Source of the DNA: Octopus bimaculoides
Taxonomy: Eukaryota
Length of the DNA: 57,965 nucleotides
Direction: 5' to 3'
Assembly (NCBI RefSeq): GCF_001194135.2
Contig: NC_068995.1
Coordinates: forward strand, 52,665,262 to 52,723,226
The notes under the pieces were generated by a model. It ran no database searches, was not told the DNA's origin, and saw only the letters and a program-made list of their open reading frames with translations. Both the position numbers and the translations under genes were made by a program. Shown in pieces: positions 1 through 57,965 of the stretch (its first letter is position 1; each line of letters starts with the position of its first letter).

Positions 1-205
1 GCCTCCCTTCTGGCACATTGGTACAATTCCCTGCTACCACCGTTCTTCCAGTCCTTCCAAGCTTGTTTCTTTTGTCTAATAGCCCTGTCTACCTCCTTGT
101 TCCACCACCACGTTACTCTGGGTTGGGAGGGGACCTTACACCACCCACAAATCTGGTCGGTGGCTTTCAACAGGTTGTCCCGCAGAAATCTCCAATTGTC
201 TTCCA
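1..205 (-). mobile_element. RTE-clade LINE ORF2 fragment (endonuclease-RT linker), 5'-truncated, continues off the window start
   Basis: Stop-free minus-strand frame EDNWRFLRDNLLKATDQICGWCKVPSQPRVTWWWNKEVDRAIRQKKQAWKDWKNGGSRELYQCARRE contains the RTE-typical TWWWN-x-EV...AI..KK.AWK.W motif; abuts an (ATAG)n tract. Confidence 0.85.
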
Positions 206-208
206 TAT

Positions 209-239
<31 letters not shown>

Positions 240-639
240 CACTTATATAGACAGATAGATAGATAGATAGATACACACACACAGAGATATATATGTGTGC
301 TTCTATTTTATTTTGGAAAAGATTCCCCTTTTCAAATATCAAAGAAAAATAGCCCAAGAATTCAGAGATAAATTGTTATTATTGGAAGGCCATTCTGGAG
401 CCTTTTTTTTTTGGCTAGTAATGCCACATGGAAAACAGGATCTTGGTGAAAATAAAAATAGTGGTATATGCTGCTGGGGGGAAAATACCTTTAGCAAGGG
501 GGGAAAAAGACCCTTGAGGAATATGCATGAAAAAGGTTAAAAGATCAATATGATGATTTCTAGAAAGTTCTAGGTGGATGGTAATATTTTATAGCAGGCA
601 GAAACAAAAATCAACAACTACAAAAAAAAAAAAAACTGA

Positions 640-907
640 TGTTAAGTTCCATGATGGTGGTGATGCTCATGAGGATTGTTACTGTAATGATGATTATGAT
701 GATGAAGTTGGTGTTGCTAAAGATGGTAAAACTGATGATAAAAATGATGAAGACAATGGTGGTGGTGTTGGCTATGATGATGTTGATGACAATGATATGG
801 GTGATGATGCTGACGATGACAATGATGACAATGATGATGATGGTGCTGATGAATATGCAGAGGAAGTGGAGGAGTATAATGGTTGTGTTGACAATGACAA
901 CGATGAT
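640..907. repeat. Degenerate (GAT/GGT)n trinucleotide tract
   Basis: Direct inspection; runs into the 908-1577 gap. Confidence 0.9.
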
Positions 908-2870
908 NNNNNNNNNNNNNNNNNNNNNNNNNNNNNNNNNNNNNNNNNNNNNNNNNNNNNNNNNNNNNNNNNNNNNNNNNNNNNNNNNNNNNNNNNNNNN
1001 NNNNNNNNNNNNNNNNNNNNNNNNNNNNNNNNNNNNNNNNNNNNNNNNNNNNNNNNNNNNNNNNNNNNNNNNNNNNNNNNNNNNNNNNNNNNNNNNNNNN
1101 NNNNNNNNNNNNNNNNNNNNNNNNNNNNNNNNNNNNNNNNNNNNNNNNNNNNNNNNNNNNNNNNNNNNNNNNNNNNNNNNNNNNNNNNNNNNNNNNNNNN
1201 NNNNNNNNNNNNNNNNNNNNNNNNNNNNNNNNNNNNNNNNNNNNNNNNNNNNNNNNNNNNNNNNNNNNNNNNNNNNNNNNNNNNNNNNNNNNNNNNNNNN
1301 NNNNNNNNNNNNNNNNNNNNNNNNNNNNNNNNNNNNNNNNNNNNNNNNNNNNNNNNNNNNNNNNNNNNNNNNNNNNNNNNNNNNNNNNNNNNNNNNNNNN
1401 NNNNNNNNNNNNNNNNNNNNNNNNNNNNNNNNNNNNNNNNNNNNNNNNNNNNNNNNNNNNNNNNNNNNNNNNNNNNNNNNNNNNNNNNNNNNNNNNNNNN
1501 NNNNNNNNNNNNNNNNNNNNNNNNNNNNNNNNNNNNNNNNNNNNNNNNNNNNNNNNNNNNNNNNNNNNNNNNNNNNNCTGAAAAGCAAGTGTGTATGTGT
1601 ACATATGTGTTTATGTGTATGTGTGTGTGTGTGTGTGTTTATGTATGTGTGTATGTTTGTGTATGTGTGTGTTTGTAGTTGTGATTTATATATGTTTATA
1701 AAATATATATAAGTAATATAAAGTTGTGAAATAAATATACTTACACACAATTATAATACACACTCATGGATATATACATACATATATACTCACATATACA
1801 CGTGTAGGATTCTGTGTGATTGCACTGAAAAGTGTGTATATGCGTCTATGTATGTCGTTATGTATGTGTGTGTGTCTTTTGTGTGTATGTGTGTTTAGTG
1901 TTTATAGATATTTAAAATAAATAATTGTAAATACAAACATACATTAGCTAAATATGTATACATACATATATATATACATATATATATATATACACAGCAG
2001 TGTGAACGTAAATGAAAGACCCCCACCTTTCCCATGTACTCACACATACACACAAAAATATACACTTGTACACCTACACAAACATGCACACACGCACAGC
2101 ATCAAATATTTGAACATAAATAGAATTACTATTAAGAATATAATTCTAAGAGCAGCTTTAATAATCGCCTGAACATGTTGGAAGAGACAGATTTAGGATA
2201 ATCCGCTCACTTAGATGTAGTGGTGTCTTTATAGAAGAATCAAGAACTATCCAAGAAAATTGTCTCAACAGTAGACACGTAGGAATATTTAAGGTGAGAC
2301 TTGAAACAAATATTAATACGGAACTTATACTAATCCACACAAAACAAAAAAATAGTCTGTTGCTCATTTCTGCTACAATTTTGGTCTTTTAGTGGTTCCA
2401 ACTATAATATAATACTATAGCGTTAGTTTATAATCCTAAGCAAAAGATTTCTCTACGTTGTCATATGGAAGCACAAAGGCACAAAGTAGAACTAAAGGGG
2501 TAATGTATGTTTTGTATTAGAGTGCAGAGGATTAAATGCCTTGTGGTGTTAGCGTCTACTTAGTACTTCTTCAGGCACTGAGTTCAAATAACTTCCAAGG
2601 TTAAATTAACATTTTGGATGGCAGTGAAAATGATGATGATGGTGGAGTTGATCAAGCAATGTGCTCTTTATGTTCTCACTGCAGCTGACGTAATAATAAT
2701 AATAATAATAATAATAATGATGATAATAATGAAGTCAACAATGGCAGAATTTGAACTCAGAGCATAAAGAGTTAGAACAAATGTCTCTAAGTATTTTGTC
2801 TGGCACACTAAGAATACTGCTGTGTTGCTGCTCTAATAATAATAATAATGATAATGATAATAATAATAAA

Positions 2871-3430
2871 TGCCCGGATGCAGTACCAAGCAATGGCTCT
2901 CATGGCTTCTGATCTTAACTGATTAGAAGTGTTATCATGTACATTGTTTTGTCTTGTTATAAAAAGATGGGCCTCAGCAAATATTCTGCTTAATACCGAA
3001 GATCTGCTTGTCAGCTGTTTGACCATAACCAGTTGAGCATGTCCCTTAGAGGCTGACAATATGTGTATCCCTGATGACGGGCAGAAGTAGTGGGGGAGCA
3101 TCATAGCCATGTGTTGAGAGGAATTCTTTGGGGTTTGAATAATTCACCTCTGGAAGCATGGGAGTTTTGTTCATCATCCTTAAAACAAACCTTATTCAGG
3201 GACCTTTTGAGCGAGATGGGCTACTCGACCTGAAGAAAATTCTAACTGGGCCCTACCTGCAAAATCATGCACTGTTTATCTTGATATGAGATCACCATGT
3301 TGCGCACATATGGTTGTGATGCATGTGCTTGATGCACACTTATCAGATGGGTAGGCATGATGGATATATTGGGCTTCATATATTTGTACTCCAGTGTCAC
3401 TTTGATGACATGCATTGCTCTCTCTCACTC
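2871..3430. mobile_element. About 560-bp interspersed repeat bounded by (AAT)n arrays
   Basis: Complex non-coding block exactly between AAT arrays (2834-2870 and 3431-3445); resembles a repeat I recall as abundant in octopus DNA (not verified). Confidence 0.55.
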
Positions 3431-4139
3431 AACAATAATAATAATTATAGTATAGCTACTGCTATGAAAAACAACATTCTCATTTTCATTTTTTCTGTAG
3501 GAGCAGAAACGATGTGCCAATAGTTGTTTCAACAATTACATCTTCAACCAAGAAGTTGGCAGCCACAAATTTACTGTCTTGAATTTAATATGATATTTCT
3601 CCAATTGGGACGGTGTAGTTATAGAGTTGTACTAATCAGATATTTTGTCATAACTGCAGAGCTTATCAAGTTTATCAAGAACTCAGAACCAATTATATAT
3701 CCTCATATCTAGAATCCTTAACTGCCTGATCATTATTGCTATGTTGCTGTTGTCCTAGTGTCCTTGTCACGTTATTCTGATGTAAATAGGCAAGTACTCA
3801 TTAGATACTTGTCTGCTGTAAGCAGTGGCAGCATAGTAAAATTAATGGGTGTTTGATAAGCTTGATCTGACAGCCTGAAAACTAAAGCAGGAAATCAGTA
3901 ATTCTGCTGCTGAATTCTTTACATTAGGATCTGAGTCTTCAGTGGATGTTTCCCCCCCCCCCCNNNNNNNNNNNNNNNNNNNNNNNNNNNNNNNNNNNNN
4001 NNNNNNNNNNNNNNNNNNNNCCCCACTCAAAGACCAAATTAAGATTATGGGACGAAGCATTACTAACAGAGGGGTAAATAAGAACTGTTTGGTCATCCAT
4101 CATATTTTAGTTGATTGAAGTTCCTTTCACTCTAAATAA

Positions 4140-4306
4140 TGATGCCAGGAATGATGATGATGATGATGATGATGATAAGGAGGAGGAGGATGGTGGTGAT
4201 AATAGTATGGTGAAAAAGATGATTATGGCAACAAAGATGATGATGATGATGATGATGATAACTAATACTGAGGATGTAAGTAACGATGATGATGAGAATG
4301 GCAGTT

Positions 4307-4350
<44 letters not shown>

Positions 4351-4455
4351 AGTGATGATGACAATAAGGATGGTGATTTCATCTATAATGATAACGATGA
4401 TGTCGATGATCACGATGATGAAGATTATGATGAAGATGATGATGATGATGATGAT
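4140..4455. repeat. Degenerate (GAT)n tract
   Basis: Direct inspection. Confidence 0.9.
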
Positions 4456-4882
4456 AACTGCTTGTTTTGTTTTTGTTGCTTTTTTGTTCTCTTGAACATT
4501 ATCTTAAATATCTGCCTCTGTAATTGGTTGAACAACAAGCAANNNNNNNNNNACACACACACACACACACACACACACACAAGCTTATTGAAAACCATTT
4601 ATTATTCATGCGATGTAATTTACTCAGATTTTTAAAGAAGATATCCAAGTCGTAACCAAATATATTTCTAATGAGAAAACTCTGCTACTCATTTCAGGTA
4701 TGTCTCTATCCTGCCATTCACTTGGAATTCTATCAGTCTCAGAGCTGATTATGGCACCAGTACCAGCTGCTTAAACACGTTTACCTCCATTGCCACCAAA
4801 GACAGCTGTAATTTTCCTCACACTGGTTTTTCAAAAATCTAATCACCATTACACGATATGCTGCCTCACATGGATCAGGTTG

Positions 4883-4918
<36 letters not shown>

Positions 4919-5040
4919 GATTTACTATTTCATTTCTCTATGGACATTATTATTCATTATTTGTAACAATACTGCCTAACAAAATTATGCAGTATGTCAT
5001 ATGTTTTCATCTACAATTAGTATTGTACATATATATGCCA

Positions 5041-5270
5041 TCATCATCATCATTATCGATATCTAACATCTGCTTCCCATGCTGGCTTGAGTTGGTCAGC
5101 TTGGCATGAACTGGCCAGGCTGGTGGGGGCTACACCAGGTTCCATAGCCTGTTTTGGCTTGGTTTCAACAGCTGGATGCCCTTCCCAACACTGACCGCTC
5201 CACAGAGTGTACTGGTTGCTTTTCTACGTGGAACCCAGATCCACATCAATGCTTTTTTATGTGGCACCTT
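5041..5270 (-). mobile_element. Old RTE 3'-end fragment
   Basis: (CAT)n tail followed by CCATGCTGGC..TTGG..CAGCTGGATGCCCTTCC. Confidence 0.6.
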
Positions 5271-5705
5271 GGTCTTAGGATCTCAATTCTGTCGTGGTGG
5301 GCAGGTCTTCATGGGTACAGTAATGTCATCTCCTTTGTGAGACAATAATGGAATGGAAAGAAAATGCTCACACGCATAGACAACTGCTAGCCTTCCACAA
5401 AATATCTTGCCAGGGTCTGAACACATACGGCTAGAGGTGTGGTCAAGACAGGTTGATGGAGGCCACTCACTTATACTGCAATATAATGAAAAAGATTCTG
5501 CATGGTCATTCAGTCTTCGAGAAATAACAGCCAAATCTCACTCAAATTGCACCCTAACCTACTGTCTTAAAAAATATGGGAGTTTCTTATACATGGATTA
5601 TATGATAATTCCTTACAAAACCTTTTTCCAAATTTTAAACCCCCTAAATTAGGGGGGTCCTTATACACATTAAAATACGGTATATACACACACACATACA
5701 TATGG

Positions 5706-5766
<61 letters not shown>

Positions 5767-5770
5767 AATA

Positions 5771-5925
5771 TGATGGACTTTTTTTCAGTTTCCGTCTACT
5801 AAATCCACTCACAAGGCTTTAGTTGGCCTGAGGTTATAATAGAAGACACATGCCCAAGGTGCCATGCAGCAGGACTGAATCCAGAACCATGTGCTTGGGA
5901 AGCAAACTTCTTACCATACAGCCAA
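5771..5925 (-). mobile_element. SINE family A, 5' half
   Basis: Similar to the 41940-42103 head and body; adjoins (TA)n. Confidence 0.8.
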
Positions 5926-7367
5926 GCCAGCTTATGTATAAGTAAAGGTTGTGGAAAGAAGAAACATTTGTTATATCAATAATGATGATAAATTATAGCA
6001 AAATACAAAAAAAAAAAAAAGAATAAAAAGCTTAGGATTGATAAACTGAACAGAACCGAAGTGTAACAACGAAATATTCAGATTTAAGATCAAAGAAACA
6101 CAAGGAAAGAGGGATATCCTCATCTTTCTGTGTAAAACTCTGATGGTAAGACATCCCACTTCCTCTCTCTCTGTCTCTCTCTCTCTGTCTCTCTCTCTGT
6201 CTCTGTCTCTCACTCTCTCTCTCTGTCTCTGTCTCTTTCTGTCTTTGGCTTTAAATTTCCATTTGTCATTTGTTATCATTGCTCTCTGCAGTTCAGTTTA
6301 CTGATCTCATGTCTTTTCATCTTTGTTATACATTGTCGTGCACGCAATGTCATTATCGTCATCATTACCACCACCACCACCACCACAACCACCACCACCA
6401 ACAACAACAACAACAGTAACAACAATGACACCCCCACCACCACTGCCATCACCGCTATCACCATCACTCTGCGTGAGTATATGTGTGTGTATGTAAAAGG
6501 GAGTCATGGGAATGTCTGTGTGCATATGCATGTGTGTGTGTGTGTGTGTATGTGTGCAATGGAAGTGGGATGGTGAACATTCAACTCTGAAAAAGAAAAA
6601 TCAAACAGCATTTCAACTCTGTGTGAGTGTATGTGTGTATGTAAAAGGAAAGTACGTGTATGTTTGTATTTGTGATTATCATGTACCTTGTTTTGTACCT
6701 TATTTATACATAAAACACTACAATTAGCCGTCATTTGATGGCATGGGGCCAGTTAGTAAAGGAAGATCAGTGCTACGAAGAATAACATATGGATGGCAGA
6801 GTCATTCGAACCCGTTATCTTGTGGTTTCTGAATCTCTCATTCTACCCCTTAATCTCACAACTCATTTGTTGCAACTAAATTCCCAAAATAAGGAATACA
6901 ATTGAATTCTTGGGAAAAAAAAAAACATCTCCAAAGAAAGCCAAAATAAATAGATTGGCTGATGAAAGTAAAGATGGCAATCTAATAATAATGAAGAATT
7001 TAGAACAGAGCAAGATTTTTAATCCAATAGACATTTTAGATTGTATTGTAAATAAAATAATGGATAAAAATCAGGAGAACGGAGGAGAGGAAGAGGTGGA
7101 GGTGGTGGTGGTGGTGTTACAAGTTTTGTTTTGATAACCATGTGAATGTAATAGCAATTTAATAAATATGTATACTGATATATGCATACACACACACGTG
7201 TGTACATACATGTATACACATACATACATGCATACACATACATACACACATGTGTATATATATATATACACATACATGTATACATGCATACATACACACA
7301 TATATACACACACATATATGTATACATATATATACACACACATATCTAACTACCAACCTCTCTATCA

Positions 7368-7426
<59 letters not shown>

Positions 7427-7533
7427 AATGTATGTATATAATAAATAAACACACATGCATGCACACATGTGCCACAGATATTCATACACATACATGTACA
7501 AGAGCATAAGTGCATTCATAGACACATACACAC

Positions 7534-7585
<52 letters not shown>

Positions 7586-7759
7586 TGTGCACACATACAT
7601 ATTTATTGGTGGAAATTATTGATGGCAGCTGATAGTTGAGTGTTGAGAGCGAAAACAACAGAACTGAAGAGGAAACGTTTCTAAGACAATAAGAACGGCA
7701 ACCACTTTGAGATTAACATCTGAGATAATGAAGATTGAAAGAAATACTACAACAACCTC

Positions 7760-8440
7760 CATATCTGATGATGACGATGACGATGATGATGGTGATGGTG
7801 ATGATCATGATGATAGCATTGGTGGCGGTGGTGGCGGTGGTACGATGACGATGATGGCGCTGGTGATGCTGTTGTAAGTGTTGTTGTTGTTGCTGTTGTT
7901 GTTGTTGTTGTTGCTGTTGTAGCGTCAACGAACATGGTTGTGATGATGATGCTGCTATTGAGGATGATGGCGGCTACGGTGGTCAAGGCAGTGGTTGTGC
8001 GATGATGATGATGATGGTGGTGGTGTCGGTGCTGCTGCTGCTGTTGCTGATGGTATTTTTGCTGATGATAGCTGTTTGTGATGGTGATGGTGGCTGACGA
8101 TGGTGATGTTGATGATAGTGGTGGTGATGATGGTGATGATGATGGCTGTTGTAGTGATAGGATGCTGATGTTCATGATTGTGATGATGATGATGTTTGGG
8201 ACATTTTAATGATAATTGTGATAGTGATGCTCATGATGATGATTAATGATGATGATGATGATGATGATGGGGAGGAGAGAAAGAAGATGGTGAGGGTCGT
8301 GAAGGTGGTAATATTAATGATGAAAATGATGATGATGATGATGAAGATGTTGATGATTATGTTGATTATTATTATTATTATAATGATGATGCTGATGATG
8401 ATGCTGGTGGTGATGATGACGATGACGATGACGAAGACCA
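7760..8440. repeat. Compound (GAT/GGT/GTT/GCT)n tract
   Basis: Direct inspection. Confidence 0.9.
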
Positions 8441-10139
8441 TAATGGTGTCGAAAGGAAATAAAATACAAGTGTTTGACATGTTTAAAATATATATTTTAG
8501 AAGACAAAGGAATTTGAGGAAAAAGAAAAATAAGCACAAATAAAACAGTGACTAACAGACAGAAGCATACATACACAGACACACACACACACACATGCAT
8601 ACACATGCACACACAGAGAACACTGTCTTGCACACAATTTACGTATAATATATGTGCATGTGTTTAGGAATGTGTGTGTGCATATATATAACTGTGTGTG
8701 TGTGTGTGTGTGTGTATGGGAAACAGTTGTTCATTGATATATTTTATTGGTAAAAACAAAACAAATAAATCCCCCTCCCCCACCTAAAACAAAAAATTGT
8801 AAAAAAAAGTACAAACTGAAGACTATAAGAACTAAAACAGCAACAATAACAACAGCAATAATAATAATAATAATAAAGAAAATGCAGAAGGATTGTTACA
8901 CCTCCTCCTACTTCCCAGCCAAGAAAGAAAAAAAAAGAGAAAAATGAATAATTAGGAACAAAAAATAAAAATAAAAGTAGAAGTAAAAATAAAAATAAAT
9001 GACCAAATATGGTTCAGAAACTAACAAATGATATTAGATAAAAAGAAATATTGTTTGATTACAACAACAACAAGAGTGAAGAAAAGAAGAAAGAGAGGAA
9101 AGAATGAAAGAAACATGAAAGAAATTAAAAAGGAAATGAAAAGAAAAATCGAATAAATAATCAGGTATTTTTTAAATTTTATTTCTCACTTGGACAAAAA
9201 ATAGTGAAATATGTTGGTCAATATTTATGTGTGTATGAGTGAGTGTGTGTGTGTATACACACATACACATATATATATAGATACACAGAGGGATGGATGG
9301 ATGGATAGAGATATATATATATATATACACACAGATATCTATCTACATATATAGTATATATGTAATATATATATAATACATATAGTATATATGTAACATA
9401 TACTATATATGTTCTTTTTTCTTTTCCAGTGCATATTTGCATTATATTTATATATATATATGTATATATATATANNNNNNNNNNNNNNNNNNNNNNNNNN
9501 NNNNNNNNNNNNNNNNNNNNNNNNNNNNNNNNNNNNNNNNNNNNNNNNNNNNNNNNNNNNNNNNNNNNNNNNNNNNNNNNNNNNNNNNNNNNNNNNNNNN
9601 NNNNNNNNNNNNNNNNNNNNNNNNNNNNNNNNNNNNNNNNNNNNNNNNNNNNNNNNNNNNNNNNNNNNNNNNNNNNNNNNNNNNNNNNNNNNNNNNNNNN
9701 NNNNNNNNNNNNNNNNNNNNNNNNNNNNNNNNNNNNNNNNNNNNNNNNNNNNNNNNNNNNNNNNNNNNNNNNNNNNNNNNNNNNNNNNNNNNNNNNNNNN
9801 NNNNNNNNNNNNNNNNNNNNNNNNNNNNNNNNNNNNNNNNNNNNNNNNNNNNNNNNNNNNNNNNNNNNNNNNNNNNNNNNNNNNNNNNNNNNNNNNNNNN
9901 NNNNNNNNNNNNNNNNNNNNNNNNNNNNNNNNNNNNNNNNNNNNNNNNNNNNNNNNNNNNNNNNNNNNNNNNNNNNNNNNNNNNNNNNNNNNNNNNNNNN
10001 NNNNNNNNNNNNNNNNNNNNNNNNNNNNNNNNNNNNNNNNNNNNNNNNNNNNNNNNNNNNNNNNNNNNNNNNNNNNNNNNNNNNNNNNNNNNNNNNNNNN
10101 NNNNNNNNNNNNNNNNNNNNNNNNNNNNNNNNNNNNNNN

Positions 10140-11560
10140 CTGACATTGTCTTTAATGCCACTATGACCACTGCCATCACTGATGTTACCATCATCATCGC
10201 CATAACGACCATCACATTGTAGTCACAATCATCTTCACCCCCACCACCTTCATGAATATCATCATCATTAACATCATTATTATCATCATTATCATCATCG
10301 TAACCATCATCATTGTCGTTGTCATCATCATCATCATCATCACTGTCATCATCATAATTGTCAATGTCATTATCATCAACATCATCACTAATGTTCTTGT
10401 CATTCTGTAACAGTTGTTGCTGCTGTCCTCTTCCTCCTCCTCCTCCACACCTTTATCACCATCACCATCATCATCATCATCATCATCCCCATCACAACCA
10501 TCCACGTCATCACCATCATCTTTGTCATCATCTTTTATCCTTGTCATCACAGGGTAACATATACTTTTGGATAAAATAACTAAAAACATTTACCATAAAT
10601 AAGCAGAAAAACAAAAAGAATTTAAGAAAAAAATCCCCATAAAAGAACATGTCTCCAATATATATATGTGTCTGTCTGTGTGTAACTGCAGCGACAGCAG
10701 CAGAGTTGGCTGGCTAAACTTAATTCCTTACATTAAGCACATTTTTCCACTGAGACAAGAAGACAATGAAATCATGCTGCCAGGATGTTTTACAATTATA
10801 TTATGCTCACCATAACTACAACAACAACAACAACAACAGCAGCAGCAACAACAATGACAATAACAACAACAACAACAGCAACGACAACAACAATGGCAAC
10901 AACAACAACAACAACAACAATGACAATAACAACGACAACAACAAGGAGAACAAGATTGGCAGCAAAAACAACAACAACATGAGAAAAAAGAACAACAGCT
11001 GCAACAACAACAACAACAACAACAAGAAATAAGATGACAAGAAGAAGAAGCAATAACAACAGCATCAATGCTGATAACAACAAGTGCTGCTGCTGCTGCT
11101 GCTGCAGAAACAACAACAAATACAAGAAACAAGAGAAGATTAACAAAAAAAGGAAATGAGAGAAACAATAAGTCAAATGATAGGAATAACAACAAGTATA
11201 GCAACAATGATGACAATAACAACAACAACAACAACAACAACAAAGAGAAGAAATAAGTGGAACAACAACAATTACAACAACAACAACATGATATGTAAAA
11301 ATAAAAAATAAAGTATCATAAAAATTTGAGCAAAAAAAATCGGCAAAAATATTTACTGCAAAAAGTAAATAAAAAGAATAACAAACAAAGAATAATATAA
11401 ATGATATCATTTAAAATAAGATTTAACAATAATAAGAAGAACAACAACAAGCACCAGGAACAACAACAACAACATGAACAATAGCAAACACAACAACAAT
11501 TAAAATATCAACAAGGAAAAACAGTTGCTAAGACAACAGCAACACTAACAAAAACGACAA
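10140..11560. repeat. (CAT/CAC)n followed by long degenerate (AAC/AAT)n tracts
   Basis: Direct inspection. Confidence 0.85.
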
Positions 11561-11935
11561 GTGTGCGATGGGTTTAGATCAGAAGAAGGAAACAAATAAA
11601 TAGATTGAAATTTAGTGTTTTGTTTTTGTTTCTTTTATATATATTCTTATCTTCTGTTTGTTTGTTTGTTAGTTTGTTTTGGTCTTTTTTTTTGTCTTTG
11701 CTTTTGTTTTGCTGTAACTATAGAAACAACCATCTTCATTTCCATTTTGAAGTTATATTTAATAGTTTTAGTATGTTCCAAAGATGTAGGTTTCATTTGA
11801 TTCTGGAATACAGCACAAGAACATATATATATGTATATATATATGTATGAAAATAGATGTTAAATGGTGATGGTGATGGTGATGATGATGATGATAAGGT
11901 TGGTATATGTATATATATATATATANNNNNNNNNN

Positions 11936-11979
<44 letters not shown>

Positions 11980-11982
<3 letters not shown>

Positions 11983-12190
11983 TCATCATGATCATGGTCA
12001 AAATTTAGTGTTTGCTTTTCCATACCCGATGCCAGCATGGGTTGGACAGTGTAACAGAAAACCGACAAGGTGCAGGGCTACATCAAGCTCCAATGTCATA
12101 TTTGTCACAGTTTCTACAGCTCAATGCCCTTCATAACACCAACCACTTCACAGAGTGTGGACTGGGTGCTTTTTGTCATGTCACCAGCTC
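11980..12190 (-). mobile_element. Old RTE 3'-end fragment
   Basis: CCAGCATGGGTTGGACAG..CTACAGCTCAATGCCCTTCATAACACCAACCAC. Confidence 0.6.
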
Positions 12191-12267
12191 TACTGAGATT
12201 GCTATGTAACTCACAAGACAGAAAATGTCAGGTTATCTCGTAAATAATGTTCAAAATATCATATATG

Positions 12268-12442
12268 TACCGTTCTATATTTAAGAGATGAGGAATTATT
12301 TACATTATTTACATTAGACGGATATTTGTCCTCATCTTGTTTGTTGTTAACACAACGTTTCGGCTGATATACCCTCCAGCCTTCATCAGGTGTCTTGGGG
12401 GAAATTCTGAACCTGAGTTCTCATTCCTAAGATATTTTTCAA

Positions 12443-12492
<50 letters not shown>

Positions 12493-12602
12493 TCACTGCC
12501 TGGAATCGAACTCGGAGTCTTGGGGTTAGTAGTCCGTGCTCTTAACCACTATGCCTGTGGGCATATGGCGTAGTGGTTAAGAGCGCAAGCTACTAACCCC
12601 AA
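12268..12602 (-). mobile_element. Composite tRNA-headed, hammerhead-bearing non-autonomous retroposon (SINE/PLE-like) with an inverted duplicated head
   Basis: Head with A-box-like (GGCATAGTGG) and B-box (GAGTTCGATTCC) motifs at about 12490-12555; (AAT)n at 12444-12488; hammerhead at 12349-12394; 9-bp 3' hairpin; inverted head copy at 12567-12602. Confidence 0.7.
12349..12394 (-). ncRNA. Minimal type I hammerhead ribozyme (Penelope-like-element type)
   Basis: Minus strand reads GACAC-CUGAUGA-A-GGCUG-GAGGGUAUAU-CAGCC-GAAA-CG-UU-GUGUU: intact CUGAUGA and GAAA cores, 5-bp stem II, 5-bp stem I (GACAC/GUGUU) and palindromic AACGUU in place of stem III. Confidence 0.8.
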
Positions 12603-13264
12603 TATATATATACATACACTTAATGTGTTCATTTTTATTTTAAATTTTTGTAATAATAGTCGAGTGGGATTTGAAGGACAAATTTGGCCCCTTTATTTGC
12701 AGGTCACTCTCCCACTTAAAAGGTTTTTGATTGGCTTGCCTGTGTGCAATGTGTGGAGCACCATAAAGGATTGGAGCACAGCCAAGAGTTCCGTGCAAGT
12801 GACAGGTTATGAACGGCCAACCTCACCAGCACATTGTCTCATACAATATTTACTCAACAATGAATGTTTCCTCCTCCCTCCTCTTCCCCATCACTCTCTC
12901 TCACACATGTGCACACATGCACATGCATGTTATAGGTAGACATGTAGCAGTAGCAAATCGGGAGGAAGAAAGTTGATACAAGCTTTCATGATATTCATGC
13001 CTTTCTGTGTGCTTACATACATGCATATGTGTGTGCATGTGTGTGTGTGTGTGTATGCATTCATATACACTCACATAGACACACATACATACATATATGT
13101 TTTTGTATATATGTACACACATACTCATATATATACATGAACACACAGATATGTTGAAAAAGTGAGAGAGTGTGAGGGAGAGAGAAAATGTTAGACAGAC
13201 ATAGATAGAGGGAGATAGATAGATAGGTAGATAGATAGACAGATAGAGAGAGAGAGAAATAGAG

Positions 13265-13301
<37 letters not shown>

Positions 13302-14149
13302 TGGAGAGAAAGATAGAGAGAAAGAGAGAGAGAGATAGGCAGATACACAGAGAGATATCTGTAGGAATCGTTGATGAAGAAAGTTGGTAGAAGTTTGCAT
13401 GATGTTCAGGCCCCCGCTCTCTCCCCCCCTTCTCTCTCTCACTCTTTCTCTCTCTATCATTATCTCTCTGTCCCTCTACCTGTCTGTCTGTGTGTCTGTC
13501 TCCCTCAAAGGCAATATCGAACTAAATCGGAAATGGTTATAAGCAGGAAATTAAATCGAGTTGCATGGATTTAGATCTGATAACTCTGACAGTTTGCTTC
13601 TCTCTTATGTCAAGCATGCCATTGGGTCTTTAATCTATAATCTGGGAAAGGTTTATTGCACTTATTGATTTTATTGAACTGTGTCAGTCTATGGACAGCT
13701 GGTCTAATCAGCAAAGATTATTTTGTTTATATTGGATGGTGAAAATGTGACAAGGTTTGCTGAAAATACGATTAGGATTTTTTTGGTATGGAATACAGAG
13801 AGAAGCGAAGATTTTTGAATAAACAACTGCATGCATGCATATGTGTGCATGTGATTACATGAACACACACACACACACACACAAACACACACATAGATAT
13901 ATTGTATATATGAAATACATATATATATATATCTTTTTCTCTCTTTCTATATATATACATATATACATACATACATACATATATATTTCTAGAAATTCTG
14001 CCACAAGATATTTGGATTACCTGTGATGAATGAAGATTTACCTGGGATCTGTATTCTACTTACATTCTACTGGTGTCTAATTGTTGAACATTCCTAACCA
14101 AATTCTTTTAATTCTGAGTGCTTTATTGATATCTGCCAGGAATTTTTAA

Positions 14150-14650
14150 TCCCTTTCTTTCTTATTTCTATATGGACATTCCAGGCTCCGACTGAAGAAG
14201 CAATTGGCTGCAAATGATCTGTGTGTCTTGTTTTATCCTGTTTGTCATTGTTGTGCTATCGTACTTTTCCAGCTTGTTTTGTTTTGACGATTTCTGTTTG
14301 TTTTATTTTTTTACCTTTGATTTATCCATGCAGCACTATGTACAATTTGGGGCTTATTTTATAAGAAAAAGATAACCCTTATGCGTTTGGCCGTACGGCT
14401 TTTGAATGTTGTTTTCACTGTCCATTTTTTCCTGTCTTGGTTTGTGTTTGCCACCTTGGAATCCTCTGTGTAGTGGGTTGATCCACTACTCAGGAAGAGA
14501 CTATTCTAGAGTACGTTCTGTCTTATCTTCGAAACGTCTAGATAGAATAGAGACAGCTGATGAAGGGATATTCCAAGTGGCTTTCCGTTTTCCTATATGT
14601 TCGTTCCGTTGTCTGTAGTTTATTGTTCTAACGTCCTGTACCCTGATATG
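14150..14650 (+). mobile_element. Degraded Penelope-like element terminal repeat (pLTR) with three decayed hammerhead-like motifs
   Basis: CTGAAGA-A-GCA..TGC-AAATG at 14192-14216; CTCAGGA-AG...CTTC-GAAACGTC at 14489-14538; CTGATGA-A-GGGATATTCC at 14557-14573; T-rich, PLE-like surrounding composition. Confidence 0.55.
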
Positions 14651-14717
14651 CATGTATATACACATGTAGATGTAAGTATGTACATATATGTGTGTATACA
14701 TGTATATATATTCTTTG

Positions 14718-14766
<49 letters not shown>

Positions 14767-15469
14767 TTTGCTTANNNNNNNNNNNNNNNNNNNNNNNNNN
14801 NNNNNNNNNNNNNNNNNNNNNNNNNNNNNNNNNNNNNNNNNNNNNNNNNNNNNNNNNNNNNNNNNNNNNNNNNNNNNNNNNNNNNNNNNNNNNNNNNNNN
14901 NNNNNNNNNNNNNNNNNNNNNNNNNNNNNNNNNNNNNNNNNNNNNNNNNNNNNNNNNNNNNNNNNNNNNNNNNNNNNNNNNNNNNNNNNNNNNNNNNNNN
15001 NNNNNNNNNNNNNNNNNNNNNNNNNNNNNNNNNNNNNNNNNNNNNNNNNNNNNNNNNNNNNNNNNNNNNNNNNNNNNNNNNNNNNNNNNNNNNNNNNNNN
15101 NNNNNNNNNNNNNNNNNNNNNNNNNNNNNNNNNNNNNNNNNNNNNNNNNNNNNNNNNNNNNNNNNNNNNNNNNNNNNNNNNNNNNNNNNNNNNNNNNNNN
15201 NNNNNNNNNNNNNNNNNNNNNNNNNNNNNNNNNNNNNNNNNNNNNNNNNNNNNNNNNNNNNNNNNNNNNNNNNNNNNNNNNNNNNNNNNNNNNNNNNNNN
15301 NNNNNNNNNNNNNNNNNNNNNNNNNNNNNNNNNNNNNNNNNNNNNNNNNNNNNNNNNNNNNNNNNNNNNNNNNNNNNNNNNNNNGTCCTGTACCCTGATA
15401 TGCATGTATATACACATGTAGATGTAAGTATGTACATATATGTGTGTATACATGTATATATATTCTTTG

Positions 15470-15518
<49 letters not shown>

Positions 15519-15526
15519 TTTGCTTA
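14633..15526. repeat. Exact 142-bp direct duplication flanking an N-gap
   Basis: 14633-14774 equals 15385-15526, including the (TA)n length; the gap is 14775-15384. Confidence 0.9.
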
Positions 15527-15770
15527 TTCATACATACATGCATACATACATTCACACATACAAGGATGGCTATGCATTGAGAAATTTGCTTTCCAAGCAC
15601 ATGGTTTTAAGTTGAGTGACACTGCATGGCCATAGATAGATAAATAGATAGATAGATAGATAGATAGATAGGGTAGATTGACAAATACATGGAATTCCTA
15701 GCATGAAACCAATTGGTAAGATCAGCTGTAATGGATATATAATATTGTACCCTTCAGATAATATATATAC

Positions 15771-15831
<61 letters not shown>

Positions 15832-16503
15832 CATGTAATTTCAATTACAATGGATCCATAGAGGATCAAGGCATATCACAGTGAAGTGTGCCACTAATTG
15901 GCCAGACAGAATCATGTGGAGCATACGGTGAAGTAATCCATTATAAGTGTAAGGAAGGCATTGAGGAATTAAAGTAAATGTTGTAAGGTAATCCATGATT
16001 CCAATAGTATTCCAAAGTATCCATTGAAGGAATCTTAAATGTGGCATAAAAGCATAATGAAAAGACAAATATTACATATATATACATATATATATATGTG
16101 TGTGTGTGTGCAACATATATACATACACATTAATACATGAATTATTATTATTTTTTTCTCTTTGTTTTATATCCTGCAATTAAAAACAGCATGTAAGTTA
16201 TCATTGCTATAACAGTTTACCCAGAAATAAATAATATCTTTATAAATATGTAAATTGAATTTTATACTGTCTAAAGAAATCTTTGTGAAAAAAAAGAAAA
16301 TTTATAAAAAAAGAATAGAACTTTCCCCACCCACAACTAAAATCTAAAAATATATTCAATGTCAGCTTTGCAAAATATACATACATACATACGTACATAT
16401 GTTTGTATACATATATATATATATATCTATATATATCTCTGTGTGTATATATGTATATATACATACATACATATATATATATATGCATATATATGTGTAT
16501 GTC

Positions 16504-16534
<31 letters not shown>

Positions 16535-16618
16535 GCATATATATATATATACACACGCATATATATGTACATAGATATGAGTATATAGAGAAAGGCAAGA
16601 ATGGAAGATTCTACTTAC

Positions 16619-16897
16619 ATTGAACAACAAGGTTCATTGATTTCTGTGATATCAGTGCACCGTATACATGTGATTCTGATTTTGCAGTGCAAGTGTACTG
16701 CCCTGCTTCATTCCTGCTTATATTCTTCAGTTCCAGAATCATAGGACTATTCTCAAATGTATGGCTGTCGTTTTGTAAAACTTCTCCAAATTGCAAGGAT
16801 ACTTGCGGACTTGGGTTACCTTCGGCTGAACATTGGAGCGTAATGTCTTGACTTTCACTGACAGTGGAATTTTCTGTCAGTTCAATTGCCGGACGGT
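16619..16897 (-). CDS. IgSF exon D: Ig domain (YRPAIELTENSTVSESQDITLQCSAEGNPSPQV...LELKNISRNEAGQYTCTAKS...MNLVVQ)
   Basis: Acceptor ATATTCACAG with AG at 16899-16898; donor GTAAGT from 16618; 279 bp; C-S-A-E-G-N-P and A-G-Q-Y-T-C I-set-like motifs; sequons NST, NDS, NIS. Confidence 0.93.
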
Positions 16898-16989
16898 CTG
16901 TGAATATTTAGAAAAAGGAAAAAAAAAAAAAAAGACATTATGTTAGTATATCTTGGATTTACAATAAAACATTAAATAGTAAGAAAACA

Positions 16990-17245
16990 AGAACGGTCTT
17001 GATCCTTGGACTCACAAAATTGGTCACCCAAATTCCATGGTGTTTACGTGACTGAGATCCTAATAATCTCTCTGAATAGGATGCCAGTCCATTGTAGGAT
17101 CACACACCTGCAGCTCAGCAGACTGGAGTAATGTAAAATGAAGCATTTTGCTCAAAAAACACAACACACTGCCAGTATGGGAATTGAAATCATAATCTTG
17201 CAATCATGAATCTAGTACCCTAACCACTAAACAACACACCTCCAC
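16990..17245 (-). mobile_element. Old tRNA-derived SINE (third family), degraded
   Basis: Plus strand GGATGCCAGTCCATTGTAGG...TTGCTCAA..AACACAAC...GGGAATTGAA...CTAACCACTA is the reverse complement of a tRNA-headed SINE pattern. Confidence 0.5.
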
Positions 17246-18356
17246 CCATAAAATATTACATATCCATTAAATATTAATTCTACACTAATCTTTCTCTCTC
17301 TTTATATCTCTCCGTCATGCTAAATAGCTCCTCTATTTGGCATGACAGATGGCCACCACTAGTGAACAACAAGTGTATTTCCCAGGAACGTATCAATATT
17401 CATTCATTCACAGAATGGTGAAATTGCTCATTTGCAGTAATGAGCTCTACCACCCTGTGTTACCTACTTACAGCTGGGTGGACTGAGCTACTAAGGTTAA
17501 GTGCTTAAAAGGAACCCACAACAATTAGGTTAGGGTTTCAAGCTGGGTATTATGTACCCTTGTAATGATTCAAATAGGTTTCCACATTAGTTGGCATAGG
17601 AAAGTATCAAACTGCTGTGAAAAAACAAAGCAAAACATGAATAACAAATCCTTATCATTAAGGGGTTAGTTATTCAGGGACGAAATGCAAAAGTAAAATA
17701 CACACACACACACACACAAACACACAAACACGAACACATGCACATACAGAAGCACACACACAAACACAAACACACACAAACATACCAACACAAACACAAC
17801 TACACACACACAAACACACACAGAGACACACACAAACACACACACACACATACACACAAATAGACACAAATACATAGAAACACAAAGGAATTATAAAATA
17901 ACATTCTGCTTCTCTTTGTAATATTCAAGACACATATACACACACACGTGATATTCAAGACACACACACACACACAAATATGCAAATATACACAAATACT
18001 ATAAACATTTAATCACACATTGTGTATAACCTCATTGTGATATTCAATTTCACTCTGCATAAATTCTGGTTAATTTAGCATAATTCAACTCTTTAAGTTG
18101 CTTAACAAAATGGTAAGTATTCTTGGTGCTGCACTGTATCTAACTTTGCCGATACAGACATTGAATGTCTCTTCGTAAAGAATTATTGTTGCTGATTTGA
18201 GCAGATAGGAAATATTATATTTGGAAAGAAAAATATACCCGTTTCACCTACAAATAAATAAATAAATAAATATAACTTGGAAGAAATCGATCAAAAGTTT
18301 CTCCATCAATGAAAGTTTATATTGCCTTTGTGATGTTTCTGCTTGATTTGAATTTG

Positions 18357-18400
<44 letters not shown>

Positions 18401-18559
18401 NNNNNNNNNNATATATATGCATATATATGTATACATATATATACATACATATGTATATATACATGTTTTCATATAAACACATATAAACATACATATATAC
18501 GCATATAATATATATATGTGCATATATATATGCACATATAATACCGATGTATATGTGTT

Positions 18560-18614
<55 letters not shown>

Positions 18615-18959
18615 ATGCACGTATGTATGCCTGCATGCTTGTTTGTATGCATATATGTATGTGTGCGTATGTATGAATTAAAAAAATGAAAAAAATGAAG
18701 GATGAAAGAGGACAAAAATTTTTCTCCAGACTGTAAAAAGAAAAAGAAAAAGAAAAAGAAAAGAAAAAAAGCCTGACTCTTGCTGCTGCTGCTGATATAA
18801 AAGTACGTTGAGAGATTTATTGAGATGTTCTGTTGTTAGGACTGCTTTGAGTAATAATAGTTTCTTGAGGATTAAGATTAAGACTACAGATATGACATGA
18901 AGCAGCAGAAATAATGATTTCTAACTTGGACACAACGCTACCCGGTCATCATTATCATC

Positions 18960-19190
18960 ATCGTCATCACCACCACTATAATCATCATCATCATCAGCAG
19001 CAGCACCACCACCACCACCATCATTCAATGCCCATGTTCCACACTGGTATGGATTGGACAGTTTGACAAGGATCAGACGGAAGTCTAAGGACTGCATCAT
19101 GTTCCAGCATTTGTTCTGGTATTGTTCCTACAGCTAGATGCCTCCCTTTCTAACGCCAACCATTTTACTGCACATATTTGGTGCACCACC
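18960..19190 (-). mobile_element. Old RTE 3'-end fragment
   Basis: (CAT/CAC)n, then GGTATGGATTGGACAGTTTGAC..CTACAGCTAGATGCC..CTAACGCCAACCA. Confidence 0.55.
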
Positions 19191-19206
19191 CTTACTTGAA
19201 AAAACT

Positions 19207-19329
19207 TATTCTTTTTATGCCTAGTACTTATTCTCTCGTTTGCCAAACTGCTAAGTTATGAGGACGTAAAGGCGGAAACATCGGTTGTCAAACGATGGTA
19301 GGGGGACAAATACAGACACACAAATACAG

Positions 19330-19330
<1 letters not shown>
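19207..19330 (-). mobile_element. SINE family A, 3' half only
   Basis: Matches 41730-41860 (CTAAGTTA..GGACGTAAA..CATCGGTTGTCAA..GGGGGACAAA). Confidence 0.7.
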
Positions 19331-19360
<30 letters not shown>

Positions 19361-20149
19361 CATGCATATATATGTATGTATATATGATCATATACAGCAC
19401 ATAAGAATCAATAAAGAAATGGGAAGAACTTAGTGTGACAACAAACTTATGATAAGTCATTCCTCAGAAAGTTTTTTAAAAAAAACCTAAAAACAAAAAA
19501 AAAAACCCCCAGTAAATTGCCAAAAGTAGGTCCTGAAAACATACACACACATTCATACGTGCAAACAAATATACAGACCCCCAAACGTGCAAGCACATAC
19601 ATTTACTTCTCTCAAATATGAAGCTGTTAGGCGGGAAAAGATGCGTGAATACAGATGTACTGGAGCCAGTGTTAGTCACCGGTTGTGTTTCTACTTGAAA
19701 TGCAGTCTTGTTAATATAATTATTTGCTCGAATGCTTGATCAATGAACTGTTAGTTCCATCATTGAAACAGTCATTCCAGACATTGTGTACAGGGCCTCT
19801 TTACAAGTGAGCAGTAATAGCATGGTTCTGTTTTCCTTTTATATTTATCTAAAAATCTCGAAACTCAGAGAAGTAATGTGAACTTTGGTATAAACTCAAT
19901 AATAAAGCAGAAATTGCAAAAAATGGTGGAGAAGCGAAATAACTAAATGGATATAAAAAAAAATTGATTTACAATTCACAGGTTTTGTGTTCAAGTCAAA
20001 TCTGCGGTGAATTTTTGTTTGGTTGCTGTGACATATTTAGGTAGTTATATGTAATTTGATGTGACAACAGTAAACTAATATGGACGATTTCATGTTGTGT
20101 GTTACAGATGATAAAAAAACAAGAAGAAACAAAAAGTAGAAACATTACC

Positions 20150-21300
20150 ACAGATAGTACACAGACTTACGAAATAGGAAAATCAATTAAGAATATTATT
20201 ATCATGCTCGACAAGGAAAGTGAAATAAAAGTATTAGAATGCAGACATATGCAAATACTTAATAATCAACGAAGTAGACAAAGCACAATACAAACATATA
20301 TGAAATAGAAAATGAGAAAGGTTTGTTGTGGACATATTTGATAAATAGTTGAATACTTGAAATATAAATAAAGATAAATAACTAAAACTAAATGCAAAAG
20401 AAATAAGGTAATTGGCATAAATATTGTAGCTGATCCAGTAATTTGTCATGGTTACAATATTTTAAAGTGGATGCTTAACAAACTAGCAACTTGGAAAAAA
20501 AAACAAAAAAACTAATTATTACATTTGGAATAAATACACTCAAAATCTGACATAAGAAAATTCTATTTGTTGTGAATACAAAAAGGTAGGGATCTCATGT
20601 GGCTGAAAACTATTTTATAATATCCACAGAAAGACTATAAAAGTACTTAGAAAAAGAAAATAATGGAAAATTGATATGAATAGTAACAAAACAGAACAAA
20701 AGAAAAGAAAAGTATTTTCTGATTTCAAAGAAGTCAATAAATACAAAACAGAAATAACAGATTGTTAAGAAGAAAATAGAGAAATAAAAGGGAAAATATA
20801 AACTGGAGCTACAGAAGACCATAATATAATGACAGCCATAAAATAGTGTGCATGTCCAGTACCTGAGAATATGAATCGTGAAGAAGGTGGAGACTGAAGA
20901 AAACCCCAGAAAACATCGACTGAGAAGTACAGAACTGAAAGTGGAGGCTGAAGGGTTCTTGATTGCAACACAAGGCCAAGGCTTCCTACCATGCCCACCC
21001 CCACTCCAAAGCATGTAATGAAGGAGAATTACTATTAATAATTACTGAAAATGTAAAAATGGGGAGGAACACTTAGCCATATTGTATTAAGCTGACAGGT
21101 CTTAGCAAAGAAGGGCATGTGGTTATTGAAGTGGGGGCCAACATTATATAGTACCTACAGAAATGAGGTGGTTCAGGAATTCACTGGAAAAGGGCCTCAG
21201 GGAGGGATGAAACAAAACAGGAAAATCAAGGCTAATCAACCAGATATTGTTGTCAAGGATACTTGCAAGCAAGTGTCAGTCTCAGTAGATGATAATACAT
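20150..21300 (+). mobile_element. Highly degraded Dong/R4-like (RLE-type) non-LTR retrotransposon fragment
   Basis: Collinear frameshifted peptide remnants: KYLIINE (RT YKYLG motif), NKVIGINIVADPVICHGYNILKW, VHVQYLR...RLRSTELKVEAEGFLIATQGQ, and IKANQPDIVVKD (RLE PD motif). Confidence 0.75.
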
Positions 21301-21339
21301 CATCATGATCATCATCATTTGATGTCCATAATAATAATA

Positions 21340-21505
21340 ATAATGATAATAATAATAATCCTTTCTCCTATAGGTACAAGGTGAGAAATTTTGGGGGTGA
21401 GGGAGTAAGTCAATTATGTTGATCCCAATATGTGACTGGTACTTATGACCCCAGAGGAATTTGAGCTCAGGACATAACAGGATGGAAGGAACACCACAAA
21501 CCATT
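21340..21505 (-). mobile_element. SINE family B, degraded
   Basis: GAAATTTTGGGGG..GTAAGTCAATT..GATCCC..ACTGGTACTTA..GAATTTGAGCTCAG. Confidence 0.6.
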
Positions 21506-21989
21506 GTTTGTTTTATTTGTTTTATCAGAAAAGCTTGTATGAATGAAAGTGAATGGAAAATGAAAATTGACTCAATGTATTGCAGAAGACAAACGTGAAG
21601 TTTCCTTATTCTTTAGGTATAGGGAATGGTTACGGGGATTATGTTAATTAAATTAGAGAAACTCTTTATTTACACAGACATGATTGCAGAAAGTAAAGAA
21701 TTCTTGGTAAATTTCCTTAGTTTACAAATTCTTCACTTTCATTTATAAGAGCATATCTGTGTGCACGTGCGCGCGCGTGCGTGTGTGTGTGTAGATCTTC
21801 TGTGTGTCTTTGTACATTTCACATGTATGCCTGCCGTGTCTTGTGAGTTCGTCTTTATGCTTCATTTTATTGCATTTACGCAGGCATACACATATATGTT
21901 CTGATATGAATATGTGTATACACACTCATTTCGTCATTCTTGTGTGTCCTTATATAAATGCATATGCACACACCAACACAGACAGACAG

Positions 21990-22004
21990 ACAGTATGTAT
22001 GTGC

Positions 22005-22038
<34 letters not shown>

Positions 22039-22084
22039 GTACATATTTTCACGTACATATATATATGTCTGTGTGTGTGTGTGC

Positions 22085-22146
<62 letters not shown>

Positions 22147-22181
22147 GTATATATATGTATGTATATGTGTGTGTATGTATG

Positions 22182-22215
<34 letters not shown>

Positions 22216-22638
22216 AATATACATGCTTATAAATTACATATTTATTTATATATGTGTACATATATACTCAAACTTTTGAAGACACACGCGCGCATGCTGG
22301 CGCTTGTTTGTGTGTGTAGATAGATACATACAGATATGTGTGCACACGTATATTTGCACAGGTGTATGCGTTATGCACACATATTCTGCATTAGTTTCCG
22401 TGGCTATCTCCTCTTGTTATCAACAATTCCTTCAAGCCATCATACCAGCAATTGGTGAAGAAATAAAGAAGAAACCAATGAATATGCAACTGCCACTCCA
22501 CCACCTCACACACACGCACGCATACACTGTATATCAGATGAAAGAGGTGGAGGAAGGGTGTTGCTTAATTACAAGAGGCGGAGGTAGGATATTTCTATGT
22601 ATCAATGAAGTTACATGCACTGAAAGGAAAGTGGATAC

Positions 22639-22675
<37 letters not shown>

Positions 22676-22682
22676 AGTAAAA

Positions 22683-22754
<72 letters not shown>

Positions 22755-22785
22755 ATATATATGTATGGATATATATATATATGCA

Positions 22786-22826
<41 letters not shown>

Positions 22827-22942
22827 ACATATATATACACACACACACACATATATATATATATACATATACACACACATACATAGATGCACCCAAATAT
22901 TTTTCTATGCATACACATATATACACACATGCATACATATAC

Positions 22943-22979
<37 letters not shown>

Positions 22980-22980
22980 T
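21990..22980. repeat. Compound (TA)n/(TG)n/(CA)n microsatellite field (one of many in the window)
   Basis: Direct inspection; source of the [12 protein letters not shown] artefact ORFs. Confidence 0.85.
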
Positions 22981-23156
22981 GTGCGTATACAGTCTGTTTA
23001 TTAATAAATATAAAAGCATAATTTTCAGTACATGTTTGTTCTGGAAGATTGCAGTATTTAGAAATATATCTTTTAGTCTGGTAATTGGCGACTTTTATCT
23101 AACCATAATTTTACCATTACTCACATCCATTTATTCATTGCTGTTTCAATCATTGC

Positions 23157-23201
<45 letters not shown>

Positions 23202-23366
23202 TTCATTAATATACAGAGAAAGAACAAACACACACACACGTATAAATATATACAAACACATGAGTGGAAGAAGACTAAGCAAAGATGGAAAGAAATAGGT
23301 TGATTTTTTTTTTCTGGTTTACATGAGAATGGATAGTGAGATAAATACAGGGAGAAGGTGAGAGAA

Positions 23367-23405
<39 letters not shown>

Positions 23406-23520
23406 TAGCAGGATGACTTGATATCTAAATGAAATTTACTGAGAAAAGAGTAGATAAAAATGTATGTTCAAAGAAAATAAGAGATGCAGAGAGATTAAAA
23501 GAATATATATGTTGTATATA

Positions 23521-23690
23521 TAGGCACAGGATTGGCTGTGTGGTAAATAGCTTGCTTACCAACCACATGGCTCTGAGTTCATTCCCACTGCGTGGCACCT
23601 TGGGCAAGTGTCTTCTACTATAGCCTCAGGATGACCAAAGCCTTGCGAGTGGATTTGGTAGACGGAAACTGAAAGAAGCCTGTCATATAT
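23521..23690 (+). mobile_element. SINE family A, 5' half
   Basis: TAGGCACAGGATTGGCTGTGTGGTAA...GACGGAAACTGAAAGAAGCC. Confidence 0.85.
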
Positions 23691-24129
23691 GGGCTGATAT
23701 TTAAAAAATGCAGTTGGGTGTGATTTATGTAGGATTTGGTTACAGTTTCTAGCAGGATGAGGCTGTTTGATTGGCTTATATGGAGGTGAATTATATCAAG
23801 CTCATAGTCTGGAGAAGTCTGCAAAAATGACGGGGAAAAGATAGTCTACCTGACTAAACCTTAAAATAAGAATTTGAAATGATTGAATGAATCCGGTATA
23901 TCTTTTGAAGGCTTGGAATGAATCATTGAAACGAAAGACCGCTGGACTGGGTTCTCAAAATTACATGCTCAATAAATTGGAGCATAATGGTGTTCCCAAC
24001 ATGAGCAATAAAGGATATATACGAGTCTCTGCAATAGAGACATAAACAAACCAGCACCAGTTGTCAAATGGTGGGGAACAAACACAAAGACGTGCACACA
24101 CACACACACCCACACACCACTCACATATG

Positions 24130-24287
24130 ACTGACTACCATATTGTTTCTATCAGGCAAATCCACTTGCAAGGCATTGGTCAGCTCTAGGCTATAGTAGA
24201 AGATACTTGCCCAAGGTGTCAGGCAGCGAAACTGAACCTCAAAGCATGTGGTTGAGAAGCAAACATCTTGCTACACAGCTATGCCTG
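24130..24287 (-). mobile_element. SINE family A, degraded 5' half
   Basis: Contains GGCTATAGTAGAAGATACTTGCCCAAGGTG on the plus strand, as in other minus-strand copies. Confidence 0.75.
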
Positions 24288-24413
24288 TTAAAGTGGGGGT
24301 GGGGGTGCAGGATCGGGATTTGAACTCACAGCACAGAGATATACAGAATGAAAGCCAGCAAGATGTTTTTTTTTCTCTCACATGCCAACGACTCTACAAA
24401 GCCACTGCTTAAG

Positions 24414-24462
<49 letters not shown>

Positions 24463-25493
24463 TATGCATGCATGGGTGTGGGTGTCTGGGAAGGTGCCTG
24501 TGTGTATAGCAACTCAAGAATCCAGACAATAGAATCTTAGTTTATTTACACACAAACACAAACATACATACACAAACACACACTCACCTACACACACATA
24601 TACGAACACACACACACTCACACACACACTCACCCCCATACACATACAAACACACACTCACACACACATATATACAAACGCACACACACACAGACTCATC
24701 CCCACACGCTTACACATGCACACATTCACACACACACTCATGTCTTCTATACATCCTGATTATTTTTTTTCTTTTTTCTTTATGAACAGTTTTACATTTC
24801 AATATATTCCCATACAAACCATTGGCAAAGCAAATTATTAGAACATATTACATATTCGGACAGTTCCACATGGCTAGAGTGGACACAGTCTATAACAGAC
24901 CGATGTTTATAACTTTGCACTGGTAATAACTTGACCATAAAGTTATTGACCAACAATGTTCAGCTAGAGTGGACGGAAGCAATGTAGTCTGTTGTGATGG
25001 CAGATACCCAAAGGATTTAGCATGCTCTGAACTTTATAATCATGAAGTCAGCTTTCCACCAGATTAATTACACAAACATTGTATAACATTCAACCGAAGG
25101 AAAGCGATAAATGTGCAGATATAGGTACATACATACCTACATACATAAACATATATATATATGTATGCATGTATGTATGTATGTATTCATCTATCTATCT
25201 ATCTATCTATCTACCTATAGATTTACAATTATTTATAAAAAATATGTAATCGTAATGAAGGGTACTTGCAAAAAGTACCAACATGCTAGAAATAGAAGTC
25301 AAAAAGATATATATATATATGTATATATATACATAGTTGTAAAATCTCAAGAAATGATCAGAGTAGTAACTATACTAAAAAGAGTGGCTGTTGAATGTTA
25401 CTAGTTTAACCCCAGGCAGATTCTCCTCAAGCTGGTTATCAGTGTGGCTCTGCAACCTTTATACACAATATATTCTTAGCAGGGGGTATGAAC

Positions 25494-25582
<89 letters not shown>

Positions 25583-26091
25583 CATTTGTCTATATATATG
25601 ATATATATGCATACATATTAATACATATATATTTTCACCTCTATATACATCATGCATTTTCACATCTTCACACATTTATTTATCTTTCTATCTACTCATA
25701 TAAATATATATATACATATATATAACTACACAAGCACACAAACACAAACAGATAGATAGATACAAACCATAAATTATATTGACCGTTAAGAAATTAAATA
25801 AATAGCCTTAAATGGCCAGTTACAATACGAATACATGAATATACTAAACTCTTTTTACTTCAGTGCAAAACATTTTCATTGAAGCATGAAGTAGGGTTTC
25901 TATCCATATGAGGATAATTTGTTTTGCATGAATTATCTGCTAAAATTTTGAACATAACATGAAAAAGTTCCTTAAATGGGTGTTTTACTCTGTTTTTGTT
26001 GTAATTTGATACCGAAAATGTTTAATGTCAATTGTACATTTTCTGTTTAATGACAAAAATATGGTGAAAATAAGGCAATAGATTTACTTAC

Positions 26092-26373
26092 ATTCAACTA
26101 ACACTATAACACTTTGTGTTATGTGTTTGCCATGTTGCATAACTGTGAATGTGTTCTCTGCCCTGCATGCCAGCCGATCGGAATGGTTGGAGCGACTGAC
26201 AGGGTGGAACCTCAGCACGGATCCTGTATGGATCAGTCCTCTGTTGGCTGAAAACCACTTGTAGAACACATAGGGAGGGTTACCAGGTTTCGCTTCACAG
26301 TACAGGGACTGGTCACTGCCTTCAAGCCAAGGGAAGTCATGGCTGCTGCTGATCATTGGCTGACCAGGCGGGT
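26092..26373 (-). CDS. IgSF exon C: Ig domain (YPPGQPMI...LYCEAKPGNPPYVFYKW...LRFHPVSRSNHSDRLACRAEN...VIVLVE)
   Basis: Acceptor CTTTCCTCTCTAG with AG at 26375-26374; donor GTAAGT from 26091; 282 bp; same Ig motif as exon B. Confidence 0.93.
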
Positions 26374-26972
26374 CTAGAGAGGAAAGACAAAGTAATGGGA
26401 TTAAAGAAGAAATTTAGTACAATAAAGCAGTAGTGAAATATAGCAGGAATGGTAAAGTTGAGTAAATTCTGGCATTAAATTCCAAAGCACTGTTAAATTT
26501 TGTCCTCTGCAATACTGTGTTCAAATAGCTCCTTTCATCATCATTGTCATCATTATCCTTGTCATCATCATCATTATCATTACCCCTCCCCCCCCGCCGC
26601 CGTCACCACCACCACCACCATCATCAGCGTCATTATCATCGTTGTTGTTGCCACTGCCGCCACCACCACCTTGAGAAATTAGGCTTCTCAAAACCAGAAA
26701 GGAGAAAGCTAATGCGAAGGCTACAAATCCAATCCATCAGTGGAACTGTAAAAATCTGTAAAACTTCCCAGAAGTTTATCATTTAAATTTATATGATGAT
26801 CATCATCATCGTTTAATGTCTGCTTTTCATACTGGCATTGGTTGGACAAATTTATGTATACATAGTTATGTATGTGCATACATAGTTGAGATGTATATTA
26901 TACAAAATACTGCTAGGAACATGCATATACATTGTAATGATTATATACATATATATATATATGATATGTATG

Positions 26973-27031
<59 letters not shown>

Positions 27032-27749
27032 ATATGTATGTATGAATGTATATGTGTTTGTGTGTGTGTAAATACATGCATACATATATACACTTACGTA
27101 CACATATGCATATAAATATATATATATTCATCGAGAGAAAGGGAGAGAGAGGGAGAGACTAATATATGAATAAATTTATGTTGCACACTCATATATATAT
27201 ATATATATATATACACACATTAACAGACATACATATATACACATACGCACACACATGCAGACCCACACATACAGAGAGTATATAATTCATATCTGATAGG
27301 CTATTAGAAACACACATAATTGCAGTTACTTTAAGAGTGTATAAGAGTGCAACATGCGTATATGTGACAAAAGATTGTGCAACGTTCAGTGTAGACAGCA
27401 AATAGATTAAATGAGCAATTCCTTGCAGTAGAGTTTGCAGTTGACATGGTAACCGTAAGTTGAAGGTGGTTTCCTGCAGTGTATTTCTAAATGTAATTGT
27501 GAGATAATTTAAGATGTATTCACATGTAGTAGCATATATGCCTCAATGCACTACACAAAAGTCAGAGATGTTAGACATCGATGTATATATCTCCCTGTTC
27601 GTAGACGTTTGTATGTATTGCTATGGGTATATGTATATGTGTGTGTGTGTGTGTGCGTGCATATGATCACAAACATGCATACACATAAGCATACACACAC
27701 ATACATATATATAGATGAATAGGTGACAATATGTATAAATATAGGCATG

Positions 27750-27788
<39 letters not shown>

Positions 27789-28126
27789 TATAATATATAC
27801 AAAAATATAATATATACATATATATAATATATACATATATATANNNNNNNNNNNNNNNNNNNNNNNNNNNNNNNNNNNNNNNNNNNNNNNNNNNNNNNNN
27901 NNNNNNNNNNNNNNNNNNNNNNNNNNNNNNNNNNNNNNNNNNNNNNNNNNNNNNNNNNNNNNNNNNNNNNNNNNNNNNNNNNNNNNNNNNNNNNNNNNNN
28001 NNNNNNNNNNNNNNNNNNNNNNNNNNNNNNNNNNNNNNNNNNNNNNNNNNNNNNNNNNNNNNNNNNNNNNNNNNNNNNNNNNNNNNNNNNNNNNNNNNNN
28101 NNNNNNNNNNNNNNNNNNNNNNNNNN

Positions 28127-28174
<48 letters not shown>

Positions 28175-28810
28175 CACAATACATGCATATATATATATAT
28201 ATATAGATTGTGTGTGTGTCTCTATGTATATACAGCATATACTTGTAATGCCGTACCTTATATCTTGTATGTTAATTGCACTTTAACATCAGATTTTGTA
28301 CATGTACAAATAAACATGTGAATCCTCACATAATGCTACATAATCATATTTATATACGTGTATTTATATAAATATACGAGCTGAAACACTGTCCTCCAGG
28401 CATTTGCTTGAAAGTCAATATAATAAGATTGTGCATTATATATATCTTTATCCATATGCATCAGAGTTTGTCTGTGTTTGGAAACAACTGCACTATTTTT
28501 CAAGGAATATTTACTAAATTTTGTAGCGAGATTTAGATGCAGCCCAAAATGATATGAAGGCACAAAAGAGAAACAAAAAAATAAAAAAAACAACAAAAAA
28601 TACAAGGTCTAAGGCTGCTCTTGTAGTTAAATAGTAAAAACATCAAGAAAAGAAATGTAGAATGAGTGAAAATAGTAATGGAGTGATAAGTGAGTAGGAG
28701 TGTTAGTAGAGAAACTGTTGTTGGTTTGTAATTTCAAACTCTGTTTTTGATTCTCCTTCAGGCTTTCTTTAACATACACATACGTACACTCACATACAAA
28801 CACACACATA

Positions 28811-28975
28811 TAGTCATAGGTATGGCTCTGTGTTAAGGAGTTTCCTTCCCTACCGCATGCTTCCAGGCTCAGTCCCACTGTGTGACACCTTGGGCAAGTG
28901 TCTTCTACTTTATCCTCATGCTGACCAATGCCTTGTGAGTGAATTTGCTTTATGGAAACTGAAAGAAGTCTGTTG
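28811..28975 (+). mobile_element. SINE family A, 5' half
   Basis: CAGTCCCACTGTGTGACACCTTGGGCAAGTGTCTTCTAC core; followed by (TG)n. Confidence 0.8.
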
Positions 28976-28976
28976 A

Positions 28977-29019
<43 letters not shown>

Positions 29020-30421
29020 TTAAAGAAAGCTTGAAGGAGAAAGGAAAACAGTGTTTGAAATTACAAACTGACAACAGTTTCTGTACTAACACTCTTACTC
29101 ACTTATTACTCCATTATCACTTTCACGATTTCTACATCCCTTTTCATTAATTTTTTATAGATATATCTACACACATCCCAGATTTCAGAATAGATACATC
29201 ATATTATTGCATGTCCTTAGAAGCAAGTAAAATGGATGGTGTCAGTCAGGCAGAGCATCCAGTTGTAAGACAACAGTTGATTTGTTCCAGAAAGAGATAA
29301 AGATAAGGGAACAGAATGTGAGTGAGAACACCTGAGTCCTTTTATTGAATTTGTACATTAATAACCTATTCAGAAAGGCCAAAGTTGTCTTTGGTGGGAT
29401 TTGAACTCAGACCACACAGAGAGCCAGAACAAATAGCACTGGTCATTCTAGCTGACACTCTAACAACCCAGCCAACAACTCACCTAAATGTCGATTCAAT
29501 TAATCAATGTCACTTTATAGTTTGTGCTGTTATTTGGCCCAGAGAGAATAAAGTGCAAATCTGGCCTCAGTGAAATTTGAACTCATAATGCAGAGCGGAA
29601 AAAATGAATACTGTTTTGCACCTGCTCCAATCCTCTGCCAACCTTTCTGCTCACTGACATTCATACCTGTTATTCTTCTCATACCTTGTTATAATCTGTT
29701 TTGTCAGAGAACGATCCCTTTCTGTATCAGAGATGCACATCCATCCATTATCAAGTGCATATTTACAGACTACACACCATATGAGTAATCTGTTTCAGAT
29801 GAGATACAACAGCAGTTTATTGTGCAGCTGCAGTCAATCAAAACCAAGCAGATGCAGTCTTTTGTTTAGATATACACCAACTAGCCAGTGCACATGTATG
29901 CACCCACTTGCAGTCCCACCTCACACATAGTGGTCCTTCACTTTCACTAAGCTGTTTGCGTCATGCAGTTGCATACAGCTGCAGTCTGTTGCTACAGTAA
30001 CAGCAGCAGAAATAGACCCTATTCAAATATCTATTGCATATACACGCTTCTATATTTAGTACAGAAATCCAGCGCAATGCCTGCACAATGTTTTTTTTAA
30101 TACAATATAATTGAATTCACATTCATGGCTAATTACAGTAATTTTCTAAACCTTAAATATGCCAGTAATTAGCTAATTGCTAATTATGAACTGCTGCTAT
30201 AGCTATAATTTACATAACTCAAAATGAACAATCACATACACACCTGGTAGGGAAAGAAGCAAAATGGTTTATTGGATATTGTACTGGATTATCATCTTGT
30301 AGGTCTTGAGTTCAAATCCACATCAATCATTTCTTAGTGTTTGTGAGAATGTTTGAGAGAATATATTTAATTCTTAGCTTGACAAAATCTTTAAAATAAC
30401 TACCAAATCATTTTCACTTGT

Positions 30422-30508
30422 AGGGCTTTGGTCAGCCCAGAGCTACAATTGAAGACTCTTGCCCAATGTGGTTAAGAAGCAAAATTCTTACCACACTGCT
30501 ATACTTGC
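30422..30508 (-). mobile_element. SINE family A, internally deleted copy
   Basis: GCTTTGGTCAGCCC...GAAGACTCTTGCCCAA joined directly to TGTGGTT...CTTACCAC. Confidence 0.6.
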
Positions 30509-31130
30509 TCATACACACACATGGATGTGTATGTGTATATATACATACGTATATATGTTGTCTGTCTTTCTGTCTGTTGGTATTCCACTCTATATTTTCT
30601 ATCCCTCCCCACTCCCTTTCTCTTTCTCTCTTCAACTATCAATCTATGTATCTATGTCTCTATCACCCAACCCCTTTCATTTCTCCATTTCATATTTACC
30701 CTTCCATTCCCTATCTCTTCCTATACAAATATACATCTTTACTCCATCTACTTTAATAAACCCAACAGAAAACCCCATAAACTTCCATAAACTCACATAA
30801 CCCACATCAACCCCCATAAACTCTAATCAAGAAACAATAGCTCTCCCTACCATCTAACTTATATCCTTCCCAATAGGGGGTATGATGCTTAGTTAATGAA
30901 GTTTTACTGCTCATAATGAAAATCTCAGCAGGCTTTTGGGTGATGGGGGGATTTTCTCTGTCCTACAAGAATTAGACATTTATCTGCCACAGAATTGTTA
31001 ATATGATCCAAAGAAAGGCATAAGGATTAGTAACATAACTCTTAAGATGAATTACAAGAATGCTAGTTTTGTTGTTGTTGTTGTTTAACCCTCGGTCATC
31101 AAATAATGATCAGACCTGCCATCAATACAT

Positions 31131-31285
31131 TCTTCTTTCAGTTTGTCTACCAAATCAATTCACAAGGGTTTGGTTAGCCTAAGGCTATAGTAGAAGACAC
31201 TCGCCCAATGTGTCACACAGTGGGACTGAACTCGGAACCATGTGGTTGGGAAGCAAGCTTCTTACCACACAGCCACACCTGTGTC
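31131..31285 (-). mobile_element. SINE family A, 5' half
   Basis: GGCTATAGTAGAAGACACTCGCCCAA...GGAACCATGTGGTTGGGAAGCAAGCTTCTTACCACACAGCC. Confidence 0.85.
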
Positions 31286-31951
31286 TATATGTAATATGAT
31301 ATAACATAACATAATACAATAGAGATTAGATAAGAATCCCTTTAAGGTGGTGCTCCAGCCTGGCCAGTCAAATGACTGAAACAAGTAAAAGAATAAAAGA
31401 ATAAAAGGGCTGACCAGGCTGTTTGTATAAACTGAAACAATCATCTTCACTTTATAGTTTTCCTATATAATCTGTAACCTTTAAGTTCTATATTTTCTCT
31501 ACATGCATATGTGTGTGTCAGAGTTTTATATATAAAGTTTATACACATGCATGTATATGTAAATAAATTTAGTTTATGTGTGTATGTATGGGTCTCTTGG
31601 TATGCGTGTGAGCGAGTGTAATGTGACCGATAGAACATGTTCTTATCTTGGTGAAATTTTGAGTAGAAAATGAAGGACACACGTACACACAAGCTCACAC
31701 AAAGAAAACAATAATATCTAAAAAATACAGTTGAAAATAAAACATAGCAATATCTATGATAAACAAGGGGAGAAATGAGAATTAATATCTCAATGTTTTT
31801 TCTTAATTAACTAAATAATACAGAGATAATAATGATCACACCCAACTCCTTCAGAAAAGAAGAATAGAAGTTTAAAAAGAAAATGAAGCATTATTATTAT
31901 CTTTTCTTTATCTTTCCCTTTCATAACATAAAAGTAAAAGAACAACAACAA

Positions 31952-32255
31952 GCAAATAGACCAGATATGATTAAGGCTAACAGAAACAAGACCAACGTAT
32001 TAATTGATACAAGTGTATAATTGAATAATATTATATCAATAAATGTATTAAAGAAAGGAGAAAACTGTACACAAGTCTCTAATGAGATCGATTGAAAAGA
32101 TCGAAAGATTGTGGCACCTCAAAACAAAAACAATGCCAGTCATTATTATATAGGCCTTAGGTATGATTAAAGAAAAGATGTGTGAAACATCCCAGGAGAC
32201 CCATCTTTCCCAGAAACTCTAAAAGTAATTCTGACTAGCACTGCATACAATTTGA
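31952..32255 (+). mobile_element. Degraded Dong/R4-like LINE C-terminal restriction-like endonuclease fragment
   Basis: Remnants ANRPDMI...VLID, IERLWHLKTKTMPVII*ALGMIK and IPGDPSFPETLKVILTSTAYNL in collinear order, interrupted by stops and frameshifts. Confidence 0.75.
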
Positions 32256-32539
32256 ACTCAGAACATTAGTGATGGAAGAAACACCATTATGTATTTTGTC
32301 CATGCCAACAATTCTACTGGAACAAAAATAATGATTACATCTATTTTTTTCATCATGATAGCATATGTAAGGGCCCTTTTACAGAAACAGATCACAAAAT
32401 GTGTAGGAATTTACATAGCAACCAGATGGGGGTGGGGAAACCATAGCACATACCCAAGGCACACAGAGCTGCACTCGGTAGTGAAGTGAAAGCACGCTAT
32501 AAAAATTAAACTACTGAATAATAATAATGATAATAATGA

Positions 32540-32730
32540 TAATCCTTTCTACTAAAGACATTTTGAGGTAGGGGACTAGTTGATAACATCAACACCAGTG
32601 TTTCACGGGTACTTATTTTATCAACCGTGAAAGGATGAAAGGCAAAGTTGACCTTGGCAGCATTCGAACTCAAAACGTAAGTACAGACAAAATGTCATTA
32701 AGCATTTTGCTTGGTGTGCTAATGATTCTG
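32540..32730 (-). mobile_element. SINE family B
   Basis: GGTACTTATTTTATCAACC..AAAGGATGAAAGGCAAAGTTGACC..GAACTC..AAGCATTTTGC. Confidence 0.75.
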
Positions 32731-34671
32731 AGTGGTTGGTGACAGGAAGAGCATCCAGCTGTAAAAATCCTGCCAAAACTGTCACAGATGCTATAATTTT
32801 TCCTTGCTCTATAAACTTGAAGTTTTGAATCTTTATGTGAGATCAATATTCCCTTAATTTGATTAATCGTTTTGATAAAATCATGGAAATCACACATTTT
32901 CAACCCACCTTCATTATAAAATTTCATCTTTTACACCTTTACAAAAAATCTGTATTTTTTTGTTTTTCTAGCTTTATAGGACAATTCCAGTTTAACTGAA
33001 GTGAAGTGGATTTTAAGTAAAATGGATGCTAGATATCTCTCTGGATATACAGAATAAATGATTTTTTTGATTATAAAATATATAAAATTGTGTGTAGGTT
33101 TTAATTATTGAATGTAAATTATGTTATTTTGAGTATAGACTTAATAAATGATGCATTCGGTAGAGGAGAGGGATATTCAACAGAATTTCTTAAATGTGAT
33201 GCTTTTATACATACAATATATGTTTAAAGGGATCAAAGTTAGCTCCTTGATTCAGTTCAATATCAGCTTATTTGTTACTTTATGGAAGTTTGCTGCTAAT
33301 TCATTATAATTAACAGATCTTTCAATAGATTAAACAAAGAATTTCCTTCCATCTCAGCATTTGGTCATTATTTCAATCTCTAATCTCCGTGGCCTCTTAA
33401 ATCAGATTCTATCACTAATTTCGCAACACAGGTGCAGCCATTTAATCTTCCTCTCTGTCTTTACCTATCATCAGTCTCCATTAGTTTTTCCCAATCCTCA
33501 ACACCTGTCCGTTCACTTCATTTCATCGGTTGTTCAAGTATTCCCAAACTACAAACTCCGTTCACCCCCCCCCCCCTGCCACTGACCCCATGTACAATAG
33601 CACTTGTTATTGGAAATGGTCAGTCTCCTGACAAAGAGGCTTAAGTGAACGAAAAAGAACATTGACAAACAAGAAAATCTCTTTTAATTTCAGATTCCAC
33701 ACCTCTGCCCCCTTCTGTCCTTCACCTTCCTCCAAGAACTCATTTGGATCAATCAATCAATCAATAATTTATCTATCTAGTGCAAGTGTGACAAATAGAA
33801 AGAATTATTTGATCTTTCTCACCAAAAGACATGTCAGAGAATGACTAGCCTTCTTTTTAATTTCAAGGACAAAAATATGAAAATGTGTGATATTCATGCC
33901 TTTCTCAAATATGTTAACAATCTGAATTAAGTAAAATGGCTTCCTGCAGTAATCAAAACCAGCTTATAATCAACTCATCTGGAGTTTACTTCCAGATGTA
34001 CAATAGCTGCAAGGAGCATTTCCAACTCTCAACTTATCTGGATTTTTCTTCCAGATATACACACATATATCATATATATATTCATACACATACATTTATC
34101 ATATATTTATGCACATACATATATGTATCATATATACGTTTGTATAGATATATAAATTCATACAAGTGCACAAAGATACATACATACATATATGTCTATA
34201 TATGTATCTCTCTCTCTGTCGTCGTCGTCATCATACACACACACACACATACTAATATACTTTCAGACTCACGTAATTCAATGAAGCTAGACACATCAGT
34301 TACACCTTACTACATGAGCAGATCAAACTCGTTTTAATAAATCTCGAATAATTGAGGATATCTTATATGGGCCCAATCTAAATAACAGCAACTCCTGCCA
34401 AAGCAAGGACCCAACACCGCTGTCACCTATTTACTTACTTTTGCAGTCAATGGGAGCATTACAAATGTCACTACCACCACCACCACCACCACCACCAATG
34501 CTGTCATCATCCTGACCACCACCAACAACAATTATAATAATATCATTACCAGCATGTATAATTTTCAACTCGGAGTACAAGCAGAATAAGCTGTAAGCAT
34601 TCTCTCTTACTCTGACAACTATGACAGCCTGCATGCATACATACACACATATACACACATATACAAATATC

Positions 34672-34704
<33 letters not shown>

Positions 34705-34939
34705 ATACAGAGGTAAAGAGAGAGTGAGAGAGGTAGATAGACAGATAAATAGATAGGTTTGAACATATATATATATAAAACAAATTGTTCAAAAGATGTT
34801 TTNNNNNNNNNNNNNNNNNNNNNNNNNNNNNNNNNNNNNNNNNNNNNNNNNNNNNNNNNNNNNNNATATATATATATAAAAGCAAACTAGTAAATCATTA
34901 TCCAAAAATAATTTGCATGTATATATGTGTATATGGGTA

Positions 34940-34995
<56 letters not shown>

Positions 34996-35835
34996 TGTAT
35001 GTATGTCTTTATATATACACATATATACATATATATGTATAAATTATACTTGAAAACTATGTTAATGAATGCATGTGTGTGTATATAATTATGTATGTAA
35101 GTAATACGTGTTTGTATGCATGTATGTGTGTGCACACATGTGTGTGTGTGTGTGCATGTGTGTGTGTGTGTGTATGAGGAGGAATTTATATTTACCAAAA
35201 TATCAAGTACATATAGAGAGGAAATTAGAAAATTAAAGAAACCACCCCACCCCACCCCGAAAAAACCTTACCAAAATATCCAAAGAATTGTAAATGCTAA
35301 ATTGTCCCAGAGAATAAAAGAAGAAAAAAAACTATTTCTTCTTCTTCATCTTCTTTGGGATGAAAAACTGGACATATGGTAAACAAGAACTGAATGGAAT
35401 CGTACCACCCCTAACTCACCCCCCCCCTTCCATCCACAAGCAAAACTTCAACAAGTCTTGTTTACTGCAATTGAAAGTTTTCAAACTAAACAAACAAACA
35501 AGGTAAATAAATAAATAAATAAATAAAAGGAGGAGAGTGGTTGGGAGGGGGTGGGTGTGAGGTAATGGAAATTGGTATTTTGAGACATGTTTATTATTGT
35601 TAAGTGCTAATAAAAAAAAAATGGTTTTTAGGATTATTATGTAAATTTAATGATGATATAACTCAACAACTAAGAAACAAAAATTACAAAAGAGTAAAAT
35701 ATATAAATATACATAAATACATTTATCATCTATCTCTATGTCTGTCTACCTGTCTGTCCGTCCGTCTATCTATCTATCTATATATATATATACATATATA
35801 TATTATATATATATATATTTGTGTGTGTGTATATG

Positions 35836-35892
<57 letters not shown>

Positions 35893-35946
35893 GTGTGTGT
35901 ATATGTTTCTATATATGTGTGTATATATGAATGTGTGTGTATGTAT

Positions 35947-36004
<58 letters not shown>

Positions 36005-37029
36005 TTGTATGTATATATGTCTGTGTACATACATACATATATATACATATAATGTATTTGGAAGATGAATTTATATGGAAATGTGAAAGGGAAAAACAGC
36101 AAAATAGTGAACCAACCAAACAAACAAATAAAAAAAATGAATGAAACATGAAACAAGAATACAAGAAAAAGAAGGAAGAATTAATATAAGCAGAATGGAA
36201 GTATTGAGAAACACAAGAAAACACAGATAGAACACCAACAATAATGATAATAATAATAATAATAACAATAGCAAAATATATAAAGAATAGAAAAGAAAAC
36301 AAGGAAAGAATATGGCAACAACAATAATGAACATATTGAGAATAACAACAAGTATAAAAGTAAATTAATTATAAATGCAAAATAAACGAGATAAAACACT
36401 AAAATACGTTCTAATTTATTAGGATGAAGTTTTTCTTTGTCAAATAATAATAATAATAATAATAATAATAGTAATAATAATGATGATGATGATGATGATA
36501 ACATTAATAATACTAAGGACAAAGATTAATAAGAGCAATAATAATAATAATGATAATAATAATAATAAAAATAGTAATGATATAATGAAAATAGAGCTGG
36601 ATGGATCTGAAATCTCATTAAAAATATATTCAAAAACTCGGAAGGACAAAACCTAAAAGTTCTTCCAAATGCTGCTTAAATCCCCTGAAATCCCCAAACC
36701 CTAACCCAAACAAAAACCTAATGAAAACCCTTCAAATCTTCAGAAAAAGCCCTTCACAAAAATGCATCAGGTACCGGCAGACAATTGGAAAAATGGAAAA
36801 CGAGGAATTTCAAGGAATATTGGAGAAGGAATGCACATGTGATGTTGACAAATAAGGGACAAATGGTAATGACAGCGGCAGCTACAATGGACGGACTGAT
36901 TCTTGGTTACCGTGGTAACAACATAAGGTTTAGTGGGAGGGGGGGGAGGAGAAAGAAAAAAAAACAAGAAAGAAAGAGAGAAAGAAAGAACTGCAGCGAA
37001 TCAATTTAGGATATGGAAATAGAAATGAT

Positions 37030-37440
37030 GGAGAAAATATGGTTGGTGGTGGTGGTGGTAGTCACAGCTGTAGTAATTGTACAGGTGGGGGTGGTAGTGA
37101 TAGTGGAAGTGGTGTTGGTGTTAGTGGTGGCGATGGTGGTAGTGGTGGCGGTCGCATTTGTAGTAATGGTGGTGGTGGTGGTGATGGGTGGTGGCAGTCA
37201 CAGTTACATTAATAGTAATGGCGGGGGCAGGTAGTGATGGTGGTGGTGGTGGTGGAAGTGGTGGTAGTGTTGGCAGTGGTGTTTGATGGTTGTGGTGGTA
37301 GCAGTGGTGGTTGAGGGTTGTAGTGATGGTTGATAAGCAGCTGCAGTGGTAGTAATGGTATTAGTTGTGGTCATAAGGATGGGAAATGATGGTGGACGTG
37401 ATAGTAGTGGTGGTGGTAGTGGTGGTAGTGGTAGGGATAA
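37030..37440. repeat. Degenerate (GGT/AGT)n tract
   Basis: Direct inspection. Confidence 0.85.
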
Positions 37441-37770
37441 TGTTGGAGCAAGTGACAAGTATGGTGGAAATACCAGCAGAACAGGTGATAAGAAGTGATC
37501 AGAGAAAGAGGGTGTGTTTGTGAGAGAGAGGGAGAGAGAGTGGGGAGAGGGAGAGATACATGTATATATTTATAGTGAGTGATAGCGAGAGAGAGAGAGA
37601 GAGAGAGAGAGAGGGGAAATGAAGAAAAGACAGACTGACTGATGGACGGAGGGATGGATGGATAAGGAGATAGATAGATAGATAGGAAATCAATAGCTAA
37701 CTAGCTATATAGGTAATTATGTAAACAGAGACATCAACACACACACACATATACATATATACAAACAGAC

Positions 37771-37814
<44 letters not shown>

Positions 37815-38309
37815 NNNNNNNNNNNNNNNNNNNNNNNNNNNNNNNNNNNNNNNNNNNNNNNNNNNNNNNNNNNNNNNNNNNNNNNNNNNNNNNNNNNNNN
37901 NNNNNNNNNNNNNNNNNNNNNNNNNNNNNNNNNNNNNNNNNNNNNNNNNNNNNNNNNNNNNNNNNNNNNNNNNNNNNNNNNNNNNNNNNNNNNNNNNNNN
38001 NNNNNNNNNNNNNNNNNNNNNNNNNNNNNNNNNNNNNNNNNNNNNNNNNNNNNNNNNNNNNNNNNNNNNNNNNNNNNNNNNNNNNNNNNNNNNNNNNNNN
38101 NNNNNNNNNNNNNNNNNNNNNNNNNNNNNNNNNNNNNNNNNNNNNNNNNNNNNNNNNNNNNNNNNNNNNNNNNNNNNNNNNNNNNNNNNNNNNNNNNNNN
38201 NNNNNGTCTGTACACAGAGAAAGAAGGAAGCGGGAGGAAGAATTGGAGAAGACAAGGAAGACATAATCTGAGAGTTAACATAAAAAGACAGCATTGAAGC
38301 CAAACATTT

Positions 38310-38356
<47 letters not shown>

Positions 38357-38507
38357 AAGGAGGAGGAGGAGGAAGGGAAATATGGTAAGTTCTGTTGTCT
38401 CAGTATTTGGCTGTTGTTCTTGTAGAAGCTGTTGCCCAGGAATATCCTTGTTCCTGCCATGACTTTCTTAGTTTATTTTTTTTCTTTCCCAAAAGCATAA
38501 CAGACAA

Positions 38508-38650
38508 AACCATGTGGTTGAGAAGCTCGCTTTGCAGCCACAGAGTTTTGGGTTTCAAGTTCAGCGCCACTGAGCAACACATCAGCCCTGTGCTGACCGA
38601 TGTCTTGTGAGGGAATTTAGAAAATGGAAACTATGTAGAAACCCATTATA
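38508..38650 (+). mobile_element. SINE family A-like, diverged copy
   Basis: TGTGGTTGAGAAGCTCGCTT...CTTGTGAG...GGAAACT pattern. Confidence 0.55.
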
Positions 38651-38679
38651 TACATACATTCATACTCTGAGAGTGTAGT

Positions 38680-38790
38680 GGCTACCTTTTTACATTCCAC
38701 CGGCACAGGAGCCAATCAGGAGGCACTGGCATCGACTACGTTCAGATGGTGCTTTTTATGTGCCACCAGTTATATATATGTGCCACCAGT
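38680..38790 (-). mobile_element. RTE 3'UTR internal fragment with a local 22-bp duplication
   Basis: GAGAGTGTAGTGG..TTTTAC..CCACCGGCACAGGAGCCA; TATGTGCCACCAGTTATATATA occurs twice in tandem. Confidence 0.5.
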
Positions 38791-39110
38791 TATATATATA
38801 TATATGTATAAACATACAGGTACACACACAATGTATATATATTTGTGTGCATGTATGTATATATATAGAAAGAGAGAAAAAAGAGAGAGAGAAAGAGACA
38901 GAAAGTATATTGTATTGCCAGCCAGACTTAAACAGTCTGCATAAAAACACATGAGTGATCACTGTAATCCATACCTTGCCACCGACAAACACAAACGCTT
39001 ACACACACTTTCAGATACACAGGCACACTCATATACGTGTATAGGACATTACAATCAGTATAAGACTAAAGACTCCAGCGATAAGGGGAAACCATTGTAG
39101 TGTTACTTAC

Positions 39111-39392
39111 ATTTCACCTCTAGTCGTACGGAGGCTGTCTTGGGACGTCCAATGACTGTGTGAGATAATTTGTTTTCAGCTTGACATATTACAGTCCTTC
39201 GGTGTTCCATGCGAGTCACTGGATCAAATGTCAGTGTTTCTCCTTTGTGTATTAAATATCCCGATTCTGAGAGCCATTTGTATTGTGTGTCTGGAGGATT
39301 TCCAGGTCTTGCGTGACATGTAAGCGTTTGCACATCTCCTGCAATCCACGGTAAGCTGCTCTGAGATGTGATCTTTGGACTTCCTGGCGTAT
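39111..39392 (-). CDS. IgSF exon B: Ig domain (YTPGSPKI...LTCHARPGNPPDTQYKW...LTFDPVTRMEHRRTVICQAEN...VRLEVK)
   Basis: Acceptor TTCTTTCAG with AG at 39394-39393; donor GTAAGT from 39110; 282 bp; C-x-A-x-P-G-N-P-P...W...C-x-A-E-N Ig motif. Confidence 0.93.
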
Positions 39393-39932
39393 CTGAAAGA
39401 AAAATCATAAAAGAAATGAAAATTATTAATAAAAATGAATGGTGAATGAAAGTCAAAAGATATCAAATTTCTACTTTCACTTCTCTTTATATAAGTTTAA
39501 AGACTTTTCATGTTGTGAATCAGAACATTTTTCTACATAAAGCATTGATGGCTCATATACCATCAAGGCTAATATTTATTGAGTATTTTGAAAAGAATAG
39601 TCAGAAAGTATCCTCGGTATTCACATACATATATATTATGAAGATATAGCTTAATTGGTAAGTGGTTTTATTTGAGACCATGTGCTGGAACTAAAAATGA
39701 TTGCAGTATGGTAGATATATATTAGCCACTCAGAAACAGACAAAGACTGTGAACTTCACTTAAACATTTATTGTTTGTAATAGGTTGCTGTGCGACAATG
39801 TTCTCAGTGACCAGGTTGCAGTTTGGAGCAAGGAGAATTTTGACACCACATTACAAACCATAAATGTTTAAGTGAAGTTAACGGCCTTTGTGCATTTGTG
39901 AATCATTAATATATGTCATTGAAGCTACACTC

Positions 39933-39970
<38 letters not shown>

Positions 39971-40295
39971 TATGTGTGCGTGTATGGATGAATGGATGGA
40001 TAGAAAGATAGATAAATAGAGAGATAAATATTTATTGTTCTAATACAACAATGTTGCAGACAGTGACTTTGAAGTTTTAGTCTGCTAAGCCATTGTTGGA
40101 CTGTTGCAGTCAAATGATAGCTTAGCTGGCCAAAACTTCAAAGTCACTATCAACAACATTCTTGTCTAAGAATAATAAATTTGTATTCTACAAAAGTATT
40201 AAGTACCCCATCAGATTAATGTAAAATAGTTTTTATTATAACTGAATACGAAAACAAACATTAACTTATATATATTTCTAATATTTCTAATAATG

Positions 40296-40700
40296 AAGGC
40301 AGCAAACAGAGCAAAATCGTTACCACGCTGGACATAATGCTTAGTGGCATTTCTTCTGTCTTTACTTTGTTCTGAGTTCAAATTCCACTGGGACTGGCTT
40401 TGCCTTTTACCCTTTCTGGGTCGATAAAATAAGTACCAATTGCTGGCCTAGTGCCAAAATGTGAAATCCGTATTTCTAATAATAAAGGCAGCAGGCTGGC
40501 AGAATCATTACCATGATGGACAGAATGCTTAGCAGTATTTTTTCCAAATTTACATTCTGAGTTCAAATTCCACCAGGGTTGTTTACCTTCCACCCTTTCA
40601 AGGTCGATAAAAAAAAGTACCAGTTGAGCACTGGGGTTCGATGTAATCAACTTACCCCCTCCCCCAAAATTACTGGCCTTCTGCCAAAATTTCAAACCAA
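40296..40700 (+). mobile_element. tRNA-derived SINE family B (CORE-like), head-to-tail tandem dimer
   Basis: Two units (40296-40470 and 40485-40700) share CAGAATC..ATGCTTAG..TTCTGAGTTCAAATTCC..CCTTT..GGGTCGATAAA..AAGTACCA; junction motif TATTTCTAATAAT occurs three times. The CORE assignment is from memory. Confidence 0.75.
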
Positions 40701-41374
40701 TATTTCTAATAATGAAGCATGCCTGAAGTTGCTATCGTGTTTGCTAACAATCAGATTATTTTCCTCCCCTAATCACATTGCTGATTTCCAATTATAAATA
40801 AATAAGGCTCTGAAAGATTCAACAAAACCCTTTTCCTTCCATTTCCTTTTTTTTTTTTTTTTTTTTTAGTGTCTCCTGCCTTTGTTTGGTTCAATTAATT
40901 CTTGTTCAGCTATGTTTATCTCTCCTTGATACACAGATAGTCCTGGTTAATTAAAATTATCCTGCTTGTTAAATTATGTGTGTTAGCAAATACTTCATTG
41001 TTTAGTTTTTAATTATCCAGCTTTAAAAAAAACAAAAAAACTCCAAGTCTCCCATGTTAATCTTTGGATGCTTCAGTTTTCTTTTATGTTAATTACTATT
41101 AATTAGCTGTGAAGACTTGTAGATTGAATTGTGTCGTAAATTACTATACACAGACAAATAAAAACATCCGTTCAGTCATCCATTGATCCATTAATTGATT
41201 GAATAATCAATCAATCCATCCTTCCACCCATCCATCCATCCACCCTTCATCCACCTATTTCAGCATTTCCCAATCATTTTCCTTTTGTTGTATCCTTGAA
41301 ATATATTTCATGCCTCAAGGAACCCCTACATAAAAAAAAAACAAAAAACATTATATATCTTTATTATAGATTCA

Positions 41375-41700
41375 TAGGCACAGGTATGGTTGTATGGTAA
41401 GAAGTTTGCTTCCCAACCATGTGGTTCTGGGTTCAGTTCCACTACATGGCACCTTGGATAAGATTTTTTTTTCTACCATACCCTCTGGCTGACCAAAGAG
41501 GCTTGTGAGTGGGTTTGTCGCCGTCGTCGTTTAACGTCCGCTTTCCATGCTAGCATGGGTTGGACGATTTGACTGAGGACTGGTGAAATCAGATGGCTAC
41601 ACCAGGCTCCAATCTGATTTGGCAGAGTTTCTACAGCTGGATGCCCTTCCTAACGCCAACCACTCAGAGTGTTGATAAATGGAAAATGAAAGAAGCCCAT
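41375..41700 (+). mobile_element. SINE family A interrupted by an RTE 3'-end insertion
   Basis: Head and body at 41375-41518 resume as ...ATGGAAAATGAAAGAAGCCC at about 41671-41699, after the inserted fragment. Confidence 0.7.
41519..41670 (-). mobile_element. Young RTE 3'-end fragment
   Basis: CGTTTAACGTCCGCTTTCCATGCTAGCATGGGTTGG...CAGCTGGATGCCCTTCCTAACGCCAACCACTC. Confidence 0.75.
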
Positions 41701-41876
41701 TGCCTTTAGTCGAGCAAATCGACCCCAAGACTTATTCTTTGGAAGCCAAGTACGTATTCTATCGGTCTCTTTTACCGAACCGTTAAGTTACAGGGACGTA
41801 AACATACCAGCATCGGTTGTCAAGCAATGTTGGGGGGACAAACACAGACACACAAACATATACACACACATACATC

Positions 41877-41941
<65 letters not shown>

Positions 41942-42103
41942 GACGGGCTTCTTTCAGTTTCCGTCTACCAAATCCACTCACAAGGCTTAGGTCAGCCCGA
42001 GGCTATAGTAGAAGACACTTGCCCAAGGTGCCACGCAGTGTGACTGAACCCGGAACCATGTGGTCAGTAAGCAAGCTACTTACCACACAGCCACTCCTAT
42101 ACC
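41701..42103 (-). mobile_element. tRNA-derived SINE family A, near full length, with an internal (TA)n
   Basis: Head GGCTGTGTGGTAAG...GGGTTCAGTC (A/B-box-like), body ...GGAAACTGAAAGAAGCCCGTCG, (TA)n, then a conserved 3' half; matches many other copies in the window. Confidence 0.85.
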
Positions 42104-43178
42104 TTAGAATGTAAAGTGCTGGAAAGAAAGCCGTTAAGCATTTTGTTCAACTTGCTAACGACTCTGCCCCAATTTGATGCATAAATTAACATGAAACTTT
42201 AATGAATGGCTTTGATTTCGATCATTTTAAAAAAGAGGAAATTTGTATTCTTTGAACCCAGAATAGTCTCAGGTGGTTTGGTATTTAAAAAAAATGGGGT
42301 TACAGTTGATCTTTCTGATAGGATGTGTTGTCTTTTAAGTACATATTTTAACCTTGAAATGCCTCTTCATCAAGACAAAAACTACGATTGCACATAATAG
42401 ATTTAATTAATGATATTTGATTTATAAAACCCTAGACGTAGTGTGGACGATGGAGGGGAGTGGTGAAGACGGGGAATAATTAGAAATAAAACCGAAAGAC
42501 CTGTAAATAATGGAACATCATCGCATTAATTGTTTCATTTATCAGAAAGCTACTAAGGGGACCGTTTCCGTATTCGTTCTGTCATGATCTATCGGACTGA
42601 TGTTTATGGAATGGACAGGGGTGGTGGTGGTGGTGGTGGTGGTGGTGGTGAGTGGCGAGCAGGAAGGCTCCTGATAATAATATTAAAATATTTCTAGTAC
42701 TGATTCTTTATCTGTGTAATTGCTTACAAAGCATTTTTCCTTGGAATATTGCCCAGATAAATATGAAAATGCACGTATTTGCTGATAATTTCTTCATAGC
42801 TGTGTGTATATTTCAATTCCCCAAAGAGTAATGGTAATAGTAGAAGAATATGATAATATGTGCACGTGTGTGTTTGTCTGTATACGTATGTGTGCAAATT
42901 ACTTTTTTTTGTTTTTATTTAATTTATTTATTTACAATTTTTTTTTTTTGTTGCTTTTATCAGAATATTGACCTCACAACTAAAAGTACACTTATTCACA
43001 GTAGGAAATTCATTTTTCAGATGTAAATTGACAGGAAGCAAGAAACTTTCAGGAAGGAAATTTATTTTCAATAAATATGCTTCGTTCACAGTAACAAATG
43101 TCATTATGATTACTACAAATTAAAGATTTCTGACATAGTCAAATAGTTGACTGCAAAAAGAGAACATTCACTACCAAA

Positions 43179-43213
<35 letters not shown>

Positions 43214-44118
43214 NNNNNNNNNNNNNNNNNNNNNNNNNNNNNNNNNNNNNNNNNNNNNNNNNNNNNNNNNNNNNNNNNNNNNNNNNNNNNNNNNNNNNNN
43301 NNNNNNNNNNNNNNNNNNNNNNNNNNNNNNNNNNNNNNNNNNNNNNNNNNNNNNNNNNNNNNNNNNNNNNNNNNNNNNNNNNNNNNNNNNNNNNNNNNNN
43401 NNNNNNNNNNNNNNNNNNNNNNNNNNNNNNNNNNNNNNNNNNNNNNNNNNNNNNNNNNNNNNNNNNNNNNNNNNNNNNNNNNNNNNNNNNNNNNNNNNNN
43501 NNNNNNNNNNNNNNNNNNNNNNNNNNNNNNNNNNNNNNNNNNNNNNNNNNNNNNNNNNNNNNNNNNNNNNNNNNNNNNNNNNNNNNNNNNNNNNNNNNNN
43601 NNNNNNNNNNNNNNNNNNNNNNNNNNNNNNNNNNNNNNNNNNNNNNNNNNNNNNNNNNNNNNNNNNNNNNNNNNNNNNNNNNNNNNNNNNNNNNNNNNNN
43701 NNNNNNNNNNNNNNNNNNNNNNNNNNNNNNNNNNNNNNNNNNNNNNNNNNNNNNNNNNNNNNNNNNNNNNNNNNNNNNNNNNNNNNNNNNNNNNNNNNNN
43801 NNNNNNNNNNNNNNNNNNNNNNNNNNNNNNNNNNNNNNNNNNNNNNNNNNNNNNNNNNNNNNNNNNNNNNNNNNNNNNNNNNNNNNNNNNNNNNNNNNNN
43901 NNNNNNNNNNNNNNNNNNNNNNNNNNNNNNNNNNNNNNNNNNNNNNNNNNNNNNNNNNNNNNNNNNNNNNNNNNNNNNNNNNNNNNNNNNNNNNNNNNNN
44001 NNNNNNNNNNNNNNNNNNNNNNNNNNNNNNNNNNNNNNNNNNNNNNNNNNNNNNNNNNNNNNNNNNNNNNNNNNNNNNNNNNNNNNNNNNNNNNNNNNNN
44101 NNNNNNNNNNNNNNNNNN
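43214..44118. other. Largest assembly gap (N run) inside the Ig-gene intron; other gaps at 908, 3964, 4543, 9475, 11926, 14775, 18401, 27844, 34803, 37815 and 51680
   Basis: N runs, most flanked by (TA)n or other simple repeats. Confidence 0.95.
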
Positions 44119-44160
<42 letters not shown>

Positions 44161-44684
44161 GTATATCTATCTATTTACATACACACACATACACACATAT
44201 GTATATATTTATATTTAGCACCAAGCCTGTATGTATATATGTGTATAGTCATTTAACCCTATTGAATTACACATATTCCGTGCTTATTTTCATTAAATGG
44301 ATAAAAATGTATCTGATGAGTCTCTTATTTATCTTTTGCTTTCCATTAAACATGGACAGACTGTGGTCTGTTGAAATTTTTGAATGGAATGCTAATGAGA
44401 AAAATTACCTTGAAATTTTTTTGTAATGCGGCCCATCTGATGATGAACCAAGTCTCCTGTAGCCTACTTCTTGCAAACAGTTGCCCAAATCTGGTTTAAA
44501 TCATTGACAAATGCAGACCATCATTAGTGAACTAATGAGGCAATGTCTTGTAGCAGATTTGAAACCAAATCACAGTGAAATCGTTAACCATATAAATTAC
44601 ACTTATAGTTTCAACATGTTTCTAATTTCTAATTAGATATCCAGTGTCGCATATGTAGCCTACTCAAAAGTACCTTGGATTGTA

Positions 44685-45041
44685 GGGCGACATGCTGTGG
44701 TGCTTGAGGAGACCTATTGAGTCAAGTACATCAACATCAGCAATATCAAAATCAAATCAAATGGAAATTGTAGTTGTGAGTCCCGTGCCAGTAGCATGTA
44801 AAAAGCACCATCCGATCGTGGTTGATGACAGCTACTCTGGCCCCTTGTGCCGGTGGCACGTAAAGAGCACCCACTACACTCTTGGAGTGGTTGGCATTAG
44901 GAAGAGCATCCAGCTGTAGAAACACTGTCAGTTCGGACTGGGGCCTGGTGCAGCCTCCTGGTTTCCCAGACCCCAGTGGAACCATCCAACCCATGCAAGC
45001 ATGGAAAACAGACGTTAAACGATGATGATGATGATGATGAT
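44685..45041 (+). mobile_element. RTE-LINE 3' end (last codons, 3'UTR and (GAT)n tail)
   Basis: GTGGTTGGCATTAGGAAGAGCATCCAGCTGTAGAAAC...CCAACCCATGCAAGCATGGAAAACAGACGTTAAAC followed by (GAT)n. Confidence 0.7.
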
Positions 45042-46023
45042 ATGCTGTTGCTAGAAAACTGAAATAAACGATAAAACCAAAATTCAGAATTTATAAAGGT
45101 GTATTATGTATCACTTTCATCCTACTCCATCCATTCTGATCTGAAGAATTTTAAAGCAAAATATTTCTTTACTGTAGTCTCTGTGAAATTTAGTCTGGTT
45201 ACATTCCGATATTAATATATGGAGTGGAATTAATGCTGGCTTTCATTTGTTTATATTTTGTCTCTTTACTTAATCATATTCTCATTAATAATTCAACAGG
45301 ACAAATGAAAAATTATTTTGGAAGATCGTTATTATTTCATAAATTATTAAATGGTAAGTATGTCACTGTTATGATATAGAAAAGGGAAGCCGAAGAGATA
45401 AATATAACAGATATCAGCATTAAATATTCAACATTCAACAGAGAACAGCTCAGGAATGTCTTTTATTATTTTGGTGGCAGTGAAAAGTATTTTAGCGGGG
45501 GCCTAAAAATAAATAAATAAATTGATCTGAGGAATCCACGAGTTAGCTTTTAGACTTTTAGAATCAAAGAATTAGAATAAAAAATTAATACTCTGGCAAC
45601 AATATTCCACCCCACCCCACAAAAACTAATAAAAAATAAAATAATACAAAAATGAAGTAAAATAAAATCATTGTTAGGTGCTAGCTGAATGGTGTTGGGT
45701 ACCAGACTCAGGGTCTATCTCCTATATATATCTTAACTAGAGCATCGAGCATTCTTATCAACATGTGGTTATAGGTTCAAATCCCACTGCTGACAGATAT
45801 ATTCAAGGATGGTGAGAAATAAGAAAATCAGTCGAGCAGTGAACAAAATTTTCTTGTGGTATTTAGTTATATTCTAGTTTCAAATCCCTGCTCTAGTTGA
45901 CTTCGCCAGTCATTCTTCTGGTGTCTAGAACAGTTTTGCTATGGAATGGTGAAACTATTTTTTTCTTTTCTGAAAAAAAAAAAAAAAACGTTTTGGACTT
46001 ATGACACTTTTGCATAATAGCAA

Positions 46024-46079
<56 letters not shown>

Positions 46080-46081
<2 letters not shown>

Positions 46082-46244
46082 AAAATGGGTAAGGTCTGTT
46101 TATGGGATTACCTTAGGTTTCCCGTCCATAAAGGGTTTAGCTTTTTGGCATATCGTTAGATCCCAAGATGATACACCATAAAGCTAAGCCCTTCATTGAC
46201 AGGACACCTAAAGTAATCCCGTAAACCGGTCCTCCCCATTTTTG
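46080..46244. mobile_element. Fold-back MITE: 75-bp inverted arms with a 15-nt spacer, inserted at TA
   Basis: 46080-46154 versus the reverse complement of 46170-46244 align ungapped with 60/75 identity; both ends are flanked by TA dinucleotide repeats. Confidence 0.8.
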
Positions 46245-46290
46245 ATATATACTGCTCTACATCTTAGAATGTGCTTCTTCTCTCGGATTT

Positions 46291-46457
46291 ATGCTTTTTA
46301 CATGGTTGTGTGATAAGAAGCTTGCTAGGTGTAGCTGTGGCCATGTGGTAAGGAACTTGCTTCCCAACCACATGGTTCTGAGTTCAGTCCTACTGTGTGA
46401 CAGCTTAGGCAAGTGCCTTCTACTATAGCCTTAAGCTAACCAAAGCCTTGTGAATGA
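46291..46457 (+). mobile_element. SINE family A with a duplicated head
   Basis: Two successive head starts (TGGTTGTGTGATAAGAAGCTTGCT; TGGCCATGTGGTAAGGAACTTGCT), then the body. Confidence 0.7.
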
Positions 46458-46467
46458 AACAAGACTG

Positions 46468-46503
<36 letters not shown>

Positions 46504-47224
46504 TTGGGAAGTAAATTTCTTACCCCACAGCCATGCTTGTGTCTACATAGGAGATTTTAAGAAATTCTCATCCTGCTCATGAGATAGTTTCTATTGATTT
46601 AGTATAGTTAGATTTAGATTATCTGATAAGATAGGTTAGAAATATTTTGTTTGGATAACTGATTTAATCATTAATAAAGGAAGCAATAGTGAACATAATT
46701 ATCAGACTCTGAGATTTGTTTGGATAATCCAGAATTCAGATGATTTCTGTTAGAAAACATGTAAAATGGACATTAATTTGTAAATTGTTTTGGTTTTGAA
46801 TTTGGTTTACAATATTCTTGATATGAACTCTTGTGTTAAAACAGATTTTGTTGTATCTTGAGAGCTGTAAACTAAGAGACAAACAGACAGACAGACCTGA
46901 ATCAGATCTACAGTAAATAGAGGGAGAGAGAGAGAGAGAGAAAGAGAGAGATTCCATGGCTTTTGTTCATATATTGTCTTCGACATGATAAAAATTGATT
47001 TCTTTTGATGAAACTGAAGGCCAAATATGTACACAAGCAGGACTGGTGGGAGAGAGAGATTACATAACATTCATGTATTTGTGGAGGGTATTATTGATAT
47101 AAATGAAATGAATTGGATTTGAGTGGAGATGGAAACCAGATTGCTGACTCAGCTCTGTGGGAGTTTATCTGCTGTTCCTTAATGTTATTGCTGTTTAACA
47201 CTGAGTCAGCCCTAATTCAACATA

Positions 47225-47750
47225 CACATGACCAAAGGAATTCCACTCACGGGTACCCTCTCTTCTCCACCCCTATCTCTGAAATGGCATAACTATTTAA
47301 TGTATCCTTTCTTTTTAAAGACATGAAATGATATGATTGAAGGAGAGTTAGCTGTTATTTCTTGGAAGTTGACTGACCCAATAAATGCTCAATCTTTGGC
47401 TTACTGTGGTTGGTGTTGTCATTGTTGTTGCTGATGATGTTAGGTCAACCTTAATTGAACAAATCTATCAAAAAGACATTCCATCTTTCACTATCCCACG
47501 TTTTTTACTCTAGGCATAGTGTATCAAAGAATACATTATCCAATGTGTCTTTCCTTTTTATAAGAGAATAAAGAATGTAATTTGAGAAAGATTTCTGGCT
47601 GTTATTTTTCCGAGTCAAGTGATTCTCATCTTGAGTCACAGACTCTTATTGTTTGATTCCAAGACAGCTTCGATGAAGCAGACACTTTATCAAAGACATT
47701 CCAGCCCTGTACCATCTCACATTTTTTTAAGGCATAGTATATCTTGGACT
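47225..47750. repeat. Three degraded neighbouring copies of a further interspersed repeat (AAAGACATTCCA...AGGCATAGTGTATC)
   Basis: The motif recurs at about 47230, 47470 and 47690; related sequence is at about 5510-5600 (opposite strand) and 56200-56290. Confidence 0.5.
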
Positions 47751-47935
47751 AAAGCAGAATAGTTCACACATTGGACAAAATGTTTAGTGGCGTTTCTTCC
47801 AGCTCTTTTATGCTCTGAGTTCAAATGCTGCCAAGGTCAAGTTTTCCTTTTGTCCCTTCCTAAAGGAACAATTGAACATAGGGATTGAAATAATTGACTT
47901 GTCTCTTTTTTGTCAAAATTGTTGGCCCTGGACCC
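47750..47935 (+). mobile_element. SINE family B, degraded
   Basis: GCAGAAT..AAAATGTTTAG..CTGAGTTCAAATGCTGCCAAGGTCAA..TTTTCCTTT. Confidence 0.6.
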
Positions 47936-48127
47936 TGCAATGGATTGTCATCCTGTTTTGGGTGAGTGTTGTGGTCTTGGTCACTTATCTGTGCCGCATG
48001 GAAGCCAGCTGACCACCCTTATGAGTCGTAGGACTTAAGAAAAAAAAATGAAGACACTCGACCAGAAATGGAAACAAATTTGAAAGAAAATGATGATAAT
48101 AATAATAATAATGATAATGATAATAGT

Positions 48128-48335
48128 AATAATATTAGTTTAAAATTTTGGCACAAGGCCAGCAATTTTGAGGGTGAGGGAAAGTTGATTCCATTGACCC
48201 CAGTGCTCAACTACTAGTTATTTTATCGACCCTGAAAGTATGAATGGGAAAGGTGACCTCAGCAGAATTTGAACTCGGAATGTGAAGACGGCTGAAATGC
48301 CGCTAACCATTTCCCCCCTTCATGCTAATGATTTC
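48128..48335 (-). mobile_element. SINE family B
   Basis: Reverse complement of the 40485-40700 unit; adjoins (AAT)n. Confidence 0.8.
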
Positions 48336-48699
48336 AGAAGCTCATCACGTTAATCAATAAATTAATATTGAACACAGACAGTAGTCTGTGTCTAATGTAA
48401 CAACATGCAGCAAATCCATGTAAATATCGAAGTAATTACAGGATTACTGTGTTTTCCATTTTTTTTTCCAATTGATATTAACTTGGAAATCAACTTCATT
48501 ATTGGAAGTTGATTTTCTGACATTCTTTTAAAATAATGATAAGAAGAAATCAATGACGACATTCCCAGAAATTAATCAAAGCAGAAATAAAAAACCAATT
48601 TTTCAGTAAAATATCATTTTTTGTTGATTAAGTCTCACTTGTTTACTTGTTCAGAAATGATGTGGTTTCATTTCTTGACCTTTGTAACATCATGACCTT

Positions 48700-49222
48700 C
48701 ATTGTGTCATGACCTCTGACCTCAGGCATGGATGAGATTGATGCAACTGACACCCAGGATTGAATATCTTCAGTTCAAATTCTGAACCATAAAGAACAGT
48801 CAACAGGGGGGGGGGGGAGAGCCAGCTGGTGATGGTTGTGGCGGTGGTGGGATCTGATTGTAACAGAATGAGCTTTGCTGAGGGCACTCAAAACAGGGAC
48901 AAGAGATGAAACAATAACAATGGGCAGTGAAGCACTTCTGAAAATTGGTGGGATCAGTGCAACTGGTGCCCAGCCTGAATATTTTCAGGTCCTCCTCCAT
49001 ATTCTTGTTTGAACTTCTACTACTACTTCTTCTTCTTCTTCAATTTTTAACTTTAGAAATAAATGCATGAAATTTTGATACAATATAAAAGACATTTGGA
49101 AATTAATTATTTAACCTTTTCCCTCTCTTTTCAGATTTTATCAGAATTTCATGTGTTTATTTGCAAAGCTAAGGAAGTTATTAAGAGCTGAAGGCCATCA
49201 GTGACTTTTGGGACACCCTGCA
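48700..49222 (-). mobile_element. Possible Tc1/mariner deletion derivative (one terminal inverted repeat plus a faint transposase remnant)
   Basis: Minus strand begins CAGGGTGTCCCAAAAGTC at 49220, a Tc1-like end; weak ..AGSP..VDCSLW.. similarity to the WPxxSPDLNPxDxxxW motif near 48780-48830. Confidence 0.4.
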
Positions 49223-50274
49223 TATATTTATGCTGACAAACCACGTGTGTAACAACAAAGCAGGCCTTAATATATATACAACACTAATTTAAACGAAGAT
49301 TTCAAGCACACATGTGTAAAGGGATGCCTTGTATTCATCTTCAGTTTTTAAGGTTTCTGTTTAAAATGTTACTTTACACTTGTTGTAGATTATTATAGTC
49401 TTGTGTTTAATTGATTACTTTAAAAGGCATTGTTTGCACTTTTAACAAAAAGAAAAAAAACACGAAATGAAATGAACAGTCTCCCTCCCCCCTACAAAAA
49501 GGTATTGGGTGGGTGGGGGTAGATAAGAGAAAAAGTAAGAAAATGACTAAAAAGAAAGAGAAATAAATAACCCAAATCTATGTAGATTTTATGATAGGAA
49601 ATTAATGGTTGGTGTAAGACATAAAAAGATCTTAAGTTAAAGCAAGCATTACAATAAGTTTTTTGTTTGCTGTGGTATAACCAATACGAAAATAGATGTA
49701 TTGTGTGTAGAATATGAGAGAGAGAGAGAGAGACAGAGAGAGATAGAAGTCTCAGGGGTTATATATTCAGACATCAGGTGTGAAAACAGAAAATTGGACG
49801 AAACAATATTCTGAAGGGAGAATGGGAATTAAAACACACATACACACACACATATGCATGTACACACAAACACATGCAAACACACACACACACACACACA
49901 TTTTCTTTTTGTTCTTTTGTTGTGATGCCACAGTGCAGCAGTTTAGTTGGAATGCTTGCCTTTTCCTTTTGTTGTTTGTCCAATGTTTACAAGTATAAAG
50001 TTGAATTTTGGAATGTAAATAGGTAAACAAAATAGAATAAACCAGTCTTTGCGAAAAAAAAAAAAATTATATATATAACTCTATATCGGAGATTTCGAAT
50101 AACATATTTTCATTTAAATATACACACAAATATATAAATATATGTACGTATGCATGTGTATATGTTATTATTAAGTTGTATTTCTAAATTTCTTGCCAAT
50201 GGACAGAGAGCCAGTTTCTAACCAAGATCCAAGGCTCCTTCATTGGAATTTCAACTTCAACAAAGTATTTGTGC

Positions 50275-50305
50275 AAAAGTCAGGAACTTTTCAGCACCTC
50301 TCATA
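50275..50305. mobile_element. Solitary mariner-like terminal inverted repeat
   Basis: The reverse complement TATGAGAGGTGCTGAAAAGTTCCTGACTTTT resembles mariner termini (TA+CGAGGG..TGAAAAGT); no partner end found. Confidence 0.4.
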
Positions 50306-51406
50306 TGCATGTATGTATGTATACACACATACATAGATACACACACATATATATATATAAACATACACATATGTATAGTATACAGACACACATACATACA
50401 TATATATATAATATATATATGTATACATGTGTGTATATATATATATATATATACACACACACATACATATTACATACACACATGCACATACATATACACA
50501 TACATGCATACATACATACATACAGTTATTAATTCCCTTCCTCTCCTCAACCTCCCTCGCTTCATAGAAACAACATATTGTGGCATATTTCATGACATAT
50601 TTTATATTTCTGATAATTTCTTTCTCTTATTTTCCTTTCTTCATTAAGGTTCCATGCCAAGGATCCTAAACCGAATGTGACAAGACTGCACGAAGGGAGC
50701 AATGGAGCTGGGTGTTAAAGGGTAAGGAACAAGGGACTTCTTCAAACTGATATGAAGAGAGGTGGGTGAGAATGGTGATGGAGGAGGAGCACTGGAAGAC
50801 AAAAAGGTAGAAAGAAGAAGCAGAAGAAGATGATGATGATGATGGTGGTGATGATCATGAAGAAAGAGAATAAAAATAAGGCGATAGAAAAAAGAGAAAA
50901 AAGAAAATAACGAGAAAGAAGAAGAATGTATGATCTTTTTGAGTTTGATGATGTGTTACATGACAGAGTGATGAGAATAATGACTAGCGAATAGTGAATA
51001 GCTTGATTTGTTCTGAAACCATCAATCAAAGTCATTTTTGGACAAGATTTATAAAAATAAAAAAAATTGGCAGGAAACACAGTCTTTTTCAATACATCTA
51101 CATACTTACATTCACACATTCCTACATACATATATATATATATATATATGTGTGTGTTTGTATATGTATGCACATATGCACACACTTGCATATGCATTTT
51201 AATGAAGACTTAACATGGGCATGGTTCTTAACTTTGGATACATGTTTGAGATAAAGATACAAGAGAACGCTGTGGAAAGTAACGGTGGTAATGACTTCAG
51301 AGAAACGAAAGTAGCAATTACAAATATAAAACAAAATAAGTAAAAAATGGAAAAAAAATCTGCAGATGAATATTCTAGAAACTAAAATAGTGATTGCATC
51401 ATACAA

Positions 51407-51437
<31 letters not shown>

Positions 51438-51647
51438 TGTATAAATATATATCTTTATGTATATACATATGTGTGTGTGTATAGATTTATGTACTCACAT
51501 TCATACACACGTATATAAAAAGACATATAGACATTTGTGTGTATATATATATGTATTTGTATATATATTGTTTTTTTTTTTACTTGTTTCAGTCATTTGA
51601 CTGTGGCCATGCTGGAGCACTGCCTTTAAAGTAAGACCTGCATCTTT

Positions 51648-51679
<32 letters not shown>

Positions 51680-52200
51680 NNNNNNNNNNNNNNNNNNNNN
51701 NNNNNNNNNNNNNNNNNNATATATATTTAAGAATATTTAAGAATATTTAAAAGAATATTTCTTGATACAGATACAACATTCAAAAAAATTAGAAATTTTT
51801 ACTTCTATAATTTTTCTTGAAAAAATAGCACATTAACACACACCTGATGGAAGGAGTTTTTTGTGTAAGTGCTTTTTGCTGTTTTCAGTTTTTCAAACAT
51901 GTGTTATGAGGTAATTCATCAGAAGCAATTGCTCAACATTATGTATATATATATTTATATATATATACTAGCAGCTAAGCCTGGTTTCACCCGGCCTGTT
52001 TCGATGATGTGGCTGTGATCGTTGTCAGTTAGGCATAATCTATAACAGCGTTTCTCAACCTTATTATTTTGGGTCCCCTGTTTTGATTGGAGCCTCTAGC
52101 TGTATGAAAATTTCCTGACTCCCCCACATCCCCTTGCCAGAAAACAGTTTCAGGAGTTGTGAAGAACAAATTTGTACGTAGTCTGTTTCTGAGAGCAGAT

Positions 52201-52515
52201 ACTGGCAGCACCTGTGCTAGTGCACTTGTGATAGCAGTACCTGTGCTAGTGGCACCTGTGTTGGTGGCAACTGTGCTAGTGCACTTGTGATAGCGGTACC
52301 TGTGCTAGTGGCACCTGTTTTGGTGGCAACTGTGCTGGCGGTATGTAAAAGCACCCATTACACTCTTGGGGTGGTCAGCATTAGGAAGGCGATCCAGCCA
52401 TAGAAACCAAGTCAAATCAGACTGAAGTCTGGTGCAGCCTGCTAGCTCTGGTCAAACTGTCCAACCTATGCCAGCATGGACGACGGACGTTAAATGATGA
52501 TGATGATGATGATGA
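52201..52515 (+). mobile_element. RTE-LINE 3' end with an internal minisatellite
   Basis: Same 3'UTR core and GACGTTAAATGATGATG tail as 44685-45041. Confidence 0.7.
52212..52329. repeat. Minisatellite: 2 x 59-bp higher-order unit built from 14-15-bp subunits
   Basis: 52212-52270 versus 52271-52329 are 57/59 identical; subunit consensus CTGTGCTAGTGGCAC. Confidence 0.9.
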
Positions 52516-52927
52516 TAATATATGTATGTATGTATAACCCACACCGTTGCAAGTGTATATACTACACTGACTACATCTGTGTGTATAATACACATACACA
52601 TGATAGCAGAAGATTAATAAAGAAATTTGATTTGATTCTTATCTGATTCTATCCCAAACTAAGTTCTATTATGGAACAGAATATCTTTGGGTTGACTGTT
52701 CCATCAGGGTGCCAGACAAATGGTATATTGTGGCGGCGGTGGCAGTAGTTTTAGTGATGGTGTTTACTGTAGTAGTGGCGATGGTTATAGTAATGATGAT
52801 AGTGGTGGTGGTGGTGGTAAGTAGCGATGATGGATGTGGTGATTATTGGCGAAAGGAGGAAAGCAGTGGAGAGAAACTAATTTGAGAAGGAGAGTGATAG
52901 AGTGAGAAGAGAATTGTAGAAAGAACC

Positions 52928-52959
<32 letters not shown>

Positions 52960-53558
52960 GGAAAGTGATTTGATAAATCTGGCTTATTGAATAAACCATA
53001 AACTAGATTTCCTCATGACCTTCTAGGAAGCATGGAAGAAGACATTTAATGAAATTATGTTCTCCGAGTCCTTAATCAATGGCCATTACATTATCAAATA
53101 TTACAGGGTTTTCTGGGGCACTAACTTGCCCCACTCATTTTTTTTTCTTTCTTTTTACATCTTAGGGAGTTGGGAGGGAAACTGTTAAAATGGAGAACCA
53201 CATAAAAAAAAAAAATCCCTTCTTTTTTCTGTATTCTGTCCATTTTGTTTTACTATAGGTTAATCATGGGATGTGAAAATAGAGACCATCTCTCACATAA
53301 AGAATCTCATAAACAAAGAACCCCCTTCTTTTAGCTGGATTCTGTCCATTTTTATTTTACCATAAGTTAATCATGGAAGGAGAAAATAGGAACCATGTCC
53401 CTTTCAGGTCATCCCTAGTTCAAGTGATGTGTTTGATGATGATGATGATGCTGACCAGTATGAACATCTGTCAGTCAACAAGAAAGTTGGATGAAAAGTT
53501 TATGACCGCAAGTTCAATCCCCCTTCATGCCTCTTTGATGTGTTCTACACACCACTGC

Positions 53559-53606
<48 letters not shown>

Positions 53607-53629
53607 CACAGTACCACACATGCTTCAGC

Positions 53630-53667
<38 letters not shown>

Positions 53668-53809
53668 CTCTTACTCTTTTACTCTTTTCAGTCACCTTGT
53701 AAAATTCGTTTGACTAAAATTCTTCAAGGCAGTGCCCCAACATGGCTGCAGTCCAATGAGTGAAACACGTACAAGATAAAAAGATGTAAAAAAACACAAT
53801 AATACTCAC

Positions 53810-54076
53810 AATAGATATTTAACTGTTTGGTAACCGTCTTCTTCCATTTGTGAAACATGGCAGTGCATACACAGTCCGTTCCGTGCAAATGTCGAGTGAG
53901 AAAGAAAAATAATGCACATGCTTGTTTGCCTGAGCTGTTCACACCACCACATGTGAGTTGTACTCTTGGAGCTGGTTGGGATCCAATCCAGCTACATGCT
54001 ACTGTTAATGTAGTATTTTCAGTTTCTGGTCTGTCCGTTTCAAACCCTTCTATTAGGATTTTACCACGTGGAATAT
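53810..54076 (-). CDS. IgSF exon A: atypical Cys-rich Ig-like domain (xIPRGKILIEG...TLTVACSWIGSQPAPRVQLTC...TDCVCTAMF...KQLNIY)
   Basis: Acceptor (T)n-CCAG with AG at 54078-54077; donor GTGAGT from 53809; 267 bp open frame; Ig-type B- and F-strand Cys spacing; N-glycosylation sequons NTT and NSS. Confidence 0.82.
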
Positions 54077-54150
54077 CTGGAAAAAAAAAAAAGGACACAA
54101 AAATGATTTGATAATAATGATAATGATAAATAATAATAATAATAATAATA

Positions 54151-54302
54151 ATCATCATCGTTTAACGTCCGCTTTCCATGCTAGCATGGGTTGGATGATT
54201 TGACTGAGGACTGGTGAACCAGATGGCTACACCAGGCTCCAATCTGATTTGGCAGAGTTTCTACAGCTGGATGCCCTTTCTAACGCCAACCACTCCAAGA
54301 GT
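54151..54302 (-). mobile_element. Young RTE 3'-end fragment
   Basis: Near-identical to 41528-41670; preceded by a (CAT)n tail. Confidence 0.75.
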
Positions 54303-54324
54303 GGCATTAATAATAATAATGATA

Positions 54325-54480
54325 ATAATAATGATGATGATGATAATGATGCTAATAATGATAATAATAATGCTTTCAACTAAAGGTACCAGGCCTGAAA
54401 TTGGGGGGTGGAGGGGGATAGTTAATTACATTGACTTCAGTACTCAACTGGTACTTAATTTATTGACCCAGAAAGGATGT
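54325..54480 (-). mobile_element. SINE family B, 3' part
   Basis: GAAATTGGGGGG..GATAGTTAATTACATTGAC..CAGTACTCAACTGGTACTTA..GACCCAGAAAGGATG. Confidence 0.65.
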
Positions 54481-54636
54481 TTTCCTAAGCATTCTCTAGA
54501 ACAATACTTATGTGCAAAACCAAATATATGACACCCTAGGCATAACACCAACACAAACTTCTAACTTGTTGTCTCTTGAGATCTCTGGTTGAGACTTGGA
54601 GCCAACTTGTACAAATACAAAGCAAAAGCCAAACAC

Positions 54637-54686
<50 letters not shown>

Positions 54687-54971
54687 TATGTGAATGTTAG
54701 TATGTGTGATTATTACGTACCTTGCTTTGTACCTTAATTATATATAGAATACCACAATTAACCGTCATGACTGATGGCACGTGGTCAGCTAGTAATTAAG
54801 GATATTTAATTAATACAAATGGAGATTTAACAAATTTGAACGAGTGAGAAACTGGGATCAGCTTTGGGTGCACAAAATGAATGACACTGTTTGTATGATT
54901 GTGAAACTCCCTTTGGAACTATCATACAATGTCAAAACAGGGGGACACAAGCACACTTACACACACACACA

Positions 54972-55135
54972 AGGCTTTTTTGAGTTGCCATATCTCAAAT
55001 CCACTTGGAAGGCTTTGGCTGACCCAGGGCTATAGGAAAAAAAACACTTGCCCAAGGTGCCATAAAGTGAGACTGAACCTAGAAGCACGGGGTTACAAAG
55101 CAAGCTTCTTAACCACACAGCCATCCCAGCCTCTG
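54972..55135 (-). mobile_element. SINE family A, diverged 5' half
   Basis: CACTTGCCCAAGGTGCC...GCAAGCTTCTTAACCACACAGCC. Confidence 0.75.
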
Positions 55136-56375
55136 TTTGAAACTTGAGCAGAATCTGAACTCAGACAATCAAACTTTGAAAATTATCCCCTGCTCATTAG
55201 TTATTCTGTCTTCGTTTGAGTTGAATATCGAAAAGGTAAGTCCCATGGTGATTAATAACTTTGGTTTGTTGAAGGAATTCCTTTTCCACATGATGGAATG
55301 AGCAAATTCGGTTGTAAGGTGGGGCGGATTTCATTGATGTATGGAAGAACAATATAATTATGAATGTATGAGTTTGCGTGCATGTATGTATGATGTGATT
55401 GATTGATCTCACTGTCTATCCCCCTATCTTTCTACCTCTCTGATCTCTCTCTCTTATATATACATACATACATACATATACACGTACCTATATACAAACA
55501 CACATAAGCCTACACAAGCACACATCAAATTCTCTTGATATCTCGAAGATTCCAAGATATCGCATGATATAATTCATCAGAGTCAGGAATATGACTTTGA
55601 TCAATGCAACACTGGTATATATCATTGTTATGTGCTTCTACTGCAATGATATAATATATCCATCTCATAGTCTCATTGATATATTACAGAATAAAAACGA
55701 AATTGGTACAAAGCCAGCATTCTATTGTTACAACATGCTTAGCTGTTTACAGTAAATATGAACTCAACATATAACCAACTGCTTATCTATCGTATCTTCC
55801 AGCATCGAGGACACTTATTTATTTATTAATTTATCAATTTTTTTCCCCCTCAAAAAATACATATTGGAAATTTACTGTGTGTCCTGCAGGATGAAGGTTA
55901 TATTGTTCATCAACCAATTTTAACCCCAAAGGACTATTATCTATGCTAAATTTAATGTTTATCCATACTGCAAAAGCAAAAGATAACATGCAGACTGTAT
56001 GTGATCAATAAGATCTATATGCCATTAAGCTTGCTAAACCATAAATGAAGAATCTTGGTTAAAGTATACAAAAGTTTTGAGATTTTGTCATTTATTTTGT
56101 TTCTCTTTTTTTTTTTAAAAAAGAAATTTCTGAATAAAAATGAGGTTGGGTCTTCGATAGAGAAAAGTCCTTGATGCTGGAAAATACAGTAGGTAGATAA
56201 AAATCGTGGAAATAAGATGGGTGTGGCTGGAATGATTTTGATCCTAGGTTCGCTCAGCCAGGGTTGACCTAGGGTTAAACAATAACCAGAACAACAGGCT
56301 TCACATATACTGCATGGTTGAATGGTTTCATTATAGGTGGGGTGAACCAATGAAAAAAGAAAAGAACACTCAACC

Positions 56376-56531
56376 GTGGCTGTGCGGTAAGTAGCTTGCT
56401 TGCCTATAACCACATGGTTATAAGTTCAGTCCCACTGCATGGTACCATGGACAAGTGTCGTCTACTATAGCCTTGGGCCAACCAAAGCTTTGTGAGTAGA
56501 TTTGGTAAATGGAAACTGAAAGAAGCTTATC

Positions 56532-56625
<94 letters not shown>

Positions 56626-56760
56626 GTGCATACATACATCTATGTGTGTGTCTTTGTTCCCCACCACTGCTTGACAACCCATGACTCAGCTGTTCGAACG
56701 AATAAGAACCAGGCTTAAAAACATAAGTATTGAGGTGGATTCATTTGACTAAAATACTTC
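56376..56760 (+). mobile_element. SINE family A, degraded full-length copy with an internal (TA)n
   Basis: Same head, body, (TA)n and 3'-half order as 41701-42103. Confidence 0.8.
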
Positions 56761-56921
56761 ACACAATTACATGTATACATACATACACACACACACACAC
56801 GTATATACACATGTATGCATATATATCTGTATACATATATATGCAACCATGCACATAGACACACTCACATGCACAAACACATACGCACAAATATGTGTGT
56901 GTATATGTGTGTATGTGTTTA

Positions 56922-57002
<81 letters not shown>

Positions 57003-57965
57003 GAAATGCAAGAAAATAAAAATCTAATAAATGCCATCTTTGGAAAATAGATGGAATACAATCTCATAAAATGCAAACAAAACTGATGGTCGGTATTTGA
57101 AACCATGACTACAGAGTTATTATTCCAGTACCATTAACAATATTAGGTTTTTCTTCATTTTTTTTTTTTTTTGCTTCCTTAATCTGAAGAACAAGTTAGA
57201 AACAAAATCTCTTTCGGAAGTAATCTGGTTGTTGTCTTCTGTCTTGTTGATAAGAAAAATATTTTAAGTATGACAGAATGTCTATAAAAGTCAAATTTTA
57301 AAGATCCACTATTTGGATTTGGTTTGTTCTGTTGTTCCATTGTTGTTGTTGTACTTTACAAGCATTCACTGATCTCCAGACCAATGTTCTGTTAGAATAT
57401 ATATTAAAGAATTTGGCTGGATTTGAAGACACAGAAAGACTAAAATACATGGCGTCACAGAAAACATTCTTTCTTCTTTTTTCCCCCGTTGTGTCTAGAG
57501 TAATATCTAAAGTCAATAATTAAACTTTATTGCAGCAATTTCCTATGTTTTATTTAGTCAAGGGAATTCTTTTTATTTACCATTCATTTATCTATTTTTC
57601 TAGAAAATTTACCAATAACGCCTGATACTAAACCATAGATAAGAAATGACTAAAAGTTTCTACATCTAATGTCAGTGTAATATGATTATAACATGAAATT
57701 TGATTACCAATTTTAGCATCATCATGTGATATCACTTGTATTTATCATTATTATTATTATTATTATTAATTATTATTATTATTATTATTATCTCATTATT
57801 TTCATTCAATGCAGAATAAGGAAAAGATAATTCTTGCTGAAAATTATAATAGATTGTACATTGATTGCATATGATAGGACTTAATTCTTATCTGTTGCAG
57901 AAATAGCCATCTTGACAAGCTTTTTTTTATGCTAAAAATGGTCAAAATAGTTTTACCCCCCCCCC

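What the first reader, a model, noticed from the sequence alone, without database searches (positions are those of the whole stretch)
12268..12602. tRNA-headed retroposon carrying a sense-strand hammerhead ribozyme: a candidate Pol III-driven, Penelope-mobilised SINE/retrozyme hybrid
Seen, reading the minus strand: tRNA-like head (A-box-like GGCATAGTGG, B-box GAGTTCGATTCC), (AAT)n, a hammerhead with intact CUGAUGA/GAAA cores at 12394-12349, and a 3' hairpin. There is no T4 Pol III terminator between the head and 12256, so one transcript of about 300 nt would contain all modules. Established: minimal type I hammerheads with a palindrome replacing stem III occur in Penelope-like element terminal repeats and cleave as dimers, whereas tRNA-headed SINEs normally take their tails from LINEs. 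Inference: this is a non-autonomous element combining a Pol III promoter with PLE-type self-processing, and it may form monomer or circular RNAs. I do not know whether it has been described.
Basis: partly seen in the sequence, partly recalled or inferred. Interest (0 to 1): 0.85.

Follow-up and report, generated by a model that had tools for sequence, protein, structure and literature searches.

The report
Hammerhead retroelement unit beside SINE fragment
The hammerhead ribozyme motif and the tRNA-like promoter are both really there, but they most likely belong to two different mobile elements that landed next to each other, not to one new hybrid element.

Summary
All the described modules exist on the minus strand. 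The hammerhead (12394-12349) is a textbook minimal type I hammerhead of the kind found in Penelope-like elements. It is the only descriptor hit in the window, against 0 in 300 simulated windows. A covariance model built from unrelated sequences scores it at 24.4 bits (E=2e-5). The head has Pol III A and B boxes in tRNA spacing, against 0.01 expected by chance.

The single-element reading did not hold up. A second copy, in a related species (L122), aligns without gaps to window 12295-12412 only, at 85.6% identity. Its flanks are unrelated to ours, with no head and no AAT tract. The unit's 3' end falls inside the loop of the proposed 3' hairpin, so the hairpin and the T4 stop lie outside it.

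The same roughly 120-nt unit occurs in another organism (L124-L127). There it forms 126-nt tandem arrays and the 3' module of a roughly 360-nt repeat, arranged in the tandem and inverted patterns typical of Penelope-like elements. That repeat has no detectable similarity to our head.

Best reading: a solo hammerhead unit, inert on its own, lying 32 nt from an (AAT)15 tract that adjoins a tRNA-SINE head fragment. The hybrid SINE remains possible, at about 0.12. SINE-like retroposons carrying a hammerhead are already known from schistosomes.

The parts
12295..12412 (-). Hammerhead-bearing repeat unit of about 118 nt. This is the stretch shared with the other copies.
   Evidence: Gapless 85.6% alignment to L122 281-398. 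nhmmer with the L124/L125 family profile matches 12413-12299 at E=1.1e-14, to profile positions 246-358. Flanks are unrelated.
12349..12394 (-). Minimal type I hammerhead. Helix I is 12394-12390 with 12353-12349. Core CUGAUGA is 12389-12383. A12382 is bulged. Helix II is 12381-12376 with 12367-12362. GAAA is 12361-12358. The ACGU palindrome is 12358-12355. The predicted cleavage site lies between U12354 and G12353.
   Evidence: 28.5 bits, E=8e-8; 24.4 bits, E=2e-5, training set without the GGCUG/CAGCC helix; hammerhead conformation -12.0 against MFE -12.6 kcal/mol.
12413..12444 (-). 32-nt stretch between (AAT)n and the shared unit. Its origin is unresolved: a 5' extension of the unit, or flank.
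   Evidence: Not aligned to L122 or to the family profile.
12445..12488 (-). (AAT)14.7 microsatellite, perfect.
   Evidence: Perfect (AAT)n runs of 7 or more units occur at about six other places in the window, none next to this head or a hammerhead.
12491..12556 (-). tRNA-derived SINE-like head with a Pol III A box (12556-12546) and B box (12512-12502).
   Evidence: Weak similarity to the head of the abundant SINE at 23533-23588 (nhmmer E=0.009). No tRNA by ARAGORN or Rfam.
12567..12602 (+). Inverted partial copy of the first 36 nt of the head. Together with 12520-12555 it forms a long hairpin.
   Evidence: arms 86% complementary, 11 nt apart. (dG -56.6 kcal/mol, z=-8.25). All 5 differences between the arms are transitions (read).
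12286..12294 (-). It lies just outside the repeat unit.
   Evidence: Read. Homology to L122 ends at 12295, and L122 has no such arm.
12253..12256 (-). First TTTT on the sense strand, a potential Pol III stop. It lies outside the repeat unit.

Best explanation
Window 12412-12295 (minus strand) is a solo copy of a short retroelement unit of about 120 nt that carries a minimal type I hammerhead. The family is of the kind associated with Penelope-like elements (PLEs) and their non-autonomous derivatives, the 'non-LTR retrozymes'.

Inferred mechanism for the family. Tandem copies are transcribed. Two hammerheads pair through the ACGU palindrome to form a shared helix III and cut the RNA to unit length. 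A PLE reverse transcriptase/GIY-YIG endonuclease then copies the RNA into AT-rich or microsatellite DNA, often truncating it at the 5' end.

At this locus. The copy is single, so its hammerhead has no partner in cis and is most likely an inert relic that happens to be still intact. It lies 32 nt from an (AAT)15 tract. That tract adjoins a separate tRNA-derived SINE head fragment, which has its own inverted partial duplicate. Head and hammerhead unit are neighbours, not one element.

Shown: motif identity, unit boundaries, presence of the unit elsewhere without the head, and tandem and inverted arrangements of the family in another organism.
Inferred: PLE-dependent mobilisation, dimeric cleavage, and inertness here.
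For: 1. Motif. It meets the defining features of the min-HHR of Cervera & De la Pena 2014 (PMC4209133). It is the only descriptor hit in the window, against 0 of 300 simulations. The covariance model trained on 28 sequences with other helix II sequences gives 24.4 bits, E=2e-5, with the next hit at E=0.41.

2. Boundaries. L122, from a related species (81% nt identity at an orthologous exon locus), shares only 12295-12412 at 85.6%. Local-alignment scores for both flanks equal those of shuffled sequence. No A/B-box pair was found in L122.

3. Family. In L124-L127 the same hammerhead unit occurs in 126-nt tandem arrays. It differs at helix II pair 4, U-A to C-G, a change on both sides. It is also the 3' module of a roughly 360-nt repeat with a ladder of 5' truncation points: profile starts at 2-5, 47-52, 157, 179, 224 and 254-260. 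Some copies sit as inverted head-to-head pairs. The literature gives these patterns as PLE hallmarks (PMC8557442; PMC8969392). Our unit starts at profile position 246, close to where the array units start.

4. Head not linked. The family profile finds nothing in our head, even at E<=1000 on that stretch alone. All 6 hits of the exhaustive protein search fall within ORF residues 2-47, which is the tail.

5. PLE link for this hammerhead subtype. L059 has an ACGU-type, A-bulged min-HHR about 1.5 kb downstream of an RVT_1 + GIY-YIG ORF on the same strand.

6. Chance adjacency does happen. In L125 a multi-copy tRNA-SINE head directly abuts a hammerhead array, while its other copies have no hammerhead nearby.
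Against: - Only one additional copy from a related species could be recovered. A 5'-truncated copy of a longer head-bearing element would look the same.
- Head and unit share strand and orientation, lie 78 nt apart including the AAT tract, and have no T4 between them.
- The origin of 12413-12444 is unexplained.
- No PLE ORF is present in the window.
- The RT ORFs near the arrays in L124 look LINE-like, and no GIY-YIG is on record for them. PLE dependence of this particular family is therefore not shown.
- Microsatellites were not enriched next to min-HHRs in the termite-metagenome set. 'Insertion at a microsatellite' is taken from the literature, not shown here.
Confidence: 0.62

Rival explanations
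1. One non-autonomous retroposon consists of a tRNA-derived Pol III head, an AAT-rich linker expanded at this locus, and a PLE-type hammerhead tail that serves as the 3' recognition module for a PLE reverse transcriptase. L122 would then be a 5'-truncated copy.
For: Head and unit have the same orientation and are close together. The A and B boxes are intact. There is no T4 before 12256. PLE-type insertions are commonly 5'-truncated (PMC8969392), and the related family shows a wide truncation ladder. SINE-like retroposons with hammerheads exist in schistosomes: SMalpha and Sjalpha, as cited in PMC8490949.
Against: The other copy has no head, and its boundary coincides with the family's short-unit boundary. 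The protein-space search found tail-only relatives. The head is not homologous to the 5' part of the related longer element. A T4-free run of this length is common here, at 19% of start points. The proposed 3' hairpin and terminator lie outside the shared unit. The head has its own tail-less inverted partial copy.
Confidence: 0.12
2. The unit is the 3'-terminal piece (solo pseudo-LTR fragment) of a heavily 5'-truncated autonomous Penelope-like element, not a copy of a dedicated short non-autonomous family.
For: Min-HHRs lie in PLE pseudo-LTRs, and most genomic motifs are dispersed single copies attributed to truncated PLEs (PMC4209133). L059 shows the same hammerhead subtype downstream of a PLE ORF.
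Against: Our copy and L122 both start at nearly the same point. That point matches the start of the tandem units in L124-L127, which suggests a preferred short unit. No PLE coding sequence was recovered from this species.
Confidence: 0.2
3. The hammerhead-like motif is a chance match in AT-rich DNA and has no retroelement origin.
For: Rfam hammerhead models do not match. The bare pattern CTGATGA..GAAAC is expected 0.25 times per window.
Against: The full descriptor gave 0 hits in 300 simulations. The covariance model E-values are 2e-5 to 8e-8. Homologous copies exist in two other sources.
Confidence: 0.01

Closest known systems
Minimal type I hammerheads (min-HHR) of metazoan Penelope-like elements (Cervera & De la Pena 2014, PMC4209133; Lunse et al. 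2017, cited there)
   Same: CUGAUGA and GAAA cores. No helix III. Palindromic 15.2-16.2 (ACGU). [quoted passage not shown] A G10.1-C11.1 pair. A long helix II (6 bp) and a short helix I (5 bp). Mostly dispersed as single copies.
   Different: No PLE coding sequence or pseudo-LTR context is visible at this locus. Self-cleavage was not tested. The palindrome here is the shortest form (4 nt), whereas the termite-metagenome examples have ACAUGU.
Non-LTR retrozymes, proposed as non-autonomous PLE derivatives (PMC7761336; bioRxiv 10.64898/2026.07.22.740005)
   Same: A short non-coding unit with a type I hammerhead. The related family in L124-L127 forms head-to-tail arrays (126-nt period). 'Solo' monomers are described for retrozymes.
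   Different: Here there is a single unit, not a tandem array. The unit (about 120 nt) is shorter than described retrozymes. It has no stable self-paired fold (z=-1.3). It has a minimal hammerhead, not a canonical one with loop-loop contacts.
SMalpha / Sjalpha SINE-like retroposons of schistosomes (Ferbeyre 1998 and Laha 2000, as cited in PMC8490949)
   Different: Those are established multi-copy units. Here head and hammerhead unit could not be shown to travel together. No sequence comparison was possible because the original papers are not held.
tRNA-derived SINEs of octopus (Ohshima & Okada 1994, cited in PMC4824008 and PMC4758252)
   Same: The head has internal A and B boxes in tRNA spacing. 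It weakly resembles the head of the abundant SINE in this window.
   Different: No tRNA fold is detected. Only about 65 nt of head is followed directly by a microsatellite. No second full copy is present in the window.
Roughly 360-nt hammerhead-bearing repeat in ENA assembly ERZ21867824
   Same: Its last 113 positions are homologous to window 12413-12299 (E=1e-14), including sequence 3' of the hammerhead.
   Different: It has a different 5' part of about 245 nt with no similarity to our head. The source organism is unknown.

Membership tests
min-HHR (PLE-type minimal type I hammerhead) | Conserved cores CUGANGA and GAAA with a cleavable H17 | tested here: met
   CUGAUGA at 12389-12383, GAAA at 12361-12358, U12354 at position 17.
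min-HHR (PLE-type minimal type I hammerhead) | No helix III; positions 15.1-16.1 form a palindrome that allows a dimer | tested here: met
   ACGU at 12358-12355 with no loop. The definition comes from PMC4209133.
min-HHR (PLE-type minimal type I hammerhead) | Unpaired nucleotide between 9 and 10.1, a G10.1-C11.1 pair, and an enlarged helix II | tested here: met
   A12382 is bulged. G12381 pairs with C12362. Helix II has 6 bp.
min-HHR (PLE-type minimal type I hammerhead) | Scores as a member against a model built from independent members | tested here: met
   Model R2: 24.4 bits, E=2e-5, the only hit below E=0.4 in 58 kb. The training set shows covariation, although it was selected by a descriptor that requires pairing.
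min-HHR (PLE-type minimal type I hammerhead) | Lies in the pseudo-LTR of a Penelope-like element (RT + GIY-YIG) | tested here: not met
   No PLE-like coding sequence in the window (tblastn). The literature notes that most genomic copies are solo, so this does not exclude membership of the motif class.
min-HHR (PLE-type minimal type I hammerhead) | Self-cleavage as a dimer | not testable with these tools
   Needs in vitro transcription of monomer and dimer constructs.
Canonical type I hammerhead (Rfam Hammerhead_1 and relatives) | Match to the Rfam covariance model, including helix III | tested here: not met
   No hammerhead family at gathering score or at E<=10.
   1 hit against 0.01 expected.
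   L122 has the tail unit only. The protein-space search gave tail-only hits. The sample is one extra copy, so this is weak.
   Only TA-rich low-complexity matches at the proposed ends. Such sequence is everywhere in this window.
Non-LTR retrozyme | Tandem head-to-tail repeats, each with a hammerhead | tested here: not met
   There is a single hammerhead in 58 kb and no tandem repeat of that period at the locus. The related family in L124/L125 does meet it.
Non-LTR retrozyme | Circular RNA with a stable, highly self-paired fold | tested here: not met
   Only the fold was tested. The tail folds no better than shuffled sequence (z=-1.3). Circular RNA itself cannot be tested with these tools.

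The most novel reading that the evidence does not exclude
The head, an AAT-rich linker and the hammerhead unit are one Pol III-transcribed SINE that borrows a PLE-type hammerhead tail. It would be a cephalopod counterpart of the schistosome SMalpha elements, but with a minimal dimer-only ribozyme. The headless copy in L122 would be a 5'-truncated insertion.
Probability: 0.12. Interest if true: 0.6.

Novelty: new member of a known kind. Interest (0 to 1): 0.3.

Why it matters
As it stands, this is a clean and still intact example of a PLE-type minimal hammerhead in what appears to be an octopod genome. Its roughly 120-nt unit is recognisably conserved in a second species and in an unrelated assembly. 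That is useful for annotating this repeat family, which Rfam models miss entirely.

If the hybrid reading were true, it would be the first tRNA-headed SINE shown to depend on Penelope-like elements outside flatworms. It would also give a testable link between Pol III transcription and ribozyme-bearing retroelements.

The practical lesson concerns SINE- and microsatellite-rich genomes. A promoter-like head beside a ribozyme is expected now and then by adjacency alone, so unit boundaries taken from other copies are needed before a composite element is called.

Tried and rejected
- Rfam at gathering score and at E<=10 gave no hammerhead and no tRNA. ARAGORN found no tRNA.
- Self-BLAST and nhmmer of head and tail against the window found no second copy of the tail. 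They found only the inverted half-head and one weak SINE-head hit.
- Word-indexed protein searches with ORFs across the element found nothing. Exact look-ups of window ORFs found nothing.
- DNA pattern scans of viral and prokaryotic collections found nothing.
- The metagenome scan returned no cephalopod copies, only termite-gut, human-gut and other contigs. I used these as an independent training set.
- My eye alignments suggested that the sequence upstream of the unit in L122, and the 5' part of the L124/L125 element, were homologous to our head and linker. Shuffle tests and nhmmer rejected this.
- I considered that the 'tRNA-like' B-box motif inside the L124/L125 repeat makes that repeat a tRNA-headed SINE. 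I did not adopt this: the motif sits about 150 nt from the 5' end, no cloverleaf is found, and Rfam and ARAGORN give no hit.
- A 12-nt repeat, CCCCAAGAC[T/A]CC, occurs in both the head and helix I (D4). About one such match is expected by chance in the 900 nt compared.
- Microsatellite enrichment next to min-HHRs in the termite set was not seen.
- The first covariance model (R1) was partly circular, because half of its training set was retrieved with our own helix II sequence. I rebuilt it without those sequences as R2.

Full report
**What is at the locus (minus strand)**

Reading from 12602 down to 12253, the minus strand holds, in order:
- an inverted partial copy of the head (12602-12567);
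- 11 nt;
- a tRNA-like head (12556-12491);
- (AAT)14.7 (12488-12445, 100% perfect);
- 32 nt of unassigned sequence (12444-12413);
- a stretch containing the hammerhead (12394-12349);
- an AAT-like stretch ending at 12295;
- the 3' arm of a 9-bp hairpin (12294-12286);
- the first TTTT (12256-12253).

**The head**

AGGCATAGTGG (12556-12546) and AGTTCGATTCC (12512-12502) each match the Pol III A and B box consensus with one mismatch. Their starts are 45 nt apart, against 44 in a tRNA. The pattern occurs once in the window and 0.01 times per simulated window.

ARAGORN calls no tRNA, and Rfam finds no tRNA even at E<=10. The head is therefore a SINE-type head, not a tRNA gene.

Its first 36 nt are repeated in inverted orientation 11 nt upstream (86% complementary). 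The two arms form a hairpin of -56.6 kcal/mol, z=-8.25. All five differences between the arms are transitions. nhmmer finds one weak relative, the head of the abundant SINE at 23533-23588 (E=0.009).

**The hammerhead**

Its anatomy is:
- helix I GACAC/GUGUU (5 bp);
- core CUGAUGA;
- one extra A;
- helix II GGCUGG/UCAGCC (6 bp, 8-nt loop);
- GAAA, then C-G-U-U, with cleavage expected after U12354.

There is no helix III. A15.1-C15.2-G16.2-U16.1 reads ACGU, a palindrome that can pair only with a second copy.

These are exactly the features Cervera & De la Pena list for the 'min-HHR' of metazoan Penelope-like elements: no helix III, a nucleotide between 9 and 10.1, a G10.1-C11.1 pair, a large helix II and a palindromic 15.2-16.2 (PMC4209133).

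Rfam hammerhead models do not see it, as expected for a motif without helix III.

A descriptor I wrote for this architecture hits the window once, here. It hit none of 300 first-order Markov simulations of the window.

**An independent test of the hammerhead**

A metagenome scan with CTGATGANGGCTG..CAGCCGAAAC returned 120 contigs, mostly termite-gut samples. The descriptor found 72 min-HHRs in them. All have a bulged nucleotide, and they carry many different helix sequences. Covariation over the two helices is strong, although the set was selected by a descriptor that requires pairing.

Model R1 (50 sequences) scores the window motif at 28.5 bits, E=8e-8. Half of R1's training set had been retrieved with our own helix II sequence, so I rebuilt it from 28 sequences with other helices. 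This model, R2, still gives 24.4 bits and E=2e-5, with the next hit at E=0.41.

In isolation the 46-mer adopts the helix I and II arrangement within 0.6 kcal/mol of its minimum free energy.

One contig (L059, the same locus as L017) carries the same subtype: an A bulge and GAAACGUU|G. It lies about 1.5 kb downstream, on the same strand, of an ORF with RVT_1 and GIY-YIG domains, which is the PLE architecture.

**Is it one element? Tests inside the window**

No second copy of the tail exists in the window.

The T4-free run of 310 nt is real, but 19% of random start points in this window do as well.

Perfect (AAT)n runs of 7 or more units occur at about six other places in the 58 kb. None of them has this head or a hammerhead beside it.

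**Is it one element? Other copies**

The antisense frame is open across all three modules (93 codons, 12292-12570). An exhaustive phmmer search of 1.84 billion representative proteins gave six hits. All fall within residues 2-47, which is the hammerhead side. None falls on the head side.

P0007 led to Logan contigs L122 and L123. They come from a species that is 80.7% identical to the window at an orthologous exon-flanking locus.

L122 aligns to the window without gaps over 118 nt (window 12295-12412, 85.6% identity) and nowhere else nearby. The sequences on either side align no better than shuffled sequence: 16 against 16.8±2.1 upstream, and 18 against 18.1±2.7 downstream. The unit itself scores 151.

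L122 has no A/B-box pair and no AAT tract next to the unit. Its hammerhead is decayed, with C3 changed to U and an A·A mismatch in helix II.

The shared unit therefore ends at 12295. The unit begins near 12412.

**The wider family**

P0003 to P0006 led to long contigs of ENA assembly ERZ21867824 (L124-L127). They contain the same hammerhead, CUGAAGA-A-GGCCGG..CGGCC-GAAAC-GUU|G. Helix II pair 4 is C-G where ours is U-A, a change on both sides. Model R2 scores these motifs at up to 25.2 bits.

The motif occurs there in two settings:
- in 126-nt head-to-tail arrays;
- as the 3' module of a roughly 360-nt repeat with at least four full-length copies.

A profile of the full-length copies matches window 12413-12299 at E=1.1e-14, to profile positions 246-358 only. 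It finds nothing in our head or linker, even when that stretch is searched alone at E<=1000.

Copies of that family start at profile positions 2-5, 47-52, 157, 179, 224 and 254-260. Some sit as inverted head-to-head pairs next to tandem units. The literature gives 5' truncation, partial tandems and adjacent inverted truncated copies as the signature of PLE insertion (PMC8557442; PMC8969392).

The RT ORFs near one array look LINE-like, and no GIY-YIG is on record for them. The autonomous partner is therefore not identified.

In L125 a multi-copy tRNA-SINE head directly abuts an array. This shows that such neighbourhoods arise by adjacency.

**Weighing the evidence**

The hammerhead and the head are both real. 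The evidence on whether they are linked is thin, resting on one extra copy plus a distant family, but all of it points the same way. The mobile unit is about 120 nt, and it occurs without the head. Its start coincides with the start of the short tandem unit in the distant family.

5' truncation could hide a head in L122, so I leave the hybrid at about 0.12.

I cannot say whether the (AAT)15 is the SINE fragment's own tail, a pre-existing microsatellite used as a target, or an expansion of the unit's AAT-rich terminus. The unit itself ends in TAATGTAAATAATGTAAATAAT.

A solo min-HHR cannot form helix III, and there is no partner within the window. Cleavage at this locus is therefore unlikely. 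The motif's intactness is not strong evidence of selection: at about 7% decay per copy, I estimate that roughly 8% of copies would keep all of about 35 constrained positions.

**What is already known**

- Min-HHRs are reported in thousands of copies across invertebrate and lower-vertebrate genomes (PMC4209133).
- Non-LTR retrozymes have been proposed as non-autonomous PLE derivatives (PMC7761336; bioRxiv 10.64898/2026.07.22.740005).
- SINE-like retroposons bearing a hammerhead are known from schistosomes (PMC8490949, citing Ferbeyre 1998 and Laha 2000).
- I found no paper describing a tRNA-headed SINE with a PLE-type tail in cephalopods.

The organism was not identified by any tool.

Noticed in passing
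window 12520-12602: The SINE-like head and an inverted copy of its first 36 nt form a near-perfect long hairpin (dG -56.6 kcal/mol, z=-8.25). All five arm differences are transitions, several of them at CpG. It could be two head-to-head insertions or a snap-back duplication. If transcribed, it would be a long double-stranded RNA. Rfam's weak microRNA hits here only reflect the hairpin.
   Followed up: partly
L124 3501-3863, 9036-9416, 10186-10537; L125 2460-2809, 5754-6300; L126 3030-3594; L127 3073-3543: A roughly 360-nt hammerhead-bearing repeat family in ENA assembly ERZ21867824 (organism unknown). It shows 126-nt tandem arrays, a ladder of 5' truncations and inverted head-to-head pairs. 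It carries a conserved internal B-box-like motif, GCAGGTTCAATCCTGAC, about 140 nt upstream of the hammerhead. Whether that motif is a Pol III promoter is open.
   Followed up: partly
L001-L120 (metagenome contigs, many from termite-gut samples): There are 72 minimal hammerheads in 562 kb. Seventy of them (all but the ACGU type on L017/L059, not termite-gut contigs) have the ACAUGU palindrome. All 72 have a bulged nucleotide, and helices I and II are highly varied. This is presumably host insect DNA rich in PLE-type motifs. A second group of contigs, including human-gut samples, carries hammerheads with a long helix III.
   Followed up: partly
L059 5885-5918 and 7399-8826 (minus strand); L017: A PLE ORF (RVT_1 + GIY-YIG) has an ACGU-type min-HHR about 1.5 kb downstream. 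The hammerhead lies 47 nt after a (TA)n microsatellite. This spacing of microsatellite and hammerhead echoes the window's layout, where 55 nt separate (AAT)15 from CUGAUGA.
   Followed up: partly
window 12029-12174, 23524-23690, 24100-24300, and long (ATG)n/(TGA)n tracts at 4151-4455 and 8079-8431: There are several copies and fragments of an abundant tRNA-derived SINE with the head ...GTGTGGTAAATAGC...GAGTTCATTCCCACTG. There are also very long trinucleotide microsatellites that may be expanded SINE or LINE tails. The fragment at 12029-12174 lies just downstream of the finding.
   Followed up: partly
window 39103-39456 (-) and 53724-54158 (-): These look like coding exons on the same strand as the finding. 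The first has an immunoglobulin domain (Pfam Ig_3, E=4e-7) and is 99% identical in protein to a Logan contig of a related species (L121). The finding may lie in an intron of this gene, or 3' of it.
   Followed up: partly
window 12389-12400 and 12514-12525: The 12-mer CCCCAAGAC[T/A]CC (sense strand) occurs just before the B box of the head and again as the 5' strand of hammerhead helix I. About one such match is expected by chance in the region compared.
   Followed up: yes
window 908-1577, 9475-10139, 14775-15384, 27844-28126, 37815-38205, 43214-44118 and smaller runs: Runs of N mark assembly gaps. The window comes from a draft scaffold, so repeats near the gaps may be missing or collapsed.
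   Followed up: no
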